Shown: piece after piece, positions 1 through 64,000 of the stretch
Position numbering within the stretch: position 1 is the first letter of the stretch
Layout of the letters: the number at the start of each line of letters is the position of its first letter
Source of the DNA: Candidatus Parcubacteria bacterium
GTDB taxonomy: Bacteria > Patescibacteriota > Minisyncoccia > UBA6257 > HR35
NCBI GenBank assembly: GCA_025999335.1
Contig: AP024681.1
Location: 395,547-459,546 of the forward strand
Reading direction: 5' to 3'
Length of the DNA: 64,000 nucleotides
The notes under the pieces: generated by a model
Database searches by the model: none
What the model was told of the DNA's origin: nothing
The model's input: only the letters and a program-made list of their open reading frames with translations
Program-made: the position numbers and the translations under genes

Positions 1-105
1 AGCAAAGGTATGGTTAACAAAATTTTAAAAGAAGGAGCTAGGCAAGCTAACAGAATTGCCGAGAAAAATTTAAAGACAATTTTAAAAATAGTTGGCTTAC
101 GATGA
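1..105 (+). CDS. trpS: C-terminal fragment of a class I aminoacyl-tRNA synthetase, most like tryptophanyl-tRNA synthetase. 5' end lies outside the window.
   Basis: Frame 1 reads ...SKGMVNKILKEGARQANRIAEKNLKTILKIVGLR* with stop at 103-105. This resembles the TrpRS C-terminal helix (..G..kAr.iA.etl.ev...GL). Confidence 0.4.
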   Translation, partial: SKGMVNKILKEGARQANRIAEKNLKTILKIVGLR

Positions 106-161
106 AATTTGTGACATTAACAATTTTAAATGATTATTAATAGAAAAAATATAGCTATATC

Positions 162-191
162 TTGACAATAGATATGTATATAGTTTATAAT
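162..191 (+). promoter_or_regulatory. sigma70-like promoter upstream of rplJ, followed by a short leader with a hairpin and a GGAGG ribosome-binding site
   Basis: TTGACA at 162-167, 18-nt spacer, TATAAT at 186-191. Leader 198-251 contains GTCTTTattAAAGAC stem and ggaggt at 243-248. Confidence 0.5.
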
Positions 192-251
192 ATACATTGT
201 CTTTATTAAAGACCGAAGAAGCGAGGCATTAACATAAGACCTCCGGAGGTT

Positions 252-764
252 ATGAAAACGCGACAACAAAAACAACAAGCTATAAGCGAATTATCAGATT
301 TGTTTCAAAGAAGTAAAGGATATTTGATTGTTAATATTTTAAATTTAAATTCTGAACAACAAACAAAACTCAAGGAAGCCTTAAAAGATAACAACGCTCT
401 TTTTAAAGTTGTGAAAAAAAGTTTGATTTATAAAGCTTTCCCTGATTTTGCTATCAAGGACAATGAACTAAAATTTCCTTTTGCTTTTATTTATGATTTT
501 GATGAAAACTTAAAATGCTTGCAGGTGATTAAATCATTAAAAAATGAAAATATTAATATAGACCTGGAGAAAGGTTATTTATGGGATAGAATCTTTAGCA
601 AGGAAGATTTAGCCGTGATCGTAAACTTGCCTAGCAAAGATGAGTTATTGCGCGATTTGTTGTCAGTTTTAGCTAAAAATTTATATTATTTACATTATGC
701 TTTAACTTTTCCAATGCAAAAATTACTTTTAACGTTGTCGTTTATTAATAATAAAAAAACTTAA
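252..764 (+). CDS. rplJ: 50S ribosomal protein L10
   Basis: 170 aa, lies immediately upstream of L7/L12, and the N-terminal region is L10-like. Confidence 0.8.
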   Translation: MKTRQQKQQAISELSDLFQRSKGYLIVNILNLNSEQQTKLKEALKDNNALFKVVKKSLIYKAFPDFAIKDNELKFPFAFIYDFDENLKCLQVIKSLKNENINIDLEKGYLWDRIFSKEDLAVIVNLPSKDELLRDLLSVLAKNLYYLHYALTFPMQKLLLTLSFINNKKT

Positions 765-773
765 TTTATTATT

Positions 774-1151
774 ATGTCAGAGAAAATACAAAAAATTATA
801 GATGAAATTTCTAATTTAACAGTCGTTGAATTGAATTCTTTAATAAAAAGTTTAGAAGATAAATTTGGTATTAGTGCTATGCCAGCAGCGGCAGTTAATG
901 TGGCTGCAGCGCCATCGGCTGCTCCCGAGGCTGCTTCTTCGGTTGTTGATTTATTATTGGTCGATGCCGGCGCTAATAAAATCAATGTTATTAAGGTTAT
1001 TAAAGAATTAAATCCTAATATTTCTTTAAAGGATGCTAAAGATATAGCTGATAATCCTCCGCAAAAAGTTGCTGAAAAATTAGAGCGCGCTAAAGCTGAG
1101 GAATTTAAGAAAAAATTTGAAGCTGCTGGCGCTAAAGTTGAGATTAAGTAA
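774..1151 (+). CDS. rplL: 50S ribosomal protein L7/L12
   Basis: 125 aa. Ala/Pro-rich hinge (AAAVNVAAAPSAAPEAA) and C-terminal domain ...KVIKELNPNISLKDAKDIAD...EEFKKKFEAAGAKVEIK. Confidence 0.9.
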   Translation: MSEKIQKIIDEISNLTVVELNSLIKSLEDKFGISAMPAAAVNVAAAPSAAPEAASSVVDLLLVDAGANKINVIKVIKELNPNISLKDAKDIADNPPQKVAEKLERAKAEEFKKKFEAAGAKVEIK

Positions 1152-1220
1152 AAATTAAAAATATAATTTCACGAATAATAATTATTATATTTTCTTAGCA
1201 ATTTTAAGTTTATTTTTGCT

Positions 1221-2159
1221 TTAAAATTTTTTTAAAAAATATGATAATAAACGAAAATTTTCAGGATCTATAAAGCACTTTTTAACACCCATTTTCCATA
1301 CAGACCAATGATTTAAACCAATACGTGATTTTGCTAATTCAATAGCTATATTCATATTAATTTCGGGGTCTTTTAAAGCTGCTGCGCATTTAGAGTATAG
1401 TTCTTGATTTTTGACTCGACAGGTATAGACATTACGGGGATCATCGCGTTCAAAAATATCACCAGGATTACATAGGGTATTATCCTTGGTTCTAAAACTA
1501 TGTACTGCCATATTGACTTGAAAAAGACCAATAGAAAAAGAATTACCATCTTTGCATTTATCTACTTTAGATTCCATATTGCTTTCACCGCCGCTTTCAT
1601 AAAGACAAATAAGAGCTAATCCATCAGCTACCTTAAAATTATAGTTGCCTATTGCTTCTTTAATTTTAATTCCGATTTTATCCGAATCGCAGGCAGAAGA
1701 ACCAATAGGTATGTCGCATTTATATCTTGTATTATAAGGGTTAAACGAATATTTATTAATTATATCTTCAGGTATTTCTACACCCTCGTCGCCGCCGCCA
1801 GCTCCTGGAAATGTTCCGGGAACATTGGGATCAAACGGAGGTAAGTCTACTGTAACTTTAGGAATGAATAATTTTACATTTGTGAAAATATCAGCGTTGA
1901 CAAAATACATAATAGCGGGCATAATAAGAGCAATAATTAAAGCAATAAGGGATTTTTTCATTTTATCTTTACCTTCTTGGGCATTGTAAATATTTGCTGC
2001 AGAAAGAATATATTGAAAAGCGCCGAAAACAAAAAACAAAAAAGATAAAGCTATTAAAATTGCAACTAACAAATTATAGATAGCTTGAAAACAGGTAGCA
2101 ATATCTGAGCATTGAGTTAATAATAATTCTGATGGTTGTGGTAGGTTAATGATTGGCAT
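1221..2159 (-). CDS. membrane-anchored lytic transglycosylase (SLT/lysozyme-like) with a VirB2/TrbC-pilin-like two-helix N-terminus
   Basis: Two hydrophobic helices separated by a charged loop in the first ~100 aa. C-terminal part carries SLT-like motifs ...ICLYESGGE... and ...SIGLFQVN... Confidence 0.5.
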   Translation of the reverse strand: MPIINLPQPSELLLTQCSDIATCFQAIYNLLVAILIALSFLFFVFGAFQYILSAANIYNAQEGKDKMKKSLIALIIALIMPAIMYFVNADIFTNVKLFIPKVTVDLPPFDPNVPGTFPGAGGGDEGVEIPEDIINKYSFNPYNTRYKCDIPIGSSACDSDKIGIKIKEAIGNYNFKVADGLALICLYESGGESNMESKVDKCKDGNSFSIGLFQVNMAVHSFRTKDNTLCNPGDIFERDDPRNVYTCRVKNQELYSKCAAALKDPEINMNIAIELAKSRIGLNHWSVWKMGVKKCFIDPENFRLLSYFLKKF

Positions 2160-2237
2160 AAATTAATACTTTTAAGCAAATTAATGATTAAATTTAATTT
2201 AAATTATAATTTAATTATAATTTATGTTTAATCAACT

Positions 2238-2310
2238 GCCCCTGTAGCTCAATAGGAAGAGCGCGTGGCTTCGGACCACGAGGTTGGGGGTTCGACTCCC
2301 TCCAGGGGTG
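2238..2310 (+). tRNA. tRNA-Arg (anticodon TCG)
   Basis: 73-nt cloverleaf folded by hand: acceptor GCCCCTG/CAGGGGT, D stem GCTC/GAGC, anticodon stem CGTGG/CCACG with loop CTTCGGA, T arm GGGGG-TTCGACT-CCCTC, discriminator G. CCA is not encoded. Confidence 0.8.
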
Positions 2311-2336
2311 CTAAGAGCTAAACAGACTAGAAAATA

Positions 2337-3113
2337 ATGCCTATTAACCATCAAACAAAAAATCAGCAAAAATCATCTATTAACAGTCTAACTCTTTTAT
2401 TATTTTTTATAGCAGGCGCTTTGGTAATTTTAGGAATCAATGCCGGCTTATTAAAAATTTCTACGGCGCCGAGCCAGAACGCAGATAATTTGCAATTAAC
2501 AACTAAATCTCTTGATATATATTCTCAGAAACCCATTGATAATCCTATAAAACCTTTAGGCGGTAGTTTTTTAACTGAATCTGACAGTCAGCAACAATCA
2601 ATAGTTTATCTTTGCGCAAACTCAAAAGAACACGCTAAAGAAATAATCAAAGATTATTTTTATACCTCAGTAAATGAAAACGATATTGTTAACCTTGAAG
2701 TTTATCCGGAATATATCGCTGTTCATTTTGCTAAAAAAATTCGCGATCATCAACAATGGAATATTTTACGTTGTGATTATTTTATTGATCAAGCGTCTTT
2801 TTCCCCTTATCAAGATGTTCAGTTGGCTAAACTCGGTATTTTTAAAGGCAAACCGTCAAAAGAATCTTTAAATTATTTAATATGGTTTTTAATAAGAATA
2901 GGAGTTGTTGAATTAGAAGGATCTAACCAGGGTGTTGATATTTATAAAAGTGATATTTTTGAAAACGATAAAGAAATTGTAAGGATAGACCAAGGAATAT
3001 ACTGGACCGCTAACGATGTTCCGCCATTTGAAACCCGTAAATTAAAAGTTGAATATGAGTATCGTTTACGAAAAAGCGACGGACAACTTTTTTATTCTCG
3101 AATAGTAAAATAA
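2337..3113 (+). CDS. hypothetical protein with an N-terminal membrane anchor or signal peptide
   Basis: 258-aa ORF with hydrophobic stretch LTLLLFFIAGALVILGINAGLL. No recognisable family. Confidence 0.4.
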   Translation: MPINHQTKNQQKSSINSLTLLLFFIAGALVILGINAGLLKISTAPSQNADNLQLTTKSLDIYSQKPIDNPIKPLGGSFLTESDSQQQSIVYLCANSKEHAKEIIKDYFYTSVNENDIVNLEVYPEYIAVHFAKKIRDHQQWNILRCDYFIDQASFSPYQDVQLAKLGIFKGKPSKESLNYLIWFLIRIGVVELEGSNQGVDIYKSDIFENDKEIVRIDQGIYWTANDVPPFETRKLKVEYEYRLRKSDGQLFYSRIVK

Positions 3114-3177
3114 AAATCTAACAAATTTTAGTAATTGATTGTATAAACAAGATATCTCCTTTAAAATAAAACACGGA

Positions 3178-4173
3178 TTACAACTTTTTTCTTTTTAATT
3201 TCTCCCAAAAATATATCAACCAATACCTTCCAGAAAATCTGTAATCAATTGTTGGAAAAAGTTTAATTAATTCACCGCCAAACCCCTTTTTAAATTGAGT
3301 TAAACCATACCAAGGATGACGAGAAGTTTCTTTTCGAGCTATTCCCCAAAAATTGTAAAATTTACAACCCCGTTTTTTTGCCTCTTGAATAATTTCCCAT
3401 TGAAGTTTATAATTTAGTGGTTCTTTAATTGGATAAGATGCTGAATGATGATAAAAAGCAAGCTTATGCGAAAAAATAATTAAAGCTACAGAATAATATT
3501 TATTTTCAACTTTACCTAAAAAAAACAGAGCTTTGTTTTCTTTGGCAAAAATTTCAAATTCTTTTTTAATAAATTCTTTTTGATAGGGAACAAAGTTTTT
3601 GCGTTTAGCTAAGTCTTCATAAATTGACCAAAAAGTTTCAAATTTTTCTAAATTATCGGTTTTTTCAATTTCTAAAAAAGGTTTTTTTAAGGAATCTAAA
3701 ACTGCTTTTCGATGGCGATCATTCATTTCTTTAAGCATTTCTTCGTCATTTTTAATTTCTTTTATCCAGAAATTTTCGGAGACAGCATAGGTTGGCGCTA
3801 AAATAAAACCAATTTTTTTAAAATCAATTTTTAAATTTTCAGGTTCCGCGAGATTGATTCTTAAAAAGTCATATTTTTTAAAATAATTATTTTCTTTTAA
3901 AAATTCTAAAATTTTACTTAATCCGTTTTCGAAATGCTCTTTTTTAATTACTGGTCCATGATGACAAACCAAACCTTTGCCTCTTTTTCCTTGATAACCA
4001 ATTAATTGACAAACGCCAATTAAATCATTTTCAAAAATTCCCAATCTTAAAATTTCTCTCCCTAAATTTTTTTCAACTTCGCCATACTCAAAATCTTGCA
4101 AAAAACTTAAATAATTATTATCATCTAAAAATTTATTCCATTGATTTTGATTTTCTAAAATTTTTATTTCCAT
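3178..4173 (-). CDS. FemAB/FemX-family aminoacyl-tRNA-dependent peptidyltransferase (peptidoglycan interpeptide-bridge formation family)
   Basis: 331 aa, two-lobed GNAT-like layout typical of FemAB, including the C-terminal ...KFYNFWGI...RHPWYGLTQFKKGFGG... motif region. Confidence 0.65.
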   Translation of the reverse strand: MEIKILENQNQWNKFLDDNNYLSFLQDFEYGEVEKNLGREILRLGIFENDLIGVCQLIGYQGKRGKGLVCHHGPVIKKEHFENGLSKILEFLKENNYFKKYDFLRINLAEPENLKIDFKKIGFILAPTYAVSENFWIKEIKNDEEMLKEMNDRHRKAVLDSLKKPFLEIEKTDNLEKFETFWSIYEDLAKRKNFVPYQKEFIKKEFEIFAKENKALFFLGKVENKYYSVALIIFSHKLAFYHHSASYPIKEPLNYKLQWEIIQEAKKRGCKFYNFWGIARKETSRHPWYGLTQFKKGFGGELIKLFPTIDYRFSGRYWLIYFWEKLKRKKL

Positions 4174-4462
4174 AGGATTTGAGGTTATTTTTTATTATTT
4201 TGAATTACTTTTGCCTAAATAAAAGTAAAAATGATTTTGTCAAGGTTTATGATTAACTTTTTGCTTATTATTGAAGCAAAAATAATTAACCGCAAACTTT
4301 TCGGCTGAATTTTTATAGAAATTATTATATCATTTAAAAATTTTGAATCCTAAAAAATTAAATGATTAAAAAACTCCTTTCATTTTTTATTTAAATTGAA
4401 TGCAATAAGTTTTGTAATTATAATTGTAATTATAATTAGTTGCATTATTTTAATTGATCCTC

Positions 4463-4491
4463 TTGACAAATTATAATTTTTATGCTATATT
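4463..4491 (+). promoter_or_regulatory. sigma70-like promoter driving a short GC-rich transcript
   Basis: TTGACA at 4463-4468, 17-nt spacer, TATATT at 4486-4491 (a second TATAAT at 4492-4497). Predicted transcription start near the GG at 4498-4499. Confidence 0.35.
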
Positions 4492-4497
4492 TATAAT

Positions 4498-4571
4498 GGC
4501 ACCCTCCCGTCCACCCCCATCCGCACCGCACCGCGGGGGATCTTGTTTTTCTACAAGATCCCCCATTTTTT
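4498..4571 (+). ncRNA. candidate small RNA of about 75 nt, with a C-rich unstructured 5' part and an intrinsic terminator
   Basis: Isolated GC-rich island ggcaccctcccgtccacccccatccgcaccgcaccgc in an AT-rich intergenic gap. Sits directly between a promoter and a perfect 11-bp terminator stem. No ORF. Not a tRNA fold. Confidence 0.3.
4535..4571 (+). terminator. rho-independent terminator, plus-strand orientation
   Basis: GGGGGATCTTG (4535-4545), loop tttttcta, CAAGATCCCCC (4554-4564), then ATTTTTT. The minus-strand side has no U-tract. Confidence 0.6.
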
Positions 4572-4640
4572 ATTTACGTTTATTTATAATCTCTGGATAA
4601 AAATAAATATACTTTAGTTAATTTTTGCTAGATATTTATA

Positions 4641-5921
4641 TTAGATATAGTTATATTTTTGTAATAAGTTTATTATTGTTTGGGCTTGTTGTTCGTTAAT
4701 ATTTGGATGTGTTGGTAAATTAAGAAGTTTGCGGCTAACATTTTCAGCCTTTGGACAAGTTCCTAATTTATAAGCAAAATTTTCTATATTAGAACAAGGC
4801 GCTAAAACGCATCTATACCAATCGCCAAGATAGATATTTTGTTTTTTAAATTTTTCTAAAACTTTATCAGGATTTTGAGAGAAAATAGGAAATCTTAAGA
4901 AAATAGGTTCGGAATCATTATTGATAGTAAAATTTTTTAAACCTGCGGCTATATAAATTTGAGCAATTTTTTTTCGTTGCTCATTAAATCTTTCTAATTT
5001 GTTTAATTGGTTTACTAATAAAGGAAATAGAATTTTAGGGAATTTAGCAAGATAGTTCTTTGGTTGTTTGCCTTGTTTTTCAAGAGAGGAAACCATTTCT
5101 AAAGTAAAATTTTTAGTTCTTAAAAATTTTAAGTAGATTTTCATTAGGAAGTTGTAATTTTCTTTTGCTTTATAAAGTATTTTGCCGGTGAATAAAGTTT
5201 TTTTAATTTCTTTAGAATCTAAATCCGGCAGTTCTTGGTATTTTTGTCGAATTTTTTCATTGAAGTTTTTATTTCTAACAATTAAAGCACCACCAGTGAT
5301 AGCAGAGATAACTTTATTGCGGTTAAAGCTTAATAGTACAAAATCGCCAAAATTTCCTAAATAGACGCCTTTATATTTTGCACCTAAAGAATGAGTTAAA
5401 TTTTCAATGATTAAAAGATTGTTTTTTTTAGCAATATTTAGAATTTCTTCAATTTTAGCTGGGATACCGAAAGTATTTTGAATAATTATCGCTTTTGTTG
5501 TTTCATTAATTTTGTTTTTTAAATCATCGATATTTAAATTAAAACTTTCATCAATGTCAATATAAAGAGGCTGGAAACCAGCAAATTTTATAGCATTAGG
5601 GACAACTAAACAGGAAAAAGCTTGGGTTAATATATGCGGATCGCGGCGAATATTACTTGCGTTTATTTGCGTTTTTAAAACGTTCGTGTTTATTCGCGTA
5701 TCTATATTTTCCAATAAAAAACTTAAAGCACTTCTAGCTGAATTAAAAAAATAAATTTCTGTATTAGGAAAATAAGTAAATAAAAATTTTTTTGCTTTTT
5801 CTTCTAAGTTTTCAAAATCAAAAGAATAATTTTTTAATAATTTATCTATAATTTCAAAATCATCATATTCAAAATTTGGAACTAAATCAATGTTAATTGG
5901 TTTTTTCATTTGTTTAATCAT
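4641..5921 (-). CDS. DegT/DnrJ/EryC1/StrS-family PLP-dependent aminotransferase (amino-sugar aminotransferase type)
   Basis: 426 aa. ...NSARSALSFLL..., ...AIIIQNTFGIPA... and the PLP-lysine region ...GDFVLLSFNRNKVISAITGGALI... match the DegT family pattern SFH..K. Confidence 0.65.
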   Translation of the reverse strand: MIKQMKKPINIDLVPNFEYDDFEIIDKLLKNYSFDFENLEEKAKKFLFTYFPNTEIYFFNSARSALSFLLENIDTRINTNVLKTQINASNIRRDPHILTQAFSCLVVPNAIKFAGFQPLYIDIDESFNLNIDDLKNKINETTKAIIIQNTFGIPAKIEEILNIAKKNNLLIIENLTHSLGAKYKGVYLGNFGDFVLLSFNRNKVISAITGGALIVRNKNFNEKIRQKYQELPDLDSKEIKKTLFTGKILYKAKENYNFLMKIYLKFLRTKNFTLEMVSSLEKQGKQPKNYLAKFPKILFPLLVNQLNKLERFNEQRKKIAQIYIAAGLKNFTINNDSEPIFLRFPIFSQNPDKVLEKFKKQNIYLGDWYRCVLAPCSNIENFAYKLGTCPKAENVSRKLLNLPTHPNINEQQAQTIINLLQKYNYI

Positions 5922-6034
5922 TTAAACCTTTGCAGACTATACGCAAACTGTCGCCAACTATTTCGGGAGCTTTTATGAACTTTCTTATTAATCGTGAAGT
6001 ATTATATGCCGGTATTTTTTTACTATAGTTCATA

Positions 6035-7570
6035 TTAATTCATAATAAATTTTATTTTTTCCGGAAATCTATTAAAAATCCAAATCCCGATTTTTTTATT
6101 TTTTAAACTTTGTAAGAACAATTCTAATTCTTCTGCGTTTTTAATTAGCCATACTTTTTCTTTTAAAATTTCTTTAAAAATTTCAATATAATCATTAGAA
6201 GTTAAAATGATTTTATCAAAACTTAAAAATTGTAATGCTAATTCTTTATAAATTATTTCTGCTTCTGCGCCTAGTTCAAAAAGACCATTAAAAACAATTA
6301 TTTTATAATCAAACTCTAAATTTTTAAAAAATTTAATACTATCAAAAACTCCTTTAGGATTGGCATTGTAAGAATCGTCAAAAATATTTATGTTTTCTTT
6401 AATCTTTAGTTTTAAGAATCCTTCAGGTAGTTCTAAAGTTTTAATTTTTTCATAATATTCTTTTAAATTATCAATTAAAGATAGATAAGTTAAAATTCCG
6501 CAAAGATTTTCAATTTGCATAGGGAAAATAATTTTTGTGGTAAAAATTTCATCTTTAAATTTAAAAACTGTTTTTTCTAAGTTTTGTTCCAAAATTGTAT
6601 AAGGTTCGTAAAGATATAATTTAATTTGCGGTGCTTTTACTTTTTCAATAGCGTTTTTTAGTTTTTCAAAATATTCATGATTTTGATTAACGATTAAAAT
6701 TCCTTCCTTCATCCAGGTTAAAATTTCAACGCCTTCGCCTTGAATAATGTTTTCTATGCTTCCGAACAGAAATAAATGTTGCTTGGTAATACCGGTGATA
6801 AAAGCAATATGAGGAGTGATGTATTGAGTTATCCATTTAACATTACCTAAATAATAAGAACCAAATTCAATTATTAAATAATCATAATTTTCTAAATCAG
6901 TTTTTAAGACAAATTTTAAAAGCGCATATTCGTGATTAATTCTTGGAGGCGTCGAGATGACTTTGTATTTTTCCTGTAATAGTTGTTCTAAAAATTCTTT
7001 AGTTGATGATTTGCCATAACTACCAACAATTCCGATAATTTTTAAATTCTTGTTTTTTGTTAATTTTTGCTTAACTTTTTTGCCTAAATAATTTAAATAT
7101 GGCTTAACAAGTAAATCAAATATACTAATAGCGATTGTAAAAACTATAAATTGACTTACCCACAAAGATAATAAAGTTGTTATTATTTTATTATTATTAA
7201 CTATATATAAGAGAAAGGTATTGATAATAAAGCTAAAAATAGTGATAATGATTACTTTAGGCGTAAAAAAAATTTTTTTTATTAAAGAGCGTCTCAAAAT
7301 AAATATGAAAATAATTAAGAGGAGAGCGATAAAATTTAAGAATTGAGATAAGAAATTTATTTTTTGCAAAGAAAAAAAATCAAACCATATTGATCCAACT
7401 ACTAAAAGATATAGCAAATATTCTTTTTTATTAAAAATGAGTTTCCGTGAGCTTGGAAGATAAAAATGAGCTACGGCTCTTTTGAAAAGATAATTTTTGA
7501 TTTGATAAAATCTTAAAACCGCCGTGCCATTAATTAAAAATATAATAAGAGAAAGAAAAAAACTAATCAT
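6035..7570 (-). CDS. MurF-like Mur-ligase-family enzyme fused to an N-terminal polytopic membrane domain of about 170 aa
   Basis: Four to five hydrophobic helices, then P-loop IIGIVGSYGKSSTKEF (compare MurF ITGSVGKTSTKEM). Then ...NHEYAL...IIEFGSYYLGNVKWITQYITPHIAFITGITKQHLFLFGSIENIIQGEGVEI..., which parallels the MurF central domain. Confidence 0.6.
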   Translation of the reverse strand: MISFFLSLIIFLINGTAVLRFYQIKNYLFKRAVAHFYLPSSRKLIFNKKEYLLYLLVVGSIWFDFFSLQKINFLSQFLNFIALLLIIFIFILRRSLIKKIFFTPKVIIITIFSFIINTFLLYIVNNNKIITTLLSLWVSQFIVFTIAISIFDLLVKPYLNYLGKKVKQKLTKNKNLKIIGIVGSYGKSSTKEFLEQLLQEKYKVISTPPRINHEYALLKFVLKTDLENYDYLIIEFGSYYLGNVKWITQYITPHIAFITGITKQHLFLFGSIENIIQGEGVEILTWMKEGILIVNQNHEYFEKLKNAIEKVKAPQIKLYLYEPYTILEQNLEKTVFKFKDEIFTTKIIFPMQIENLCGILTYLSLIDNLKEYYEKIKTLELPEGFLKLKIKENINIFDDSYNANPKGVFDSIKFFKNLEFDYKIIVFNGLFELGAEAEIIYKELALQFLSFDKIILTSNDYIEIFKEILKEKVWLIKNAEELELFLQSLKNKKIGIWIFNRFPEKIKFIMN

Positions 7571-7783
7571 TACTTTTGTAAAAACTTAACAAAGATAGAA
7601 TTTTATGACAATAAAATCGCAATAAATGACATAGTAATTATATCATCGTTTAGAAAAGACTTTAATACTCTGCGAAGCAAAAATATTTTTACTTTAAAAA
7701 CAAACAAGATAAGCAAAAATTTTTACATTGAAGAGGTAATTACCTATTTTCGCGAACAAACTTTAAAAAAAATTTTATCGGAA

Positions 7784-8488
7784 TCAGATATTTAAAGCTT
7801 CTTTTAATATTTTAGCGAATTTTTCAGGATCTTTTTTGTGGTAACTATGACCTCCTTCAAAAACGATTAGCTGAGAATTTTTAATTAATTGTTGTAACAA
7901 TTTGCCTTCTTTTAAAGGAGTTATTTTGTCATAGACGCCCCAAAGCATTATTGTTGGTACGCTAACTTCTTTAGCTTTTTCGCTTAAATCTTGATATATA
8001 TTTTTCATAGTTTTTTTCAAATTATCATCAACATTAAAATAATCATAACTTCTGACAATAAAACGATAGATAATTTTTTTTATAAATAAAGCTATTTTTT
8101 GAGGAAAAATTTTTTCAACTTTTTTAACAATGCGAGCCAATGTTCTTAAAATTTTTACTTTAATTTTTTTTGAAGTTGATCTAACAATTGCTGGATTGTA
8201 GAGAATTAATTTTTTTACTTTTTGTGGGTGTTTAATAGCAAAAAGCATAGCCAAAGCTCCACCAAAGGAATGTCCTAAAAGATAAAAATTGTCAAGCTGT
8301 TTAGTGTTTTCTTCTATAAATTGAATAAAATCTTCAAAGGTATAAGGGCGAGGTAATGGTGTTTTAAATCCAGGTAAATCTAAAGCTCTGATAACATTAA
8401 AGTCTTGATTAATTAGCTCAATAACTGATTGATAAGAATTGCTACTATCTCGCCAGCCATGGATGATGACTAAATTTTCTTTTGGCAT
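7784..8488 (-). CDS. alpha/beta-fold hydrolase (esterase/lipase type)
   Basis: 234 aa. ...LVIIHGWRDS... oxyanion region and nucleophile elbow LLGHSFGGALA. Confidence 0.7.
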   Translation of the reverse strand: MPKENLVIIHGWRDSSNSYQSVIELINQDFNVIRALDLPGFKTPLPRPYTFEDFIQFIEENTKQLDNFYLLGHSFGGALAMLFAIKHPQKVKKLILYNPAIVRSTSKKIKVKILRTLARIVKKVEKIFPQKIALFIKKIIYRFIVRSYDYFNVDDNLKKTMKNIYQDLSEKAKEVSVPTIMLWGVYDKITPLKEGKLLQQLIKNSQLIVFEGGHSYHKKDPEKFAKILKEALNI

Positions 8489-8561
8489 AATTTTAAATTA
8501 AATGATTAATTGCGATTTTTATTTTAAAAACACAATATATTAATTAAATTATAATATTATA

Positions 8562-10637
8562 ATGACCTTAGATGATCTTAACAAACCTTTAGAAGAATTA
8601 CATCTTAAAAAAGATTTGCTAGATAAATTAAAGCTAAAGAAAATTACTACAATTAAAGATATTTTATATTATTTTCCTTATAAATATTTAGACTTAACGA
8701 AGATAAAAAAAATCAAAGATTTAACAATTAGCGATGAAAAAATAACTTTGGTTGGCAAGCTTAGCAATATAAAAGCTTTTTCAGCGCGTTATAGAAAATT
8801 GTTTATTATTTCAGCAACCTTATCCGATGCGACTGGAGCAATTAAAGTAATGTGGTATAATCAGCCATTTCTTCTAAAACATTTTAAAAATCAACCTTAT
8901 GTATTGGTTTACGGTAAGTTAAGTTTTTCTAAAAATATGTTAATTATGCAGTCTCCTAAAGTAAAGATATTAGGCAAAGAAAAATTTTTTAGACTAAATA
9001 TTATTCCTATCTATTCAGAGTTTAAAGGCGTAAAGAGTCGCACTATTGCTAATATTATTGATAAAATTTTTCAACAATTTGCTATTGATAAAATTGATGA
9101 AACCTTGCCGCCGCTAATTTTAAAAAAACTTGCTTATCCAACTTTAGGTGAAGCTTTATTAACCTTGCATAAACCAAAAACTTTAAAAAATATACATCAA
9201 GCGCAACAGCGTATTTCTTTTGAAGAGATTTTGTATTTAGAATTAGCGTCTTTATTAAATAAATCAACGCTGAGCAAAAATAAAGCTCCTCTTATTAACA
9301 AAGATGAACAATTAATTCAATCTTTTTTGCAGTCATTAAATTTATCGTTAACTCAAGGGCAAAAAAAGGTTCTCGATGATATTTTTCAAGATTTACAAAA
9401 AGGAAAGCCAATGAATCGCTTGCTACAAGGAGAAACTGGTTCAGGTAAAACTTTAATTGCGGAAATTGTTAGTTTAAATATAGTTACTTACGGTTATCAA
9501 GTAATTTTAATGGCGCCAACGGAAATTTTAGCACAGCAACATTTTGAAAGACTTAAAAACGATTTTAAAAATTTTAATTTTGGTTTAGGTTTGATTACTT
9601 CAGGGCAGATTTTTTATGCTGTTAAAGGCTTTAAGGCAAAGAAGAAAATGTTAGATATTAATCGTTATTTAAGTCTCGGTGATATTAAAATTTTGGTTGG
9701 CACACATTCTTTGATTAAAAATAATTTATCTTTTAATAACATAGGTTTAATAATAATCGATGAACAACAGCGTTTTGGCGTTGAACAACGTCAGGAACTT
9801 TTAAGCAAAAGCAAACAAAATTTTGTGCCTCATTTTTTATCAATGACAGCAACTCCAATTCCGCGCACTTTGGCTTTAGCTTTATACAGCGATTTGGATT
9901 TGTCTTATCTTAAAGAGAAACCGCCGGGATTTAAACAAATCAAAACTTACATTGTTTATCCGAATAAAAAAAATATTATGTGGAATTTTATTAACAAAGA
10001 ATTAAACGAAAATCATCAGATATTTATAGTTTGTCCTCGCGTTGAAGATAAAGAAGATGAAATTGCTTCGGTAAAAAAAGAATATGAAAATATAAGAAAT
10101 CTTTTTCCTAAAGCCAATGTAGCTTTTTTGCACGGTAAGATGAAACCCGAAGAAAAAGAAAAAATTTTGAAATTAATGCAAGCTAACAAGATTAATATTT
10201 TAGTAAGTTCGTCGGTTATAGAGGTTGGTATTGATTTGCCTTTGGTAACAGTTATTGTTATTCTTTCGCCAGAGAGATTTGGTTTAGCGCAACTGTATCA
10301 ATTAAGAGGTCGTGTTGGCAGAAGCATTCATCAAGGTTATTGTTTTTTAGCTGTTAGTAATTTATCTGATAAATCGAAAAAACGATTGCAATTATTTTTG
10401 CGATCTGATTCAGCTTTAAAACTTGCTGAATATGATTTACGTTTAAGGGGTCCGGGAGAACTTTTAGGTATTAAACAGTCAGGTTTATCTGATCTTGCAA
10501 TGCGCGCTCTTGCCGATATTAATTTGCTTAAAAAAGCTAAAATTGTTGCTCGTTATATTTTTAATCATCAAGCTAATAAAAATTTTGCTTATTTATTAAA
10601 AAAGGCATCATCTTATTTGGATTTTTTAAAAGCTTGA
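8562..10637 (+). CDS. recG: ATP-dependent DNA helicase RecG
   Basis: 691 aa. N-terminal wedge/OB region, Walker A LQGETGSGKT, DEQQRFGV (RecG DEQHRFGV), and helicase C-terminal motifs. Confidence 0.85.
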   Translation: MTLDDLNKPLEELHLKKDLLDKLKLKKITTIKDILYYFPYKYLDLTKIKKIKDLTISDEKITLVGKLSNIKAFSARYRKLFIISATLSDATGAIKVMWYNQPFLLKHFKNQPYVLVYGKLSFSKNMLIMQSPKVKILGKEKFFRLNIIPIYSEFKGVKSRTIANIIDKIFQQFAIDKIDETLPPLILKKLAYPTLGEALLTLHKPKTLKNIHQAQQRISFEEILYLELASLLNKSTLSKNKAPLINKDEQLIQSFLQSLNLSLTQGQKKVLDDIFQDLQKGKPMNRLLQGETGSGKTLIAEIVSLNIVTYGYQVILMAPTEILAQQHFERLKNDFKNFNFGLGLITSGQIFYAVKGFKAKKKMLDINRYLSLGDIKILVGTHSLIKNNLSFNNIGLIIIDEQQRFGVEQRQELLSKSKQNFVPHFLSMTATPIPRTLALALYSDLDLSYLKEKPPGFKQIKTYIVYPNKKNIMWNFINKELNENHQIFIVCPRVEDKEDEIASVKKEYENIRNLFPKANVAFLHGKMKPEEKEKILKLMQANKINILVSSSVIEVGIDLPLVTVIVILSPERFGLAQLYQLRGRVGRSIHQGYCFLAVSNLSDKSKKRLQLFLRSDSALKLAEYDLRLRGPGELLGIKQSGLSDLAMRALADINLLKKAKIVARYIFNHQANKNFAYLLKKASSYLDFLKA

Positions 10638-10768
10638 TTTTTAAATCGCTTTTTATTTAACCTAATATAATTTTTATTTATAATTTTAATTAGTTATATT
10701 ACTATATAATATTAGATATGGCTTTAAAATTAATATTTACTAATACACTTTTTATCCACAAAATAAAC

Positions 10769-10798
10769 TTGACATTTATATAAAAAAATGTGTATAAT
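10769..10798 (+). promoter_or_regulatory. sigma70-like promoter upstream of the secreted peptidoglycan-binding protein gene
   Basis: TTGACA at 10769-10774, 18-nt spacer, TATAAT at 10793-10798. Confidence 0.4.
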
Positions 10799-10905
10799 TT
10801 ATGTATGAAAATTAATATTTTTAAAGGTCTTAATTAATATTGTAAATAGCGTTAATTAAAAATTTTTTAGTTGGTTTAATGACCAACTAGCAATTAATTA
10901 AAAAA

Positions 10906-12831
10906 ATGGAATACGGTAAAAAAGTTTTTGTCGGCATTATACTTTCATCTTTGTTTATATTTTTGGTCGTTCCTTCATTTGCCGTTAAAGCACAGACTTC
11001 AGTTTCTTGCGACCCTGATGCTTTAAAACCTGCTAGCAAAGGTCAACGCGGTGCTAATGTTAAAAATTTGCAAGCTTGCTTAATTGAAGCTGGTTATGAC
11101 ATTCCCGCAGGTCCTACAGGATACTACGGTCCACAAACAGTAAGTGCAGTTTTGGAGTTCTACAAAGACAATGATATGCAAGACGGTATTAACCTTAAGG
11201 GTAATAGAATTGGTCCTAAGGGCATTGCTGCTTTAAAGGACGCTTTATCACAGGTTAGCGAAGAACCTAGCGAAGAACCTGGTGAAGAGCCTTCTACAAC
11301 AACTCCATCAACTGGAAGTCAACAACAACAACCATCAGTTGATCAAATTGTAGCTGCTGTAATTGCTGCTTTAAGAGCTCAAGGCTTATTACAACAACAG
11401 CCTACATCTACTGGTGTTACAGGGACAACTGGCGAAGAAGGTATTTTAACAGTGGACACCAATCCAACGCCAGCGTCTGGTCAGCAATTTAGAGAAGGAG
11501 AAACTCTTACTTGGTTAGGTGTAAGATTTAGAGCTCAAGATTCTGACATTAGAGTTAAAAGCTTTAAAGTTACTTGGCCATCTACAAACAATGTTGCTCC
11601 TCAAAGAGTTGTTGTAAAATTTGAAATCGTTGATGAACAAGGCAATGTTCTTAAAACAATTCCAGCTTCAGACTTTACTCAGGAAATATCCGGAAATCTT
11701 GACAGCTACTATTATGTAACTGGTTTAGATTATGTTGTGCCTAAAAATACTTACAAAGCTTTATACATAAAAGCATATGCTGTTTCTACATTCCCAAGTG
11801 GCTTACCAACTTCCTTTAATCTTCAGGTAAGCGAAGTAAGAGGTAGAGATAATGCTGGAATCGATAGATTCCCAGCAGGAACAGCTTCCAGAACTGTTAC
11901 ACCTCAATCAACCGTTGCTACTTCGGCACGATTTGATGTTTCTAAATCAGTTTCTTCTCCAGTAGAAAACAATGTTGTTGGTGATTATGTAACTGGAAGA
12001 GCAAACAATGTAAGACTTTTAGATGTTGAACTTTTAGCTAGAAATGATAGAGTTAGATTAATGCAATTAGTAGTTAATATTTCTGGTAGCGCTACTGCTT
12101 CTGTTGTATACCTTAAAGATGACGCTGGTAATACTATTGATTCAGCAGCGCCATCAGGAGGTACTGCAACCTTTACCAATGTTTTGGGTCAAAATATTTG
12201 GGTTGAAAGAGATCAAACTAAAAAACTTTCAATTTATGCTGACTTTACTGGCGTAACTACATCAGAAGTAACATCAACAGTTTCTGTTGCTTCTTTACAA
12301 AGACAAAACAGCTTAGGTGATACTGGTTCTCAGTCAGTTTCTGGAGTTAGCGGAGATCTAATGCATATCTTCACCGAAGCTCCAGTCTTTGCTAAAGGTT
12401 CAACTTTCGATGTAAGTATTACTAGAGATCAAAATAATTCAACCACAACCGCAAATGCTACTTTATATGTTAATGTTACAGCCAGAGGTTCAAATATTAA
12501 AATAAGTTCAACATCAGTCTTCACTCTTGCTTGGGAAAGAAATAATACTACAACAGTTGTAACTACTTCTGTTGCCGCAACTGAAGTTAAAGATCAAAGC
12601 GGTAATACTGTTGCTCAAGATACTAATGGTTATTACAATATTCCAGTTAATCAAACCTATACTTTTGTTCTCCAGAATCAACAAATCTTTACTGGAGCTC
12701 CAAGAGTTAGGGTAAAGGTTAATGGTATAACCTGGAGAAACTCTGCTAACAGTGATATTACTTCAGGTTCCTCAAGCTCAGCAACTGAGACTTGGGTTGG
12801 AAGAGATCTTAAGACTAATTGGAGCAACTAA
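10906..12831 (+). CDS. secreted protein with an N-terminal peptidoglycan-binding (PG_binding_1-like) domain and a long Ser/Thr-rich beta-rich region
   Basis: Signal peptide VFVGIILSSLFIFLVVPSFAVKA. Then ...GQRGANVKNLQACLIEAGYDIPAGPTGYYGPQTVSAVLEFYKDN... fits the PG_binding_1 consensus. Remainder is low-complexity T/S/V-rich. Confidence 0.5.
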   Translation: MEYGKKVFVGIILSSLFIFLVVPSFAVKAQTSVSCDPDALKPASKGQRGANVKNLQACLIEAGYDIPAGPTGYYGPQTVSAVLEFYKDNDMQDGINLKGNRIGPKGIAALKDALSQVSEEPSEEPGEEPSTTTPSTGSQQQQPSVDQIVAAVIAALRAQGLLQQQPTSTGVTGTTGEEGILTVDTNPTPASGQQFREGETLTWLGVRFRAQDSDIRVKSFKVTWPSTNNVAPQRVVVKFEIVDEQGNVLKTIPASDFTQEISGNLDSYYYVTGLDYVVPKNTYKALYIKAYAVSTFPSGLPTSFNLQVSEVRGRDNAGIDRFPAGTASRTVTPQSTVATSARFDVSKSVSSPVENNVVGDYVTGRANNVRLLDVELLARNDRVRLMQLVVNISGSATASVVYLKDDAGNTIDSAAPSGGTATFTNVLGQNIWVERDQTKKLSIYADFTGVTTSEVTSTVSVASLQRQNSLGDTGSQSVSGVSGDLMHIFTEAPVFAKGSTFDVSITRDQNNSTTTANATLYVNVTARGSNIKISSTSVFTLAWERNNTTTVVTTSVAATEVKDQSGNTVAQDTNGYYNIPVNQTYTFVLQNQQIFTGAPRVRVKVNGITWRNSANSDITSGSSSSATETWVGRDLKTNWSN

Positions 12832-12854
12832 AATAAAAACCTAAAAGGTTGAAA

Positions 12855-12885
12855 AAGCCCGGGCGTTACCCGGGCTTTTTCTTTT
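12855..12885 (+). terminator. rho-independent terminator
   Basis: AGCCCGGG cgtta CCCGGGCT followed by TTTTTCTTTTT. Confidence 0.75.
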
Positions 12886-12957
12886 TGAATATTTTTTTAT
12901 ATCGATAAAAGTTTTAAAATACAAAATAACTCCGCTGTTTTTTATGTTAAAATTTTA

Positions 12958-14052
12958 TTGATGAGGATAGTTAAGATTTTAAGTTTAGTTTTTTTATTTA
13001 CAATATTATTTTTTAATGCTTTTGCTCAAAGATTGATTAAAAATAAATTCATCGATACTATTATTGTCAGCAAAAATGATCCAGTAATTAGTTCGGAAAC
13101 AGTCACTTTTTCTTTTCAAGGGATTGATAAATCTAATAAATCTAAATCTTTTCGTTTTCAAACTGTTTTATTGCCGATAGAAAAAAAATGGCAAAATTAT
13201 GATTTAAGTACAAAAACTTATTCTTTGCCCAAAGGTTTAGCAACTTATATCTTTAAAGTTAGAGCTATTAACGATAAAAATAGATATGATCCAACGCCGG
13301 CTTTTTTTGTATTTACAAATTATATTTCTAATTTTTATAAAGATATTAGGATTAATATTTCTAATGATGGTTTTAGTCTTGTTTTAGAAAATAAAAGTAC
13401 TAGTAGTATTAATATTACGGGTTGGCATCTGGTTAGCTCTAATATTAATCTTTACATTCCTAAAATGGTTAAAAATTTACTTCCTGACTATTATAATATT
13501 ACCCCAGAGGATGTTGTTTTAGAGCCAGGCGGAAAATTAATCATCAAGGCTGTTTATAATAATGCTGCTTCTTTACCTTTAAATATAAATCAAAATGATA
13601 TTAAATTAGCTCCTTTAAATTTTAATTTTTTAGTTAATAAATGTTTGGGTTATTTACATCCCGATTATGCTAATTTATATTGCGATAAATTTACCGCTAC
13701 TAAAGATGAATTATTGACTTTAGTGCAAACAGGTAGAATAAGCCGTCAGTGCGCATTAATTTTAGAAAATCCTGATTGTCGTGGTAGAGAAACTATTAAA
13801 AAAGTTTTAGAAATTAATGATTATTATTGTAAAACATTAGTTTTTGATTGGTATAATTACCGTTCTTGTTATGCTCGCAATCAAGATAAGACAGATTTTT
13901 ATTTAAAAGATTGGCATATGTTTATTGATCCGCGTTCGTCTCAAGAAATTTCTGCAAGGAAACCGCTTAAAAGATTATTTCAGGATCGTTACGAAGCAAT
14001 TTTACTTTATGATAGCAATAATTTATTAGTAGATAAATATTCAATTTACTAA
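12958..14052 (+). CDS. hypothetical secreted protein with a Cys-rich C-terminal half
   Basis: 364-aa ORF. N-terminal hydrophobic signal ILSLVFLFTILFFNAFA. Several Cys pairs in the C-terminal third. No family recognised. Confidence 0.35.
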   Translation: MMRIVKILSLVFLFTILFFNAFAQRLIKNKFIDTIIVSKNDPVISSETVTFSFQGIDKSNKSKSFRFQTVLLPIEKKWQNYDLSTKTYSLPKGLATYIFKVRAINDKNRYDPTPAFFVFTNYISNFYKDIRINISNDGFSLVLENKSTSSINITGWHLVSSNINLYIPKMVKNLLPDYYNITPEDVVLEPGGKLIIKAVYNNAASLPLNINQNDIKLAPLNFNFLVNKCLGYLHPDYANLYCDKFTATKDELLTLVQTGRISRQCALILENPDCRGRETIKKVLEINDYYCKTLVFDWYNYRSCYARNQDKTDFYLKDWHMFIDPRSSQEISARKPLKRLFQDRYEAILLYDSNNLLVDKYSIY

Positions 14053-14054
14053 AT

Positions 14055-14936
14055 TTATTTTTTTATCCTTCGTCTACCATGAAAAGCTTGATGAATATTT
14101 TTTAGTTCTTTATTAGTAATATGAGTGTAAATTTGTGTTGTTTGTATGTTTTTATGACCTAAAAGCATTTGAATTGCCCTTAAATCAGCGCCAGCAGTTA
14201 AAAGATCGGTTGCAAATTGATGTCTTAAGGTATGAGGAGTTATTTTTTTATATAAGCCGCTTTTTTTAGCATAATATTTAATTATTTTCTCAATACTTCG
14301 TGGTTTTAATCTTTGCCCTTTTGAATTTTTAGCCAGACTGATAAATAAAGCTGGTTCATCATCATTACGTTTGCTTAAATATTGTTTAATATAATAAATG
14401 GCTATTGGCGAAAGAAAAGCAATTCGTAATTTATTTCCTTTACCTCTGACAGTTATTTCTCCTTTGTCAATATTTATGTCTTTATTTAAAGAACACAGCT
14501 CGCTGACTCTAAGTCCAGTGCTAAATAAAGTTTCCATAATAGCTCTATCGCGTAAAGATTTTATACTATTGCCACTGGCAGCATTTAATAGAGTTTCTAG
14601 TTCTTTGTCATTTAAAATCCCAATTTCTCTTTCTGGTAATTTTGGTAGTTCAATTTTTGCTGGATCGTAAATGTTAATATTTTTTTTGCGTAAATATTTT
14701 AAAAAGTTTCTAATAGCTATTAAATAATAAGATTGAGTTTTGAGGCTGAGATTTTTTTTATTAAGAAAATATCTAAAATTATAAATGGTTTCATCATTAA
14801 TTTTACTGCCATTATCTTTAAGCCAATTCAAGAAAAATTTTAATTTTCTTAAGTATTCAATAATCGTCCCCTTAGCTCGTCCTTTTTCGATGGTTAAATA
14901 ATTTTCATATTTTTCTAAATATTTTTCAAGATTCAT
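14055..14936 (-). CDS. xerD: tyrosine site-specific recombinase, XerC/XerD type
   Basis: C-terminal catalytic region ...ITPHTLRHQFATDLLTAGADLRAIQMLLGHKNIQTTQIYTHI... Start placed at internal Met (MNLEKYLEKYENYL...), giving a Xer-like SAM-like N-domain. The ORF-track start at 15032 would overlap rpsO. Confidence 0.75.
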   Translation of the reverse strand: MNLEKYLEKYENYLTIEKGRAKGTIIEYLRKLKFFLNWLKDNGSKINDETIYNFRYFLNKKNLSLKTQSYYLIAIRNFLKYLRKKNINIYDPAKIELPKLPEREIGILNDKELETLLNAASGNSIKSLRDRAIMETLFSTGLRVSELCSLNKDINIDKGEITVRGKGNKLRIAFLSPIAIYYIKQYLSKRNDDEPALFISLAKNSKGQRLKPRSIEKIIKYYAKKSGLYKKITPHTLRHQFATDLLTAGADLRAIQMLLGHKNIQTTQIYTHITNKELKNIHQAFHGRRRIKK

Positions 14937-15025
14937 ATTATTAATTATTATACGATTATTAATATTATTATAATCTTCGGTTTTGTTAATTTGAAATTTT
15001 ATCTTTTTTGTGGTAAAATAAAGTA

Positions 15026-15292
15026 ATGGCAAGGATTTTTAAAGATAAAATTCAAAATATTATTACTAAGTTTGGTAAAGATAACAATGATACCGGCAGT
15101 CCTGAAGTTCAAATTGCTTTGTTGACAGAAGAAATTTTAAATTTAAATAAACATTTGCAAAGCAATAAAGGAGATAAAAATTCTAAAAGAGGATTGATTT
15201 TAAAAATAGCTCGCCGTAAAAAGCTTTTAAGATATTTAAAAGTTACATCTTATTCTCGTTACCGCAAGGTTGTTAAAGAATTACGCTTATGA
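15026..15292 (+). CDS. rpsO: 30S ribosomal protein S15
   Basis: 88 aa, ...SPEVQIALLTEEILNLNKHLQ...LLRYLK...YRKVVKELRL, typical S15. Confidence 0.9.
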   Translation: MARIFKDKIQNIITKFGKDNNDTGSPEVQIALLTEEILNLNKHLQSNKGDKNSKRGLILKIARRKKLLRYLKVTSYSRYRKVVKELRL

Positions 15293-15792
15293 ATCCTTTT
15301 ATTAAATCGTGGCAAAGGCTTAATATCTTCATTGACACTCAGAACGTTTATCATTCAGCGAGAAATCTTTATGATGCAAAAGTTGATTTTGGTAAGTTAG
15401 TTAATCTTTTAACCAGTGGCAGGAATTTAATTAATGCTTTTGCTTATGTTGTGCAATCAGAATTAACACAACGAGAATTGGATTTTTTTGAAGCTTTGAT
15501 TAAAAATGGTATAAGATTGCGCGCTAAAGAATTATTAGTTTATCCTGATGGCACTAAAAAAGCTGATTGGGATGTAGGCATTGCCGTTGATGTTGTAAAA
15601 TTTAGCGAATTGGTTGATGTTGTTGTTTTGGTTACGGGTGATGGTGATTTTTTGCCGTTAGTAGAGTATTTGCAAAATAAAGGTAAACAAGTTGAGATTG
15701 CTGGTTTTGCGGCAACAACATCGATTAAACTAAAAGAAGCCGCTGATTTTTATTATGATTTAGGCGAGTTTAAAAAAATGATTTTAATTTAA
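15289..15792 (+). CDS. NYN-domain (LabA-like, PIN-related) predicted ribonuclease
   Basis: 167 aa. ...RLNIFIDTQNVYHSARN... and ...VVLVTGDGDFLPLVEYL... are the conserved Asp-containing NYN motifs. ATGA overlap with the rpsO stop. Confidence 0.6.
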   Translation: MNPFIKSWQRLNIFIDTQNVYHSARNLYDAKVDFGKLVNLLTSGRNLINAFAYVVQSELTQRELDFFEALIKNGIRLRAKELLVYPDGTKKADWDVGIAVDVVKFSELVDVVVLVTGDGDFLPLVEYLQNKGKQVEIAGFAATTSIKLKEAADFYYDLGEFKKMILI

Positions 15793-15801
15793 TTTTTTGC
15801 T

Positions 15802-17904
15802 ATGAATAAGACAAAAGAATATATTTACCATAGTAAGGATTATGACTTAGAAATATGTTTTCAGTTAAATGATTGGGCGTCACGATCAATGGTTTCATTA
15901 TTAACCAAAAGTAAAGATACTGTTATTTTAACTGTCATTAATTTAGGCGAACAATTGCCGGAATCTGATTTTTTACCATTGACCGTTGATTATGAAGAAA
16001 AATTTTATGCTGGAGGCAAAATATTCGGTAGTCGTTTTTTAAGAAGGGAAGGTAAGCCAAGTATTAATTCCATTTTAAACGCTCGTTTGATTGATAGAAG
16101 TATTAGACCGGCTTTTCCGCAAATATTTAAAACAAAAATACATATAACTAACACTTTGCTTTCTTACGATCCTCAATCTGAACCTGATTTATTAGCTTTG
16201 CTGGGAACTTCTTTTGGTTTAGCTTCTTTAAATTTACCTTTTAATATTATCGCTGGTTGGAAATTATATTTTTACAATAATCAATGGTCATTGGTTAATC
16301 CTAATTCAAGTTTGAATAATAATTTAGTTAGTGAGTTATTTGTTTCTGGAACTAAAAATAAGATAAATATGATTGAATTTGAAGGCTTGGAATTATCTAA
16401 CGATGAGGTTATTCAAGGTTGTGATTTAGCCTTTAAGGAAATAAAAAAAATCATAAATTTTATAGAAAGTATTTTCCCGTCAAGTTCTCTTGAAAATATT
16501 GGTAGTAATGAAAAATTAAAATTAGCCGAATCTTTATTTGATGAATTTTGCGCAAAGTATAATATTGATTTACAAAAAAGTCTTTTTTCTAATATTGAAG
16601 GCGATAAAAGTTTAGATGAAATTTTTGTTCATTTAGAAAATGAAGAAATTGAAGCATCAATGAAAGGGTATGTTTTTCAAATATTACAAAAAAAATTGAA
16701 AGAAATTTTTCAAAAAGGGGTTTTAGTTTCTAAAATACGTCCCGATGGAAGAAAGTTAGATGAAATTAGAAAAATAGATTTAAAATTAGGAATTTTGCCA
16801 CGAGTTCATGGTTCAGCTTTATTTCAAAGAGGTTTAACTCATATTCTTTCGACTGTTACTTTAGGTTCCCCGGGGGAGGAATTAGTATTAAAAGAATTAG
16901 AATACGAAGGAGCTAAACATTTTATGCATCATTATAATTTTCCACCTTATTCTACTGGTGAGTTAGGTAGTAATATGAGTCGTAGTCCTTCACGTCGCGA
17001 GATAGGGCATGGAGAGTTAGCTGAAAAAGCGATAAAAAGACTAATACCCAGTCAAGAAGATTTTCCTTATACTATTAGAGTAGTTTCAGAAGTTTTATCG
17101 TCAAATGGTTCAACTTCTATGGGATCAGTTTGTGCTTCCTCATTAGCTTTATTCGATGCCGGCGTGCCTTTGTTAAAACATATTGCTGGTATTAGCATCG
17201 GTATTGCCTATGAAAACGATAACAATTATGCTTTGTTGACAGACATTCAAGGACCGGAGGATTTCTTTGGTGGTATGGATTTTAAGGTTGCAGGTACAGA
17301 TAAGGGTATAACAGCTATTCAATTAGATGTTAAGATAGAAGGATTAAATTTATCGCAAATAAAAGAATCATTGCTTGCTGCTGAGAAGGCAAGGAAAAAT
17401 ATTTTATCATTAATGACTAAGGGTATTCCTCGTTATCGACGATCTTTGAGTCCTTTCGCACCTAAAATAGAATCATTAAAAATTGATCCTTCAAAAATTG
17501 GTTTAGTAATAGGTAGTGGCGGTAAAACAATTAATGAAATTATTACTTCGACAAACACTAAAATAGATATCTATCCTACGGGAACTATTTATATTACCGG
17601 AGAGAAGTTAGAAGACATTGAATTAGCGAAAAATTGGATTAAAATTATTTCAAATTCATTAATTAATGGCGAAGTTGTTACCGGCAAGGTTGTAAAAATT
17701 TTACCCTTTGGTGCCGTCTTAGAATTAGCTCCTCAAAAAACAGCTCTTTTGCATATTTCGGAAATCTCTGATAAAAGAATTGACAAAGTTGAAGATAAGG
17801 TAAAGTTAGGAGATAATATAAAAGTTACCATTAAAGAAGTGAATGATGATGGCAAAATATATGTTTCTTTAAAAAATGTCCGAAGAGCCACAAAAGAAAA
17901 TTGA
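15802..17904 (+). CDS. pnp: polynucleotide phosphorylase (PNPase)
   Basis: 700 aa. Two RNase PH-like cores, then KH (…GLVIGSGGKTINEI…) and S1 (…GEVVTGKVVKILPFGAVLEL…) domains. Confidence 0.9.
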   Translation: MNKTKEYIYHSKDYDLEICFQLNDWASRSMVSLLTKSKDTVILTVINLGEQLPESDFLPLTVDYEEKFYAGGKIFGSRFLRREGKPSINSILNARLIDRSIRPAFPQIFKTKIHITNTLLSYDPQSEPDLLALLGTSFGLASLNLPFNIIAGWKLYFYNNQWSLVNPNSSLNNNLVSELFVSGTKNKINMIEFEGLELSNDEVIQGCDLAFKEIKKIINFIESIFPSSSLENIGSNEKLKLAESLFDEFCAKYNIDLQKSLFSNIEGDKSLDEIFVHLENEEIEASMKGYVFQILQKKLKEIFQKGVLVSKIRPDGRKLDEIRKIDLKLGILPRVHGSALFQRGLTHILSTVTLGSPGEELVLKELEYEGAKHFMHHYNFPPYSTGELGSNMSRSPSRREIGHGELAEKAIKRLIPSQEDFPYTIRVVSEVLSSNGSTSMGSVCASSLALFDAGVPLLKHIAGISIGIAYENDNNYALLTDIQGPEDFFGGMDFKVAGTDKGITAIQLDVKIEGLNLSQIKESLLAAEKARKNILSLMTKGIPRYRRSLSPFAPKIESLKIDPSKIGLVIGSGGKTINEIITSTNTKIDIYPTGTIYITGEKLEDIELAKNWIKIISNSLINGEVVTGKVVKILPFGAVLELAPQKTALLHISEISDKRIDKVEDKVKLGDNIKVTIKEVNDDGKIYVSLKNVRRATKEN

Positions 17905-19447
17905 TTTTAAGATTTTAACTGCCGACAATCTTCTTAGCGATAAGGAAGCAGCTATTAAAAAAGTTAACATTGATAAAAGGGATAATTTGATTATTGAAAA
18001 TAAGCCCGAAGTGACAAATATTAATTCTCTTAACAATAATACTGCCAATGTTTCACCGCCATCGCCATTATCTTCTTCAGAGCAGCAGCCCTCCAACGTT
18101 TCTTTCTTAAGTAAATTTTCTTCTCTTTTGAGTTCTAGCCGAACCGAAAAAAAACAAGAAATTGATCAACCAATAAACATTGTTTATGATCAAGAGTTAA
18201 CCAAAAAACAAGAAGTAGACATAGATAAAAAAGATAGTTCTTTGTTTTATCAGCCAACAGTAAAAGAAATTTTAAAAACAGCCGCTTCAGCTAAGTCTGA
18301 GAAAATAAGAGAAATTACCGCTTCTTCAGAAGAGCCGGCTGTTAAACAAAGTTTAGGTTATAGAGTTTTGATGTTTTTTATAATTATTCTTGCTTTAAGC
18401 AGTGTTAGTTTTTACTTTTTAAAAGATAATCCATTTGTAAGTAAGCTATGGAAAGGCGATAATAGTCAACCTATATTTCCGACTCTTAAATTTTCTTACT
18501 TTGATCCTTCAGCAAAAACAACAGAAACTACAACTACAATTACAACAACTGCAAATGAGCAAGACAACGGTCTCGCTTCTAATAAATTGTTTACCCTTGT
18601 TACTTTTACCTCTTCCGAACAAGTATCAACGAACAATATTCAAAATTTAACTACATCACCAATAACAACCGAAACATCAACTATGCCTTTAACAACTCCA
18701 ACAACTCCTAATACTTCTTCGGAACAATTGCCAGTAACTACTACTACTACCATAGTGGCAACTACTAATAATAATCAACCAACATCATCAGCGCCAAAAG
18801 AAGTAACAGAAATTAAAAACGAAACTAAACCAGCAGATAAAGCTACTGACATTGATTCTTTGCCAGCAGCGCAAAAATTAGATTTTACAGATAATTTCAA
18901 AGCTCTCCCAGTTAATTTAGACAATAATTCTTTAGATGCGTTTGCTAAAGCTTTAAAAGCTGAATCAGCTAAATTAAAGACAGTTGGTTCGATTTATTAC
19001 TTAGATTTTTCGATTAACGATGGTCAAATATCAATCAAACCGGTGCTTGATTATTTTTTTCAACCAAACAAAGCTATAATATCTTTATTTGGGAAATTTA
19101 AAAATAATCTTTCGGGTAATTTTGCTTTATTATTTTATTATAGCTATACCCGAGTTTATCCGATTTTAGTTTTAGAAGTAAAAGATAGCGCCATGGCAAA
19201 ATCTTTTATGGAATTATGGGAAAAGAAGGGAATGAGCAATGATTTGCAGACGATTTTTCTTGTTAATGCTAAATTAACACCGTTAACCAAAGATTTTACA
19301 AAGAAATTTTATCAAAATATTGAATATAAAACCCAGAATTTTGAAAAGAATTTTGTTTTATCATGGTCAGTAGTTAAGCAATATTTAGTTATCGCAGCTA
19401 CTGATAAAAAAATTGACTATTTATTATCAATTTTAAGTAATTATTAA
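17876..19447 (+). CDS. hypothetical membrane protein with Ser/Thr-rich low-complexity regions
   Basis: 523-aa ORF. One clear transmembrane segment (VLMFFIIILALSSVSFYFL). Long T/S/N-rich stretches. Confidence 0.35.
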   Translation: MSEEPQKKIDFKILTADNLLSDKEAAIKKVNIDKRDNLIIENKPEVTNINSLNNNTANVSPPSPLSSSEQQPSNVSFLSKFSSLLSSSRTEKKQEIDQPINIVYDQELTKKQEVDIDKKDSSLFYQPTVKEILKTAASAKSEKIREITASSEEPAVKQSLGYRVLMFFIIILALSSVSFYFLKDNPFVSKLWKGDNSQPIFPTLKFSYFDPSAKTTETTTTITTTANEQDNGLASNKLFTLVTFTSSEQVSTNNIQNLTTSPITTETSTMPLTTPTTPNTSSEQLPVTTTTTIVATTNNNQPTSSAPKEVTEIKNETKPADKATDIDSLPAAQKLDFTDNFKALPVNLDNNSLDAFAKALKAESAKLKTVGSIYYLDFSINDGQISIKPVLDYFFQPNKAIISLFGKFKNNLSGNFALLFYYSYTRVYPILVLEVKDSAMAKSFMELWEKKGMSNDLQTIFLVNAKLTPLTKDFTKKFYQNIEYKTQNFEKNFVLSWSVVKQYLVIAATDKKIDYLLSILSNY

Positions 19448-19776
19448 TGTTTAATTTAGAAGAAATTAAGTTAAAACTTAATAAAGAGCAACAGGAAATA
19501 AAAGAAACTCTTGAAGAAATTCAACTTGAATTTGAGGAAGTTGTTAGCGAAAGAACTGGCGCTACTGATGAATTAGCTGATCAATATGAGGTAAAATCAG
19601 AAACTTCCTTACAGAAAAAAATACTTTCTAACAGATTAAAGCAGATAAGCAGAGCTTTAAAAAAAATTGAGGAAGGCACTTACGGTAAATGCGATAATTG
19701 TCATTTGGATATAGAAGCGTCACGTTTGAATATAGATTATGCTGTTAATGTTTGTCGTAAATGTTCTCGCGGCTAA
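19447..19776 (+). CDS. DksA/TraR-family C4-type zinc-finger protein
   Basis: 109 aa. N-terminal coiled coil and C-terminal CDNCHLDIE...VCRKCSRG (CxxC-x17-CxxC). Confidence 0.6.
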   Translation: MFNLEEIKLKLNKEQQEIKETLEEIQLEFEEVVSERTGATDELADQYEVKSETSLQKKILSNRLKQISRALKKIEEGTYGKCDNCHLDIEASRLNIDYAVNVCRKCSRG

Positions 19777-20791
19777 AAACTTCTAAATTATTCCAATCAA
19801 CAAGCGAAGGATGGCTATTGTTTAATAAGGTTAAATAACCAGCTATAGCTATATTTAACCCGTTGTCTGTTGATAGTTCTTTTGGTGGAAATAAAATCTT
19901 ATATTGTTTGAAAAATTTTTTAACCTGTTTTCTTAAGTTGCCATTAGCTGAAACGCCACCGCCGATTAAGATAGACTTACAATTATAAGTTTCAGCCGCT
20001 TTTTTTATTTTAAAGATTAAAATTTCAGAAACTGTTTTTTGTAAAGAAGCACTTAAATCACATATTGTTTGTTCGTCAAGTTTTTTTAATTTTTTTATAT
20101 CAGCAACAAGATCAATAAAAGCTGTTTTTAAGCCCGAGAAACTAAAAGTATAACTTTTTTGTATCATTGGTTTAGGTAAGGCAAAGAAATTTTTTGCTTG
20201 CCTAGCTTTTTTCTCAATTATTGGACCGCCGGGATAACCTAATCCTAAAGCTCGAGCGCATTTATCAATAATTTCACCAGCAGCATCATCAACAGTTGCT
20301 CCTAAAAGTCTTTTTTCCGCCCAACTTTTAAAAAGATATAAATTAGTATGGCCTCCAGAAACCACTAAAACAATAGCTGGAAAGACAACTGTTTTAATTT
20401 CTTGCCAAACCCCGATTTTGTTATTAATTAGACAAGCATAAGTGTGCGCTTCTAAATGATTAACTTTGATGATTTTTTTGTTTAGTTTTTTTGCTAAACC
20501 AATTACAAATTCTTTACCAGAAACTAAAGCTGGTAGTAGTCCTGGACCAGCAGAAAATGCTAAATAATCTATCTTCTTAAGATCAAATTTTTTTTCAATG
20601 TTTTTTAAAAGTAAAGGTAAATTTTTATGATGCTCTCTTGCCGCTAAGATAGGAACAACGCCTCCGTATTTTTGATGGACAGAATATTGCAAAGCTAATT
20701 CATTATTAATAATTTTAATTTTATTATCTTTAGCTTCAATTAGAGCAATGCCGCTTTCATCGCAAGTTGTTTCAATTCCTAAGATATACAT
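19745..20791 (-). CDS. tsaD: tRNA N6-adenosine threonylcarbamoyltransferase TsaD (Kae1/Gcp family)
   Basis: 348 aa. MYILGIETTCDESGIALI..., ...VVSGGHTNLY..., ...LIGGGVSANGNLR... Confidence 0.85.
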   Translation of the reverse strand: MYILGIETTCDESGIALIEAKDNKIKIINNELALQYSVHQKYGGVVPILAAREHHKNLPLLLKNIEKKFDLKKIDYLAFSAGPGLLPALVSGKEFVIGLAKKLNKKIIKVNHLEAHTYACLINNKIGVWQEIKTVVFPAIVLVVSGGHTNLYLFKSWAEKRLLGATVDDAAGEIIDKCARALGLGYPGGPIIEKKARQAKNFFALPKPMIQKSYTFSFSGLKTAFIDLVADIKKLKKLDEQTICDLSASLQKTVSEILIFKIKKAAETYNCKSILIGGGVSANGNLRKQVKKFFKQYKILFPPKELSTDNGLNIAIAGYLTLLNNSHPSLVDWNNLEVFSRENIYDKH

Positions 20792-21339
20792 TTATTTTTG
20801 TGAAAATTAATTTTTTGTGTTATAATTTTAACACAAAATTGATAGATCCAAGACTTATTAAATTAAAACCAGATAAGATAAGACTCATTGATAACGATGG
20901 TAAGCAAGCAGGTGTTTTTGATTTTGAACAAGCTTGTCAGATTGCTGCCGATAAAAATTTAGATTTGATTTTATTAAATGCTCATCAAGATCCAGTAGTT
21001 GTTCGTTTAGGTAATTATTCTTATTTTAAATATCAACAGGAAAAGAAACAACGACAAGCTACCAAGAAAAGAAAAGAAACTAAAGAAATAAGAATTAGTT
21101 TTCAAGAAGCAAAATTTGATATGCAGCGCAAAGCCCAGCTGATTAAATCTTTTTTAGAGGAAGGGCATCAAATTCAAGTAAAGCTTATGTTAAAAGGTAG
21201 AGAAAATTTATTTTTAGATATGGCAGAAGCAAAATTAAATGATTTTTTAAGCTTAATTAAAGAATTTACGAATTATAAAATTGTTCAATCACCAAAAAAG
21301 GTTGGTAATTTTTATTATGTCGTTTTAAGTAAAGCATAA
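20767..21339 (+). CDS. infC: translation initiation factor IF-3. True start is probably a downstream non-AUG codon, for example TTG at 20839.
   Basis: ...KIRLIDNDGKQAGVFDFEQACQIAADKNLDLILLNAHQDPVVVRLGNY... and C-terminal domain ...IRISFQEAKFDMQRKAQLIKSFLEEGHQIQVKLMLKGRE... The ORF-track start overlaps tsaD. A -35/-10 pair (TTGTGA/TATAAT) lies inside the 5' end of the ORF. Confidence 0.8.
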   Translation: MFQFLRYTFIFVKINFLCYNFNTKLIDPRLIKLKPDKIRLIDNDGKQAGVFDFEQACQIAADKNLDLILLNAHQDPVVVRLGNYSYFKYQQEKKQRQATKKRKETKEIRISFQEAKFDMQRKAQLIKSFLEEGHQIQVKLMLKGRENLFLDMAEAKLNDFLSLIKEFTNYKIVQSPKKVGNFYYVVLSKA

Positions 21340-21356
21340 ATTTAATGTTTTTTATT

Positions 21357-21521
21357 ATGCGTAAAGCCTTCACAAAGCGTTTTAAAATTACTAAAAAAGG
21401 AAAGATTTTAAGAAGAAGCGCTGGAATTAGTCATTTTTTAGCCAAAAAATCATCTAAACAAACACATCGCAAAAAAAGACTTAAACAGAGCGTTGATTTT
21501 TTATTAGACTATAAATTATAA
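21357..21521 (+). CDS. rpmI: 50S ribosomal protein L35. Not in the ORF track; 54 aa.
   Basis: Hand translation: MRKAFTKRFKITKKGKILRRSAGISHFLAKKSSKQTHRKKRLKQSVDFLLDYKL*. Typical basic L35, in the canonical position after infC. Confidence 0.8.
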   Translation: MRKAFTKRFKITKKGKILRRSAGISHFLAKKSSKQTHRKKRLKQSVDFLLDYKL

Positions 21522-21524
21522 TCA

Positions 21525-22082
21525 ATGGATAGGTTACCACAATTAAAAATAGTTATTTCTGGCGCTGCGGTAACAACTCCTTGTCGTGAAGATATGCATG
21601 AGATTGCTTATGAAATAGGTAAAGAATTGGCAAAAAGAAATGTTTTATTATTGACTGGCGCCACCACCGGTGTTCCTTTGTGGGCGGCTAAAGGAGCTTA
21701 TGAAAATGGTGGTATTGTTATTGGTATTTCTCCGGCGCGTAGTTATTTAGAACATGTTAAGGTTTATAAACTTCCTATAGATTTTCATCATACTATTTTA
21801 TACAGTGGTGAGGGTTATAGCGGAAGAAATCTGTTGTTAATTAAAATGGGCGACGGAGCTTTATTTTTGTGTGGGAGAATAGGCACATTAAATGAATTTA
21901 CAAATGCTTTTGAAGAAGATAAGCCTATGGGTGTTTTATTAAATTCAGGTGGCACTGAGCCTTATTTTCAAGATATCGTCCGCGATGCTCATCGTGGTTC
22001 GGGTAAAATTGTTTGGGAAGAAAATTATCAAAACTTAATAGATCAATTAATCGCCTTAATTAATAAAGAAATGGAAGAATGA
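21525..22082 (+). CDS. LOG/TIGR00725-like Rossmann-fold (SLOG) protein
   Basis: 185 aa. ...LLLTGATTGVPLWAAKGAYENGG... and ...CGRIGTLNEF... resemble the LOG-family GGxGxM and PGGxGTxxE motifs. Occupies the slot where rplT normally follows rpmI. Confidence 0.45.
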   Translation: MDRLPQLKIVISGAAVTTPCREDMHEIAYEIGKELAKRNVLLLTGATTGVPLWAAKGAYENGGIVIGISPARSYLEHVKVYKLPIDFHHTILYSGEGYSGRNLLLIKMGDGALFLCGRIGTLNEFTNAFEEDKPMGVLLNSGGTEPYFQDIVRDAHRGSGKIVWEENYQNLIDQLIALINKEMEE

Positions 22083-22498
22083 ATGATCAGGTTATTGAAA
22101 TAATTTTTAGATTTTTTTTAGCAGCTGTTATTGGAGCTTTAATAGGTGCTGAAAGAAGTTTAGCTCACAAACAAGCTGGCTTAAGAACATTTGCTTTAGT
22201 TTCTTTAGGCGCAGCGATTTTTTCTTATTTAGGAGTTATGCTTGACCCAGGAGCGCCTTCGCGTGTTTTAGCAAATTTAGTTGTAGGCATAGGTTTTATT
22301 GGGGCAGGGATAATATTTCTTCATCAAGAAAAAATTATAGGTTTAACCACAGCGGCAGCTTTATGGGTAACAACGGCTGTCGGAGCTTTAATAGGCACGG
22401 GTTATTATTTTTTATCGTTTTTTACCTCTCTAGTAGTTATTGTTGTGCTTTGGGCTTTAGTTTATATTGAACATTTTATAAGATCTAAGAATGATTAA
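22079..22498 (+). CDS. MgtC/SapB-family membrane protein
   Basis: 139 aa. ...FLAAVIGALIGAERSLAHKQAGLRTFALVSLGAAIF... is the MgtC signature. Confidence 0.7.
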   Translation: MNDQVIEIIFRFFLAAVIGALIGAERSLAHKQAGLRTFALVSLGAAIFSYLGVMLDPGAPSRVLANLVVGIGFIGAGIIFLHQEKIIGLTTAAALWVTTAVGALIGTGYYFLSFFTSLVVIVVLWALVYIEHFIRSKND

Positions 22499-23594
22499 CT
22501 CTTTAAAAGCTTTTTTTGTTTTAATTAGCACGATAATTGGTTTAGGAGTCTTTATGTTGCCATATGTTTTTGTTAACAGCGGTTATGTTTTTTTTATTTG
22601 GATGTTTTTAATTGTTATTGTAATGTTTCTTATTCATCTTATGATTGGCGAAATTCTTTTGCAAACTTCAGCAAAACATAATTTACCGTCGTTAGCAGCT
22701 ATTTATTTATCACCGAAGCTTAAAAACATAGTCTGGTTTAATGATTATTTAGGTATGTTGGGCATCTTTTTTATTTATTTAATAGTTTTAGGTAAATTGT
22801 GGAGTAGTATTCTGCCGGTTGATGCTATATATATAAAATTAGTCTTTGTGTTGCTTAATATTATTTTTTTAGTGAAAAATTTTTTAATTTTTTCTCGTTT
22901 TGAATCAGTGCTATCTTTATTAATTATTGCCCTCTTTATTATTTTAGCCGCAGTGATGTTTAACCATTTTAATTTCAATAATTTGTATTATTCTTTTTTT
23001 AATATTCAAAATTTTTGGTTGCCTTACGGAATTATGATTTTTGCTTTTAGTGGCAATTCAGCTTTGCCTTTAGTTTATGATTTAGTTGGCAAAGATAAAA
23101 AGAAATTTTTTTATGTTAATCTTATAGCTTTATTAGTCGTTGCTTTTTTGTATTTACTTTATACTATTGCGGTCGTTGGTTTTTTGGGTATTAATGTTAG
23201 CGAAGAATCTTTAAACAGTTTACGTGACTACTTAGGAGATGTTTTTTTTGTTTTGGCTGTTTTGTTGGTTACTTTGAATATTACTTTTGTTGATATGGCT
23301 TTTTATTTAAAAAGAGGCTTAATATATGATTATTCTCTTTCGCCGACTAAAGCCAATATTTTTTTAAGTTTATGCATTTTAAGTCTTATTTTTATTGATT
23401 CTAGTCAAATTGTTTTTTTAGCGAATGTTGTTAGTTCTTTGTTTGTTGGTTTTAACTTTTTTATTATTTGTTTAATATATCTAAAGCTTAAACAAAAACT
23501 TTATTTTAATCTTTCTAAAATAATTATTTTTCTTTTAATGACAATTTTTCTATCAGGCATATGTTATTCTTTGTATTCCATCTTGATTAATTAA
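22491..23594 (+). CDS. polytopic membrane protein, possibly a hydroxy/aromatic amino-acid permease (HAAAP)-like transporter
   Basis: 367 aa, about 11 hydrophobic helices. ...IFAFSGNSALPLV... resembles the HAAAP FGFHG..P motif. Confidence 0.3.
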   Translation: MINSLKAFFVLISTIIGLGVFMLPYVFVNSGYVFFIWMFLIVIVMFLIHLMIGEILLQTSAKHNLPSLAAIYLSPKLKNIVWFNDYLGMLGIFFIYLIVLGKLWSSILPVDAIYIKLVFVLLNIIFLVKNFLIFSRFESVLSLLIIALFIILAAVMFNHFNFNNLYYSFFNIQNFWLPYGIMIFAFSGNSALPLVYDLVGKDKKKFFYVNLIALLVVAFLYLLYTIAVVGFLGINVSEESLNSLRDYLGDVFFVLAVLLVTLNITFVDMAFYLKRGLIYDYSLSPTKANIFLSLCILSLIFIDSSQIVFLANVVSSLFVGFNFFIICLIYLKLKQKLYFNLSKIIIFLLMTIFLSGICYSLYSILIN

Positions 23595-23601
23595 TATAAT
23601 T

Positions 23602-24825
23602 ATGAGTGATTATCATCAACAAGGATTTTCTTTAATAGAAATTTTACTTGTTATTATTATAATTTCCGTTTTATCAGGTATATTTTTTTTCTTCTTTAAT
23701 TATTCTGAAATTAATCGCATTAATAGAGATGTTCAGCGTTTAAACGATTTGTCAGTTTTAAGGTTTGTTATTGACAATCTAAACTTAGATGCTCTCGATG
23801 ATTTAGAAAATAATATTTATTTATCTTTACCGGACACAACTTCTTCTTGCGCGAATTATAATTTAAACACTATTTATTCGCCTTTTGCCTATAAATGTCA
23901 GCCGGCTGCTAATTTAAGGAATACGGATTCTTCAGGATGGTTGCCAATTAATATGCAGTCGCAATCTATTGTTGGCATAAATTCTTTGCCTCTTGATCCT
24001 TTGAATAATGAACAATACTTTTATGCTTTTCAGGTTAAAGATAAAAAATATAAATTATCAGCAAGATTAGAATCAAGTTCTAAGGGAGCCGAGATGGTTT
24101 ATGATGGTGGCAGTAATTTAACTTTATATGAAGTTGGTAGTGGTCTTAATTTTGCGTCAGTTCACGACGGTTTAGTTGGTGCTTGGCATTTTGACGAACA
24201 AAGCACATCTACTCTTTTAGATTCTTCTTTATATAATAATAGTGGTTTTAGTAAAAGCGGAAGTGTTAATTTTGATTTGCATACGACTTCAACATGTAAA
24301 ATTGGTTATTGTTTACGCTTCGATGGTGTTGATGACTATGCTTTAATTTCTAATTCTTCAGTGTTTAATTTTAGCAATAAAGGCTTTACACTTTTAGCTT
24401 GGATTAAGATTGAAAATTTAAATGCTTCCAGCGAACATTTTATTATTAGTCGTTATAATTGGAGTAATGGGTCTGGTTATGGTATGCAGGTCACTAATAC
24501 AGGTAAAATTAGATGTGATTTTAATGGTTCTTCTGGTTATTTTTTGTCAAACGAATCTTATGTACAGCCTAATAATTGGTATTTAATTGGTTGTGTTTAC
24601 GATGGACAATCTTTAAAAATATTTGTTAACGGTAAAGAGAAGGAAGCATCTTCTCGTTCTAATTTGATTAATGCTATTAATTCTAATATTTATATTGGCA
24701 CGCCTGCAGATGCCGTAGGTTCTGATAATTTTTCTTTTCAAGGAATGATTGACGAGGTTTATATTTATAACCGTCCCTTAAATGAACAAGAAATTAATTT
24801 AATTTATCAATTTAGACCTAATTAG
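23602..24825 (+). CDS. type IV pilin-like (pseudopilin) protein with a C-terminal LamG/concanavalin-like domain
   Basis: Prepilin motif QQGFSLIEILLVIIIISVLSG (G^FxLxE cleavage/methylation site). C-terminal ...GMIDEVYIYNRPLNEQEI... is typical of LamG-domain ends. Confidence 0.6.
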   Translation: MSDYHQQGFSLIEILLVIIIISVLSGIFFFFFNYSEINRINRDVQRLNDLSVLRFVIDNLNLDALDDLENNIYLSLPDTTSSCANYNLNTIYSPFAYKCQPAANLRNTDSSGWLPINMQSQSIVGINSLPLDPLNNEQYFYAFQVKDKKYKLSARLESSSKGAEMVYDGGSNLTLYEVGSGLNFASVHDGLVGAWHFDEQSTSTLLDSSLYNNSGFSKSGSVNFDLHTTSTCKIGYCLRFDGVDDYALISNSSVFNFSNKGFTLLAWIKIENLNASSEHFIISRYNWSNGSGYGMQVTNTGKIRCDFNGSSGYFLSNESYVQPNNWYLIGCVYDGQSLKIFVNGKEKEASSRSNLINAINSNIYIGTPADAVGSDNFSFQGMIDEVYIYNRPLNEQEINLIYQFRPN

Positions 24826-24836
24826 TTCTTTAACAA

Positions 24837-26618
24837 ATGATTGAAAAAATTAGAAACTTTGCGATTATCGCTCATATTGATCATGGCAAATCAACTTTGG
24901 CTGATAGATTTTTAGAGATTACTAAGACAGTGAGTATTGATAAATTACAGCCGCAATATTTAGATCAATTATCTTTAGAGCGTGAAAGGGGTATAACTAT
25001 TAAAATGCAACCAGTAACGATGAATTATAATGGCTATATTTTAAATTTAATCGATACCCCCGGTCATGTTGATTTTCATTACGAAGTTTCTCGCGCTTTA
25101 GCTGCGGTTGAAGGAGTTATTTTATTGATCGATGGCACTCAAGGCATTCAAGCTCAAACCATTGCTAATTTAGAATTGGCTAAAGAACAAAATTTAAAAA
25201 TTATTCCTGCGATTAACAAGATTGATTTGATTAAGTCAGATATCGATGATTTAATTTTAGATATTTATAATTTGACAGGTGAACAAAATGTTTTTTTAAT
25301 TTCAGGAAAAACAGGTTCTGGCGTTCAAGAACTATTGCAAGCTGTTATTGATAAAATACCTCCGCCATCTTCTTACTTTCAAGCTAATGACGATAATAAA
25401 ACTAAAGCGTTGATTTTTGATTCTCATTTTGATCCTTATAAAGGTATTATTGCTCATTTTAGATTATTCCGTGGTAGATTGAGTGTTGGCGATGAAGTAT
25501 ATTTAAACAGAGCGCGCTATAAATTTAAAATTGTTGAATTAGGAATTTTTAAACCCGAAATGGTTGGACAGAAATTTTTAGACGAGGGGATGATCGGCTA
25601 TATAGCTACCGGTATTAAAGACCCCGGTATTCTTAAAATAGGCGATAGTATTACTTTAGATTTAGACACTAAACCTTTGCCTGGCTATCAAGATCCTTTA
25701 CCAACTATTTTTGCTTCGATATTTCCTAACCAAGATATGAATTATTATCGTTTTGTTGAAAGTTTAAATAAATTACGACTTAATGATCCGGCAATTTTTA
25801 TTGAACCGATCACCAATAGCTTTTTAGGTAGAGGTTTTAATGTTGGTTGTCTGGGTCTTTTGCATTTAGAAATTTTTCAAGAAAGACTTCGACGAGAGTT
25901 TGAAACAGATATTATTATGACTTTACCATCAGTAAAGTATTTAGTAAATTTAACCGATAAAAGCAAAATTTTTATTCAAAATGCAAGTGAATTGCCGCCT
26001 TTAACAAAAATTGAGTCTATCGAAGAGCCAATAGCGGCTGTTGATATTTTTAGCTCACCTTATTATTTAGAAAAAATAGCTAGATTGATTAAAGATAGCC
26101 GTGGCGAAATTAAAGAAATTATTTATGAAAAAACTATTGTAAAAATAATCAGTTTTTTGCCTTTAGATGAAGTTATTGGAGGTTTTTATGATGAATTAAA
26201 ATCAGTATCAGCCGGTTATGCTTCCTTGCGTTGGCAATTAGCTGGTTACAAAAAAGAAGATTTAGTTAAATTAGATATTTTAATTGCTGAAGAAAAAGAG
26301 CCTTCTTTATCTCGTATTGTTCATCGTTCTCAAGCTGAAAAAATAGGTAGAAAAATTTTATTAAAGTTAAAAGAATTGTTACCTCGCCAAGAATTCCCAA
26401 TTAAATTACAAGCAGCTATTAACAAAAGAGTTATTGCTAGAGAGACAGTGCCCGCTATTTACAAAGATATCGCTGGTTGGCTTTACGGCGGTGATCGAAC
26501 AAGAAAAATGAAGCTTTGGCAAAAACAAAAAGCTGGCAAAAAGAAATTAGAAAAAATTTTTAAAGGTACGGTTAAAATTCCTAATGATGTTTTATTGAAA
26601 ATCTTAAAAATAAGATAA
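24837..26618 (+). CDS. lepA: elongation factor 4 (LepA)
   Basis: 593 aa. NFAIIAHIDHGKSTLADR..., DTPGHVDF, NKIDL, and LepA-specific C-terminal domain. Confidence 0.9.
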   Translation: MIEKIRNFAIIAHIDHGKSTLADRFLEITKTVSIDKLQPQYLDQLSLERERGITIKMQPVTMNYNGYILNLIDTPGHVDFHYEVSRALAAVEGVILLIDGTQGIQAQTIANLELAKEQNLKIIPAINKIDLIKSDIDDLILDIYNLTGEQNVFLISGKTGSGVQELLQAVIDKIPPPSSYFQANDDNKTKALIFDSHFDPYKGIIAHFRLFRGRLSVGDEVYLNRARYKFKIVELGIFKPEMVGQKFLDEGMIGYIATGIKDPGILKIGDSITLDLDTKPLPGYQDPLPTIFASIFPNQDMNYYRFVESLNKLRLNDPAIFIEPITNSFLGRGFNVGCLGLLHLEIFQERLRREFETDIIMTLPSVKYLVNLTDKSKIFIQNASELPPLTKIESIEEPIAAVDIFSSPYYLEKIARLIKDSRGEIKEIIYEKTIVKIISFLPLDEVIGGFYDELKSVSAGYASLRWQLAGYKKEDLVKLDILIAEEKEPSLSRIVHRSQAEKIGRKILLKLKELLPRQEFPIKLQAAINKRVIARETVPAIYKDIAGWLYGGDRTRKMKLWQKQKAGKKKLEKIFKGTVKIPNDVLLKILKIR

Positions 26619-26619
26619 A

Positions 26620-27057
26620 ATGAAATTTTTACTTCAAAAAGCAAGTGCAATTAAAATTTATAAAAATGATGAAGCGTTGATTGACATCCCTGCAGGTTTA
26701 TGTTTTTTAATTTATGTAGGTATAGAAAAAGGCGATGAAACAAAAGATTTAACTTTGATTGTTGACAATTTATTAAACTTACAATTAATTGATGAGAATA
26801 ATAAATTTAAAAAATCAATTAAAGATATACGTCCGCATTTAATTTTTATTTCTAACATAACCTTAATAGCTGCTTTTAAAAACTTGCGTATTAATTTTAA
26901 TCAATCTTTAGATAAAAAACTAGCGCAAGATATTTTCGATAATTTAATTTCACTTGTAGAACAACATAATTTGCCTATTTCTAAAATTGATTTTGGCAGT
27001 CAATTGAAAATTCAAGCTTTAAATTTAGGTCCGGTTAATTTTTTTATCAGTTTTTAA
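26620..27057 (+). CDS. dtd: D-aminoacyl-tRNA deacylase
   Basis: 145 aa. ...GLCFLIYVGIEKGD..., ...IFISNITLIA..., ...NLGPVNFFI (compare Dtd SQFTLAA / NDGPVT). Confidence 0.7.
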   Translation: MKFLLQKASAIKIYKNDEALIDIPAGLCFLIYVGIEKGDETKDLTLIVDNLLNLQLIDENNKFKKSIKDIRPHLIFISNITLIAAFKNLRINFNQSLDKKLAQDIFDNLISLVEQHNLPISKIDFGSQLKIQALNLGPVNFFISF

Positions 27058-27286
27058 GATCTTTACGCAATTTTTTAGTGTTTTCTATTTTTTGAAAATT
27101 ATTGTAAAATAATTTAGAATAGTTAATTTATGAGGAATTTTTTATTAGGTTTTTTCTTTTCAGATTTACTGTTATCGTTGATTTTATATTTTAAGCCACA
27201 ATTTACTGGTCGCATTGATGATAAGTTAATATTTTTTTCAATAATTTCTGATATTTTCTTGATTTTAGTTTTATTGTTAAGCAGTT

Positions 27287-29089
27287 ATGTCCGACTTAGA
27301 TAATTTACGACATTCTCTGGCGCATATTTTGGCAGCAGCCGTTTTAAAGATAGATCCTCAAGCGAAACTTGGCATTGGTCCAACAACTAAAGATGGGTTT
27401 TATTATGATTTTCTTTTAAGTAAAAAAATTAGCGAAGAATCTTTAGAAGAGATTGAGAAGATAATGAAAGATATTATTGCTCATAATTTAGATTTTATTC
27501 AAAATAAAGTGAGTTTTGAAAAAGCAAAGCAAATTTTTAAAGAGCAGAAATTTAAATTAGAACTTTTAAGTGATTTAAAAAAATACGGAACTACTGAATA
27601 TAAAGAAATCCAACTTATTAAAGCAAAAAAGAAAAAAGCTAAAAAGATAAATAAGGTTACAATTTATCGAACCGGAGATTTTATTGATCTTTGCCGCGGT
27701 GGTCATCTAAAAAATACTAAAGAAATAAATCCTAATGCTTTTAAACTTATAAAAATTGCTGGTGCTTATTGGCGTGGCGACGAAAAAAAACCAATGCTTC
27801 TGCGAATTTATGGAGTTGCTTTTACGACGGAAAAAGAATTAAATGATTATCTGCAAAAATTAGAAGAAGTTGAAAAATATAATCATCGTGTTTTGGGAGA
27901 AAAATTAAAAATTTTTATGATTAATGAAAATATCGGTAAAGGTTTGCCCTTGCTTTTACCTAAAGGAGAAACGATTAAAAATATTTTAATAAATTATATG
28001 AGAATAAAAGAAGAAAAGTATGGATATGTTTATGTTGATACTCCGCACATTGCTTCTTATAAACTTTACGAAAAAAGTGGACATCTCAAATATTATCAGA
28101 ACGATATGTTTAAAGTTTTAGATCCGGAAAAAGAAGAATTTTATTTAAAGCCTATGAATTGTCCTCATCATCATATGATTTATCAAGAATTGGTTAAAAG
28201 TTACCGTGATTTACCTTTAAGACTCGCCGAGGCAGGGTCTGTTTATCGTTATGAAAAATCAGGCGAAGTTTATGGTTTGATGCGAGTTCGTGGTCCAATT
28301 ACGCAAAACGACGCTCATATTTATACTAACGAAGAAGATTTCGAAAATGAATTTTTAAAAATTATTGATTTATTTTTAGAAGTTTATAAAGATATCGGCG
28401 CGATAACAAATTATTGGTTTCGTCTTTCTTTGCCTGATTTTTCCGGCAAGAATAAGGGAAAATACGGTGGCGATTTAAAACTTTGGCGATGGGCGAGTAA
28501 AAAAATTCTCGATGTTTGTAAAAAAAGAAAAATTAATTTAGTCGAAGGTTTGGGTGAAGCAGCCTTTTATGGTCCGAAATTTGATATTCAAATTAATAAT
28601 ATTTATGGCAAAGAAGAAACTTTAGCAACAATCCAGGTTGATATTTTAGTTCCCAAAAGAATGGGACTTACTTATATTGATAAGAACGGCAAAGAAAAAA
28701 GTCCTATTATTATCCATCGAGCTATTTTAGGATCTTACGAAAGATTTATTGGCTTTTTACTTGAAGCAACTCGAGGCGATTTGCCTCTGTGGCTAGCGCC
28801 TATTCAGTTCGTTGTTTTACCTGTTAGCGATAAAAGTATTGATTATAGTTTAAAAGTTTTTAATCTTTTAAGAGAAAAATTTAGAGGCGTTCTTTGGAAT
28901 GAAGATACATTAAATAAACGCATTTTAAAAGCTGAAGACGAGAAAATTCCGGTAATGGTGATAATAGGAGAGAAAGAAGCGAAAAATAATTCTGTTTCTT
29001 TGCGCTTTAGAAAAGAAGGCAATTATGGCGAAAAGGATATTAATTTTCTTTTAACGCTCTTCAATGAAAAAGGCGTTATCCCTCTTTAA
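27287..29089 (+). CDS. thrS: threonyl-tRNA synthetase, no N-terminal TGS domain
   Basis: 600 aa. Begins at the N2/editing domain (HSLAHILAAAV...CRGGHL), then class II motifs (…FYLKPMNCPHHHMIY…, …GLMRVRGPITQNDAHIY…) and the anticodon-binding domain. Confidence 0.9.
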   Translation: MSDLDNLRHSLAHILAAAVLKIDPQAKLGIGPTTKDGFYYDFLLSKKISEESLEEIEKIMKDIIAHNLDFIQNKVSFEKAKQIFKEQKFKLELLSDLKKYGTTEYKEIQLIKAKKKKAKKINKVTIYRTGDFIDLCRGGHLKNTKEINPNAFKLIKIAGAYWRGDEKKPMLLRIYGVAFTTEKELNDYLQKLEEVEKYNHRVLGEKLKIFMINENIGKGLPLLLPKGETIKNILINYMRIKEEKYGYVYVDTPHIASYKLYEKSGHLKYYQNDMFKVLDPEKEEFYLKPMNCPHHHMIYQELVKSYRDLPLRLAEAGSVYRYEKSGEVYGLMRVRGPITQNDAHIYTNEEDFENEFLKIIDLFLEVYKDIGAITNYWFRLSLPDFSGKNKGKYGGDLKLWRWASKKILDVCKKRKINLVEGLGEAAFYGPKFDIQINNIYGKEETLATIQVDILVPKRMGLTYIDKNGKEKSPIIIHRAILGSYERFIGFLLEATRGDLPLWLAPIQFVVLPVSDKSIDYSLKVFNLLREKFRGVLWNEDTLNKRILKAEDEKIPVMVIIGEKEAKNNSVSLRFRKEGNYGEKDINFLLTLFNEKGVIPL

Positions 29090-30341
29090 GTTTTTTTTGA
29101 TTGTTTTAGATTCTTTGTTATTTTTCTTTTCACTATTTATAGTTTTATTTTTTCGTGTTAAATCCATTGATCGTTTAATAATTAGTATTAACGAACATTT
29201 TATAGCTTTTTTATTTTTATTACCTATTTATTTAATACTGATTTTTGCTTTTAGCTTGTATAATTTTTATCTTTTAAATATCAAAAAAATTTTTATTAGA
29301 ACTGCCTATGTTTTATTGGTTGGCTTGCTTGCCTCGTCATTGTATTTTTATTTCACTCAGTTATTTTTTGGCATATCGCCAAGAACTAATTTAATTCTTT
29401 TCGCAATAGTATTTTTTTGGTTATTATTTTTTAGTCGTTTTTTAGTTATTAAATTTTCTTATCGTGGCAAATTGCCTTTATATTTTTTAGGCTCAGAAAC
29501 ATTAAGAAACAAATTAAAAAATGATTTAAAAGATAATCATTTTTTTGAGTTTAAAGATTTGCAGGATATAGAAAAAATTCCTCCAGGGAGTATTTTGGTT
29601 ATTGATTCTAATTATCGTGTTAATGATGATATTTTATTGCAAAAAATACTATCTAAAAATTTAAGCGTTTTTGACTACATTGATTTTTATGAAAAATTTT
29701 TTGAAAGAATTCCGTTAGAAGCTATTAATGTTGACTGGATTGTTAAAGAGATTTTTGCCGGTGAAAATAAGGCATATTTTTATCTTAAAAGAATTTTCGA
29801 TATCGTTTTAGCTATTTTTTGTTTAGTGTTTATTTTTTTGCCTTTATTGCCTTTTATAGCTATCGCTATTTATATTAATTCTCCGGGTCCTATTTTTTTT
29901 ATTAACAGTCGCGTTGGTTATCGGGGTAAAGTTTTCAATCTTATAAAATTTAGAACAATGACAGGCGTGCAGCGTCAGGAAAGTTGGGCGGTAGGGAAAG
30001 AAGAAAAAAGGATTTTTTTTGTTGGTAAAATTTTGCGTAAAACTCATTTAGACGAATTGCCACAATTAATAAATATTCTAAAAGGTGATATTTCTTTTGT
30101 TGGTCCTAGGCCAGAGCAACCACAGATAGTTGCTGATATGATTAAACTCATACCTTTTTATGATTTAAGACATTTAACTATGCCTGGTTTAACTGGTTGG
30201 GCTCAAGTTAATTATAAATATCCTGAAAATGTTGAAGAAACAAAAATAAAGCTAGAAAACGATTTATATTATTTAAAAAATAATAACCTTTTTTTAGATA
30301 TTATTGTCATCATTAAGACCTTGCAAAATTTTATTTTTTAA
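29064..30341 (+). CDS. polyprenyl-phosphate sugar phosphotransferase (bacterial sugar transferase, WbaP/EPS type)
   Basis: 425 aa. N-terminal transmembrane helices. C-terminal ...PGPIFFINSRVGYRGKVFNLIKFRTM...DELPQLINILKGDISFVGPRPE... Confidence 0.75.
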   Translation: MKKALSLFKFFLIVLDSLLFFFSLFIVLFFRVKSIDRLIISINEHFIAFLFLLPIYLILIFAFSLYNFYLLNIKKIFIRTAYVLLVGLLASSLYFYFTQLFFGISPRTNLILFAIVFFWLLFFSRFLVIKFSYRGKLPLYFLGSETLRNKLKNDLKDNHFFEFKDLQDIEKIPPGSILVIDSNYRVNDDILLQKILSKNLSVFDYIDFYEKFFERIPLEAINVDWIVKEIFAGENKAYFYLKRIFDIVLAIFCLVFIFLPLLPFIAIAIYINSPGPIFFINSRVGYRGKVFNLIKFRTMTGVQRQESWAVGKEEKRIFFVGKILRKTHLDELPQLINILKGDISFVGPRPEQPQIVADMIKLIPFYDLRHLTMPGLTGWAQVNYKYPENVEETKIKLENDLYYLKNNNLFLDIIVIIKTLQNFIF

Positions 30342-30352
30342 ATAATACTATA

Positions 30353-30380
30353 TTGACTTTTTAAAAAATTATGTTAAAAT
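30353..30380 (+). promoter_or_regulatory. sigma70-like promoter with extended -10, upstream of tuf
   Basis: TTGACT at 30353-30358, 16-nt spacer, TGtTAAAAT (TG at 30372-30373, -10 at 30375-30380). Confidence 0.45.
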
Positions 30381-30428
30381 TTAATTTTAATTTGAGGGTC
30401 GTTTTATTTTTTACTAAAAACTTTTAAA

Positions 30429-31625
30429 ATGGCAGAAAAATACGAAAGAAAAAAACCGCATATTAACGTAGGTACTATTGGTCACATTGATCATGGTAAA
30501 ACAACCTTAACAGCAGCTATTCAACATGTTTTAAAGTTAAAAGGTTTAGTCGAAAAAGCCTTGAGCTATGAAGAAATAGATAAAGCTCCTGAAGAAAAAG
30601 CTCGAGGTATTACTATTAATATTCATCACTGTGAGTACGAAACAGAGAAAAGGCACTATGCTCACATTGATGCTCCGGGCCATGTTGACTATATTAAAAA
30701 TATGATTATAGGGGCAGCGCAAATGGATGGCGCTATTTTAGTTGTTGCTGCTAATGACGGCGTAATGGCTCAAACAAGAGAACATATTCTGTTAGCTAAA
30801 CAAGTTAACGTGCCGGCAATTATAGTTTTTATTAACAAAGTTGATATGGTGCCTGACAAAGAATTAATTGATTTAGTTGAAGAAGATGTTAGAGCTGAAT
30901 TAAAGAAACATGGTTATCCCGGGGATGAAGTGCCGGTTATCCGCGGTTCAGCTTTAAAAGCTACAGAAGCTAAGTCTTTAGATGACGAATGGGCAAAAAG
31001 CATTATGCAACTTTTAGATGCTTTAGATAACTACATACCTGAACCAGTAAGAGAAGTTGATAAGCCATTTTTAATGCCTATTGAAGATGTTTTTTCTATT
31101 GAAGGTCGAGGAACGGTTGCTACCGGTAGGGTTGAGCGAGGTCAGATTAAAGTTAATGACGAAGTAGAGATTATTGGTTTATCACACGAAACACGAAAAA
31201 CTGTTGTTACTGGCATTCAAATGTTCCATAAAGATATGGATGACGCTATTCCTGGCGATAATGTTGGTATTCTTTTAAGAGGTATTAAAAAAGAAGAAAT
31301 AGAAAGGGGAATGGTTTTAGCTAAACCAGGTTCAATTACTCCTCATACAGAATTTGAAGCTGAAGTTTATGTTTTGCGAGCTGAAGAAGGTGGAAGACAC
31401 ACTCCATTTCATACAGGTTACAAACCTCAATTTTATTTTCGAACTACCGACGTAACTGGAGAAATTACTTTAGCTGAAGGTATTGAAGCAGTAATGCCAG
31501 GTGATAATGCTAAAATGAATGTTAAATTAATTTATCCTATTGCTATGGAAGAAGGTTTACGTTTTGCAATCAGAGAAGGAGGTAGAACCGTTGGCGCTGG
31601 TGTTGTGACTAAAATTATTAAGTAG
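30429..31625 (+). CDS. tuf: elongation factor Tu
   Basis: 398 aa. [44 protein letters not shown]. Confidence 0.95.
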
Positions 31626-31668
31626 AGATTGATTAAAAAGCAAATTTACTATTTTATCTTTTTAGCAA

Positions 31669-31995
31669 ATGAACGAAAAAACAAAAAATGAACAAATTGT
31701 TCGCTTAAGATTGAAATCTTATGATCATCGTTTGCTTGATAAATCATTGCGACAGATTGTTGATTTGTTAAGCAAGGAAGATATTGTTTTACGGGGTCCT
31801 GTGCCTTTGCCAACAGAAATAAAAAGATACACGGTCAATCGTTCACCGTTTATCTACAAAAAAAGTATGGAACAGTTTGAGTTGCGAGTGCATAAAAGAA
31901 TTCTTGATATTTTAAATCCTAGTCAAAGAATTATTGATTTATTTAATTCCATTGATTTACCAGCAGGAGTAGAAGTAGAAATAAAATTAGTTTAA
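31669..31995 (+). CDS. rpsJ: 30S ribosomal protein S10
   Basis: 108 aa. ...IRLRLKSYDHRLLDKS... and ...PLPTEIKRYTVNRSPFIYKKSMEQFELRVHKR... Confidence 0.9.
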   Translation: MNEKTKNEQIVRLRLKSYDHRLLDKSLRQIVDLLSKEDIVLRGPVPLPTEIKRYTVNRSPFIYKKSMEQFELRVHKRILDILNPSQRIIDLFNSIDLPAGVEVEIKLV

Positions 31996-32037
31996 TTTTT
32001 AAGTTAGGTTTCTAATTTTACATTTTAATTATATAAA

Positions 32038-32628
32038 ATGGCGTCCTTTAAATTTTTATTAGGCGAAAAAATAGGAATGACGCAGATTTTTGTTGACAAT
32101 AAAGTCGTGCCAGTAACAATAATTAAGGCTGGACCTTGTTTTATTACTAATTTAAGATTTAAAGATCGAGATGGTTATTCAGCTGTTCAAATAGGACTAA
32201 AAGATGAGAAAAAAAATAATAAGTTTAAAAAAATAAAAGAATTTCGTTTAATCAACGACCCTCAAGAAGTTAATATTGGCGAAGAAATTAAAGTAACTAA
32301 TTTTTCTCAAGGCGATATTGTTCAAGTAAGAGGCAAGAGAAAAGCCAAAGGTTTTAGTGGCGTTGTTAAAAGACATCATTTTCGTGGTGGTCCTCGCACT
32401 CATGGTCAAGAAAACAAAGAAAGAGCTCCCGGCTCAATCGGACAACGCTGGCCCCAACGAGTAAGAAAAGGACTTAAGATGGCTGGAAGAATTGCGCCTC
32501 TTAATGTAACAATTAAAAATTTAGAGATTGTTGGCATTGAACCCGAAGATCAATTGCTTATTTTAAAAGGTAGCGTTCCTGGTCCCAATAAATCAATTAT
32601 TGAAATCAAAGCTATCGATCAAAAATAA
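32038..32628 (+). CDS. rplC: 50S ribosomal protein L3
   Basis: 196 aa. ...LLGEKIGMTQIF... and ...GFSGVVKRHHFRGGPRTHGQ... Confidence 0.9.
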   Translation: MASFKFLLGEKIGMTQIFVDNKVVPVTIIKAGPCFITNLRFKDRDGYSAVQIGLKDEKKNNKFKKIKEFRLINDPQEVNIGEEIKVTNFSQGDIVQVRGKRKAKGFSGVVKRHHFRGGPRTHGQENKERAPGSIGQRWPQRVRKGLKMAGRIAPLNVTIKNLEIVGIEPEDQLLILKGSVPGPNKSIIEIKAIDQK

Positions 32629-32645
32629 ACAATTAATTACTAATT

Positions 32646-33353
32646 ATGAAACTAACCACTGATTTATTTAATTTTGAAGGCAAAAAGATAGGAGAAATTG
32701 ACTTGCCGTCAGAAATTTTTGGTGTAAAAGTTAACGATGTTGTTGTCCATCAAGTTGCGCGTTGGCAAAGTTTGAATACTTATTATCCTTACGCTCACAC
32801 TAAAGATCGTTCTGAGGTTAGAGGCGGCGGACGTAAACCTTGGCGTCAAAAAGGCACTGGTAGAGCAAGACATGGTTCTATTCGTTCGCCTATTTGGGTT
32901 GGCGGAGGAGTTGCTTTTGGACCTCGCAAGGATACGATTAAGCAAATAAAAATTAATAAGAAAATTAAAAACAAGGCGTTAGCAATGGTTTTAACTCAAA
33001 AGTTTAAAGATAATTTTTTAAAAATTATTGATAAGATTTCGATAGAAGATTTCAAAACAAAAAATTTTGATAAATTCTTTTCAAAATTTTTACAACCACG
33101 CAAAACTGTAAAAAAGAGAGAAACAGCTTTACTTGTTGTCGACGGCAATCATCAACAAATTTTTCGCTGTGTTCGTAATCTTCCTTATGCTGATGTTATT
33201 GAAGCAAGAAATTTAAATGTTTTGTCTTTATTGAATCATAAATATTTATTTTTAACAAAAGATTCTTTGAATGTTTTGCAAGAACGTTTATTAAAACAAA
33301 ATAACAAACAGCAGGCAGAAGAAGAAAATATTTATGCTCTTGCTCAATCTTAA
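32646..33353 (+). CDS. rplD: 50S ribosomal protein L4
   Basis: 235 aa. ...RGGGRKPWRQKGTGRARHGSIRSPIWVGGGVAFGP... Confidence 0.85.
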   Translation: MKLTTDLFNFEGKKIGEIDLPSEIFGVKVNDVVVHQVARWQSLNTYYPYAHTKDRSEVRGGGRKPWRQKGTGRARHGSIRSPIWVGGGVAFGPRKDTIKQIKINKKIKNKALAMVLTQKFKDNFLKIIDKISIEDFKTKNFDKFFSKFLQPRKTVKKRETALLVVDGNHQQIFRCVRNLPYADVIEARNLNVLSLLNHKYLFLTKDSLNVLQERLLKQNNKQQAEEENIYALAQS

Positions 33354-33380
33354 TTAAATTTTTAATATTTAAAATTTAAA

Positions 33381-33803
33381 ATGAAATTTAATTTTTTTAA
33401 AAAAATTTGGGGTAAGAAAGATAAAGATCAGGAAAAGCAGGCAACAACCAAAGATGTCGCTCAAGAATCTAAAAGCTCCGCTACGGAAATTACTGCGGAA
33501 GCTAAAGAGCCATTATTAGAATATAATGCTGGCGATTTAAAAATAATTCCTTTAATTACCGAAAAAACATCTAATTTAGCAGCTCGTTATAATCAATATA
33601 CTTTTATTGTCGATACCAATGTCAATAGACAAGAAGCTAAAAAAGCAATAGAAAAAATTTTTAAAGTTCAAGTTACTAAGGTAAGCATTGTTAATTATAA
33701 AGAAAGAATTCGTGGGGCAACAAGAATAAAAAGTCGGAGGAAAAGTTTTAAAAAAGTTATTGCCACTCTTAAACCCGGTCAAAAGATACCTCTTTTTGAA
33801 TAA
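33381..33803 (+). CDS. rplW: 50S ribosomal protein L23 with a Lys-rich N-terminal extension of about 45 aa
   Basis: ...LKIIPLITEKTSNLAARYNQYTFIVDTNVNRQEAKKAIEKIFKVQVTKVSIVNYKER... Confidence 0.85.
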   Translation: MKFNFFKKIWGKKDKDQEKQATTKDVAQESKSSATEITAEAKEPLLEYNAGDLKIIPLITEKTSNLAARYNQYTFIVDTNVNRQEAKKAIEKIFKVQVTKVSIVNYKERIRGATRIKSRRKSFKKVIATLKPGQKIPLFE

Positions 33804-33850
33804 ACTTTACAACTAATTAATATTCTCTTATTTTTCCACAAATCATTTCA

Positions 33851-33879
33851 TTGACTTTTGTTATTTTGTAGATTATAAT
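33851..33879 (+). promoter_or_regulatory. sigma70-like promoter at the start of the cassette inserted in the S10 operon
   Basis: TTGACT at 33851-33856, 17-nt spacer, TATAAT at 33874-33879. Lies 7 nt upstream of the ORF starting at 33886. Confidence 0.4.
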
Positions 33880-33885
33880 TTAAAT

Positions 33886-34347
33886 ATGCTTGGAAAAAGG
33901 CATTTATTGTATGTTTTTATAGTTTTAGCAATGATTGTTGTTGTTGGCGGAGTGTTTTATTTTTTAGAATTAGAACGAAAAAAAGCAAGAGAAGCTCCGC
34001 CAATGCCCACAACGACATCGCCAACAATTTCTGTGCCGACAACAACTATAGAACAATATAAGTTAAAGACTGAGCAAATAGAGACGCTTCAATCTTTAAG
34101 AGAAGAACATTTAAAGCAAAAAGAAGAAACACTGAAAGGTTTAACGCCGCAGCAACGAGCAAAAGTTGAAATTCAAGAAAAGCAAGAGCAACATAACGCT
34201 TTACAAAAAAAGAGAGAAGAATTTCTTAAGAAAGAAGCTGCGCGTAATAAAGGTAAAACAACTAAACAAATTGCTCAAGAATCATTTCAAGAAAAACAAC
34301 GACAATATAATGAATTACAAAATTTACGAAATTTACTTGGTCAATGA
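33886..34347 (+). CDS. membrane-anchored coiled-coil protein (hypothetical)
   Basis: 153 aa. Transmembrane helix LLYVFIVLAMIVVVGGVFYF, Pro/Thr linker, then charged heptad-like K/E/Q-rich region. Confidence 0.4.
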   Translation: MLGKRHLLYVFIVLAMIVVVGGVFYFLELERKKAREAPPMPTTTSPTISVPTTTIEQYKLKTEQIETLQSLREEHLKQKEETLKGLTPQQRAKVEIQEKQEQHNALQKKREEFLKKEAARNKGKTTKQIAQESFQEKQRQYNELQNLRNLLGQ

Positions 34348-34390
34348 TTTTTTAGGTCATCATAATTAAATTTTATATATGGTTTCATAA

Positions 34391-37300
34391 ATGAGAAGTT
34401 TCTTTGAAAAAAAGTTAGCACTTTTGAGGTCGGCAGCTTTACTCTCTATTTTTGTTTTTTCTATAATCGGTATTAGTTACGCGTGGCAAAATCCTACAGT
34501 GTCTCCTCCTGGTGGTAACGTCGATGCTCCGGTAAATACCGGCACAAGCACTCAATATAAAGCAGGTGCGTTAGGTATTGGCGGTGTGTTTAATGCTTAT
34601 AACGATGCTTATTTTGGAATAACAACTGGAAGTGACACCACTACAGCTCCTAACGTTTCTATTACAGGTAATACGGTTGGGAGTGGTTATGAGTATAATC
34701 GTGATAAGAATTTTGTGCATTTGCAAACCGGTTCGATGCAAATAGATTCTCAATGTAGTTGCGATATTAGTACAACTGTTGCAGATTGTCCAGATTCTGT
34801 TTTTTATTCACCAGCAAATTTAGGCGATATATGTTTTGATTATTATAAAACGACAACGATATCAGGAGGAGCTTCTGTCATACAATATGGAAGATTTAAA
34901 TACGATCGTTCTGCTAATAAGGGATTATTAGGAGGCGCTCTTCAAGTGTACAATAAAGTGCTAATAGGGTCTTCTAAAAATCCTTCTTCCCATGTTCCTG
35001 GTATAGAATTTATAAAAACTTTTCAAAATACACCAGGAGAATCCAATCGATCTTTAGGATATTTTATATCGCTAATAAAAGAAGGTTTAGGTTTTTTCAC
35101 AAATAATAACACAACAACACCATCGGTTTTCTTCTCTCAAGATGGAACTCTAAGCATCAACACAACGACAGATAAGTCTATGTTAACTATCTGGGGTAAT
35201 GATAGAAATAATCTTTTAAGCATATTCGCTACTCCTTCTTATCCGTTTGTGTTTGTTGAAAACAGAAACGGTGATGGAGTTATGACTATTGGTAATACTA
35301 AATACATAAATTATATTCCTCTGTCATCTGGCTTGAATGTTATCGGCGATAATATTATTTTATCTAACTATAAATATCCTTCCGGCGGTGTCGGAGTAAT
35401 TTCAAAAAACGTTTTTGCTCATGCGACAAGAGATTATTTTTCAGATGTATCTCAGTACAATAATATAAAGAATCGTACGGGAGTAGGTTTTAGATGCGAT
35501 AGCAATGATGATATTAACATAGATCAGAAAAACTATTATAATGGCAGAGATGCCGATCCTAATTATAGCGTTGGTTCTGTATGTTATGATTTGTTTACTG
35601 AACAAGTATCTGGAGCTACTCTTTATGGTTTTAACGAATTTAAAGTTATAACCACTCAGGTTCCTTCCGGTCCTGTAGTTTGGCAGTACGAAGGTTTACC
35701 AAGTATTAATTTTATTGATTGGCGAAAATCATTATCTTCATTTTCATTATTTAACATAGGGGGTATTTTTAGAATTCAAGGTGGAACATCTACTATTTTA
35801 AGTATAGATGCAGAAAATAAAAATGTTGGCATAAATACTATTAGCATACCTACTACTGCTGCTTTATATGTTGTTGGCAATATTAAAGCAACTGGCGATG
35901 TTTGTGATGGAAATAGGTGTTTGAAAGATATTACTGGTGGTGGCGGTCCATCGTATTGGCATCTTAATGGCACTAATTTATATCCTACTGACATCAATTA
36001 TAAAGTTGGCATCGGCACAACCTCTCCTAATGCAATGTTAAGTATTAAAGGTACATCAACGAATAATTTATTCAGTATTTATACCTCTTCTTCTAACCCA
36101 GCTTTGTTTGTTGATAGTAGTGGTAAAATTGGCATAGGGACAACTACTCCTAATTATGTTGTTGATATTATTGGATTGAATTCCGTAGGCAGTTTAAGAT
36201 TAAGACATACATCTACCAATAGACATCTTTTATTAGGAGGCGATTGGCCATATATTGAAAGTGAGAATGCTGGAATTTTTATTAATTGGCACAATAATCA
36301 GCCAATATATATAAGACGAAACACTTTGTTTGTCGAGACAAATAAAGTTGGCATCGGCACAACTTCTCCTACTTCAATGTTAACTATTAGGGGTACATCA
36401 ACGAATAATTTATTCAGTATTTATACCTCTTCTTCTAACCCAGCTTTGTTTGTTGATAGTAGTGGTAAATCATTTTTTAAGATATTGCCATCTATATTTA
36501 ATGGCGATGATGCTAGTGTCGTTATTAGCAATAAAGCAACAATTTTTATTACCAATACTTCTAGCAATGGTTTAATCTTACAAAATACTTCTACTAGTTT
36601 TTATTTATTAACTCGTTCAGGAATGTGGACAAATGCAAATAGCAGTGACCCAGATACTTGCAGCGGGAATGATAGAGAGAATATTTTTAAAGAATGTTCA
36701 CAAGTTATTAATAGTTGTGTTGATGTAGCTAAGTTTGTAAATATAGATGAAAGTGGGGCTACTACTGAAGAATATTTAAAAAGTACTGTCACTTGTAGGC
36801 TAGTTAACGATCCTAATTCTAGATATCAATTTTCTGTTAACAAAGATAGTTTAGTTATTTCTTATGCTTCGTCTTCAAATAATAATTTATTATATATATT
36901 TAATAATGGTTCGGTTAGTTTAGGTGATAAAATTTATACCGATAGCATTCATTCACTTTATTATCGTGGTTCCTCAACTAGATCGTTTGAAGCAGATACT
37001 TTAATTGCGCGTAAAAGTATATTTGCTCTTAATGGTTATGTAGTAGCAAAAAAACTTTGTTTCGGTTTGGGAAATTGTCTAAGTGATTGGCCTAGTGGTG
37101 GGTCAGCATCTTATTGGAACGGAAGGAATGATCCGGATTATATTTATCCTATCGCCACTAGTTATAAAGTTGGCATTGGAACAACTTCGCCTGATGCGAT
37201 GTTAACTATCCGAGGCAATACCTCGTCTTCTCATTTACTCAGAGTTTATTCTGTTACAAGCACTATTCCTGCTTTGTTTATAAACAATAATAGTAACGTC

Positions 37301-38236
37301 GGCATTGGAACAACAAGTCCATCAGCAAAACTGCATGTCGTAGGAGGTGATGCTGTATTTAGTCATAGAATAGGCATCAGCACAACTTCTCCTAATGCAA
37401 TGTTAACTATTAGAGGTACATCAACGAATAATTTATTTAGTGTTTATGCTTCTAATTCAGATCAAGTTTTGACTATTAATTATCGAGGTGACATAAATAT
37501 TGGCGGTGGTAAATTTTTTATCAACTACCTTGGTAATGTAGGCATAGGGACAATTATTCCCGGGGTAGCATTAGATGTTTTGGGAGACATAAAATCTAGT
37601 GCAACAATAACAGCAGCAGTAGTATCATCGTCAAAAATATGCTTAGCTGGAACTTGTCGAACTACTTGGCCAAGTGGTAGTGTAGGTAATATTAGCGGGA
37701 GTGGAAACAGTGGTTATATTGCTAAATTCAATGATACAAACTCGATTACAAATTCTGTGATTTATGAACAATCTTCTAATATCGGCATTGGAACAACAAA
37801 TCCATTAGCAAAATTGCATGTTGACGGAGGTGGAGGTAAGGTTGTATTTACTAATAGTAACGTCGGCATTGGAACAACAAATCCATTAGTAAAGTTAGAG
37901 GTTAGCGGTGATGCTAAGTTTATTGGCAATGTTAGCGTTTCTGGTTATGTTGAAGCTGATATGATAAAACAAAAATTTTGTTTAAATTCTTCATGTACTT
38001 CCTTTCGACAATCAACTGCTATAAGAGGTATATATGATGTTAGTGGATCAGGTGGTAGTGGTACGGTTTTATACTGTCGTCCTAATGATAAAGTTATATC
38101 TGCTTTTATGGCTGGCTATGGAGGAAATGATAATTTTGGATGGGAGATAGTAATAAATGATTTGCAAGAAGGAGTTAAATTTTATCCGGAGGTGAATGCT
38201 ACGAATTTAAGAGTTAGATGCTTAAAACTTCAATAA
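34391..38236 (+). CDS. giant (1281 aa) secreted/surface repeat protein with tail-fibre-like (V)GIGTT(S/N)P..(M/K)L.(I/V).G repeats
   Basis: N-terminal signal/anchor LLSIFVFSIIGISYA. At least 8 copies of the GIGTTSP/GIGTTNP motif. Near-identical intragenic DNA repeats. Gly/Ser/Thr/Asn-rich and Cys-poor except at the C-terminal end. Confidence 0.5.
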   Translation: MRSFFEKKLALLRSAALLSIFVFSIIGISYAWQNPTVSPPGGNVDAPVNTGTSTQYKAGALGIGGVFNAYNDAYFGITTGSDTTTAPNVSITGNTVGSGYEYNRDKNFVHLQTGSMQIDSQCSCDISTTVADCPDSVFYSPANLGDICFDYYKTTTISGGASVIQYGRFKYDRSANKGLLGGALQVYNKVLIGSSKNPSSHVPGIEFIKTFQNTPGESNRSLGYFISLIKEGLGFFTNNNTTTPSVFFSQDGTLSINTTTDKSMLTIWGNDRNNLLSIFATPSYPFVFVENRNGDGVMTIGNTKYINYIPLSSGLNVIGDNIILSNYKYPSGGVGVISKNVFAHATRDYFSDVSQYNNIKNRTGVGFRCDSNDDINIDQKNYYNGRDADPNYSVGSVCYDLFTEQVSGATLYGFNEFKVITTQVPSGPVVWQYEGLPSINFIDWRKSLSSFSLFNIGGIFRIQGGTSTILSIDAENKNVGINTISIPTTAALYVVGNIKATGDVCDGNRCLKDITGGGGPSYWHLNGTNLYPTDINYKVGIGTTSPNAMLSIKGTSTNNLFSIYTSSSNPALFVDSSGKIGIGTTTPNYVVDIIGLNSVGSLRLRHTSTNRHLLLGGDWPYIESENAGIFINWHNNQPIYIRRNTLFVETNKVGIGTTSPTSMLTIRGTSTNNLFSIYTSSSNPALFVDSSGKSFFKILPSIFNGDDASVVISNKATIFITNTSSNGLILQNTSTSFYLLTRSGMWTNANSSDPDTCSGNDRENIFKECSQVINSCVDVAKFVNIDESGATTEEYLKSTVTCRLVNDPNSRYQFSVNKDSLVISYASSSNNNLLYIFNNGSVSLGDKIYTDSIHSLYYRGSSTRSFEADTLIARKSIFALNGYVVAKKLCFGLGNCLSDWPSGGSASYWNGRNDPDYIYPIATSYKVGIGTTSPDAMLTIRGNTSSSHLLRVYSVTSTIPALFINNNSNVGIGTTSPSAKLHVVGGDAVFSHRIGISTTSPNAMLTIRGTSTNNLFSVYASNSDQVLTINYRGDINIGGGKFFINYLGNVGIGTIIPGVALDVLGDIKSSATITAAVVSSSKICLAGTCRTTWPSGSVGNISGSGNSGYIAKFNDTNSITNSVIYEQSSNIGIGTTNPLAKLHVDGGGGKVVFTNSNVGIGTTNPLVKLEVSGDAKFIGNVSVSGYVEADMIKQKFCLNSSCTSFRQSTAIRGIYDVSGSGGSGTVLYCRPNDKVISAFMAGYGGNDNFGWEIVINDLQEGVKFYPEVNATNLRVRCLKLQ
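36005..36127 (+). repeat. intragenic direct repeat copy 1 (123 bp) within the giant repeat-protein gene
   Basis: Near-identical to 36347-36469. A 78-bp core (36050-36127) is 100% identical to 36392-36469. Confidence 0.85.
36347..36469 (+). repeat. intragenic direct repeat copy 2 (123 bp), 342 bp (114 codons, in frame) downstream of copy 1
   Basis: gttggcatcggcacaac[t/c]tctcct...ggtacatcaacgaataatttattcagtatttatacctcttcttctaacccagctttgtttgttgatagtagtggtaaa. A third, more diverged copy lies near 37368-37470. Confidence 0.85.
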
Positions 38237-38299
38237 TAGGATATTATAAGATTATTCAGTGAAATTCAGTTAAATTTAGTATATTATAAATTTTTTAAA

Positions 38300-40624
38300 A
38301 TGAACTTACAAAATAAATTATATTTAGTTAAAGCGGGTTTGGTGCTAGCGATTTTAGTTTTTTTAATATTTTTGTTTAATTATTTTGTTAAAGCTCAAGA
38401 ATCATCAGGATCTCCATCTTTTAATGTTTCTGGTTGGGCGTGGACTAATATGGCTTCAGGTTCATCTCCTATTTATGATCATGATCCAACTATTGGTTGG
38501 GTGGTTTTTAGTTGTAATACAAAGATTAAAAAGAATAACGACACAGAAGAACCAATTAAAATCTGTAGCGACGGTCTTGATAAAGGTAAGATATGCAACA
38601 TTGGCGTAGCTACCGGAATCCCACGAGTTGATTGTAGAAATTATGATGGTAGCATTAATAATGGCTTTTGTCAAGATGCTTGCAGAGTTTCTCGTTTTGG
38701 AGTTGATATTAATACTTCAACTGGATGTATAACTGGTGATGCTTGGAGCTCTAATATTGGTTGGATTAGTTTTAACAAAAATTCTTCTACTTTTATAAAT
38801 GGGATTTCAAGATTCCCCAATGGTTACAATCCAGCAAGCAGCACTTGTCCCAATTCTTTAGCTGTTTTAGAATCAACAAGCACGCTTTTTGTTACTACCA
38901 CAAAAATATTAGGTTGGGCAAGAGCTGTTGCGCCTGCTATTTTTCAGGATAGAGAGGGCAGATTTTATGATCCTCATCCTAACTCAGGAGGATGGGATGG
39001 TTGGATTAGCTTTAATAAATTCACCGGCACTGTTGATTATGGTGTATACATTGATAAAAATGGTGATTTTCACGGTTGGGCATGGAGTGATGATAAAATT
39101 GGTTGGTTGTCGTTTAATAGCGAAGATACTAGATCAACTATTCCTTATAAGGTTTCTTTAAGTAGTTCAACAATTTCAAGAAATTTAGCGCTTACTTTAA
39201 CTCCTAATCCTAATCCAGTGACTGTTGGTCAAACAACTACTTTTAGTTACAGCACTTCAGGAACTGTAAATTGTAATATTACTGAATTTTGGTCAGGCGT
39301 GCCTTGTGGTTTAAGTATTACTACATCTTCTTGTAACTATGTGCCAACAGCAACTGGTAATTATGCTTATTACATCGCAGCAACAGCAACTTGCGCTGGA
39401 ATTACATTTTTTGCTACTAGTGGTACGACTTTAGTTGTTACTGATGCTCCAATTGCGACTTTAAATATTAATAGCTATCCTTCTGGTGTTTCCTTTAATA
39501 GTTCCTTTGGTAGTTTCACTACTCCTCGTACCGTAACCTCAACAGCAACTATTACTGCTACTTTAATAGCGTCATCATCGGTTAACAAAAATGGAACTAA
39601 TTATGATTTTGTTGAGTGGGTTAACTGCAATTCTGTAAGTGGTTCTAATGGTGAAACTTGTAATGTAAGCGTAAATCCAGGAGAGACTATAAGTATTACA
39701 GCTAATTATAGGGCGCGTGGTGTAGCTACATTAAATATTATTAGCTCGCCTATTAGCGTTTCTATTAATGATGCTTTAATAAACGGATCTAGCGCAAACT
39801 TTACTACTCCTCATACCGTAACATCAACAGCAACTATTACTGCTACTTTAACAGCACCACTATCGGTCATAAGTGGAACTAATTATGATTTTGTTAAGTG
39901 GGTTGACTGCGATTCTGTAAGTGGTTCTAATGGTGAAACTTGTAATGTAACCGTTGCTCCAGGTGCAATAACTACTGTCAGTGCTAATTACAACACATCT
40001 TCACCTCCATCTCCACCTACAACAGGTAGTACTACTTTAAAAATTGTTACTCCTGCATGTAATGGCGAGATAGCAACTACATCTCATTTAAGTAGATATG
40101 CAGCTAGGAGTGACCCTCAAGGCGGAGAATATTTATCAGCTTTCAACACGACCTCACTTATAACTGAATATAATGCGTTTTTGAGTAGTAGAGATGCAAA
40201 CAGAACTCAATGTCCTTATATTGTTATAAATGATAAAAGTTCTTCGTTTAAATTATTTATAGATGTTGAAAATGTTAATACTTCTACTACTTATACTATT
40301 AAAATTAAAAATAACACATCTGGAAAGGAGGGTTCATTATTAGATGAGACGAGATTTAGTCAAAGCAATGAATTAAAATATATAAGCATAACTGATATTA
40401 GCGCTGATGGAATAATGAGCGAATTCGCAGGTCTTAATACTGTTTCATTAGAAGAATTTAGGTCAAGAAATGTGGTGGCTACGTCATCTTTAAATATATA
40501 TGGATTGCGCGTAGGTGGCGATTCATGTTATTTAAGGAATCAACCTGAGAAAATTTCAAGCAGTATCTATAGGTCTTTGTGTAATTTCTGGATTAATGAG
40601 ACAGGAATGATTAGACAGCAATGA
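38300..40624 (+). CDS. secreted Cys-containing repeat protein with three GW(I/L)SFN motifs and a tandemly duplicated ~90-aa Thr-rich domain
   Basis: Signal/anchor GLVLAILVFLIFLFNYFV. Motifs GWISFNKNSS, GWISFNKFTG, GWLSFNSEDT. Duplicated ...FTTP(R/H)TVTSTATITATL...GTNYDFV(E/K)WV(N/D)C(N/D)SVSGSNGETCNV(S/T)V.PG...(T/S)ANY... at about 39.45-40.0 kb. Confidence 0.45.
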   Translation: MNLQNKLYLVKAGLVLAILVFLIFLFNYFVKAQESSGSPSFNVSGWAWTNMASGSSPIYDHDPTIGWVVFSCNTKIKKNNDTEEPIKICSDGLDKGKICNIGVATGIPRVDCRNYDGSINNGFCQDACRVSRFGVDINTSTGCITGDAWSSNIGWISFNKNSSTFINGISRFPNGYNPASSTCPNSLAVLESTSTLFVTTTKILGWARAVAPAIFQDREGRFYDPHPNSGGWDGWISFNKFTGTVDYGVYIDKNGDFHGWAWSDDKIGWLSFNSEDTRSTIPYKVSLSSSTISRNLALTLTPNPNPVTVGQTTTFSYSTSGTVNCNITEFWSGVPCGLSITTSSCNYVPTATGNYAYYIAATATCAGITFFATSGTTLVVTDAPIATLNINSYPSGVSFNSSFGSFTTPRTVTSTATITATLIASSSVNKNGTNYDFVEWVNCNSVSGSNGETCNVSVNPGETISITANYRARGVATLNIISSPISVSINDALINGSSANFTTPHTVTSTATITATLTAPLSVISGTNYDFVKWVDCDSVSGSNGETCNVTVAPGAITTVSANYNTSSPPSPPTTGSTTLKIVTPACNGEIATTSHLSRYAARSDPQGGEYLSAFNTTSLITEYNAFLSSRDANRTQCPYIVINDKSSSFKLFIDVENVNTSTTYTIKIKNNTSGKEGSLLDETRFSQSNELKYISITDISADGIMSEFAGLNTVSLEEFRSRNVVATSSLNIYGLRVGGDSCYLRNQPEKISSSIYRSLCNFWINETGMIRQQ

Positions 40625-40712
40625 TTTGTTTTGTTTGAAGTATATGGTATAATAATAAATAATTATACAAGGGGTTGATTTATTTTTTTGCAAAAATTTT
40701 TAGATTTTTATT

Positions 40713-41549
40713 ATGTCAATAAAAACAATAAAATCTCGTAGTTCAGGAAAGATTATAAGAGTTTTGGTTGATAAGTCAGCGATAATAACGGCGCAAAAAC
40801 CGTACAAGCCTTTAACTGTTGCTTTAAAAAAACGAACTGCTCGCAATTCTCAGGGAAGAATTACTGTTCGTTTTAGAAGTAATCCTTATCATAGACGTTT
40901 ATATCGTATTATAGATTTTTCCCGTTTAGATAAAAAAGGTATTGTAGGCACGGTAGAAACTATTGAATATGATCCTAATCGAAGCGCTTTTATTATGTTA
41001 GTAAGTTACTTGGATGGTGATAAAAGATATCATTTAGCGCCAGAAAACATCAAAGTAGGAGATAAAATTGTTTGCGACGAGAATACTTCTTTGCAGATTG
41101 GCAATCGAATGGCTTTAAAAAATATTAATTCAGGAACAGAGATTTTTGAATTAGAGTTAGTTCCGGGTTCAGGTGGTAAGTTGATTAGATCAGCGGGTTC
41201 TTTTGGGGTGATGATGGGAATTGAAAAAAATTATGCTTTAATTAAAATGCCATCAGGTGAAATTCGTAAGATTCACAAAGAATGTTATGCAACTTTAGGA
41301 CGCGTGTCTAATTCAGGTCATCGTTTAGAGCAATGGGGTAAAGCAGGTCGTAGTCGTTGGCAGGGTAGAAGACCTAAGGTAAGAGGTTCAGCAATGAATC
41401 CGAGGGATCATCCTTATGGCGGTGGTGAAGGTAAGGCAACTCGTGGTACGCGCAAACCTAAAGATAAATGGGGTAATATTACTGGCGGTAGAAAAACAAG
41501 AAACGTTAAAAAACCTTATTCAAAGCTTATAATTAAACGTAGAAAGTAA
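40713..41549 (+). CDS. rplB: 50S ribosomal protein L2
   Basis: 278 aa. ...GRNSQGRITVRFRSNPYHRRLYRIIDF... and ...HPYGGGEGKATRGTRKP... Confidence 0.95.
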   Translation: MSIKTIKSRSSGKIIRVLVDKSAIITAQKPYKPLTVALKKRTARNSQGRITVRFRSNPYHRRLYRIIDFSRLDKKGIVGTVETIEYDPNRSAFIMLVSYLDGDKRYHLAPENIKVGDKIVCDENTSLQIGNRMALKNINSGTEIFELELVPGSGGKLIRSAGSFGVMMGIEKNYALIKMPSGEIRKIHKECYATLGRVSNSGHRLEQWGKAGRSRWQGRRPKVRGSAMNPRDHPYGGGEGKATRGTRKPKDKWGNITGGRKTRNVKKPYSKLIIKRRK

Positions 41550-41567
41550 TTTTAATATAATTGAATA

Positions 41568-41882
41568 ATGAGTAGGAGTATTAAAAAAGGTTTTTATGTT
41601 AACGAAAAATTAATGAAGAAAGTTATGAAGGTTAGGGAATTGCCTTTGGAAGATAGACCTAAAAATGTTATTAGGACTTGGTCTCGCGATTCAACAATTA
41701 CGCCCGAAATGATTGGTTTAGTTTTTGAAGTTCACAATGGTAAGAATTTTATTAAAGTTAAAGTAGTTGAAGATATGGTTGGTCATAAATTAGGCGAGTT
41801 TGCGCCAACGCGTAAATTTATTAAACATGGTGGTAGGGCGGCTGAATTAATGGCAAAAAAGCAAGGACAGGCGACTAAATAA
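41568..41882 (+). CDS. rpsS: 30S ribosomal protein S19
   Basis: 104 aa. [19 protein letters not shown]...[28 protein letters not shown]... Confidence 0.9.
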
Positions 41883-41893
41883 TTTTTTTAAAA

Positions 41894-42301
41894 ATGCCAG
41901 AAGCTATTGCTAAATTAAATTATTTTAGAATGTCACCTCGCAAAGTACGTATGGTGGCAAAGATAATCAAAGGTTTACCGGTTAATTATGCCGAAAGACA
42001 ATTGATGTTTTATAATAAAAAAGCTGCTAAAGCATTGTTAAAGCTTTTAAAATCAGCAATAGCCAATGCAAAAAATAAAGGTTATGATAGTAAAGATTTA
42101 TATGTTGAAAAAATAGTTGTTAATGAAGGACCACATTTATTAAAAAGATTTTATCCTAAAGCAAGAGGAAGAGTTGGTAGAATTTTAAAAAGAATGTCGC
42201 ATATAGAAATTTGCCTTGGTAAAATTGAAAATATGCCTTTGCGCAAAAAAGAACAAAAAAATAAACAAGATAGTCAAAAATTAATAACACAGACTTCATA
42301 A
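41894..42301 (+). CDS. rplV: 50S ribosomal protein L22 with a C-terminal extension
   Basis: 135 aa. ...FRMSPRKVRMVAKIIKGLPVNYAERQL... and ...KRFYPKARGRVGRILKRMSHIEI... Confidence 0.85.
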   Translation: MPEAIAKLNYFRMSPRKVRMVAKIIKGLPVNYAERQLMFYNKKAAKALLKLLKSAIANAKNKGYDSKDLYVEKIVVNEGPHLLKRFYPKARGRVGRILKRMSHIEICLGKIENMPLRKKEQKNKQDSQKLITQTS

Positions 42302-42305
42302 GCAA

Positions 42306-42995
42306 ATGGGTCATAAAGTATCGCCAACAGGATTAAGATTGGGCATTAATAATTATTGGAAATCAAGATGGCTAACTTTGAGAAATTATAAAGTTTTTTT
42401 AGAAGCTGATTATATTATTCGTAAAACTATAAAAGAAAATTTTCCCAAGGCTTCAATTGTAGAAATTATTATTGAAAGAAAAAGTTTGGATATATGTAAA
42501 TTGATTATTAAAACCGCCAAACCAGCTTTTTTAATCGGTAAAGAAGGACAAGTTTTAAAAAATTTAATTAAAAAAATAGAAAAAAACACAGAAGCTTTGT
42601 TTAAGCAGAATAACTTATCTATGCCAAGACTAGATGTTGATATTGTTGAGGTTAAAAAACCATTTTTATCAGCTGCTTATTTAGCTGAATTAGCAGCAAT
42701 TGATATAGAAAAAGGTATGAACACAAGAAAAGTTTTGAAAAAAATTATAGAAAAAGCTAAGCAAAGCAAAGAAATTATCGGTATTAAAGTTAAAGCTAGC
42801 GGAAGATTAGAAGGAGCAACAATTAAGCGAAGAGAAACAATTATTTCGGGAAGAATGTCGTTGTCAAAATTAATTGCTGATATTGATTATTGCGAAAGAC
42901 AGGTATTTACAAAATCAGGTATTGTTGGTTTAAAAATATGGCTTTACAAAGGCGATAAAGATAATTATCTTGATTTAGACAATGTTTCAGCCTAA
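42306..42995 (+). CDS. rpsC: 30S ribosomal protein S3
   Basis: 229 aa. MGHKVSPTGLRLGIN..W.SRW. and KH-like central domain. Confidence 0.9.
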   Translation: MGHKVSPTGLRLGINNYWKSRWLTLRNYKVFLEADYIIRKTIKENFPKASIVEIIIERKSLDICKLIIKTAKPAFLIGKEGQVLKNLIKKIEKNTEALFKQNNLSMPRLDVDIVEVKKPFLSAAYLAELAAIDIEKGMNTRKVLKKIIEKAKQSKEIIGIKVKASGRLEGATIKRRETIISGRMSLSKLIADIDYCERQVFTKSGIVGLKIWLYKGDKDNYLDLDNVSA

Positions 42996-43392
42996 AAAGT
43001 TAAAATTTCGTAAATTTCAATCAGAAAGAATTTTAAGCAACAGTTTAGCTACTAAAGGTTATTCTTTGGTTTATGGTAAGATGGGTTTAAAAGCATGCGA
43101 AGGAAAAATGATTAATGATAAACATCTTAATGCTTGCGTAAATGAGTTGAAGAGAAGATTAGGCAAAAAGGGAAGGTTTTGGTTGCGTATTTTTCCGCAT
43201 ATACCTAAAACAAAGAAACCTCCAGAAACAAGAATGGGAGGTGGTAAGGGCGATATTGAGAAGTATGTAACATTTGTTAAAGCAGGTAATATTTTATTTG
43301 AAGTTGATGGCTTAGATGATGCATCTTTAAAGAATGCTTTGAAGCTAACAAGCTATAAATTACCGCTTAAAACAAAAATTGTCAGTCGTTGA
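42982..43392 (+). CDS. rplP: 50S ribosomal protein L16
   Basis: 136 aa. MFQPKKLKFRKFQ...PETRMGGGKGDIEKYV... Confidence 0.9.
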   Translation: MFQPKKLKFRKFQSERILSNSLATKGYSLVYGKMGLKACEGKMINDKHLNACVNELKRRLGKKGRFWLRIFPHIPKTKKPPETRMGGGKGDIEKYVTFVKAGNILFEVDGLDDASLKNALKLTSYKLPLKTKIVSR

Positions 43393-43442
43393 TTTTGTTA
43401 AGATCATTTAGTTAAAGACTATGTTATAATTTTTTTATTGCT

Positions 43443-43631
43443 ATGAAAACAGCTGAATTAAGAAATAAAACAATACCAGAGTTGCAAAAATTAGCTAGAG
43501 ATTTAAGAGCTAAAATTAATCAGTTAATCACTGAAAAATCTTTTAATCGTTTAAAAAATACTAATTTAATTAAATTGCATAAAAAGGATTTAGCCAGAGT
43601 TTTAACTGTTTTAAAAGAAAAGTCAAAATAA
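43443..43631 (+). CDS. rpmC: 50S ribosomal protein L29
   Basis: 62 aa. MKTAELRNKTIPELQKLARDLRAKINQL... Confidence 0.8.
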   Translation: MKTAELRNKTIPELQKLARDLRAKINQLITEKSFNRLKNTNLIKLHKKDLARVLTVLKEKSK

Positions 43632-43649
43632 AAGTATAATATTTTTACA

Positions 43650-43901
43650 ATGAGAAAAAAAGTTAAAGGCGTAGTTATTTCAGATAAAATGAATAAAAGT
43701 CGTGTTGTTATAGGTAAAACATTAAGGCAATATCCTTTGTATAAAAAATATTATCAGCATATTACGAAGTATTATGTTCATGATGAGAAAAATCTTTCAA
43801 GAGTCGGCGATGAGGTTTTAATTGAGGAGACAAGACCTTTATCAAAATTAAAAAGGTGGCGTTTAGTTAAAATTTTAAAGAAAAACGAAGAACAACAATG
43901 A
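43650..43901 (+). CDS. rpsQ: 30S ribosomal protein S17
   Basis: 83 aa. ...KGVVISDKMNKSRVVIGKTL...YYVHDEKNLSRVGDEVLIEETRPLSKLKRWRLV... Confidence 0.85.
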   Translation: MRKKVKGVVISDKMNKSRVVIGKTLRQYPLYKKYYQHITKYYVHDEKNLSRVGDEVLIEETRPLSKLKRWRLVKILKKNEEQQ

Positions 43902-44272
43902 TTCAACGTAGAACTATTTTAAATAGCGCTGACAACTCAGGAGCAATAAAATTACAGTGCATTGGTATTATTAAAAAAGGAAATGCTCGTTATGCGGAGA
44001 TAGGTGATTTGATAACTTGTTCAGTAAAAGTTGCTGAACCTCGAAGCGAGGTTAAGAAAGGAGATGTTGTTAAAGCAGTTGTTGTTCGTCAGAAAAATAA
44101 TTATCATCGCAAAGATGGCACTTATATAAGGTTTGAAGAAAATGCATGTGTTTTAATAAAGAATTTAAAAACAAAAGAAATTGTTGGTAACCGTATTTTT
44201 GGTCCAATCCCTCGTGAAATAAAAGAATTAGGTTATACGAAAATAGCTAATTTAGCAGTTGAATTAGTTTAA
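43898..44272 (+). CDS. rplN: 50S ribosomal protein L14
   Basis: 124 aa. MIQRRTILNSADNSGA...IRFEENACVLI...GPIPREI... Confidence 0.95.
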   Translation: MIQRRTILNSADNSGAIKLQCIGIIKKGNARYAEIGDLITCSVKVAEPRSEVKKGDVVKAVVVRQKNNYHRKDGTYIRFEENACVLIKNLKTKEIVGNRIFGPIPREIKELGYTKIANLAVELV

Positions 44273-44280
44273 ATAAAATA

Positions 44281-44589
44281 ATGAAAATCAAAAAAAACGA
44301 TTTAGTTTTAGTTATTAAAGGTAAAGATAGAAAAAGAACGGGCAAAGTTATAAAAGCTTTACCAAAAGAAAATAAAGTTGTCATTGAAGGTTTAAATTTG
44401 GTAAAAAAACATATACGCCCTCGTCGTCAAGGAGAGAAAGGAAAAATTGTCGAAGTGCCAAGACCGATTTATGTGAGCAATGTTAAGCTTATTTGTCCGA
44501 AATGTGGTGATGCCACTAAGGTTGGCTACAATATTGTCGATAATAAGAAAAAACGTTTTTGTAAAAAATGCAAAAAGATTATAGATTAG
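44281..44589 (+). CDS. rplX: 50S ribosomal protein L24 with a C-terminal C4 zinc-ribbon extension
   Basis: 102 aa. KOW region ...KIKKNDLVLVIKGKDRKRTGKVIK..., then ...ICPKCGDATKVGY...RFCKKCKK... Confidence 0.85.
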   Translation: MKIKKNDLVLVIKGKDRKRTGKVIKALPKENKVVIEGLNLVKKHIRPRRQGEKGKIVEVPRPIYVSNVKLICPKCGDATKVGYNIVDNKKKRFCKKCKKIID

Positions 44590-45074
44590 ATTTAAAGAAA
44601 ACACACCCGGTTAGAGGTATAATTCAGATTGGTATTGGTAAATTGATAACTCAGCATTCCGATAGTGAAAAGAAAATCATTGAAGATGCTACTTATGTTC
44701 TGTCAATGGTTACCGGACAAAAACCAAAAATTGTTAAAGCAAAGAAATCTATTTCTGGTTTTAAGTTAAGACAAGGAATGCCGGTCGCTGTTTTAGTTAC
44801 TTTACGTAAAAAAAGATTATTAGATTTTATTAAGCGATTGATAATATATGCTTTACCGCGTACTAAAGATTTTTATGGATTAAATAAAAATAATTTTGAC
44901 AATAAGGGAAATATTAATTTAGGCTTAAAAGATTTAAATGTTTTTCCGGAAATAGTTTCTGATAAAATTAAATATAGTTTTGGAGCGCATATTAATTTAG
45001 TTGGTTCTGGTAAAACTAAAGAAGATAATATTAAAATGTGGCAAGAATTAGGTTTTCCAGTATCTAAAAAATAA
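44568..45074 (+). CDS. rplE: 50S ribosomal protein L5
   Basis: 168 aa. ...VLSMVTGQKPKIVKAKKSISGFKLRQGMPVAVLVTLR... The ORF-track start overlaps the rplX end; the true start may be slightly downstream. Confidence 0.85.
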   Translation: MQKDYRLDLKKTHPVRGIIQIGIGKLITQHSDSEKKIIEDATYVLSMVTGQKPKIVKAKKSISGFKLRQGMPVAVLVTLRKKRLLDFIKRLIIYALPRTKDFYGLNKNNFDNKGNINLGLKDLNVFPEIVSDKIKYSFGAHINLVGSGKTKEDNIKMWQELGFPVSKK

Positions 45075-45093
45075 AAAGTTTAATTATTAAACA

Positions 45094-45279
45094 ATGGTTA
45101 GCAAAGCACAAATAGAACGTTGGAAAAAAACACCAAAGTATAAAACAAGAAAAAGAAATGTTTGTTTTCGTTGTGGTCGAACACGCGCTTTTTTTCGAGA
45201 CTTCTCTTTATGTCGTATTTGTTTAAGAGAAATGGCTCATAAAGGCGAAATTCCCGGATTAAAAAAAGCAAGTTGGTAA
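45094..45279 (+). CDS. rpsN: 30S ribosomal protein S14, zinc-binding type Z
   Basis: 61 aa. ...[20 protein letters not shown]... Confidence 0.9.
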
Positions 45280-45283
45280 AACA

Positions 45284-45676
45284 ATGACAGATCCCATAGC
45301 TGATTTACTTACAAGAATTAGAAACGCCTTACGAGTGAATAAAACGATGATTGAAGTGAATGTTTCAAAGATGGCGATAGCTATTGCAAAGATTTTAAAA
45401 GATAATAGCTTAATCAATGATTTTAAAATTAATCAAACAAAACCGCCGAAAATGGTTATATTTTTAAAATACAGCGACGACGGCAAGCCATTTATTGAAG
45501 ATTTAAAGAGAATATCTAAGCCAGGAAGAAGAGTCTATGCTGGCTATAAAGATTTAAAACCCCTAAGAAGTGGTTTTGCTTTCCGGATTGTCTCAACAAA
45601 TAGAGGAGTAATGATTGATAGTGAAGCGAAGAGAAGAAAATTAGGCGGGGAAATAATTTGCGAAGTTTATTATTAA
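45284..45676 (+). CDS. rpsH: 30S ribosomal protein S8
   Basis: 130 aa. MTDPIADLLTRIRNA... and ...ISKPGRRVY...GGEIICEVY. Confidence 0.9.
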   Translation: MTDPIADLLTRIRNALRVNKTMIEVNVSKMAIAIAKILKDNSLINDFKINQTKPPKMVIFLKYSDDGKPFIEDLKRISKPGRRVYAGYKDLKPLRSGFAFRIVSTNRGVMIDSEAKRRKLGGEIICEVYY

Positions 45677-45689
45677 TCAATTAATATTA

Positions 45690-46262
45690 ATGTCTAAAAT
45701 AGGCGAAAAACCAATTATTATTTTAGAAGGCGTGACGATTGATAAAGTGAATGATCAAGAAATTAAAATTAAAGGACCTAAAGGAGAGGTAAATTTTTCT
45801 TTACCGTCTAATTTTACTTTTGTTTTTGAGGATAAACAAATTAAAATTGTCCCTCATCTTAATATTGACAACAAAGATCAGTTAGATCGCAAAACAAAAG
45901 CTTTATGGGGAACGCTGCGATCGCTTCTAAATAATAAAATTATCGGTGTTAGTCAAGGATTTGAAAAAGTTTTAATATTAGAGGGATTAGGATATGGAGG
46001 CGAAATAAGAGATAATAAATTAGTCTTTAAAATAGGTTATTCTCATCCTGTAAGCATTGACATTCCTTCGGATGTTGAAGTATCTATTAAGCCAGAAAAG
46101 GGTAAAAGTTTGATTTATGTTCGTGGCATTGACAAAGAACGAGTTGGTTCTTTTGCGGCAAAGATTAAATCATTGAAGAAAGCTGATCGTTATCATCAAA
46201 AAGGTTTTAGGTATATTGATGAGATCATTAAATTAAAGCCTGTTAAAAAAGCAACAAAATAA
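45690..46262 (+). CDS. rplF: 50S ribosomal protein L6
   Basis: 190 aa. MSKIGEKPIII...KGPKGEV.. two-domain L6 pattern and ...GFRYIDEII. Confidence 0.9.
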   Translation: MSKIGEKPIIILEGVTIDKVNDQEIKIKGPKGEVNFSLPSNFTFVFEDKQIKIVPHLNIDNKDQLDRKTKALWGTLRSLLNNKIIGVSQGFEKVLILEGLGYGGEIRDNKLVFKIGYSHPVSIDIPSDVEVSIKPEKGKSLIYVRGIDKERVGSFAAKIKSLKKADRYHQKGFRYIDEIIKLKPVKKATK

Positions 46263-46276
46263 AATTATTATAAAAA

Positions 46277-46615
46277 ATGGATAAAGCTAAAAGATTACAA
46301 AGAAAAAGAAGAATAAGACAAAAGATTAAAGGTACAGCAGAAAGACCACGTTTGAGCGTTTTTCGTTCTAATAGAAATATTTATGTGCAAGCAATTGATG
46401 ATGATAAAGGCATTACCTTGGCTGCTGTTAATAGTTTAACTTTTAAAGAAAAATTAACCAATAAACAAAAAGTGGAGAAAGTTGCTGAAGAGTTTGCTAA
46501 AAAGATTTTAAGTAAAGGTATAAAGACAGTTGTTTTTGATAGAAATGGCTTTGCTTATTCCGGTCGTATTAAATTATTAGCTGAACTTTTAAGAAAACAA
46601 GGATTAATATTTTAG
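46277..46615 (+). CDS. rplR: 50S ribosomal protein L18
   Basis: 112 aa. ...RPRLSVFRSNRNIYVQAIDDDKGITLAAV... and ...VVFDRNGFAYSGRIKLLAELLRKQGL. Confidence 0.85.
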   Translation: MDKAKRLQRKRRIRQKIKGTAERPRLSVFRSNRNIYVQAIDDDKGITLAAVNSLTFKEKLTNKQKVEKVAEEFAKKILSKGIKTVVFDRNGFAYSGRIKLLAELLRKQGLIF

Positions 46616-46617
46616 AT

Positions 46618-47142
46618 ATGACTAAAACTGATAGCGAACAAAAAATTGATTATAAAGTAGTAGAAATAAGAAGAGTAGCAAAGGTTACTGAAGGTGGCAA
46701 GCGTTTAAAAATTAGAGCTGTAGTGGTTGTTGGCAATCATCAAGGACGAGTGGGAATTGGCATTGCCAAGGGTGACGATTTTAGCGATGCAGTTAGTAAG
46801 GCTAAAAAAGCTGCTGAAAAAAATATGATTTCTGTGCCAATCATTAATGGAACAGTCCCTTATTCTGTAAAAGCTAAAATAGGCGCAGCCGAGATATTGA
46901 TTAAACCAGCCAAAAGTGGTAAAGGATTAGTTGCTGGTAGCGCTGCAAGAAATGTTTTAGCTTTGGCAGGCTATAAAGATGTTAGCGCTAAAATTTTAGG
47001 TGTTACTAAAAATGTTTTATTAAATACTTTTGTTACTTTAAAAGCCTTAAGTCAATATCAAGATTATGACAAGAAAAAATATATTAAGGAATTATTAAAA
47101 GGTAAAAAATTAGTAAGTCAAAGTGAATCCGTTGATAAGTAA
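46618..47142 (+). CDS. rpsE: 30S ribosomal protein S5
   Basis: 174 aa. ...VVEIRRVAKVTEGGKRLKIRAVVVVGNHQGRVGIGIAKG... and ...GSAARNVLALAG... Confidence 0.9.
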   Translation: MTKTDSEQKIDYKVVEIRRVAKVTEGGKRLKIRAVVVVGNHQGRVGIGIAKGDDFSDAVSKAKKAAEKNMISVPIINGTVPYSVKAKIGAAEILIKPAKSGKGLVAGSAARNVLALAGYKDVSAKILGVTKNVLLNTFVTLKALSQYQDYDKKKYIKELLKGKKLVSQSESVDK

Positions 47143-47162
47143 TTTTTATTCAATTTCGAACA

Positions 47163-47594
47163 ATGCAGCTTCATCAAATAAAATTTAGTTTAAGAAAAAG
47201 AAAAAGAGTAGGACGAGGCGGTAAAAAAGGTAATTATTCTGGTAGAGGTTTGAAGGGACAAAAGTCAAGAGCTGGTCGACGTATTCGTCCAGCGGTTAGA
47301 GATATTATTTTAAAATTACCCAAACGTAAAGGTTTTAAAAATATTAAAATTAAAAGAAAAATTTTTGTTATTAATTTAGACAATATTGATAAAAAATTTA
47401 ATGCCAACGAGATTGTTAGCCTTAAAACATTAGTTGCGAAAAAATTACTTACAATACCTAAAAGCGTAAAAAGTTTTAAGGTTAAAATTTTAGGCAGAGG
47501 CAATTTAACAAAATCATTATTATTTAAACCGGAATTTATTTTTTCTGACCGAGCTCTTAATAAAATTGAAGATTCGGGCAGCAAAATCGAATGA
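47163..47594 (+). CDS. rplO: 50S ribosomal protein L15, directly after rpsE with no rpmD (L30) between
   Basis: 143 aa. ...RKRVGRGGKKGNYSGRGLKGQKSRAGRRIRP... Confidence 0.85.
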   Translation: MQLHQIKFSLRKRKRVGRGGKKGNYSGRGLKGQKSRAGRRIRPAVRDIILKLPKRKGFKNIKIKRKIFVINLDNIDKKFNANEIVSLKTLVAKKLLTIPKSVKSFKVKILGRGNLTKSLLFKPEFIFSDRALNKIEDSGSKIE

Positions 47595-48874
47595 ACATTG
47601 TCAATCTTTTAAAACAATTATTGTTTTATCATGATTTACGACGTCGAGTTGTTATTGTTTTGCTTTTATTGTTATTTTTTAGATTATTAGCAAATATACC
47701 GTTACCGGATATCGACCGTCAGTCTATAAGTAATTTTTTTACAGGTAAAAGTTTTTTAGGACTTTTTGATTTATTCGCTGGTGGTGCATTGTCAAATTTT
47801 TCTTTAGTAATGCTTGGTTTAGGTCCTTATATTACAGCAACGATTATTTTACAGATTTTGACATTTGTTTATCCAAGATTAAAAGAAATGTATTATGAAG
47901 AAGGTGAAATTGGTAGGGCTAAATTTATGCAATATGCAAGGATTATAACTATTCCTTTAGCCTTTTTACAAGCTCTGGGATGGATAAATTTTTTGATTGC
48001 TAACAATATTGTGCCTTTTAATGGTTATATCAATTTGGTTAAAGATGCTTTATTAGTTACCGTGGGAACAATGATTTTAATGTGGATAGGTGAATTGATT
48101 ACTGAACAAAAATTGGGCAATGGCATTTCGTTGATTATTTTTTCAGGTATTGTTTCACATATGCCGCAAGTTATTTATAAAGCGTATTTAGATATATCTA
48201 ACTTTAATGTAGTTATTATTCAAAGTTATTTATTATTTTTAGCATTAGCTTTGTTAGTAATCGTAGGTATTATTTTTATTAATGAAGCTGAAAGAAGAGT
48301 GCCGCTCACTTTTGCTAAAAGAGTTAGAGGTAATCGCATTTATGGCGGTGCTAACACTTATTTGCCTATACGTTTGTCGCAAGCTGGTGTTATTCCAATT
48401 ATTTTTGCTATCGCTGTTTTATTATTTCCTCAGACTATATTTCAGTTATTAGCTAAAAGCAATTGGGGATTTGTTAGCGCTATTTTAAGCAGCATTAATA
48501 GTTTTTTGAGTAATCAATTATTTTTTGGTTTTCTTTATTTTATTTTAGTTTTTGTTTTTACTTATTTTTATACCTCAGTAGCTTTTAATCCTGATGAAAT
48601 TGCTAAGAATTTGCAAAATAACGGTGCTTTTATACCCGGCGTACGTCCTGGCAAAGAAACTCAAAAATACTTTAAAGATACTGTTTTTCGTTTAACATTT
48701 TTTGGCGGTTTGTTTTTAGGTTTTATTGCTGTTTTGCCTTATATTTTTCAATATATTACCGGTGTTCAATATTTATCTATTGGTGGAACTTCTATTTTAA
48801 TTATTGTTTCTGTTGCTATCGAAACGGTTAAACAAATAAGATCGGAAATTAGCTTACGGCGTTATGAAACATAA
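47591..48874 (+). CDS. secY: preprotein translocase subunit SecY
   Basis: 427 aa, 10 transmembrane helices. ...GLGPYITATIILQIL... and ...RRVPLTFAKRV...PIRLSQAGVIPIIFA... Confidence 0.9.
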   Translation: MNIVNLLKQLLFYHDLRRRVVIVLLLLLFFRLLANIPLPDIDRQSISNFFTGKSFLGLFDLFAGGALSNFSLVMLGLGPYITATIILQILTFVYPRLKEMYYEEGEIGRAKFMQYARIITIPLAFLQALGWINFLIANNIVPFNGYINLVKDALLVTVGTMILMWIGELITEQKLGNGISLIIFSGIVSHMPQVIYKAYLDISNFNVVIIQSYLLFLALALLVIVGIIFINEAERRVPLTFAKRVRGNRIYGGANTYLPIRLSQAGVIPIIFAIAVLLFPQTIFQLLAKSNWGFVSAILSSINSFLSNQLFFGFLYFILVFVFTYFYTSVAFNPDEIAKNLQNNGAFIPGVRPGKETQKYFKDTVFRLTFFGGLFLGFIAVLPYIFQYITGVQYLSIGGTSILIIVSVAIETVKQIRSEISLRRYET

Positions 48875-49481
48875 ACATTTTTTTAAAAATATAGTTTTTT
48901 TTATAGGACCACCAGCTTCAGGCAAAGATACTCAAGCAGAAATTTTAGCCAAAGAACTTAACGGCAAATTGCTAACAACAAGTTCTCTATTAAGAGATTT
49001 TTTTTCTCAGAATAAGAAAAAATTTCTTTATTTTAACAATAAAAAAATTGACCTTCGCCGGGAGGAACGAAAGATGCTTAACGGTAAGTTAGTTAATTCT
49101 AATTTAGTACTTTATGTTTTGTTGAATAGCATTCTAAACTTAACTAAAAAATATAATTTATTATTATTTGCTGGTTCGCCACGTACTTTAAAAGAAGCAA
49201 AACAAGAGCTTACATTTTTTAATACTCATAATATTAATTTCCTGACTATTTTTTTAGATATTGACGAGAAAGAAATAATAAAACGTGCTTTAAAAAGAGC
49301 TCGAATTGACGATAAGAAAGCAATTGTTTTAAAAAGAATTAACTTTTACAAAAGAAATACTTTGCCAGCTATTAAATTTTTAGCTAAACATAAGGTGCTT
49401 TTATCAATTAATGGTAAAGGTTCAATTTTGCAAGTACATAAACGAATTTTACGCGCTTTAACAAATTGTTTGCATATTTAA
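48864..49481 (+). CDS. adk: adenylate-kinase-like nucleoside monophosphate kinase, divergent
   Basis: 205 aa in the canonical position after secY. P-loop IVFFIGPPASGKDTQA (GKD instead of GKG), ...LLTTSSLLRD..., ...FAGSPRTLKEAKQ... Confidence 0.6.
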   Translation: MKHKHFFKNIVFFIGPPASGKDTQAEILAKELNGKLLTTSSLLRDFFSQNKKKFLYFNNKKIDLRREERKMLNGKLVNSNLVLYVLLNSILNLTKKYNLLLFAGSPRTLKEAKQELTFFNTHNINFLTIFLDIDEKEIIKRALKRARIDDKKAIVLKRINFYKRNTLPAIKFLAKHKVLLSINGKGSILQVHKRILRALTNCLHI

Positions 49482-49520
49482 TTTTTTATTAATTTTTATT
49501 TTGCTTGATATAATATTTAT

Positions 49521-49607
49521 GGAGGGGTGCGAGAACGGCTAATCGGGCGGTCTTGAAAACCGCTGGCTTTTACAGCCTTGTGGGTTCGAATCCCACCCCC
49601 TCCGCCA
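49521..49607 (+). tRNA. tRNA-Ser (anticodon TGA), class II with long variable arm and encoded CCA
   Basis: Acceptor GGAGGGG/CCCCTCC, 3-bp D stem, anticodon stem GCGGT/ACCGC with loop CTTGAAA, variable arm TGGCTTTTACAGCC, T arm GTGGG-TTCGAAT-CCCAC, discriminator G + CCA. TATAAT at 49509-49514 just upstream. Confidence 0.85.
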
Positions 49608-50561
49608 GTTTACAATTTCAGCGTTTTTGAATATTTTTTGTTTTGTTGTTTTTGTTGGTTGTTAATGATTTAGGTGTCTTGGTAAAAGTAATAAATTATA
49701 ATGAAATCAAGTAATAAATTAACAATTGTTGAAAATATAAAGAAATATCGGTTAAAAGTTAGGAGTTTCTCAAAACAAGCTTTCAAAATTAACTGACATT
49801 ACTTATGACGCGATTATCAAGATTGAATTAGAATAAATAAAAATCTTAAAACCAAAAGTTAAATTTTTAATTTAATCAATATTATTGTTAAATTATTCAA
49901 TTTGACTTGAATAGATAATTATGACTGAAGATTTTTTGAAAAATTTAATCAAAGAATATAAACACTTGACTATTTATGTTTATCCCAATCATGGTTATCT
50001 TGGAGGTTGCGTTATGCGGTGCAAACGCGAAGATGCTTTTGATTTGATAAATACAACGCCGGAGGAATAAATAGGGCTACTTTTTGTTTTGTGATATTTG
50101 AAAGAGGCAATAAAAAAAGCTTTTTAACAAGATTGGCTTAATTATTAGTTTTTGATAAATGAAACAAGAGACGTTTGCGCTGTCATTTTGTTACTCGCTA
50201 CGTAAAACTAAAAACATTTATTAATATTGTATTTGAAGATAAACTCTATGGACATAATCATAAAAAAGGTAATAGTTTCGTAACATCAGAAGAATTACTA
50301 AAGGCGATTCGAGAAGAATTAAAAAAGGCATTAAAATAATTTTAAAAACGGCTCATTCGTGAAGCGGGTATGGCGAGTAGGGAAAAATTTACCAATTGTT
50401 TGCTTGCGAGTTGATTACGATATTAGAGTAAATTCGTTGTTTGATAAGTTTTAAAGCGTGTTTGAGTTAAAACAACTTGGAAAAATTATGTTATTTGATC
50501 ATAATTATATAATAATGAGTATAATAATGAGTATATTAAACAAAAAATTATTATAAAACAT

Positions 50562-51257
50562 ATGAGCTCTGAAAATCCGATTAAATCTAAGGAAGTGTTC
50601 TCGAAAATAAGAATTGAAATTGATCCAGATTTTAATGGTTTTGTTCCAGACGAGTTTATGCAAAATCCTATAGAATATTTTGAAAAGATGGGACGGAATA
50701 TAAAATCAGGAGAAATTAAACGAGATAAATTTGGTAGAATACGCGAAGATCCAACTGCTGTTAAAGAATTTCCAGTTTGGCGAGATGCAAAAGGAGACGA
50801 ATTACAAACAATTGCTAAGAGAGTAAATATAAAAAAAGGGAAAATTGGAGAATCTGGTAATCCATTTTATGAATATGAAATTATGAAAATTGTAAGAAGC
50901 ATTAGCTTGCCTGCTCCGCGTCCTGTTGCGAAAGTTGAACAGCAGGGAGTATATTTGATTGTAATGGAGAAAGTGCCTGGGATTAATTGGCACGAAAACA
51001 ACGAACTTGAACTAAAAGAAAAAGGTTTCAGCGATGAAGATATCGAAAATCTTAAAAGGCAGGCGGAAATAATGATGGTTGAATTACAACAAAGATTTGA
51101 AGAAGCTGGAATTATTCGTGGTTGGAAATTAAAAGATATGATTTTTGATATTGATTTTGAAAATAAAAAAATTAGAAAAATTATACCTACTGATTGGGAA
51201 AGAACAAAAATTAACATAAAGAAACTAGAAGAGTATAGAAAGAGAATTCAGGGATAG
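50562..51257 (+). CDS. hypothetical protein with possible protein-kinase-like/phosphotransferase fold
   Basis: 231 aa. Hinge-like ...VYLIVMEKVPG... and ...IIPTDWERT... (compare the APH/Kdo-kinase IDWE motif). The catalytic-loop HGD is not conserved (RGWKLKD). Confidence 0.3.
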   Translation: MSSENPIKSKEVFSKIRIEIDPDFNGFVPDEFMQNPIEYFEKMGRNIKSGEIKRDKFGRIREDPTAVKEFPVWRDAKGDELQTIAKRVNIKKGKIGESGNPFYEYEIMKIVRSISLPAPRPVAKVEQQGVYLIVMEKVPGINWHENNELELKEKGFSDEDIENLKRQAEIMMVELQQRFEEAGIIRGWKLKDMIFDIDFENKKIRKIIPTDWERTKINIKKLEEYRKRIQG

Positions 51258-51481
51258 AAATGTATTTATAAGTTAAATAGGGTTAAATAATTCTTAAATT
51301 TTTATTAGAAAACTTAAGAATTGTTTTTTTATATTCAAAACTTTATTTTATTTTTTGAATTTATATTGCTCCTTAGATAAAGAATTAGTTGTTTGTTGGT
51401 TAAGATTAAAAAGAAAATTTAACCTTTTATTCTTATTTTGTAAATTTGGGTTTTTGAATTTTGGTTAATATTTTAATATCA

Positions 51482-52462
51482 TTAGCTCCAATGTGATTTG
51501 ATATACGATGTAATTTCGCTAACTTTTAAGGGTACAGTTGTATTATTGATTCTAACAAAAAATAATTCTTCGTTATCAAATTTTACATATACCGGTTTAT
51601 CACTTGGAAAAACTTTAATAATAGCTATTTCCTTATCTTCAATTTTTTGAAAAAAAATTTTGACATATTTATGATATTGAATGCCGATATAATGTTTAAA
51701 GATGTTGAGAAAATGATTTTGAAAACTGTCGCTGTTTTTTTTAGGTAATGTTTGATAGTCGGCATCTAGACCAGTTACTCTTTGTTCATCGTCAACGCCA
51801 ATAATTAAAAATCCTCCTTGGCTATTTAAAAAACCAGCGATAGTTTTGATAATTGCTTTTTCTAAATTTTTATTTACCTTGCCTTCTTTAAAATCCCATC
51901 GCATAGATTGTTTAAATTCAATATTTTCACTTTCTTTGCGTTGTAAAATGCTTGCTAAACTTTCGCCTTGGTAAAGTTCATTGATGTATTTTCTTTTAAT
52001 GTTGTTAATAATTATTTTTTTTATTTGTTTTGGATTATAAATATTGTCTAAGATTAAAGTTTGATTATCTTGGGAATTGTAAATAATAATATTGCCAACA
52101 TTAAAAAATTTGTCAAGGGGAGTATGAGATAATTTGACTTCTATTTTTTCATTAAGATATATTATTTGTCTTTTTTTGGCAATAAAATTTTTTTCATAAA
52201 TAATAACATCGGGATAAATAGTTATAGTTTCCAAATGCCATTTTATAAAAGCAGCGACGATTAAGATTATTTCCGCTAAGACTATAAATAATAATTTAGC
52301 TAATTCGTATGAGATTATTTGAGTTAAATTAAGAGCTTTATATATTTCTCCATAATTTGCTAAAATTGCAGCTATAAAATATAAAAAACTGCCTAAAAAT
52401 TGAATAATAATTAGGTTTTTGATAATTACAATAGGATGTTTTTTTATAACTATATTTTTCAT
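51482..52462 (-). CDS. membrane protein with an N-terminal bacterial PH (bPH_2/YdbS-like) domain and a C-terminal AlbA_2 (Schlafen-like putative DNA-binding) domain
   Basis: Two transmembrane helices plus ...DVIIYEKNFIAKKRQIIYLNEKIEV... bPH-like core. C-terminal ...ESENIEFKQSMRWDF...AGFLNSQGGFLIIGVDDEQRVTGL... matches the AlbA_2 motif. Confidence 0.5.
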   Translation of the reverse strand: MKNIVIKKHPIVIIKNLIIIQFLGSFLYFIAAILANYGEIYKALNLTQIISYELAKLLFIVLAEIILIVAAFIKWHLETITIYPDVIIYEKNFIAKKRQIIYLNEKIEVKLSHTPLDKFFNVGNIIIYNSQDNQTLILDNIYNPKQIKKIIINNIKRKYINELYQGESLASILQRKESENIEFKQSMRWDFKEGKVNKNLEKAIIKTIAGFLNSQGGFLIIGVDDEQRVTGLDADYQTLPKKNSDSFQNHFLNIFKHYIGIQYHKYVKIFFQKIEDKEIAIIKVFPSDKPVYVKFDNEELFFVRINNTTVPLKVSEITSYIKSHWS

Positions 52463-52514
52463 ATAGTTTTATATTAAGATTATGTATTTTGTATACTTAT
52501 TATACGATAAAGAC

Positions 52515-52543
52515 TTGACAAAAAAATAATTATTTGTTATACT
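52515..52543 (+). promoter_or_regulatory. sigma70-like promoter upstream of rpoB
   Basis: TTGACA at 52515-52520, 17-nt spacer, TATACT at 52538-52543. Confidence 0.35.
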
Positions 52544-52616
52544 TTTATTATATTTAAATGTTAATTTAGCCCTTTTTTCTTTTTTTATAAAGAAAGCCCT
52601 TTTCGGCTTTTATTTA

Positions 52617-55600
52617 ATGTTTGCGTCAAAAAACTTTTCCAAATTTAAGTATTTAGAAATTAATGATTTGTTAAAAGATATTAAGGAATCTTTTAATAAT
52701 TTTCTGTTTTTAAAATTTGAAAATATTATTAAAGAATATTTTCCTATTTATGATTATTCTGAAAAGGAATTGAGATTAGATTTTAAAGGTTTGGAGTTAG
52801 GTTCACCAAAAATAACTGAAGATGAAGCTAAATACTATGGCATAAATTTTGATATCCCTTTACGTTTTAATTTTGTTTTGCATAATCTTGTTACTGGCGA
52901 TGCTAAAGAGCAAAAGATATTTTTTGGCGACATTCCTGCAATGACTAAAAGCGGTACTTTTATTATTAATGGCATTGAAAGAATTATCGTTAATCAATTA
53001 TTAAGATCTCCGGGCATTTATTTCTCTTATCTTATGTATGGTGATGCTAAAAAATTTGGTGCTAAAGTTATGCCTCATCAAGGAGCGTGGCTTGAATTTC
53101 AAACTGAAGCAACCGATATTATTCAAGTAAGAATTGATCGTCATAAAAAAGTTCCGGTGACTATTTTATTAAAAGCTTTTGGCTTTGAAAGCAATGACGA
53201 GATTTTAAATTTTTTTGGTAATGATAATTTTATCGTTAATACTTTGAAAAAAGATAATACTTTAAATAGAGAAGAAGCTTTATTAGAAATTCATCGTAAA
53301 TTAAAACCTTTTGAACCTAATACCTACGACAACGCTCTTTTTTATTTTGAAAATACATTTTTAAATCCAGCTCGTTATAATCTTTCTCCTATAGGGAGAT
53401 ATCATGTTAATAGACGTTTGAACAATGATTCGCAGTCTCCTTGTTTAGAACGTCGCGATATTGAGTTAATTATTAAAGAAATTATTCGTTTAAACAATGA
53501 TCAAAATGCTGAAAGAGATGATATTGATGCTTTGTATAATCGAAGAGTGCGTGATGTTGCTGAATTGTTAGAAAATCAAACGCGAATTGGTTTATTAAGA
53601 TTAAAAAAAGATATTCAAGACAGAATGAGTGCTGTTGATAAATCTCAAGCTTTATTGCCTTCACAGGTTGTTTATCCAAGAAAATTTATTAATTCTATAA
53701 TTGAATTTTTTAATATCTCGCCATTGTCACAGATTTTAGATCAAGTTAATCCTTTGTCAAGCATAGAACATAAAAGAAAATTAACCGGTGGTGGTCCTGG
53801 CGGATTAACCAAAGAAAGAGCTACTTTAGAAGCAAGAGATGTTCATCCTTCTCATTATGGTAGAATATGTCCAATTCAAACTCCTGCTGAAGGACAAAGC
53901 GTTGGTATTAGTTTAAGTCGTGCTTTATATGCAAGAAGAAACGAGTACGGTTTTTTGGAAACTCCTTATTATAAAGTTGTTAATGGCAAAATTAGCAATG
54001 AAATTGTTTGGCTTACAGCTGATCAAGAAGCTAAAGAAATTATTGCCTCACGATTTGTTAATATAGACAACAAAGGAAATATTTTAGACGAAGAAGTTGA
54101 GGCAAGAGTATACGGAGAGCCAAGACTTGTTTCTAAAGATGAAGTTACCTTAATAGATGTTTCTCCTTTTCAAATCTTTTCATTAGCAACTTCTTTAATT
54201 CCTTTTGTTGAACATGATGATGCTAACAGAGCCCAGATGGGTTCTAAAATGCAAAATCAAGCAGTTACTTTGGTTAAGCCTGATATTCCTTTAGTATCTA
54301 CAGGTTTAGAAGAAAAAACAGCAAGAGAATCTGGATTAGTTATCATTGCTGAACACGACGGGGAAGTAGTTTATGTTGATGCTGATTGCATTATTTTAAA
54401 ATGCAAAACTAGCAAAGGTTATGAAAAGGTTGTTTATAATTTACGCAAGTTTCAAAGAACTTCAGCTTTTACTTGCTATAATCAAAAACCAATTGTTCGC
54501 TTAGGTCAAAAAGTGAAGAAAGGAGATGTTTTAACCGATGGTCCTGCAATTAAAAACGGCACTTTAGCATTAGGACAAAATGTGTTGATGGCATTTTTAC
54601 CGTGGCATGGTTATAATTATGAAGATGCTATTATTGTTTCGGAAAGATTGTTAAAAGACGATCTTTTTTCTTCTATTTATTTAGAAGAGTTTTCGGTTGA
54701 TGTTTTAGACACAAGATTAGGACCAGAAATTACAACTTATGATATTCCTGAAGTGCCTGAAAATAAATTAAGAAATTTAGATATTGATGGTTATATTCAA
54801 GTTGGTACTTATGTTAAACCGGGCGATATTCTTGTTGGTAAAATAACGCCAAAAAGAGAAGTAGAAATCACTCCTGAAGAAAAATTATTAAAAGCTATTT
54901 TTGGAGAAAAAGCGGAAGAGAAAAAAGATTCGTCTTTATATTTAGAACCTGGCAAAGAAGGAAGAGTGATTAAGGTTAAGGTTTTGAATCGTAGTAAGGG
55001 CGAAATTACTGAGCCAGGAGTTTTGAAAAGAGTTTTTGTTGAAATAGCTAAATTGCGCAAAATTCAAATCGGCGATAAATTAGCTAATCGACATGGTAAT
55101 AAGGGTGTTATTTCGGTGATTTTGAAAGAGGAAGATATGCCATTTTTGCCTGATGGTCGACGTTTAGATATAGTTCTTAATACTACAGGTATTATTTCAA
55201 GAATGAATATAGGACAGATTTTAGAAGCGCATTTAGGTTTAGCTGCCCATAAGTTACAATATAGAGCTATTGTTCCTCCTTTCTCTGGTTTTACGGCTGA
55301 TGAGGTAAAAGCAGAATTAAGGAAAGCAAACTTACCCGAAGATGGTAAAACAATTTTATACGATGGTTTAACTGGTGAACCTTTTAATCAAAGAGTTACT
55401 GTAGGTTATATGACTATTATGAAATTAGTACATATGGTTGAAGATAAAATTCATGCGCGTTCTATTGGTCCTTATTCTTTAATTACTCAACAACCTCTTG
55501 GTGGTAGAGCGCAATTTGGTGGGCAAAGATTAGGAGAAATGGAAATGTGGGCTTTAGCAGCTCATGGCGCTACAGAAATTTTACAAGAAATGCTTACTAT

Positions 55601-55832
55601 CAAATCTGACGATATTGTTGGTCGTAATTTAGCTTATGAGCAAATTATTAAAGGAGAAAAAGTTGAAATAACTTATTATTCTACTATTTTTGAAGTATTA
55701 TTGAACGAATTGAAAGCTTTAGGTTTTAATGTAGAAATTCAATATTATCCTAAAGATAAAGATAAACCAACCTTACCTTTGGGTGAATTAGGTCAAACAA
55801 CTGAAATACCCCAAGAACAACATAATGAATAG
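52617..55832 (+). CDS. rpoB: DNA-directed RNA polymerase subunit beta
   Basis: 1071 aa. ...GTFIINGIERIIVNQLLRSPG..., ...HPSHYGRICPIQTPAEGQSVG..., ...NRHGNKGVIS..., ...GGQRLGEMEMWAL... Confidence 0.95.
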   Translation: MFASKNFSKFKYLEINDLLKDIKESFNNFLFLKFENIIKEYFPIYDYSEKELRLDFKGLELGSPKITEDEAKYYGINFDIPLRFNFVLHNLVTGDAKEQKIFFGDIPAMTKSGTFIINGIERIIVNQLLRSPGIYFSYLMYGDAKKFGAKVMPHQGAWLEFQTEATDIIQVRIDRHKKVPVTILLKAFGFESNDEILNFFGNDNFIVNTLKKDNTLNREEALLEIHRKLKPFEPNTYDNALFYFENTFLNPARYNLSPIGRYHVNRRLNNDSQSPCLERRDIELIIKEIIRLNNDQNAERDDIDALYNRRVRDVAELLENQTRIGLLRLKKDIQDRMSAVDKSQALLPSQVVYPRKFINSIIEFFNISPLSQILDQVNPLSSIEHKRKLTGGGPGGLTKERATLEARDVHPSHYGRICPIQTPAEGQSVGISLSRALYARRNEYGFLETPYYKVVNGKISNEIVWLTADQEAKEIIASRFVNIDNKGNILDEEVEARVYGEPRLVSKDEVTLIDVSPFQIFSLATSLIPFVEHDDANRAQMGSKMQNQAVTLVKPDIPLVSTGLEEKTARESGLVIIAEHDGEVVYVDADCIILKCKTSKGYEKVVYNLRKFQRTSAFTCYNQKPIVRLGQKVKKGDVLTDGPAIKNGTLALGQNVLMAFLPWHGYNYEDAIIVSERLLKDDLFSSIYLEEFSVDVLDTRLGPEITTYDIPEVPENKLRNLDIDGYIQVGTYVKPGDILVGKITPKREVEITPEEKLLKAIFGEKAEEKKDSSLYLEPGKEGRVIKVKVLNRSKGEITEPGVLKRVFVEIAKLRKIQIGDKLANRHGNKGVISVILKEEDMPFLPDGRRLDIVLNTTGIISRMNIGQILEAHLGLAAHKLQYRAIVPPFSGFTADEVKAELRKANLPEDGKTILYDGLTGEPFNQRVTVGYMTIMKLVHMVEDKIHARSIGPYSLITQQPLGGRAQFGGQRLGEMEMWALAAHGATEILQEMLTIKSDDIVGRNLAYEQIIKGEKVEITYYSTIFEVLLNELKALGFNVEIQYYPKDKDKPTLPLGELGQTTEIPQEQHNE

Positions 55833-58800
55833 AAAAATTCCGACATCGGAAATAGAAAAATTAATATTAAAGATTGCTTCACCAGAAGAAATTTTAAGTT
55901 GGAGCAAAGGCGAAGTTTTGAGACCGGAAACTATTAATTATCGTACCGGTAAACCTGAAAGAGCCGGTCTTTTTTCAGAAGTTATTTTTGGTCCAATGAA
56001 AGATTTTGAATGCGCTTGTGGTAAGTATAAAAAACCTCAAATTAAGGGTATAACTTGCGAAAGATGTGGGGTGGAAATTATTCATTCTTCAGCGCGCCGA
56101 GAACGGATGGGACATATAACTTTAATTTCACCGGTAGCCCATATTTGGTTTTTAAAAGTTTATCCCTATCCTTTAAAAATATTTTTAGATATTCCTTTGC
56201 ATCAATTAGAAAAAGTAATTTATTATTCAGCTTATATAATTACTCGCGTTGATGAAAACGAGAAGAAAAAGCTATTGCAAGAAATAGAAAAAGAATATAA
56301 AGAAATGATTAGTCAATCAACCTCTAAAGAAGAAAAAAAACAAAAAAGCGCTATTTTTTCTCAAATCAAAGAAGAATTGAATTCTATTCAAGTTAAAAAA
56401 GTTCTCTCCGACGCTGAGTATTATTATTTATCTCGTAAATATCCTAATACTTTTGAGGTTGGTATTGGCGCTGAACCGATTAGAAGATTTTTAGAAGAAA
56501 TTGATTTAGAACAATTGAAAGCCGATACTTTAAAAAAGATTTCTAAAGCATCTTCGAAAGAAAAACAATATTTATTCCTGAAATTAAAATTTATTAACGC
56601 TTTTATAAAACATAACCGTAGACCGGAATGGATGATTTTGACTGTTTTACCGGTTATTCCTCCAGATTTAAGACCTATTGTTCAATTAGCTGGAGGTCAG
56701 TATACATCTTCTGATTTGAATGATTTGTATCGTCGTATTATCAATCGTAATAACCGCTTGCGCAAATTATTAGATTTAAAAACGCCGGAAATTATTTTTA
56801 GAAATGAAAAAAGAATGTTGCAAGACGCTGTTGATTCTTTGATTGATTTGAATATGAAAAAAGATAAAATTACCATTGGTAGAAAAGTGATTAAATCTTT
56901 AGCTGATATTTTAAAAGGTAAAGAAGGTAGATTTAGGCAAAATTTATTAGGAAAAAGAGTTGACTATTCAGGTAGATCGGTTATAGTTATAGGACCAGAA
57001 TTGCGTATTAATGAATGTGGTTTGCCTAAAAAAATAGCTTTTGAATTGTTTAAACCTTTTGTTATTCACGAACTTTTGAAAGCGGAGAAAGCTCAAACAA
57101 CTAAACACGCCAAACATTTGATTGAAATCCAAGATCCTGAAGCTGTTGCCGCTCTTGAGAAGGCTGTCCAAAATAAATATGTTCTTTTAAACAGAGCGCC
57201 TACTTTGCATAAATTAGGTATTTTATCATTCAAACCTATTTTAATTGAAGGTTTGGCGATTCGCATTCCACCATTAGTTTGTGAAGGGTATAACGCTGAT
57301 TTTGATGGTGATCAAATGGGTGTCTTTTTGTTATTGTCAGAAGAAGCACAAGAAGAAGCTCGCGAAATTCTTGACGCCGGAAAAAATTTATTAAGACCGG
57401 GCACTGGCGAACCAGTAGCAAAACCTCAACGTGATATTATAATAGGCCTTTATTATTTGACTTTAATCATAGAAGGCAGTAAAGGCGAGAATAAAAAAGT
57501 ATATGACGCTGAAGAAGCTTTATATTTATATTCTCAGGGTTACCTTGATTTACATGCCAAAATTTTTGTTAAACATTTGAAAGGCGAAAAAGATGTTGAG
57601 ACTTCGGTTGGTCGTATTATCTTTAATAATGTTTTGCCTTACGATTTTCCTTTTGTTAATCAAGTAATTAACAAAAAAGCTATCGGAAAAATTGTTTCTG
57701 ATATTTTAGCTCGTTATGATCTTGATAAAACGGCAATTGTTTTAGATTCATTAAAAGAATTAGGATTTAAATATGTTACTTTATCTGGATTAACTTTAGG
57801 TATTGACGATTTAGTTGAGCCAAGCAATCTTCAAGAGGTGATTAAGGAAAATTTACAAAAGCAAAAAGTTTTAGAAGAAGCTTATGACAATGGATGGATT
57901 AGCGAGCTTGAGAAGAAAAATCAATTAGCTGAAATTTGGAATTTAGCCCGACACGAATTAGATAAAAATGTTCAATTATTAACCAAGCCAACAGATAATA
58001 CAAGGTTAATGATTGATTCCGGCGGTAGAGGCTCTATTGGTCAATTATCACAAATGGTTGCGATTAAAGGTTTGGTTTCTAATCCTAAAGGTGAAATTAT
58101 TGATTTACCAATTTTGTCTTCTTTCAAAAAAGGTTTAACGCCAGCTGAATATTTTATTAGTACCCATGGCGCTCGCAAGGGTGTTGCTGATAAGGCTTTG
58201 AAAACACCTAAATCTGGATACTTAACAAGACGTTTAGTAGACGCTCTTCATGATGTGATTATTCGTATTAATGATTGTGGTGATAATGATGGATTGATTA
58301 TTGATAAAGAAGAATTGAAAAACGCTGGCGATGAATTCAAGGATCAAATTTATTCACGTATTTCTCTAGAAACTGTTAAAGATCAAAATGGCAATATTTT
58401 AGTTAACGAAGGAGATATTATTACTAAAGAGATAGCAGCAAAAATAGATAAAGCTGGCGTAACAAGGATTAAAGTAAGATCACCTTTTAGTTGTAAAGCT
58501 TTATACGGACTTTGCCAAAAGTGTTTTGGTTTAGATTTATCGAATGATAAATTAATTAAACTTGGCGAGGCAGTTGGTATTGTCGCTGCTCAATCAATAG
58601 GTGAGCCTGGCACTCAATTAACGATGCGAACTTTTCACTACGGCGGTGTTGTTGGCGCTATGGACATTACCACCGGTCTTTTAAGAGTAGAAGAAGTTTT
58701 AGAAGTTAGAACGCCTAAAAGTGAAGCCATTTTAAGTCCGGTCAAGGGTAAGGTAAAAGCCATAGAAGAAGCAGCTAAGTTTTTTGTTGTTTCTATTAAA

Positions 58801-59421
58801 ACAAAAAATAATAAAATTATAAATTTGAAAATTTCTAAAAAGTTTAAACTATTAGTTAAAAAAGGAGATGCAGTTGTTAAAGGACAAGTTTTAAATGAAG
58901 GTATTGAAGATCCTAAAAAAATTTACAGGACAAGAGGTAAAATGGCTGCTTTTCAATATATGTTAAGTGAAGTTAAGCGTATTTATAATGAACAAGGAGC
59001 TTCAATTCATAACAAATATCTTGAGATTGTTATTAAAAAGATGTTTTCTCGGGTAAGGATAACTGATCCAGGAGATAGCGAATTTATTATTAACGAAGTT
59101 GTAGAAAAAGATATGTTTTGGGAAGAGAATTTAAAGTTAAAACGAATGGGTAAAAAACCAGCAAAAGGAATTTTAATGTTAATGGGTATTAAGAATATAG
59201 CTTCCAGCATCTATAGTTTTCTATCAGCTGCTTCTTTTCAAGAAACTTCTCGCGCTTTAGTAAGAGCAGCTTTAGAATGTCGCGAAGATACTTTACGAGG
59301 TGTTAAGGAAAATTTTATTATTGGTCGTAAACCAACAATAGGTAATGAATTTAGAAAATGGCTCAAAAAAAAGGATCAGGTACAGTTAAGTCAGGAAGGG
59401 ATTCTATCAGCAAAAGATTAG
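55825..59421 (+). CDS. rpoC: DNA-directed RNA polymerase subunit beta'
   Basis: 1198 aa. Zn finger ...CACGKYK...CERCGVE..., ...NADFDGDQM..., and trigger-loop region. Confidence 0.95.
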
Positions 59422-59639
59422 GAGTAAAAATTTTTGGAGGACAAAAAGTTTATGCTGGTAATATTATTGTTAGACAAAGAGGCACAAAATTTTTACCGGG
59501 TCTTAATGTTAAAAAGGGAAGTGATGATACTTTATATGCTTTGAAAGATGGGATTGTTCGTTTTAAGACTTTGAGAAAAAAAACTTTTTCCGGTAGGAAA
59601 ATATGGAAAAAGCGAGTTGATGTTATTGAAAACAATTAA
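59358..59639 (+). CDS. rpmA: 50S ribosomal protein L27
   Basis: 93 aa. [29 protein letters not shown]... Start overlaps the 3' end of rpoC by 64 nt in a different frame. Confidence 0.9.
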
Positions 59640-59650
59640 AATATAGCTAG

Positions 59651-59721
59651 TGGACCTAGCCGGAATCGAACCGGCATCTTCGCTTTGCGATAGCGATGCT
59701 TTGCCATTAAGCTATAGGCCC
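59651..59721 (-). tRNA. tRNA-Ala (anticodon CGC) with G3:U70
   Basis: Minus-strand fold: acceptor GGGCCTA/TAGGTCC (G3-T70 wobble), D arm GCTT-AATGGCA-AAGC, anticodon stem TCGCT/AGCGA with loop ATCGCAA, T arm GCCGG-TTCGATT-CCGGC, discriminator A. CCA not encoded. Confidence 0.75.
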
Positions 59722-60962
59722 CTTATGATAGTATTATACCATTTATGATACGGCAAGGGAAATTTTGAGCATAATTGTTGTGTTGTTTTTTTGATTATTT
59801 TTGGATTTATTTTTTTAATAAGAAGTTTATAAATTAATTCAGCAATTATTTCCATTTCTTTTTCTTCCATACCTCTAGCAGTAACCGCTGGCGTTCCTAA
59901 TCTTATGCCTGAAGGATTAAAAGGCGAAATATCATTAGGCAAAGCATTTCTATTAGCTATGATGCCGCTTAATTCTAAAATTTTTTCTGCTTTTTTACCA
60001 TCAATTTTTAATGGCTTGAGATCAATAATCATTAAATGATTCTCGGTACCTCCGCTATATAATCTGAATCCTCTATTGATTAACGATAAAGACAATTGTT
60101 TAGCATTTTTAATTATTTGTTTTTGATAGTTAAGAAATTGTTTTGTTGTCGCTTTTTTAAAAGTATAAGCTATAGCGGCAATTGTTTGCATATGCGGACC
60201 GCCTTGTAAGCCAGGGAATACAGAACGATTAATTTGTTTTTCTAAATCTTTTTTCATAAATATTACTGCACCGCGTGGGCCTTGAAGAGTTTTATGAGTA
60301 GTGGTAGTAACAATATCAGCATAGTGGAATGGTGAAGGATGAAGGTTAGCAATGATTAAGCCGGCAATATGAGAAATATCAGCTAGATGATAAGCTTTGA
60401 TTTTTTTAGCAATTTTAGATATTTGCGAAAAATCAATAATGCGAGGATAGGCAGTTGTGCCGGAAATAATCAGTCGTGGTTTAAATTCATAAGCTAATTT
60501 TGCTATTTCGTTATAATCTATCTTTTCTGTTTGCAGGTTAAGACAATATTGTTTTGTTGTAAACAATTTGCCGCTGTGATTGGCTTGATGTCCGTGAGTT
60601 AAGTGACCACCGTGGAATAAGTTTAATCCCATTATTTTATCTCCTACGTTAAGCAACCCTAAATAAGCAGCTAAATTAGCAGGCGATCCTGAATATGGTT
60701 GGACATTTACTGACCATTGGCGTGAATCAAGTTTAAAAGCTCGCAGAGCTCTTTTTATGCTAAGCATTTCTATTTTATCCATCAAAGCAGTACCCGGATA
60801 GTATCTTTTTTGAGGATAGCCTTCGGAATATTTATTCATCAATGGCGAACCAACAATAAATAGAGTTTCTAAATCAGCATAATTTTCAGAAGGTATTAAA
60901 TTAATAGAATTTTGTTGCCTTTGTAATTCTTTTAAAATAATTCGCCAAAGTTGTTTATCCAT
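59712..60962 (-). CDS. glyA: serine hydroxymethyltransferase
   Basis: 416 aa. ...NLIPSENYADLETLFIVGSPLMNKYSEGYPQKRYY... and PLP-lysine region ...TTTTHKTLQGPRGA... The last three codons overlap the tRNA-Ala 5' end. Confidence 0.9.
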   Translation of the reverse strand: MDKQLWRIILKELQRQQNSINLIPSENYADLETLFIVGSPLMNKYSEGYPQKRYYPGTALMDKIEMLSIKRALRAFKLDSRQWSVNVQPYSGSPANLAAYLGLLNVGDKIMGLNLFHGGHLTHGHQANHSGKLFTTKQYCLNLQTEKIDYNEIAKLAYEFKPRLIISGTTAYPRIIDFSQISKIAKKIKAYHLADISHIAGLIIANLHPSPFHYADIVTTTTHKTLQGPRGAVIFMKKDLEKQINRSVFPGLQGGPHMQTIAAIAYTFKKATTKQFLNYQKQIIKNAKQLSLSLINRGFRLYSGGTENHLMIIDLKPLKIDGKKAEKILELSGIIANRNALPNDISPFNPSGIRLGTPAVTARGMEEKEMEIIAELIYKLLIKKINPKIIKKTTQQLCSKFPLPYHKWYNTIIRGL

Positions 60963-61953
60963 TTTGGTTTTTATTTTTTGTTAAATAACTATCTAAACTT
61001 AAATATCCTCCGCCAGTTACAAAGAGAATTGATAAAGCGCAAAATAAGGTTATGTGAGAATAAACTTCTTCTTGAAAATAAAAGAAAGAAAGTGTTAAGA
61101 TTACAAAAGTTACAGTTACGATAACTCTTGTATGCAATCCTAGAATAATTAATAAACCAGCAATCAATTCAATTAAACCAGCAACCAGGACCCATGTTTC
61201 TTTGTTTACAGGTATCAAAGCTGTCAAATTGTATTTTTCAACAACTAAACTAGCAACATAAGGATTAAGTATTTTTTCATATAAACCTAAAAAGATTAAA
61301 GCACCGCCTAAAGATATTCTTAAAATCAAAGGTAAAAATTTTTCTATGTTTATTTTTAAAGGCCATATTTTTATGTTCAGCAAATCTTCTAAGCCGGGAG
61401 TTGAGTTTTTTGATAATAATAAGACAATTAACATTCCCAAAATTTCCAAATTGCCAAGAGTATAAAAATTTTTGCTTAGAGCAATAAAATAAAGCACGAT
61501 AGACATAGCAGTCGCTATGAAAATAGGAAAACCAATTAATAAAGCAAAACCTAAAAGAATTTGAACAAATGAAAAACTATTTTCCATCGGTAAAGCAGGA
61601 CTTAGTAAGACATTATTTATGCCTGAACCAATGAGACTAATGCCAATGCTTAACCTTAACATCCAAGGGAATAAATTGCTATATTCTTTTTGTTTGTTAA
61701 GGATATTATTATAAATATTTTTAACAAAAGTTGTTCGTTTAAATCCTATGTATATTATTGCTATAATAATAATTACTGATATTGCAATAAGGATATTGTA
61801 AAAATTAAGAGCTGGCAAGAAAAAATTTATATCATAGCCGCTGTGTTTGCTAAAATTTTCTTGGTCAACAACATATTTTACATGGGCAGTGGTAATTACT
61901 ATGGGTATAATAATATAAAAAAACAGTGCTAATTTAAAAATTAAATTCTGCAT
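60955..61953 (-). CDS. polytopic membrane protein, possibly tandem DoxX-like
   Basis: 332 aa, about 8 hydrophobic helices. ...LRISLGGALIFLGLYEKILNP... resembles DoxX-family helices. Confidence 0.3.
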   Translation of the reverse strand: MQNLIFKLALFFYIIIPIVITTAHVKYVVDQENFSKHSGYDINFFLPALNFYNILIAISVIIIIAIIYIGFKRTTFVKNIYNNILNKQKEYSNLFPWMLRLSIGISLIGSGINNVLLSPALPMENSFSFVQILLGFALLIGFPIFIATAMSIVLYFIALSKNFYTLGNLEILGMLIVLLLSKNSTPGLEDLLNIKIWPLKINIEKFLPLILRISLGGALIFLGLYEKILNPYVASLVVEKYNLTALIPVNKETWVLVAGLIELIAGLLIILGLHTRVIVTVTFVILTLSFFYFQEEVYSHITLFCALSILFVTGGGYLSLDSYLTKNKNQNG

Positions 61954-61987
61954 ATAAAAATTATATCACGTATTTTAAGTTATTATA

Positions 61988-63430
61988 ATGACATTTATCA
62001 AGCAAAAAGATTTAGTAAAAATTTCAGATTATATTTGGGAAATTCCAAAAAGTTTTCGTAAAGATATGAAAGTTCCAGCGAGAATTTTTGCTTCTAAAAA
62101 AATGTTGGCAGAACTACTTGATGAAGAGAGTACAAGTATTTGGCAGCTTGTTAATTTAACAACTTTACCGGGTGTTTATAAGTATTCTTTAGCAATGCCG
62201 GATATTCATTCTGGTTACGGTTCGCCTGTTGGCGGCGTTGTTGCTTTTTTAAAAGAAGAGGGAATTGTTTCGCCGGGAATTTGTGGCTATGATGTGAACT
62301 GCGGCGTTCGTCTTTTGGTTTCTCCTTTTTATTATGAAGAAATTAAAGAAAAAATTCCAAAATTGACTGAACAAATTTACAAAGAAGTACCTTCGGGGGT
62401 TGGCGAAGGCGGCTTTTGGAGATTAAATAATGACGAAATGAATAAAGTTTTATCTGAAGGATCTAAATGGCTTTATGAAATTGGTTATGCTGAAAAAGAC
62501 GATTTAGAAGCAACTGAAAGTTATGGAAAATTTGAAAACGCTGATCCTAATAAGGTTTCGAAAACAGCTAAAGATAGAGGCAGAGATCAATTAGGGACAA
62601 TTGGTGCTGGTAATCATTTTGTTGAAATTCAAAAAGTTGCTGAAATTTTTGATGAAAAGATCGCGAAAAAATTAGGCTTGGAGAAAAATAAGATAACAAT
62701 TATGATACACTGTGGTAGTCGCGGACTTGGTCATCAGGTTGCGACTGATTATATAAGAGAAGCTTTAACATATTTATATAGGAGAAATATTGACCTTGTT
62801 GATCGTGAATTAGCTTATTTTCCTTATGAAACTGAAAAAGGGCAGGATTATTTTTCAGCAATGAAAGCAGCAGCCAATTTTGCTTTTGCTAATCGCCAGC
62901 TTATTGTTTATGAAATTAGAAAAGCATTTAAAAAAGTTTTTAGCAAAGATGTTGACTTAAAGCAAGTTTATGATGTTGCTCATAATATTATTAAAGAAGA
63001 AACTTATGATGGTAAAAGATTGTTAGTTCATCGCAAAGGTGCTACGAGAGCATTTCCAAAAGATAATCCCGAACTTCCTCAAAAATATCAAGAATTTGGC
63101 CAACCAACTTTAATTCCTGGTTCAATGGGAACATCAAGCTATATTTTAATTGGGCAACCTTTAGCTATGGATATTTCTTTTGGTTCTTCTCCTCATGGCG
63201 CTGGCAGAATGATGTCGAGGACAGAGGCAAAAAAGAAAATTAAAGGCAGTGAACTTAAAAAAGAATTGATAGAAAGAGGAATTTCCGTTGCTGCTGGAAG
63301 TATGCTTGGTTTAGCCGAAGAAGCGCCGGCAGCGTATAAAGATGTTATGCAAGTAGTTGAAGTTGTATGTAATATTGGCATTGCGAAAAAATTAGCACAA
63401 TTATTGCCACTTGGAGTTATTAAAGGTTAA
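61988..63430 (+). CDS. rtcB: RNA-splicing ligase RtcB
   Basis: 480 aa. ...MPDIHSGYGSPVGGV..., ...GAGNHFVEIQ..., ...HRKGATRAF..., ...IPGSMGTSSYIL..., ...SSPHGAGR... Confidence 0.9.
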   Translation: MTFIKQKDLVKISDYIWEIPKSFRKDMKVPARIFASKKMLAELLDEESTSIWQLVNLTTLPGVYKYSLAMPDIHSGYGSPVGGVVAFLKEEGIVSPGICGYDVNCGVRLLVSPFYYEEIKEKIPKLTEQIYKEVPSGVGEGGFWRLNNDEMNKVLSEGSKWLYEIGYAEKDDLEATESYGKFENADPNKVSKTAKDRGRDQLGTIGAGNHFVEIQKVAEIFDEKIAKKLGLEKNKITIMIHCGSRGLGHQVATDYIREALTYLYRRNIDLVDRELAYFPYETEKGQDYFSAMKAAANFAFANRQLIVYEIRKAFKKVFSKDVDLKQVYDVAHNIIKEETYDGKRLLVHRKGATRAFPKDNPELPQKYQEFGQPTLIPGSMGTSSYILIGQPLAMDISFGSSPHGAGRMMSRTEAKKKIKGSELKKELIERGISVAAGSMLGLAEEAPAAYKDVMQVVEVVCNIGIAKKLAQLLPLGVIKG

Positions 63431-64000
63431 GCGTTGCGAGGGAATTTTCTATAAAATATTTGTTTGGTAATTTCCATTAAGCCTAAACATACTAAAACAA
63501 TAATAAACATTTTTTTTATTAAGTCTTTGCCTAAAGGAGTGAATTGAAATATATCACGAAAGGGAGATAAATAAACAATAACGAAAGTCAGTATAATGGA
63601 GGCAAGAATAGTAATCACAAATAATCTTGACGGTTTGTCTTTAATAAACCAGTCTTTGGTGCGTACCGTAAAACATAAAATTATTCCTAAAATAGTCGTA
63701 GTCATAAAAATAAATGTTCTAATTACAGCAATATCTTGATCTTTTACAATTAAATACGCCGTGATATTAGCTAACATAGTTATAAAAGAAAGAATAATAA
63801 TAAATATAAAAAAGCCAATTTTATAATTGCTAATGCTTTTTTTAATTTCTGTTGTTTTAACTTTATCATTTGCAAAAGATATAATCGGTATATCAGTTAT
63901 AGCATTGGTTAATAAAATTTGCACAGGCGTTAAAGGAGTAAAATTAATGAAATTACTTAAAATTGATAAAGCAAACACATTTCCAAGATTGCCTACTAAA
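63427..64000 (-). CDS. C-terminal membrane part of a P-type cation-transporting ATPase. The 5' end runs off the window.
   Basis: ...FTPLTPVQILLTNAITDIPIISFANDK... matches the P-type ATPase M5/M6 region (PL..QILW.NL.TD..PALALG). Further transmembrane helices follow. No start codon inside the window. Confidence 0.5.
   Translation of the reverse strand, partial: LVGNLGNVFALSILSNFINFTPLTPVQILLTNAITDIPIISFANDKVKTTEIKKSISNYKIGFFIFIIILSFITMLANITAYLIVKDQDIAVIRTFIFMTTTILGIILCFTVRTKDWFIKDKPSRLFVITILASIILTFVIVYLSPFRDIFQFTPLGKDLIKKMFIIVLVCLGLMEITKQIFYRKFPRNA

Follow-up and report, generated by a model that had tools for sequence, protein, structure and literature searches.

Four minus-strand genes in the window, the whole 64-kb stretch of DNA that was analysed, form a real and widely conserved cell-wall precursor operon (Table 1). 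Its source is the Candidatus Parcubacteria MAG KatS3mg097. This is probably a peptidoglycan-precursor operon with a non-canonical, membrane-integral MurF (TM-MurF) at its core, which would add D-Ala-D-Ala; the substrates are predicted. An earlier note on this DNA had reported open reading frames at 3178-4173, 4641-5921, 6035-7570 and 7784-8488; all four were found there, and Pfam and NCBIfam profile matches confirmed the identity given to each gene.

Table 1. Features of the four-gene module in the window
Feature	Coordinates	Strand	Description
Alpha/beta hydrolase	7784..8488	-	234 aa, cytoplasmic, esterase/lipase-like; first gene of the module
Ligase membrane domain	7055..7570	-	residues 1-172, five predicted TM helices
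MurF-type ATP-dependent ligase body	6035..7054	-	central and C-terminal domains
DegT/DnrJ-family PLP enzyme	4641..5921	-	426 aa; PF01041
FemAB/FemX-type aminoacyl-tRNA-dependent transferase	3178..4173	-	331 aa, short FemX-like form; PF02388

The ligase and its membrane domain

Canonical MurF is the UDP-MurNAc-tripeptide:D-Ala-D-Ala ligase (EC 6.3.2.10), with solved structures from E. coli (1GG4), T. maritima (3ZL8) and A. baumannii (4QF5). It is the top match of the 511-aa window ligase by HMM, sequence and fold. Among NCBIfam models, murF TIGR01143 scored highest (147 bits, E = 8e-43), aligning query residues 169-493 with profile positions 67-398 of 418. That score lies below the curated cutoff of 288.6, as do those of TM-clade members from Ddl-type operons (239-270 bits). 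Pfam identified Mur_ligase_M (PF08245, 81 bits) and Mur_ligase_C (PF02875, 26.8 bits, slightly below the cutoff of 28.4). All top PDB sequence matches of the ligase body were MurF, and so were the top fold matches (3zl8 and 4qf5, E about 1e-22), on which it superposes. By comparison, the FolC (24.9 bits), MurD, MurE and pseudomurein ligase models of NCBIfam scored far lower, cyanophycin synthetase and folylpolyglutamate synthase were distant fold matches only, and no CapB or PgsB model of Pfam or NCBIfam was matched.

The central ATP-binding and C-terminal domains share their motifs with canonical MurF: the P-loop (GSYGKSSTKE, residues 183-192, encoded at 6995-7024), the Mg-binding Glu and His, DxYNANP and ELG. 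Invariant positions in the orthologue alignment were G183, G186, K187, K191, N212, E235, H265 and E432-L433-G434, together with a DxYNAN motif at residues 398-404. The C-domain is of the MurF type, with residues 398-405 and 432-434 aligning with DDSYNAN and ELGAE of E. coli.

What sets the ligase apart is its N-terminal part. PF01225, the UDP-binding domain 1, had no Pfam match in the ligase, and HMM and PDB alignments begin only at profile or chain positions 61-99. A five-helix membrane domain stands where MurF has its UDP-binding N-domain. Across the TM-MurF family, the roughly 80-aa domain 1 of canonical MurF is replaced by a polytopic membrane domain of 125-210 aa with motifs of its own. 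Hydropathy analysis gave about five hydrophobic helices for residues 1-172, and this region is all-helical in the AF2 models of the ligase (pLDDT 90-91); it matched no Pfam family and no fold in the PDB. The charge distribution, read by the positive-inside rule, predicts that the N terminus lies outside and the C terminus inside. Two conserved motifs, Q23-x3-Y27-x3-R31 and T103-x-K105, are predicted to face the cytoplasm and are retained even in versions with a short N-domain; among 75 sequences, Q23 was conserved in 100%, Y27 in 96%, T103 in 98% and a basic residue at position 105 in 100%. A gene-calling error does not account for the N-terminal region: about 66 homologues span 96-100% of the query (35-74% identity), and the top 150 cluster representatives of a profile search were all full length. 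With the confident AF2 model, these homologues bear out the membrane fusion proposed in the earlier note over a mis-called upstream reading frame.

In a neighbour-joining tree, TM-type ligases were monophyletic (84/84) and sister to canonical MurF (40/40), not nested inside it. The architecture is present in Patescibacteria, Clostridia, Bacteroidales and Chloroflexota. The view that a membrane-embedded MurF homologue is unusual stands only in part: the membrane-integral protein is real, but it belongs to a very large family, many of whose members annotation pipelines already name MurF. The usual housekeeping form in Bacteroidales is a MurF-Alr fusion, and the module there may be a paralogue. 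We found no description in the literature of a membrane-embedded MurF with an esterase-like partner.

Operon context and the hydrolase partner

The module was compared across 80 loci, which showed the four genes to be conserved neighbours across phyla. The hydrolase gene lies directly upstream of the ligase gene in 74 of the 80, with a 4-nt overlap as the most frequent spacing. The four genes are loosely spaced in the window genome: 213 nt separate the hydrolase and ligase genes, and the 467 nt between the DegT and FemAB genes contain a plus-strand promoter and terminator unit. In distant relatives, the same four genes abut or overlap.

The clearest context came from a Paceibacterota locus (L061) with a full dcw cluster in the order mraZ-mraW-ftsI-murE-murC-(178-aa ORF)-murA-hydrolase-TM-murF-degT-femAB-dgkA-mraY-murD-ftsW-murG-(265-aa ORF)-ftsA. 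Here the module occupies the murF slot between murE and mraY, murC, murD and murE are each present in one copy, and TM-murF is the sole MurF-type gene. Three further loci (L026, L034 and L066) resemble it, again with TM-murF as the single MurF-type gene between murE and mraY, and among the window's close relatives the hydrolase-ligase pair adjoins murA-mraY and an S11 D,D-carboxypeptidase. As for canonical murF, the gene in relatives is found between murE and mraY or beside ddl, and the operon context assigns the cluster to cell-envelope synthesis, as first suggested, and specifically to peptidoglycan. In the 64-kb window itself, no other mur genes, ddl or mraY were found; a Bac_transf phosphoglycosyl transferase is encoded at 29064-30341. 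Our view covers this window and the compared loci, and a further canonical murF may lie elsewhere in the genome.

This context bears on the earlier proposal that the ligase is an additional paralogue serving a non-canonical glycan, an S-layer or a CapB-like polymer. In such an accessory, non-essential pathway, a MurF/CapB-like enzyme would place a peptide or amino acid on a lipid-linked glycan, capsule or S-layer sugar, the sugar being made by the DegT aminotransferase. DegT-family enzymes are usually a marker of amino-sugar synthesis, the phosphoglycosyl transferase gene lies elsewhere in the same window, and the ligase scores under the MurF model cutoff. However, in dcw clusters the module takes the place of murF, beside murC, murD and murE and with no other murF in the cluster; its sister subfamily comes with a true Ddl; MurF outscores any CapB, FolC or cyanophycin-synthetase model; and the compared loci show no conserved sugar dehydratase, oxidoreductase, glycosyltransferase or flippase alongside the module. 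Genomic context has already largely refuted this pathway, which we consider very improbable.

The hydrolase matched Abhydrolase_1 (PF00561) with 81 bits against a cutoff of 25.8, as well as Hydrolase_4 and Abhydrolase_6, and its nearest solved structures are monoacylglycerol lipase, carboxylesterases and BioH. Its HGW motif, nucleophile elbow (H73-S74-x-G76) and triad (S74/D187/H214) are conserved in 98-100% of 79 orthologues, placing it in the alpha/beta-hydrolase fold family. We propose this esterase-like protein as the obligate and probably stoichiometric partner of TM-MurF; canonical MurF has no such partner.

The similarity of the hydrolase to lipases and monoacylglycerol lipases would also suit a lipid-linked acceptor. 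The dipeptide would then be added at the cytoplasmic membrane face to undecaprenyl-PP-MurNAc-tripeptide (lipid I/II), either with MraY acting before MurF or in the repair of truncated lipid-linked stems, and the esterase partner would work on a membrane substrate. Consistent with this, a membrane domain takes the place of domain 1, and its sole invariant residues, all polar or basic, lie at the predicted cytoplasmic interface. MurT, a Mur-type ligase acting on lipid II, likewise has no N-domain and is among the fold matches of the ligase, and the patescibacterial MurE proteins of neighbouring genes do not have one either. Yet MurE without the N-domain has no membrane anchor, so loss of domain 1 alone need not mean a lipid substrate. 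Moreover, the membrane-domain motifs could be a binding site for UDP or diphosphate, or a docking site for MraY or the hydrolase, and murE-...-murF-...-mraY is the canonical gene order. We regard a lipid-linked acceptor as unlikely.

The DegT and FemAB genes

Downstream of the ligase, 38 of the 80 loci carry Ddl, 38 carry DegT and 37 carry FemAB, in every case with a DegT-like gene before it. The two arrangements are almost mutually exclusive (one weak overlap), and their ligases form separate groups in the neighbour-joining tree. The window has the DegT+FemAB operon type, as does OZ246399.1, and its subfamily never adjoins ddl. All four Ddl proteins scored from Ddl-type loci exceeded curated Ddl cutoffs, and both patescibacterial Ddl proteins picked regardless of context lay directly after the hydrolase-MurF pair. 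None of the DegT/FemAB loci, not even L061 with its full dcw cluster, has a Ddl within 10 kb.

The DegT protein matched PF01041 with 146 bits (cutoff 19.8, E = 2e-42), and its top PDB matches, 1o61 and QdtB (3frk), cover the PLP domain only. K203, encoded at 5313-5315, aligns with the PLP-binding Lys (NGNK motif) of 1o61 and is, like E173 and S198, conserved in 100% of 39 operon orthologues. The protein shares the PLP-binding large domain and catalytic Lys of NDP-sugar aminotransferases of the DegT/PglE/QdtB type. It differs in its divergent C-terminal half, in approaching no NCBIfam equivalog (best 107-111 bits against cutoffs above 420) and in its location, a mur operon slot that is otherwise that of Ddl; no keto-sugar-forming gene is conserved nearby in the compared loci.

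FemAB belongs to its Pfam family (PF02388, 64.4 bits against a cutoff of 24) and has weak matches to the structures 6snr and 1lrz. With FemX of Weissella viridescens and FemX/FemA of S. aureus it shares this family, a short length of about 335 aa and the catalytic FK-x-GFGG motif (F294-K295-x-G-F-G-G, with the catalytic Lys), which is conserved in 100% of 36 orthologues. Unlike them, it falls far below equivalog cutoffs (29-49 bits against 260-500). It matched NF047883, the Weissella-type FemX equivalog for UDP-MurNAc-pentapeptide-Lys N6-alanyltransferase, only weakly, its 29 bits falling far short of the cutoff of 500.

The shared operon slot raises the question of whether DegT and FemAB replace Ddl in the window subfamily. 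A PLP step and an aminoacyl-tRNA-dependent peptide bond would then make the added unit, and the stem terminus, built without an ATP-grasp Ddl, may differ from plain D-Ala-D-Ala. The near-exclusive distribution, the separation of the two operon types in the ligase tree, the position of both looked-up Ddl proteins in that slot and the absence of Ddl within 10 kb all favour such a replacement. Biochemically it fits less well: FemAB enzymes transfer L-aminoacyl groups, the DegT family is known for keto-sugars or cyclitols and not amino acids, and D,D-transpeptidases need a D-Ala-D-Ala terminus, with FtsI-type and S11 PBPs encoded in relatives. In addition, ddl could lie outside the window and the compared loci; the tree grouping may reflect taxonomy only; and ordinary branch addition fully explains a FemX after MurF. 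We consider replacement of Ddl unlikely.

Proposed function and relation to known ligases

The best reading of the module is that it provides the lineage's own D-Ala-D-Ala-adding enzyme near MraY, followed by a FemX-type branching enzyme. With ATP, the cytoplasmic ligase body would convert the C-terminal carboxylate of the MurNAc-tripeptide stem into an acyl-phosphate and then ligate the incoming dipeptide; we infer both steps because the catalytic and C-domain motifs of MurF are retained. The membrane domain may anchor the enzyme to the inner face of the membrane, the site at which MraY would use the product. From family membership and gene order, the FemX-type enzyme is predicted to add a branch amino acid from aminoacyl-tRNA onto the finished precursor, and the DegT-like PLP enzyme may carry out an amine-forming step specific to the subfamily without an adjacent Ddl. 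Several points speak against a MurF function: the UDP-binding N-domain, the substrate grip of canonical MurF, is missing, the window ligase scores well under the TIGR01143 cutoff, its subfamily never adjoins ddl and groups separately in the tree, and neither the hydrolase partner nor the DegT-like enzyme has a place in the textbook pathway.

MurT/GatD, the lipid II isoglutamine synthase, offers a parallel. There, too, a Mur-type ligase has no N-terminal nucleotide-binding domain and, as is proposed for TM-MurF, acts at the membrane on a peptidoglycan precursor together with its own partner of hydrolase fold. However, MurT is soluble, with a DUF1727 C-domain and a glutaminase partner supplying ammonia, whereas TM-MurF is membrane-integral, with a MurF-like Mur_ligase_C domain and a Ser-Asp-His esterase-type partner. 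MurT/GatD identity was rejected: the ligase has no DUF1727 and no adjacent GatD, its C-domain is MurF-like and its partner has a Ser nucleophile.

The poly-gamma-glutamate synthetase PgsB/CapB with PgsC/CapC similarly combines a Mur-ligase-superfamily amide ligase at the membrane with a small polytopic component. Identity with CapB/PgsB was also rejected: the ligase matched no CapB, PgsB or CapC model, it carries MurF-specific C-domain motifs, and its neighbours are the hydrolase, DegT, FemAB or Ddl in a mur/dcw and ddl context, not pgsA/capA. Within the MurF-type ligases, the window clade has Glu, as MurC does, in place of the carbamylated Lys of canonical MurF, which could point to a changed substrate in this subfamily.

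Architecture of the membrane-fused ligase

All four minus-strand ORFs that the earlier note had read as a cell-envelope cluster lie exactly where it placed them, and a Pfam scan returned the domain content that it had claimed (see table). GC content across the region is 24–30%, and gene spacing is loose, with 213 nt between hydrolase and ligase and 467 nt between DegT and FemAB. Between the ligase stop and the DegT start, the 113-nt spacer is taken up by a 38-aa ORF (MNYSKKIPAYNTSRLIRKFIKAPEIVGDSLRIVCKGLND); in relatives, the two genes mostly overlap or lie a few nucleotides apart. The ligase is identical to KatS3mg097_398 from a Candidatus Parcubacteria MAG. Its top NCBIfam model was murF (TIGR01143, E = 8e-43), matched at 147 bits (cutoff 288.6), and the alignment pairs ligase residues 169–493 with profile positions 67–398 of 418. 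Because this alignment starts only at profile position 67, the protein lacks the canonical N-terminal UDP-binding domain (domain 1, PF01225), whose place is occupied by approximately 170 hydrophobic residues.

Features of the module, its relatives' loci and the surrounding window
Location	Coordinates	Strand	Feature	Evidence or details
Window	3178-4173	-	FemAB protein	Pfam FemAB, 64 bits
Window	4641-5921	-	DegT-like protein	Pfam DegT_DnrJ_EryC1, 146 bits
Window	6035-7570	-	Ligase	Mur_ligase_M, 81 bits; Mur_ligase_C, 26.8 bits, slightly below model cutoff
Window	7784-8488	-	Hydrolase	Matches to several alpha/beta-hydrolase models
Window	6033-5917	-	38-aa ORF	
Window	4463-4491	+	Near-consensus promoter	TTGACA, 17 nt, TATATT; upstream TG
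Window	4535-4564	+	Terminator	Perfect 12-bp hairpin and T-run
Window	4463-4575	+	Candidate small RNA unit	
Window	1221-2159	-	Pilin-like/lysozyme-like protein	312 aa; N-terminal T4SS-pilin-like segment (PF18895), C-terminal SLT_3 region
Window	10906-12831	+	Large secreted protein	PG_binding_1 domain, Ser/Thr-rich body
Window	12958-14052	+	Lamin-tail-like protein	364 aa; weak lamin-tail-domain match
Window	29064-30341	+	Phosphoglycosyl transferase	425 aa; Bac_transf family
L011	2623-3936	-	Short MurE	
L061	4371-5669		Short MurE	
L026	103-1344		Short MurE	
L034	499-1686		Short MurE	
L004	9539-10004		Inserted toxin–antitoxin cassette	
L008	11640-12166		Inserted toxin–antitoxin cassette	
L007	3863-4341		Inserted toxin–antitoxin cassette	

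The membrane fusion described in the earlier note is genuine, as judged from full-length homologues, a profile search and a confident AlphaFold2 model. Around 66 homologues aligned over 96–100% of the query at 35–74% identity, and in nearly all of them a GSYGK[ST] P-loop lies near residue 180, behind four to six hydrophobic segments; canonical MurF matches from the same search had the P-loop at residues 95–125 and no N-terminal transmembrane segment. Of the 150 best-scoring cluster representatives, out of 1.84 billion searched with a profile built from 26 family members, nearly all covered that profile completely (474–636 aa, most 505–577; at least 388 bits). Modelled with the family alignment, the window ligase reached a pLDDT of 91 and a pTM of 0.87, with residues 1–172 all helical and the final helix (137–172) continuing straight into the ligase body; the membrane domain alone reached a pLDDT of 90. 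A mis-called or fused ORF was rejected, since the N-terminal region is kept from its first residues in the homologues and in the top 150 cluster representatives, and folds confidently. A Pfam scan found no family, and a PDB fold search no match, for the membrane domain.

Lys and Arg residues are concentrated in the loops at 20–50 (eight) and 93–105 (five) and after TM5 (eight), and the two opposite-side loops, read from the sequence, carry one positive charge each. This distribution fits a predicted N-out, C-in topology, which would place the ligase body in the cytoplasm. Among 75 sequences drawn from several phyla, complete or near-complete conservation in the membrane domain is limited to Q23 (100%), Y27 (96%), T103 (98%) and the basic character of position 105 (100%), and each of these positions maps to the face predicted to be cytoplasmic. 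At five loci (L049, L057, L064, L096 and L097; MAG labels Patescibacteria in four and Gammaproteobacteria in L064), ligases encoded upstream of a D-Ala-D-Ala ligase gene (ddl) carry a shortened patescibacterial version of approximately 125–140 aa, with one to three predicted transmembrane helices, in which exactly the two conserved motifs of the full-size domain are retained (LQLENYxxxRF and WTxK). The membrane domain is thus more than an anchor, and the conservation pattern points to these motifs as its putative functional core.

In a fold search with the whole model, the best superpositions were on MurF structures (3zl8, 4qf5, 4cvm and 1gg4; E 1e-22 to 1e-18), followed by MurE, MurC, MurT, pseudomurein ligases, cyanophycin synthetase and FolC. 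Kinship with CapB, FolC or cyanophycin synthetase was rejected, as no model or structure scored above MurF. The ligase active site is intact: G183, G186 and K187 of the P-loop, K191, N212, E235, H265, DxYNAN (398–404) and E432-L433-G434 show complete or near-complete conservation, and these motifs align with their counterparts in Escherichia coli and Thermotoga maritima MurF. Where MurD, MurE and MurF have their carbamylated lysine, all members encoded upstream of ddl carry Lys, and the window clade carries Glu (E279). MurC likewise has Glu at this position, so E279 would, by analogy, be compatible with activity.

Rooted with MurC and MurE, a rough, distance-based neighbour-joining tree without support values (338 trimmed ligase-body columns) placed 84 ligases of the membrane type in one clade and 40 canonical MurFs in another, rejecting an ordinary MurF with a spurious extension for the window protein. 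The membrane ligase (TM-MurF) would resemble canonical MurF in its workings and has MurF as its closest kin, yet it has no domain 1 and scores below the model cutoff, both of which define the curated family. For these two reasons we regard it as a new architectural variant, or sister clade, rather than a plain member. Many clade members have already been named MurF by automated pipelines.

Genomic context of the module

Genomic context is the decisive evidence. The earlier note had proposed that the four genes belong together, and a neighbourhood comparison showed them to be conserved neighbours whose order recurs in close and distant relatives. In close relatives (59–63% identity), a divergent RecG gene is followed by hydrolase, ligase and DegT, and then by FemAB in some and by a convergent murA-mraY-S11 carboxypeptidase block in others. 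Toxin–antitoxin cassettes (HicAB, PIN and ParE) are sometimes inserted among the module genes of these relatives, leaving gene order undisturbed, and the 213-nt hydrolase–ligase spacer in the window may be the scar of such an insertion. Distant members (28–45% identity) have a tight hydrolase-ligase-DegT-FemAB operon, with gaps of 0–10 nt or overlaps, in otherwise unrelated surroundings.

A scan of GTDB species genomes yielded 80 further module loci from many patescibacterial classes, Clostridia, Bacteroidales, Balneolaceae, Chloroflexota and a few MAGs labelled Gammaproteobacteria, a label that, like those of several other MAGs, may reflect binning errors. The hydrolase is an obligate partner: when the ORFs of 89 non-redundant loci, with starts called mechanically, were compared one by one with a small set of reference proteins by BLAST, it lay directly upstream of the ligase in 74 of the 80 loci with upstream sequence, most often with a 4-nt overlap. 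Among the 85 loci with downstream sequence, DegT followed the ligase in 38, FemAB in 37 and both in 33, whereas Ddl occupied this position in 38; Ddl and DegT/FemAB co-occurred at one locus only, through a weak match. The two operon types also form two contiguous groups within the TM clade, indicating that they have diverged. All four operon Ddl proteins that we scored exceeded the curated D-Ala-D-Ala ligase cutoffs; a Van-type ligase was rejected, as they fell far under the Van cutoffs. Two patescibacterial Ddl proteins picked from a separate search, blind to context, were both encoded directly after hydrolase-MurF.

At L061, a Paceibacterota locus, the module sits in a full division and cell-wall (dcw) cluster: mraZ, mraW, ftsI, murE, murC, a 178-aa ORF, murA, hydrolase, TM-murF, degT, femAB, dgkA, mraY, murD, ftsW, murG, a 265-aa ORF and ftsA. 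The neighbouring ligases are MurC, MurD and MurE, each over its curated cutoff, and the membrane ligase, at murF's canonical murE–mraY position, is the only MurF-type gene, a statement about gene clusters rather than genome-wide inventories. The same embedding recurs at L026, L034 and L066, and a Chloroflexota chromosome has the order hydrolase, TM-MurF, MraY, Ddl. Another MurF may accompany the module in Bacteroidales and some Clostridia; within the 64-kb window we found no other mur, ddl or mraY gene. With the ligase gene sitting beside ddl or at the murF position, and MurF outscoring CapB, the CapB-like, capsule or S-layer-glycan role suggested in the earlier note is the least supported reading.

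With lengths of only 395–437 aa, the patescibacterial MurE proteins adjoining the modules are likewise missing the N-terminal UDP-binding domain, and their matches to MurE models begin no earlier than profile position ~70–90. At L011 and L061 the MurE P-loop lies at residues 23–49, and Pfam places the start of the central domain at residue 48. MurC and MurD from these clusters have their full length.

Partner proteins and the proposed pathway

The active sites of the partner proteins are intact. The HGW motif and S74/D187/H214 triad of the hydrolase are 98–100% conserved (79 orthologues), and the PLP lysine K203 of the DegT-like protein (39 orthologues) and the FK295-x-GFGG motif of FemAB (36 orthologues) are 100% conserved; from their sequences, all three look active. 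The nearest solved relatives of the esterase-like hydrolase are monoacylglycerol lipase, carboxylesterases and BioH. The DegT-like protein resembles sugar aminotransferases only in its PLP domain, and no keto-sugar-forming gene travels with it in the neighbourhoods of module loci.

MurF is an essential and intensively studied antibiotic target, and textbooks present it as soluble and cytoplasmic, with the UDP-binding domain serving to hold the substrate. Our data point to a large clade, spanning ultrasmall Patescibacteria and MAGs of Clostridia, Bacteroidales and Chloroflexota, that exchanged this domain for a conserved membrane domain and gained an esterase-like protein as its obligate partner. 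The module ligase is best read as the lineage's own MurF, membrane-integral and encoded in a peptidoglycan-precursor operon. TM-MurF would add D-Ala-D-Ala to the MurNAc-tripeptide stem, with the membrane domain setting it beside MraY and replacing the lost domain 1 in binding the substrate headgroup; the FemAB protein, as a FemX-type enzyme, would subsequently add a branch residue. A more adventurous alternative is a lipid-linked acceptor, for which MurT, where the N-domain is likewise absent, may offer a precedent, and with which the N-domain-less patescibacterial MurE proteins are also consistent.

A second adventurous reading, suggested by the mutually exclusive occupancy of one operon slot, is that DegT and FemAB would functionally replace Ddl. 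A fuller version, which we consider improbable, has the window subfamily completing the stem at the membrane without Ddl: the terminal unit would be produced or altered by the DegT-like and tRNA-dependent FemAB enzymes and joined to a lipid-linked precursor by the domain-1-less membrane MurF, with the esterase taking part in editing or release. If true, this pathway would amount to a rewiring of the late cytoplasmic steps of cell-wall synthesis in much of Patescibacteria.

Should TM-MurF be a working MurF, the final 'cytoplasmic' precursor step would be membrane-tied across a sizeable share of bacterial diversity, and neither inhibitors nor structural models that rely on domain 1 would carry over to it. 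The choice between UDP-linked and lipid-linked substrates would become directly testable, and the alternation of Ddl with DegT and FemAB would be a concrete lead to new chemistry in little-analysed cell walls. In the literature searched, in which coverage of subscription journals was thin, we found no description of a membrane-embedded MurF, its hydrolase partner or this alternation.

Other features in the window

The 467-nt DegT–FemAB gap holds a plus-strand promoter, followed in this 25%-GC region by a very C-rich stretch of approximately 40 nt (GGCACCCTCCCGTCCACCCCCATCCGCACCGCACCGC) and then a terminator. By its sequence, this unit looks like a small RNA of approximately 75 nt on the opposite strand, possibly of the anti-Shine–Dalgarno type; it could instead encode a 34-aa ORF. 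An Rfam scan found no match for the unit, and only three tRNAs in the window.

Downstream of the module, the pilin-like/lysozyme-like protein may be a conserved neighbour, as a T4SS_pilin gene follows FemAB at L006, the locus of a relative. The phosphoglycosyl transferase gene begins 26 nt before the threonyl-tRNA synthetase gene ends. Apart from the module, it is the one ORF with a clear glycan connection among the window ORFs scanned against Pfam. The gene for the large secreted protein adjoins recG in all close relatives and is followed in the window by that for the lamin-tail-like protein; both products are probably wall-associated surface proteins.

Follow-up and report, generated by a model that had tools for sequence, protein, structure and literature searches.

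Small RNAs of comparable design

GadY is a cis-antisense small RNA (sRNA) of Escherichia coli that faces the gadX-gadW intercistronic region and is not C-rich. A different design is found in the C-rich or UCCC-motif sRNAs of Firmicutes, among them RsaE/RoxS and the Rsa RNAs of Staphylococcus aureus (PMC2790875), which are short and combine unpaired C-rich motifs with an intrinsic terminator. LhrC of Listeria is multicopy and responds to cell-envelope stress (PMC4132741), while the 6C sRNA of the Actinobacteria displays C-rich loops (PMC6486639). Full-text literature searches turned up no account of a regulatory sRNA from Parcubacteria or from other Candidate Phyla Radiation bacteria.

The element described here is probably a lineage-specific sRNA gene of an uncultivated Parcubacterium and resembles each of these systems in part. 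Like GadY it has its own promoter and terminator, lies opposite the spacer of two co-oriented genes, overlaps neither coding region and would be complementary to a read-through mRNA, but it has no sequence or Rfam relationship to GadY and is C-rich where GadY is not. With RsaE/RoxS and LhrC it shares a short RNA with an unpaired C-rich motif and an intrinsic terminator, and the units found in its relatives add a tandem multicopy arrangement and C-rich terminator loops. The response of LhrC to cell-envelope stress is further matched by the cell-wall gene neighbourhood of the unit. It differs from these RNAs in that they bind G-rich Shine-Dalgarno (SD) regions, of which the source genome is almost devoid, and in that it has no covariance-model match, no target in the analysed DNA and an arm that is not conserved even in its closest relative. 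The likeness to 6C lies in C-rich unpaired segments for pairing without a known chaperone; however, the C-runs of 6C are located in two hairpin loops and are widely conserved, whereas the C-run of the present unit forms a linear 5' arm that is lineage-specific and has no Rfam match. TIGR-Tas guide arrays consist of a tandem repeat array and a neighbouring Tas gene (PMC12045711), and this identity is rejected for the unit, which is single-copy and has FemAB, DegT and a Mur ligase but no Tas gene as neighbours.

If transcribed, the unit would be a concrete and compact sRNA candidate that has an ortholog and sits in a peptidoglycan-modification cluster of an unculturable organism. By itself it looks like an ordinary orphan sRNA candidate, and its surroundings are more unusual: DegT is followed by a slot of variable RNA-gene content, relatives carry a covarying RNA motif that had not been described, and the genome is partly leaderless and does without SD sites.

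The locus and its features

The window, i.e. the whole 64-kb stretch of DNA that was analysed, has a GC content of 30% (background C 13%, G 17%) and belongs to the metagenome-assembled genome (MAG) KatS3mg097, one of the KatS3mg MAGs, which we take to be from a Japanese hot spring; the DegT-like and FemAB-like proteins of the window are identical to proteins encoded on a 680-kb contig of this MAG. Its three tRNAs are very GC-rich (0.67-0.69), which fits a thermophile. The candidate RNA unit is harboured by a conserved cluster of alpha/beta-hydrolase, Mur ligase, DegT and FemAB genes, a peptidoglycan-modification cluster, and lies in the spacer between the last two of these. The features of the locus are as follows, L045 being the locus of the closest DegT relative.

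3178-4173, minus strand: FemAB-like protein
4174-4640, minus strand: DegT-FemAB spacer, 467 bp
4373-4393, plus strand: CTCCTTTCATTTTTTATTTA, a 13-nt exact direct repeat with 4564-4576
4396-4424, plus strand: weaker upstream promoter-like site TTGAAT-17-TATAAT, 10/12 match (the L045 contig ends at its -35)
4463-4575, plus strand: candidate RNA unit, comprising promoter, C-rich arm, terminator hairpin and T-run
4463-4468, plus strand: -35 hexamer TTGACA from the promoter scan (whole promoter 11/12 match)
4468-4479, plus strand: 12-nt perfect palindrome AAATTATAATTT within the promoter spacer, read from the sequence and kept in L045
4483-4491, plus strand: extended -10 of the sigma-70 type from the promoter scan, TG at 4483-4484, then c, then TATATT at 4486-4491
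4498-4534, plus strand: predicted 5' arm of the RNA, 37 nt, C-rich, mostly unpaired, contains CCCUCCC
4521-4534, plus strand: CCGCA pentamer repeat x2.8, read from the sequence and absent from L045
4535-4564, plus strand: terminator hairpin with a 12-bp stem and a 6-nt loop, GGGGGATCTTGT/ACAAGATCCCCC, arms 4535-4546/4553-4564
4566-4575, plus strand: T-run TTTTTTATTT, predicted 3' end, giving an RNA of 74-78 nt
4641-5921, minus strand: DegT-like protein

The unit overlaps neither the DegT nor the FemAB coding region. A promoter and terminator scan of the spacer (4174-4640) returned no minus-strand promoter at >=9/12 and no minus-strand terminator; one perfect minus-strand TTGACA does occur, at 4248-4243, but its -10 is poor.

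Promoter, arm and terminator

An earlier sequence-only reading of the locus had proposed a plus-strand promoter of the form TTGACA-17-TATATT in the gap, and this promoter was located as described; it is an 11/12 match and also has a TG extension. Sites of this quality (>=11/12) number ten in the 64 kb, the promoter of the unit included, against 2.8 +/- 1.4 in Markov-shuffled sequence. Several of the remaining sites directly precede genes, and the TG extension is found in only two of the ten.

Transcription would start at G4498, 7 nt past the -10 box. The arm that follows is composed of 5 A, 23 C, 6 G and 3 T, amounting to 78% GC in a 30% GC genome, and its sequence is single-copy in the window. 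It had been called the only GC-rich island of the region, and the arm does contain the GC maximum of the whole 64 kb, a 36-nt stretch at 0.81 that exceeds all three tRNAs. The accompanying description of the arm as having almost no G is incorrect, as 6 G in 37 nt (16%) is about the genome average and what stands out is the excess of C. A proposed (CACCGC)2 repeat likewise has to be redrawn: the true period is 5 nt (CCGCA x2.8), with one C shared between the two CACCGC copies. The CCGCA repeat is probably a window-specific expansion by slippage. The predicted RNA fold consists of an unpaired arm and a hairpin (z-score -4.6), and the mean unpaired probability of the arm is predicted to rise from 0.74 at 37 C to 0.95 at 70 C; the arm had been expected to be single-stranded, which is true of most of it but not of the whole. 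On the opposite strand, a G-quadruplex is predicted for the minus-strand RNA in the window, a feature that was set aside because its G-runs are not conserved in L045.

The stem of the terminator hairpin is perfect, includes 7 G-C pairs and is followed by ATTTTTTATTT, which contains a T6 run. The perfect stem and the U-tract had thus been recognised correctly, although the stem has 12 bp and not 11. No other hairpin-plus-T-run in the window is as strong, this one reaching -22.2 kcal/mol and the runner-up -17.8, and the predicted fold retains it at 70 C. The hairpin is preceded by CACCGCACCGC (ending in CACCGC), and its minus-strand side continues into GCGGUGCGG and not into a U-run. The T-run is therefore found on the plus strand only, and the terminator scan also reports the plus strand only, which rules out a bidirectional intrinsic terminator, the alternative that the sequence-only reading had itself put forward.

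Conservation in the closest relative

Relatives at 55-82% identity were identified in metagenome assemblies by protein searches, and their loci were fetched; a scan of species-representative genomes found no close relative (best 36%). L045, whose DegT is 75% identical at the amino acid level, has an orthologous unit on the corresponding strand, and it is the only one of all fetched loci matched by blastn with the whole gap. Over the 34 nt from the -35 hexamer to the start site the two sequences are identical at 33 positions, including TGACA and the entire spacer, and the sole difference is C4485, which is T in L045. By comparison, the DegT coding DNA is 79% and the non-coding 3' flank 64% identical, which yields a binomial P of ~0.003 for the promoter against the rate of the DegT DNA and of ~5e-6 against that of the 3' flank. 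The stem core GGGATCTTG/CAAGATCCC is identical as well, and the G4536-C4563 pair is replaced in L045 by a compensatory A-T pair (A-U in the RNA). As judged from this conservation pattern, which comes from one ortholog pair (n = 2), promoter and terminator are under selection.

The arm shows no such conservation. It is 32% identical between the window and L045, and the local alignment score is no better than that of shuffles. The L045 arm, AGUAAUCUAAAAAUCCUAACAAAUCCCCAUUCCC, has about 35% GC and a single G and is predicted to be fully unpaired; many of the differences are A/C exchanges. A short stretch, CCCCAUYC, is common to both arms if the CCGCA repeat is taken as an insertion, in what is a post hoc alignment. 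The arm would thus be constrained at most in composition (G-poor and unstructured), plus possibly CCCCAUYC. On this sequence evidence the sequence-only reading had the anatomy right. It also placed the conserved functional core in the C-rich segment, which the comparison does not support, as neither the sequence of the arm nor its GC content (78% against about 35%) has been kept.

The view of the unit as self-contained is upheld by the promoter and terminator stem retained in L045, by the presence of the T-run on the plus side only and by the failure of the ORF reading discussed below. The interval 4463-4575 is quite probably a genuine transcribed RNA gene that is non-coding and specifies an RNA of ~75 nt.

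Searches for known RNAs, peptides and mobile elements

A cmscan of the whole window with the 4227 families of Rfam 15 gave matches above the gathering score to the three tRNAs only. At the locus itself three below-threshold matches appeared at E <= 10, to the unrelated families P31, DdR18 and SraG, of which P31 (26.4 bits, E = 0.0064, gathering score 40) lies on the hairpin on the opposite strand. The Rfam families of sRNAs with C-rich seeds (RsaE/RoxS, LhrC and 6C) are rejected as identities, as their covariance models gave no match.

The gap had been described as free of ORFs. Mechanically called ORFs do occur on both of its strands, and one of 48 aa with a TTG start (4454-4600) crosses the unit. 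A stop codon interrupts this ORF in L045, however, and no ORF of the gap is conserved. No SD-led ORF is present in the gap, which excludes a type I antitoxin. The unit is not a repeat or mobile element either, its body being unique in the window and the gap being matched by L045 alone among the fetched loci. Viral contigs scanned for the stem contained eight palindromes, all unrelated, and searches of phages and plasmids gave chance matches only (E >= 2).

RNA units behind DegT in other relatives

In seven loci (L012, L022, L025, L046, L047, L048/L049 and L050) DegT directly adjoins FemAB or overlaps it. These loci have no gap and no GC island and include the closest FemAB relative (82%). This arrangement indicates that the ancestral state was a DegT-FemAB operon and that the unit is an insertion into it. 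Conservation of the island in related genomes had been suggested as a test of the sequence-only reading; the island is absent from these seven loci and its sequence is not conserved in L045.

Twelve further distinct loci (L011, L013, L014, L016, L017/L018, L019, L023, L024, L026, L030, L059 and L061/L062) carry units composed of a promoter, a GC-rich body and a terminator just past the DegT stop codon. Their slots contain one or two units each, possibly three in L019. By inspection, all slot units, which number at least 19 across 14 distinct loci, lie antisense to DegT. The bodies of these units cannot be aligned with the arm of the window, as no local alignment beat shuffles. CCUCC, the classical anti-SD core, is present in 13 of the 16 units compared, against 3.7 expected from composition (P < 0.0005, for units that are not fully independent and a motif that was chosen after viewing the data), and all 16 have more C than G. 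In some relatives CCUCCUUUC is found in the terminator loops. The slot lies between convergent genes in L016, L019 and L030, without a downstream FemAB, and an acyl-carrier-protein-like ORF of ~55% GC occupies the slot of L017, L018 and L030.

Some of the relatives encode what is here termed class A RNA (L011, L013, L014, L023, L024, L059 and L061), a hairpin whose UGCU/CUAU internal loop is conserved and whose stems covary throughout, in which 97% of the cells are paired and double changes occur at 9 of 12 pairs; L059 has the class A loop in a permuted topology. A model of six members (R1) recovered a held-out AT-rich member with E = 5e-4, in which a previously invariant pair carries a compensatory change. 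Comparison of the relatives' loci with Rfam at E <= 1 gave no match in the slot, and class A is an undescribed RNA motif absent from Rfam. The unit of the window resembles class A in its slot, strand and promoter style, its C/U-rich 5' arm with CCUCC and its intrinsic terminator, but class A is distinguished by the covarying hairpin with the UGCU/CUAU loop, which is missing from the unit. Membership of the unit in class A is rejected accordingly: a regex search for the loop was negative, and a cmsearch of the window with R1 and filters off gave as its best match 10 bits (E = 5.8), elsewhere in the window. SD-led ORFs adjoin the class A RNAs of L023 and L024; in a crude duplex test, pairing between units and adjacent SD-led ORFs in the relatives was not significant (P 0.03-0.6).

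Translation signals and targets

The target searches covered the 64-kb window, which represents about 10% of a genome of at least 680 kb. SD cores are found at 2 of 58 translation starts, compared to 4.5 +/- 1.9 at control ATGs, and for 11 of the 58 genes a -10 box lies 4-10 nt ahead of the start codon, compared to 4.7 in controls, which points to leaderless mRNAs. The genome hardly uses SD sites and is partly leaderless; with essentially no SD sites in the genome, a C-rich seed would be without its usual binding sites.

The sequence-only reading had recommended a search for G-rich complements near the ribosome-binding sites of neighbouring mRNAs. None of the 58 start regions has a complementary G-rich site, and pairing with the arm is weaker there (mean -6.4 kcal/mol) than in intragenic controls (-10.2 kcal/mol). 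A duplex scan of both strands of the window found no mRNA partner, the best non-self matches being the GC-rich tRNA genes, and the complement of the core shared with L045, GGRATGGGG, has 4 matches in the window against 5.6 expected.

Possible functions

The explanation favoured here, if tentatively, is that the unit exerts cis-acting control over read-through from DegT to FemAB, as an antisense RNA or by convergent transcription. The gene would have been placed antisense inside the junction of an ancestrally contiguous DegT-FemAB operon, which is implied by the seven loci in which the two genes abut or overlap. FemAB is probably expressed via read-through from DegT, because the gap interrupts this ancestral operon and holds neither a minus-strand terminator nor a convincing minus-strand promoter. 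The strong plus-strand promoter would then fire head-on against operon transcription, and the RNA would pair with the intercistronic spacer of the minus-strand read-through transcript, with the outcome that FemAB expression is uncoupled or lowered, and/or that the 3' end of the DegT mRNA is set, in a way similar to the action of GadY on gadX-gadW. Transcription of the unit, the read-through and a regulatory effect of the pairing are all steps that we infer. The unit had been called antisense to its flanking genes, which is correct as to strand, but as there is no overlap with either coding region the relation would hold only given the read-through from DegT to FemAB.

This cis mechanism is favoured because the read-through transcript is the only complementary partner guaranteed by the sequence. 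It is in agreement with a promoter that is among the ten best in 64 kb and a terminator that is the strongest in the window. A conserved promoter and stem next to a drifting arm is furthermore what one would predict if the unit depends on being transcribed and on its automatic complementarity and not on a specific seed, although with a single ortholog pair this pattern has n = 2. The uniform antisense orientation of the slot units relative to DegT (14 loci with at least 19 units) fits both the cis mechanism and action in trans, since a terminator facing the same way as the operon would have a polar effect on FemAB. On the other hand, the minus-strand TTGACA at 4248-4243 could still drive FemAB in spite of its poor -10, and in L016, L019 and L030, with their convergent genes, no downstream FemAB is involved. 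Cis control also leaves unexplained the strong excess of C, the enrichment of CCUCC (13 of 16 units against 3.7), and the tandem units and the conserved structured module of some relatives.

It is also possible, and the next best account, that the unit specifies a trans-acting sRNA whose unpaired arm (CCCUCCC, CCCCCAUCC) would pair with G-rich sites in mRNAs encoded elsewhere in the genome, in the manner of the C-rich or UCCC-motif sRNAs of Gram-positive bacteria (RsaE/RoxS, LhrC, 6C). A single-stranded arm followed by a terminator is the architecture expected of such an RNA, and the antisense orientation is what would be expected of any terminator-bearing gene that is not polar on FemAB. In L045 the arm is still G-poor and unpaired and has CCCCAUYC in common with the window, if only in a post hoc alignment, while the units of the relatives without exception have more C than G, mostly contain CCUCC and in some cases display CCUCCUUUC in their terminator loops. 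Against this stands the fact that the arm is the least conserved part of the unit, being 32% identical and aligning locally no better than shuffled sequence. The start regions moreover offer no G-rich complement and few SD cores (2 of 58 against 4.5), and elsewhere in the window, with ~10% of the genome covered, nothing but tRNAs was matched.

An absence of any function at the RNA level is unlikely. The unit would in this case be what remains of foreign GC-rich DNA that was inserted where DegT meets FemAB, a site prone to recombination, and came to lie between a captured promoter and a captured terminator; or it would be a degenerating version of the RNA genes found in the relatives. The slot is indeed highly variable, since seven loci have nothing in it and others contain GC-rich material of unrelated kinds (such as the acyl-carrier-protein-like ORF of L017, L018 and L030), and the arm is not conserved. 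CTCCTTTCATTTTTTATTTA at 4373-4393 may, speculatively, be all that is left of another tandem unit's 3' end, a reading suggested by the two tandem units that relatives carry. However, the promoter is better conserved than the neighbouring coding DNA (33/34), the stem has undergone a compensatory change and a tract of 78% GC is maintained in a 30% GC genome, all of which would imply ongoing selection.

A broader proposal, which is given a rather low probability, regards the unit as the minimal member of a clade-specific and fast-evolving system in which anti-SD-mimic RNAs silence rare SD-bearing messages. Thermophilic, SD-less Parcubacteria would keep a fixed slot after DegT and repeatedly recruit small RNA genes to it. 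The RNAs would expose sequences that mimic the 16S anti-SD tail (CCUCC, up to ACCUCCUUUC), and some would carry a conserved protein-binding internal loop. The silenced messages may be horizontally acquired or toxic, for example the SD-led slot ORFs of the relatives. If true, this would amount to an RNA-based discrimination of foreign translation signals.

Slightly less probable again is a decoy or sponge, in which a C/A-rich strand poor in G and U would titrate an RNA-binding protein such as Rho (via a rut-like C>G tract), a KH protein or a cold-shock domain protein. The arms of the window and L045 are alike in composition and not in sequence, being low in G and unpaired with many A/C exchanges, and a protein that reads composition fits this likeness better than a seed does, in an argument that is drawn from two sequences. 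Against a decoy, no candidate protein was identified and nothing in the window links the unit to one, and an arm of 37 nt is short for a rut site.

It is very improbable that the hairpin is merely a (possibly bidirectional) terminator of DegT and the remainder coincidence. The hairpin is located 77 nt beyond the DegT stop codon and, being palindromic, would form in the DegT transcript too, but the minus strand continues after it into GCGGUGCGG without a U-run, as it likewise does in L045, and terminator-like sites in a 20-kb sample of the genome are no commoner than in shuffles (7 against 8.5 expected, all of them weak). A DegT terminator would also leave unexplained both the 97% conserved convergent promoter and the absence of the unit where DegT and FemAB abut. 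Least credible of all is a leaderless micro-ORF starting with the ATG at 4496 (MAPSRPPPSAPHRGG...), or a small minus-strand ORF, for although the ATG lies 5 nt after the -10 box in a genome where leaderless starts are common, and mechanical ORFs exist on both strands, the ATG is ATA in L045 and is followed there by TAA three codons later, which rules out the peptide, the terminator would cut the message ahead of the stop codon, and the minus-strand ORFs of the window and L045 differ in their frame relative to the hairpin and have no common sequence.

Two minor features of the promoter region may bear on its regulation. The palindrome AAATTATAATTT in the promoter spacer could be an operator, although palindromes of this type are not statistically unusual in AT-rich DNA (~0.3 are estimated to be expected per 467 bp). 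Finally, the weaker promoter-like site at 4396-4424 could give rise to a longer isoform that uses the same terminator.

A structured RNA downstream of DegT

The site just past the DegT stop codon, between DegT and FemAB, which holds the candidate small RNA unit in the window, is occupied in related genomes by an RNA, here termed class A, that is so far undescribed. Its copies lie on the following stretches of the fetched DegT loci (L numbers), all on the minus strand of the locus:

L011, 3244-3282 and 3068-3106, class A RNA
L013, 4003-4042, class A RNA
L014, 4271-4311, class A RNA
L023, 3875-3910, class A RNA
L024, 3839-3875, class A RNA
L061, 1262-1304 (the same as L062, 17-59), class A RNA

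Class A RNA folds into a hairpin. Its 4x4 internal loop (UGCU/CUAU) is conserved, and the stems flanking this loop covary fully. A covariance model built on six members (R1) retrieved a held-out AT-rich member, in which a previously invariant pair shows a compensatory change. Class A has no match in Rfam and is not found in the window. The same internal loop recurs in locus L059 in a circularly permuted topology:

L059, about 2285-2320, minus strand, UGCU/CUAU loop arranged as GGGC-CUAU-C[GAUCC..GGAUC]G-UGCU-GCCC

Because the loop is retained in this permuted form, it is suggested that the UGCU/CUAU internal loop is itself the functional module, and it is perhaps a protein-binding site.

Three loci also contain terminator hairpins whose stems covary between loci and whose loops include (A)CCUCCUUUC, a sequence identical to the tail at the 3' end of 16S rRNA in bacteria:

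L013, about 3955-3995, minus strand, terminator hairpin with (A)CCUCCUUUC in the loop
L014, about 4490-4530, minus strand, terminator hairpin with (A)CCUCCUUUC in the loop
L059, 2231-2265, minus strand, terminator hairpin with (A)CCUCCUUUC in the loop

Other occupants of the same site

L023 and L024 encode at this site conserved hydrophobic ORFs of 26-27 aa (MEKIVILFLISLILERAVFWALSKEK and MKVLMILFLTGFILERACFWAFSINNE), each with a strong Shine-Dalgarno (SD) site and with a promoter and a terminator of its own, that adjoin a class A RNA containing CCUCC. This layout is similar to that of a type I toxin-antitoxin pair; a test for pairing between the class A RNA and the ORF in these two loci was not significant. 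In L017, L018 and L030 an acyl-carrier-protein-like ORF of about 55% GC with a strong GGAGG site lies between the end of DegT and the next gene, in host genomes of about 26% GC. Since this ORF looks horizontally acquired, the site after DegT may be an integration hot spot.

Translation starts and further features of the window

Across the whole window the SD core is present at 2 of 58 ORF starts, compared with 4.5 +/- 1.9 at control ATGs, and the genome is essentially without SD sites. A -10 box 4-10 nt upstream of the start codon is enriched (11/58 ORFs versus 4.7 +/- 2.0), as at the starts 8562 and 33886 and in the gene at 60955-61953 (minus-strand start at 61953). The position of these boxes points to leaderless mRNAs. 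Of the two starts that do have an SD-like core, one is that of ORF 252-764, probably ribosomal protein L10 judging from synteny with L048. Further features are:

about 230-251, perfect palindrome CCTCCGGAGG directly 5' of the ATG of ORF 252-764
4373-4393 and 4564-4576, exact direct repeat of 13 nt, CATTTTTTATTTA, with CTCCTTT in front of the upstream copy
49608-50561, about 950 bp after tRNA-Ser with no ORF of at least 80 aa and no Rfam match
52515-52616, strong promoter with a TG extension (TTGACA-17-TATACT, 11/12) and, after it, a hairpin at 52592-52611

The upstream copy of the repeat may be what is left of a second tandem unit of the sort that relatives carry. As the hairpin at 52592-52611 ends 5 nt upstream of the start of a 1071-aa gene at 52617, it may be a leader or attenuator.

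Follow-up and report, generated by a model that had tools for sequence, protein, structure and literature searches.

In the DNA analysed (a stretch of 64,000 nucleotides, hereafter the window), the genes of ribosomal proteins L23 (rplW) and L2 (rplB) are separated by an interval of 6.9 kb, filled by three ORFs of 153, 1281 and 774 aa. Their products are an anchored, probably coiled-coil protein, a fibre resembling phage tail fibres and a GW-repeat protein, respectively. The source organism, Candidatus Parcubacteria bacterium KatS3mg097, is a tiny, uncultivated Patescibacterium of the Paceibacteria type. The split of rplW and rplB is real. We consider it probable that: (i) the cassette is a chromosomally fixed, genus-level cell-surface module and not a mobile element; (ii) this module is a mosaic, located at a junction that is an operon boundary; (iii) in this family, the rplW/rplB junction was opened, filled or split several times independently. 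This probability applies to the three points taken jointly.

All the genes are on the same strand and the intergenic spacers are short (43-88 nt). The upstream unit tuf-rpsJ-rplC-rplD-rplW ends with rplW, and the downstream unit rplB-rpsS-rplV-...-secY-adk begins with rplB. The initial annotation described a three-gene cassette between L23 and L2, devoid of integrase and transposase and followed by ribosomal genes in canonical order from rplB through adk. The ORF coordinates and the Pfam matches of L23 and L2 (Table 1) agree with this description, as do the downstream genes: S19 to SecY, and adk, are in canonical order, as read from the Pfam-annotated copy of another assembly of the species (L001), ~100% identical there. 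L23 carries a family-specific N-terminal extension of ~55 aa, also present in three relatives (L089, L095 and L099).

Table 1. Features of the rplW-rplB interval and its borders (positions in the window; L001 and L106 are two further assemblies of the same species).
Feature	Position	Strand	Description
rplW (L23)	33381..33803	+	140 aa; Pfam Ribosomal_L23 (E 1.5e-22)
TTGACT-17-TATAAT promoter-like site	33851..33879	+	match at 11/12 positions
153-aa protein gene	33886..34347	+	ORF
1281-aa fibre gene	34391..38236	+	ORF
Fibre N-terminal leader module	34391..34690	+	hydrophobic segment, then conserved motif
Fibre variable block 1	34560..35180	+	window differs from the allele common to L001 and L106
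Fibre constant block	35181..35880	+	99-100% DNA identity in all three pairwise strain comparisons
Fibre variable block 2 (shaft modules)	35881..37250	+	window differs from L001; L001 = L106
Fibre variable block 3 (distal shaft, tip)	37251..38236	+	window = L106; L001 differs
774-aa GW protein gene	38300..40624	+	ORF
GW domain	38414..39169	+	252 aa; GWAWS...IGWISFN hairpins; predicted beta-barrel-like
Extended -10 promoter-like motif TGGTATAAT	40645..40653	+	60 nt upstream of the rplB ATG
rplB (L2)	40713..41549	+	Pfam Ribosomal_L2_N and Ribosomal_L2_C (E 1.4e-47 and 1.4e-28)

Each of the three cassette proteins has a single N-terminal hydrophobic segment, and none matches a Pfam family above the curated cut-off (weak matches to Foie-gras_1 and VP2_lagovir, under the gathering scores, were discarded). 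For the 153-aa and 774-aa proteins, the Pfam, NCBIfam and PHROG scans gave nothing above the cut-offs. An exact-sequence look-up gave no record for the L23 or the fibre protein of the window. The 153-aa protein (99% identity between strains) has a transmembrane anchor at its N-terminus, a Pro/Thr linker, and a charged stretch rich in E, K and Q whose structure is probably helical or coiled-coil. An 88-aa membrane protein encoded after L23 in L095 was considered as its homologue and rejected, the two being not homologous.

The 1281-aa fibre is composed of an N-terminal leader module, a globular region, repeated beta-helix modules and a Cys-containing C-terminal tip. The leader module, i.e., one hydrophobic segment followed by the conserved motif A-W-x-x-P-T-x-x-P-P-x-G-N-x-x-A-P-x-N...Q-Y-K-x-G-A-L-G-I-G-G, is covered by no Pfam family. 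At E<=1e-3, matches to it occur in 2,237 representative protein clusters, in every case at the N-terminus, and the proteins that carry it have diverse C-terminal domains (S74, Shufflon_N, LVIVD). The shaft repeat (K/N)(V/I)GIGTT(S/N)P...L.(I/V).G is present in ~9 copies, which correspond to the 9 copies of DNA repeat family D2. The designation «tail-fibre-like repeat protein» given in the initial annotation is upheld by matches to PHROG tail-fibre families (E 2.8e-14 to 4e-7) and to the Bd2133 MAT fibre of PDB (phmmer E 6e-6, with a residue-by-residue alignment), the latter match covering the repeated shaft modules only. Remote homologues of the fibre carry Peptidase_S74; Pfam detects no such domain in the fibre itself, which is thus not an S74 member. 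For the Cys-containing C-terminal ~120 aa, the searches gave no fold or homologue.

The 774-aa protein is organized into a signal/anchor segment, a GW-repeat barrel domain, an Ig-like region, two repeats of ~95 aa and a C-terminal domain; its internal repeats are the DNA repeats D4/D7. The GW domain belongs to an unannotated family that is widespread in Patescibacteria (>600 hits). The AlphaFold2 model of the full-length protein is poor (pLDDT 41), and the fold search used the model of the GW domain only. Genes encoding GW domains also adjoin other translation genes. The leader module (>2,000 clusters) and the GW domain (>600 hits) thus define two widespread, unannotated CPR modules that could be curated as families.

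The arrangement is not limited to the window. L001 and L106 contain the same three genes, with ribosomal-protein genes 99-100% identical to those of the window. In a sister species (L2 with 95% amino acid identity and ~81% DNA identity; ribosomal-protein genes 19% diverged in DNA), at least a fibre gene and a GW gene lie directly upstream of rplB. The recurrence is seen in separately assembled contigs (GCA_041640215.1, Logan SRR27730017, Logan SRR27730020-24), and contigs of 680 kb, 20.5 kb (NCBI) and 35 kb (Logan) agree in gene order. The set of genomes carrying the cassette thus consists of three strains plus one sister species. No variable presence was seen among these close relatives, the site being the same in all of them; the next relatives (L2 identity <=78%) lack the cassette. 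The initial annotation had regarded conservation of the genes between rplW and rplB in relatives as contrary to its mobile reading, and the same genes are indeed found at the same site at the species and the genus level.

The junction takes several states in the family: (i) a gap of 3 nt (L086, L091, L094, L097); (ii) a spacer of 55-171 nt (L007-10, L087, L088, L092, L093, L096); (iii) a 1-kb insertion encoding a secreted protein (L089); (iv) rplW and rplB fully split, with unrelated neighbours (L006, L011, L012, L013, L095, L099). These states fall in different branches of a rough family tree (quick NJ, no support values), which suggests approximately five or more independent junction events. 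On the contrary, outside the family, the canonical S10-spc cluster has a rplW-rplB gap of 8-169 nt in 44/44 loci where both genes were detected. Nor does the adjacency of rplW and rplB expected in a single S10 operon, co-transcribed from rpsJ to rpsQ, hold here. In one family, the supposedly inviolate rplW-rplB junction can thus come to separate two operons and to be a hot spot of rearrangement, which bears on ribosomal-protein-based binning, phylogenomics and models of ribosomal-protein operon regulation. The literature gave nothing relevant on insertions in the S10 operon of Patescibacteria. Genes for secreted proteins were also found between rplB and rpsS in other Patescibacteria (L025, L072, L077).

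The position of the cassette with respect to transcription units was described in the initial annotation as internal to the S10 operon, with a promoter ahead of the first cassette gene. The promoter-like site is present; 6 nt separate the end of its -10 hexamer from the ATG of the first cassette gene, and a functional promoter would thus yield a leaderless mRNA. However, in this AT-rich region such sites are no more frequent than in shuffles (64 observed vs. 65.3 expected), hence this site alone is weak evidence. Upstream of rplB, the motif TGNTANAAT occurs within <=120 nt in 17/23 family loci, vs. 0.05 expected per 120 nt; it is over-represented in the window as well (43 found vs. 27.9 expected). 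Contrary to the canonical cluster, most rplB genes of this family are preceded by an extended -10 promoter-like motif of their own, and rearrangements of the junction are recurrent. The junction is thus probably an operon boundary, and the cassette probably occupies a lineage-specific break point with one transcription unit on either side.

An internal position within one transcription unit would mean that read-through from the tuf/rpsJ promoter couples the output of the surface proteins to the growth rate. This hitch-hiking is possible but rather doubtful. The genes are on one strand with short spacers, no terminator-like hairpin was found in the four spacers (folding shows no structure beyond that of shuffles) and Rfam detects no leader or other RNA between 30.3 and 41.0 kb; read-through and co-transcription with the ribosomal genes are thus possible. 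Nevertheless, a strong -35/-10 match precedes the first cassette gene, the extended -10 before rplB is conserved in the family, several relatives express rplB with no rplW upstream, and 6.9 kb of intervening mRNA would disturb the stoichiometric synthesis of ribosomal proteins. Such read-through is moreover compatible with a surface module located at an operon boundary.

The comparison of the strains reveals a marked mosaic. Against flanks of ~100% identity, the two large genes contain blocks with 30-60% difference. In the variable blocks, pS is 0.4-0.8 and dN/dS mostly 0.14-0.8, vs. a pS of 0 in the flanks and the internal constant blocks. Fibre block 1 has 46-74% DNA identity vs. 100% in the flanks (pS 0.59-0.70, dN/dS 0.28-0.45), and block 2 has 56-90% identity (pS 0.5-0.65, dN/dS 0.14-0.36). 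The three-way profile changes along the gene: up to ~37.25 kb the window differs from L001 and L106, which are the same, then the window is the same as L106 and L001 differs. In the 774-aa protein, the N-terminal ~540 aa are variable and the C-terminal domain is constant between strains. The fibre tip of the sister species differs again, and a C-terminal fragment from L004 aligns via the shaft modules only. The borders of the variable blocks are sharp and located next to repeated conserved motifs.

Identical flanks combined with divergent blocks indicate homologous exchange of old allelic modules, the two large cassette genes being recombination mosaics. It should be noted that the third haplotype, L106, is a short-read metagenome contig, in which the assembly could have merged two strains present together; in that case, the argument for recombination is carried by the alternating blocks of pS=0 and pS~0.6 between the window and L001. 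Specificity determinants or phage receptors would be expected to show just such an exchange of blocks between otherwise identical strains, as would attachment or receptor proteins.

We infer, solely from the signal segments and from homology, that the cell exports the three proteins and displays them on its surface. The module comprises: (i) a small, N-terminally anchored coiled-coil protein as first product; (ii) a fibre of ~1300 aa joining the leader module of thousands of proteins to the beta-helix modules of tail and MAT fibres; (iii) a putatively secreted third product with a predicted GW beta-barrel and Ig-like repeats. It is located at a junction that probably acts as the boundary of two transcription units, rplB having its own extended -10 promoter-like motif. 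Near-identical genomes contain old, functional and highly diverged allelic blocks (in the fibre and in the N-terminal two-thirds of the GW protein), probably swapped by homologous recombination at conserved internal segments. The surface proteins may mediate attachment to, or recognition of, host cells, or may be targets of phages, and the alternative alleles may be kept by frequency-dependent selection. To our knowledge, host recognition and attachment of Patescibacteria (CPR) remain largely obscure outside a few cultivated Saccharibacteria; the locus provides candidate attachment proteins (MAT-like fibre, GW-barrel) for an uncultivated lineage of the Paceibacteria type.

The initial annotation weighed a lineage-specific surface or adhesion module against a mobile or phage-derived cassette. 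The former interpretation is retained on the basis of the N-terminal signal/anchor segments of the three proteins, the MAT-like fibre, the fixed position and the absence from the next relatives; the latter is not. A cassette recently acquired from a mobile element or a phage and integrated between rplW and rplB would agree with the PHROG matches of the fibre, with that same absence beyond the genus (L2 <=78%) and with the variable blocks, which are clearly exchanged horizontally. It is nevertheless highly improbable. Pfam, NCBIfam and PHROGs reveal no integrase, transposase or other mobility or phage genes among the cassette proteins. The borders have neither direct nor inverted repeats and no repeat pair spans them, so that the direct repeats proposed at 33.80 and 40.70 kb are absent (the D8 pair at 33443 and 34257 is a short two-copy chance match). 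A tblastn search of 50,697 phage records with the fibre was negative, and the GW domain model has no viral structural match. GC3 of the three genes is 0.188, 0.205 and 0.199, vs. a window mean of 0.198 +/- 0.025; the higher total GC of the cassette is due to GC2, i.e., to amino acid composition, and the composition is thus native by codon position. Finally, three strains and a sister species with ribosomal-protein genes already 19% diverged in DNA share this one position.

The mosaic could also be ascribed to programmed antigenic variation, by gene conversion from silent donors (as in pilE/pilS) or by a diversity-generating retroelement (DGR). The variation is block-wise, with sharp borders beside repeated conserved motifs, and DGRs are known to abound in Patescibacteria (PMC11661182). 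This is however very unlikely, since: (i) no paralogues of the cassette genes, or paralogous segments, exist within the 64-kb window; (ii) a search of 5.8 billion proteins gave only three orthologous alleles and no other close KatS3mg097 homologue; (iii) Pfam detects no reverse transcriptase in the cassette; (iv) the heavy synonymous divergence with dN/dS <1 does not match DGR variation, which is nonsynonymous and targets adenines, and the variation here spans kilobases vs. a short C-terminal variable region in DGR targets. An artefact (mis-assembly, chimeric MAG or non-coding ORFs) is hardly credible. The data do come from metagenome-assembled genomes, and the GW gene is where the L106 contig breaks off and the sister-species contigs start, as is typical of assembly breaks due to strain heterogeneity. 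Nevertheless, the recurrence in separately assembled contigs, with the same order in the 680-kb, 20.5-kb and 35-kb contigs, shows that the arrangement is not an assembly artefact. The fibre and GW ORFs are intact across alleles differing by up to 60%, with dN/dS <1, which speaks against non-coding ORFs, as does the size of the homologous domain families (hundreds to thousands of members).

It is also conceivable, though unlikely, that the position itself is adaptive, the ribosomal-protein cluster being a «landing pad» for exchangeable attachment modules. The ultra-conserved flanks would provide long, near-identical homology arms for swapping alleles from related strains or species, and a place among ribosomal genes would ensure that the modules are expressed while the cell grows. 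These bacteria commonly possess competence genes and type IV pili. Such a role is consistent with the rplB-rpsS insertions and the translation-gene neighbours of GW genes mentioned above.

Among known systems, hypervariable surface loci between core genes include pneumococcal cps (dexB/aliA), O-antigen (galF/gnd), flagellin, pilin and the «metagenomic islands». The cassette resembles them by near-clonal genomes with deep alleles at one locus (here pS ~0.6 vs. 0 in the flanks), by allele exchange through homologous recombination and by products exposed at the surface (inferred here). On the contrary, its flanks are ribosomal-protein genes, the observed crossovers are inside genes and it encodes protein fibres instead of polysaccharide pathways.

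The mosaic adhesive trimer (MAT) fibres of Bdellovibrio bacteriovorus (Bd2133, Bd1334; PDB 8ond, 8ojn; Caulton et al. 2024, PMC10769870) and the cassette fibre are both long, with repeated beta-helix modules bearing G-N-V-G-I-G-T-x-x-P-x-x-K-L-H-V; the motif G-x-V-G-I-G-T-x-x-P-x-x-x-L-x-V, conserved in MAT and tail-fibre shafts, is present in the ~9 copies of the cassette fibre. Both are secreted (putatively for the cassette fibre) and both bacteria live on other cells. Bd2133 and Bd1334 have 75% identical N-termini and swapped C-termini (PMC10769870); such conserved proximal and exchanged distal parts are comparable to the tip block swapped between strains. However, the cassette fibre has neither the S74 chaperone domain nor a recognisable Bd2133-type tip, and its variation reaches the N-proximal and shaft blocks too. 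Moreover, one Bdellovibrio genome contains 21 paralogues, vs. allelic strain variation at one locus here, and the organism here is a monoderm-type Patescibacterium. Phage tail fibres and tailspikes (PHROG 9942, 18345, 3269; S74-terminated) have in common with the cassette fibre the shaft modules and a mosaic, recombination-driven evolution. They differ in that the cassette has no phage context, phage-genome match, baseplate or chaperone genes, and in that the fibre N-terminus is the cellular signal/leader module. Pam pilus genes of CPR, including a «tail fibre-like protein», neighbour the ATP synthase operon (bioRxiv 10.64898/2026.03.03.709456), and are likewise surface-appendage genes stably embedded beside a core housekeeping operon; they differ by their Ig-fold donor-strand-exchange pilins and chaperones and by the classes concerned (Saccharimonadia, Microgenomatia).

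The segment that parts L23 (rplW) from L2 (rplB) is most likely a native surface module shared at genus level, sitting at an operon boundary that is specific to this lineage. The three same-strand genes annotated initially between them (153-aa protein, 1281-aa fibre and 774-aa GW protein) are exactly recovered in the ORF map, L23 and L2 being identified by Pfam. Tuf, rpsJ, rplC and rplD lie 5' of this cassette and, as was also proposed, the ribosomal genes resume 3' of it in canonical order, through secY and adk. KatS3mg097_428 («Candidatus Parcubacteria bacterium», 680-kb contig) has the same sequence as the 774-aa protein. It must be noted that L23 of the family has a ~40-55-aa N-terminal extension starting MKFNFFKKIWGKK, conserved across relatives.

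Features of the locus, of the rplW-rplB junction in relatives and of other spots (positions in the window unless a locus is named; L006-L013 and L086-L099 are more distant family members)
Feature	Position or locus	Strand	Remark
L23 (rplW)	33381-33803	+	ORF map, Pfam
L23 N-terminal extension	33381-33545; L089:53-457; L095:1040-1483; L099:10001-10369		Lys/Glu-rich
153-aa ORF	33886-34347	+	ORF map
1281-aa ORF (fibre)	34391-38236	+	ORF map
Fibre leader module	34391-34690	+	first ~90 residues
Fibre block	34560-35180		window differs from L001 = L106; pS 0.59-0.70, dN/dS 0.28-0.45
Fibre block	35181-35880		all three identical; pS 0
Fibre block	35881-37250		window differs from L001 = L106; pS 0.5-0.65, dN/dS 0.14-0.36
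Fibre block	37251-38236		window = L106, both differ from L001; pS 0.4-0.8
774-aa ORF (GW protein)	38300-40624	+	ORF map
GW domain	38414-39169	+	N-terminal part of 774-aa protein
GW protein block	aa 1-540		window differs from L001; pS up to 0.44
GW protein block	aa 541-774		identical; pS 0
Extended -10 motif, TGGTATAAT	40645-40653	+	5' of rplB
L2 (rplB)	40713-41549	+	ORF map, Pfam
rplW-rplB gap, 3 nt	L086, L091, L094, L097
rplW-rplB spacer, 55-171 nt	L007-10, L087, L088, L092, L093, L096
rplW-rplB insertion, 1 kb	L089		247-aa secreted protein
Partner gene not nearby	L006		divergent NUDIX-pilin-like gene
Partner gene not nearby	L011		aspS, 576-aa secreted protein
Partner gene not nearby	L012		gap, zinc-ribbon gene
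Partner gene not nearby	L013		mreBCD
Partner gene not nearby	L099		pilin gene, pilB, pilC after L23
Partner gene not nearby	L095		small membrane protein, thiI after L23
GC-rich palindrome	L092:7513-7589; L093:5173-5248		5' of rplB start
rplB-rpsS insertions	L025:10828-13270; L072:7385-11673; L077:10807-15651; L049:10762-13266; L084:10750-12696
PG_binding_1 protein gene	10906-12831		641 aa
Pilin-like protein gene	23602-24825		407 aa
tRNA	49521-49604		3' of adk
Second strain-variable spot	49521-52462		at a tRNA

The initial annotation had considered a mobile or phage-derived origin, and this is not borne out. None of the three proteins matches an integrase, a transposase or other phage functions (Pfam, NCBIfam, PHROGs); the proposed repeat search was run, and the segment is flanked by neither direct nor inverted repeats; a tblastn search of 50,697 phage records with the fibre gave no match. 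GC3 of the three genes (0.188, 0.205 and 0.199) equals the window mean (0.198 +/- 0.025). Their total GC is slightly higher, owing to second codon positions (Ser/Thr/Gly-rich composition).

The synteny check shows the same gene order in two more assemblies of the species, i.e., L001 (GCA_041640215.1; r-proteins 99-100% identical to those of the window) and L106 (Logan contig, SRR27730017; flanks 99.3% identical over 10 kb). In the sister species (L002-5, SRR27730020-24; L2 95% identical as protein, about 81% as DNA), the 3' end of the fibre gene and a 677-aa GW-protein homologue are localized immediately 5' of rplB. The cassette is missing from all next relatives (L2 65-78% identity). The junction states of the family fall on different branches of a quick NJ tree (L2+S19+L22+S3, no support values), which implies, as far as gene order and this tree can tell, at least five independent junction events. 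Outside the family, the rplW-rplB gap is 8-169 nt in 44/44 loci with both genes detected. In five loci of other Patescibacteria the rplB-rpsS junction contains 1.9-4.8-kb insertions, most encoding signal-peptide proteins (692-aa coiled-coil protein; two ~205-aa proteins and a 620-803-aa secreted protein; membrane proteins); thus some other CPR lineages have the S10 cluster broken at a further site.

As for transcription, the TTGACT-17-TATAAT claimed as the cassette's own promoter is present at 33851-33879, but such promoter-like matches are not above shuffled sequence (64 found vs. 65.3 expected). The ATG of the first cassette gene is 6 nt after the -10 hexamer, so that its mRNA would be leaderless if this promoter is real. 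An extended -10 motif is found 5' of rplB in most family members, those with contiguous rplW-rplB included: TGNTANAAT lies 41-110 nt before the rplB ATG in 17/23 family loci (background 0.05 per 120 nt). It was not found in the four members with a 3-nt gap (L086, L091, L094, L097). The motif is over-represented across the window (43 found vs. 27.9 expected) and stands in the correct orientation in several other intergenic regions, e.g., before tuf and rpmC. Most simply, rplB and the downstream genes would have been decoupled from rpsJ-rplW in this lineage by an internal promoter, after which insertions and rearrangements at the rplW-rplB junction may have become neutral. The four cassette spacers have no terminator-like hairpins or Rfam elements, thus read-through from upstream is possible. 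L092 and L093 have a long GC-rich palindrome, GTGGGTGATGAGCGGTGCTCATCACTCATCACCCA, between the promoter-like motif and the rplB start; absent from the window, it could be a leader structure.

Each cassette protein has one N-terminal hydrophobic segment. In the 153-aa protein, a Pro/Thr linker and then an E/K/Q-rich region follow, and no homologues of known function were found (Pfam, NCBIfam, PHROGs). The 1281-aa protein is, judging from its sequence matches, a fibre: its hits include tail-fibre families of PHROGs (E 2.8e-14 to 4e-7) and the crystallised shaft of Bd2133 (E 6e-6), a mosaic adhesive trimer (MAT) fibre of Bdellovibrio (PMC10769870), the latter alignment following its ...GNVGIGTxxPxxKLHV... 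modules. Remote fibre homologues end with Peptidase_S74, which Pfam did not detect in the 1281-aa fibre. The leader module, i.e., the hydrophobic segment, then A-W-x-x-P-T-x-x-P-P-x-G-N-x-x-A-P-x-N...Q-Y-K-x-G-A-L-G-I-G-G, is covered by no Pfam family. Among representative protein clusters, 2,237 begin with it; they range from 78 to about 1,300 aa and have diverse C-terminal domains (S74, Shufflon_N and LVIVD among them), so it may be a shared handle for the export or docking of variable distal domains.

The 774-aa protein opens with a ~250-aa GW-repeat domain that has 616 or more homologues, for the most part named Patescibacteria. The majority are proteins of ~300-440 aa that also contain Ig_Rha78A_N or PKD domains. 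The AlphaFold2 model of the GW domain (98-sequence alignment) is confident (pLDDT 84.3, pTM 0.82) and predicts a barrel-like domain. Short GW paralogues (L107-L114) are localized in housekeeping neighbourhoods (clpP-GW-rny, recurrent; beside minor-pilin-like genes and rpmF-nusB-rnc; before rpsL-rpsG-fusA), thus surface genes amid translation genes appear common in these compact genomes. Neighbours that are minor-pilin-like (N_methyl) genes, a prepilin peptidase or PilB-like ATPases hint that the GW family is tied to type IV pili.

Window and L001 have about 100% DNA identity on both sides, tuf to 34.5 kb and 40.0 kb to adk; within the cassette, identity drops to 30-90%, in blocks. These were defined by three-way comparison (window, L001, L106) and Nei-Gojobori estimates. 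The alternation of zero and near-saturated pS, together with dN/dS <1, points to exchange, by homologous recombination, of alleles that are old and functional; the same pattern rules out in-situ mutation, hypermutation and DGR as source. Near 35.9 and 37.2 kb, where the pattern switches, lie copies of the conserved shaft motif, plausible crossover sites. The fibre tip of the sister species is a further, different version. In L106, a short-read contig, two strains living side by side might have been joined into a chimera; the window vs. L001 mosaic stands without it. No paralogous donor segments were found within the 64-kb window, and no other close cassette homologue from the same genome among 5.8 billion proteins.

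By this variation, fibre and GW protein appear to behave like specificity determinants whose evolution is diversifying and driven by recombination, and we infer a role in host attachment or as phage receptor. In architecture they are like Bdellovibrio MAT fibres and phage tail fibres; the population-genetic analogue is found in cps, O-antigen and pilin loci. The cassette is no new kind of system, being known kinds in a new variant. What is unusual is: (i) its position within the ribosomal cluster; (ii) the family-wide fragility of the rplW/rplB junction; (iii) two widespread, uncurated CPR protein modules (fibre leader and GW domain).

Synteny of the window with L001 stops directly after the tRNA; beyond it, before rpoB and rpoC, come an orphan ORF (231 aa) and a minus-strand Schlafen/AlbA_2 gene. 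In the window, adk is not followed by the alpha operon (rpsM to rplQ). The type IV pilin-like protein (N_methyl motif), with a Laminin_G_3 / sialidase-like lectin domain, is encoded 9 kb 5' of the cassette. In L099 and L006, where the junction at rplW or rplB is broken, pilin, pilB and pilC genes stand directly at the break. The gene of the protein with the peptidoglycan-binding PG_binding_1 domain lies in the window's most GC-rich kilobase (GC 0.40, driven by GC2 0.46).
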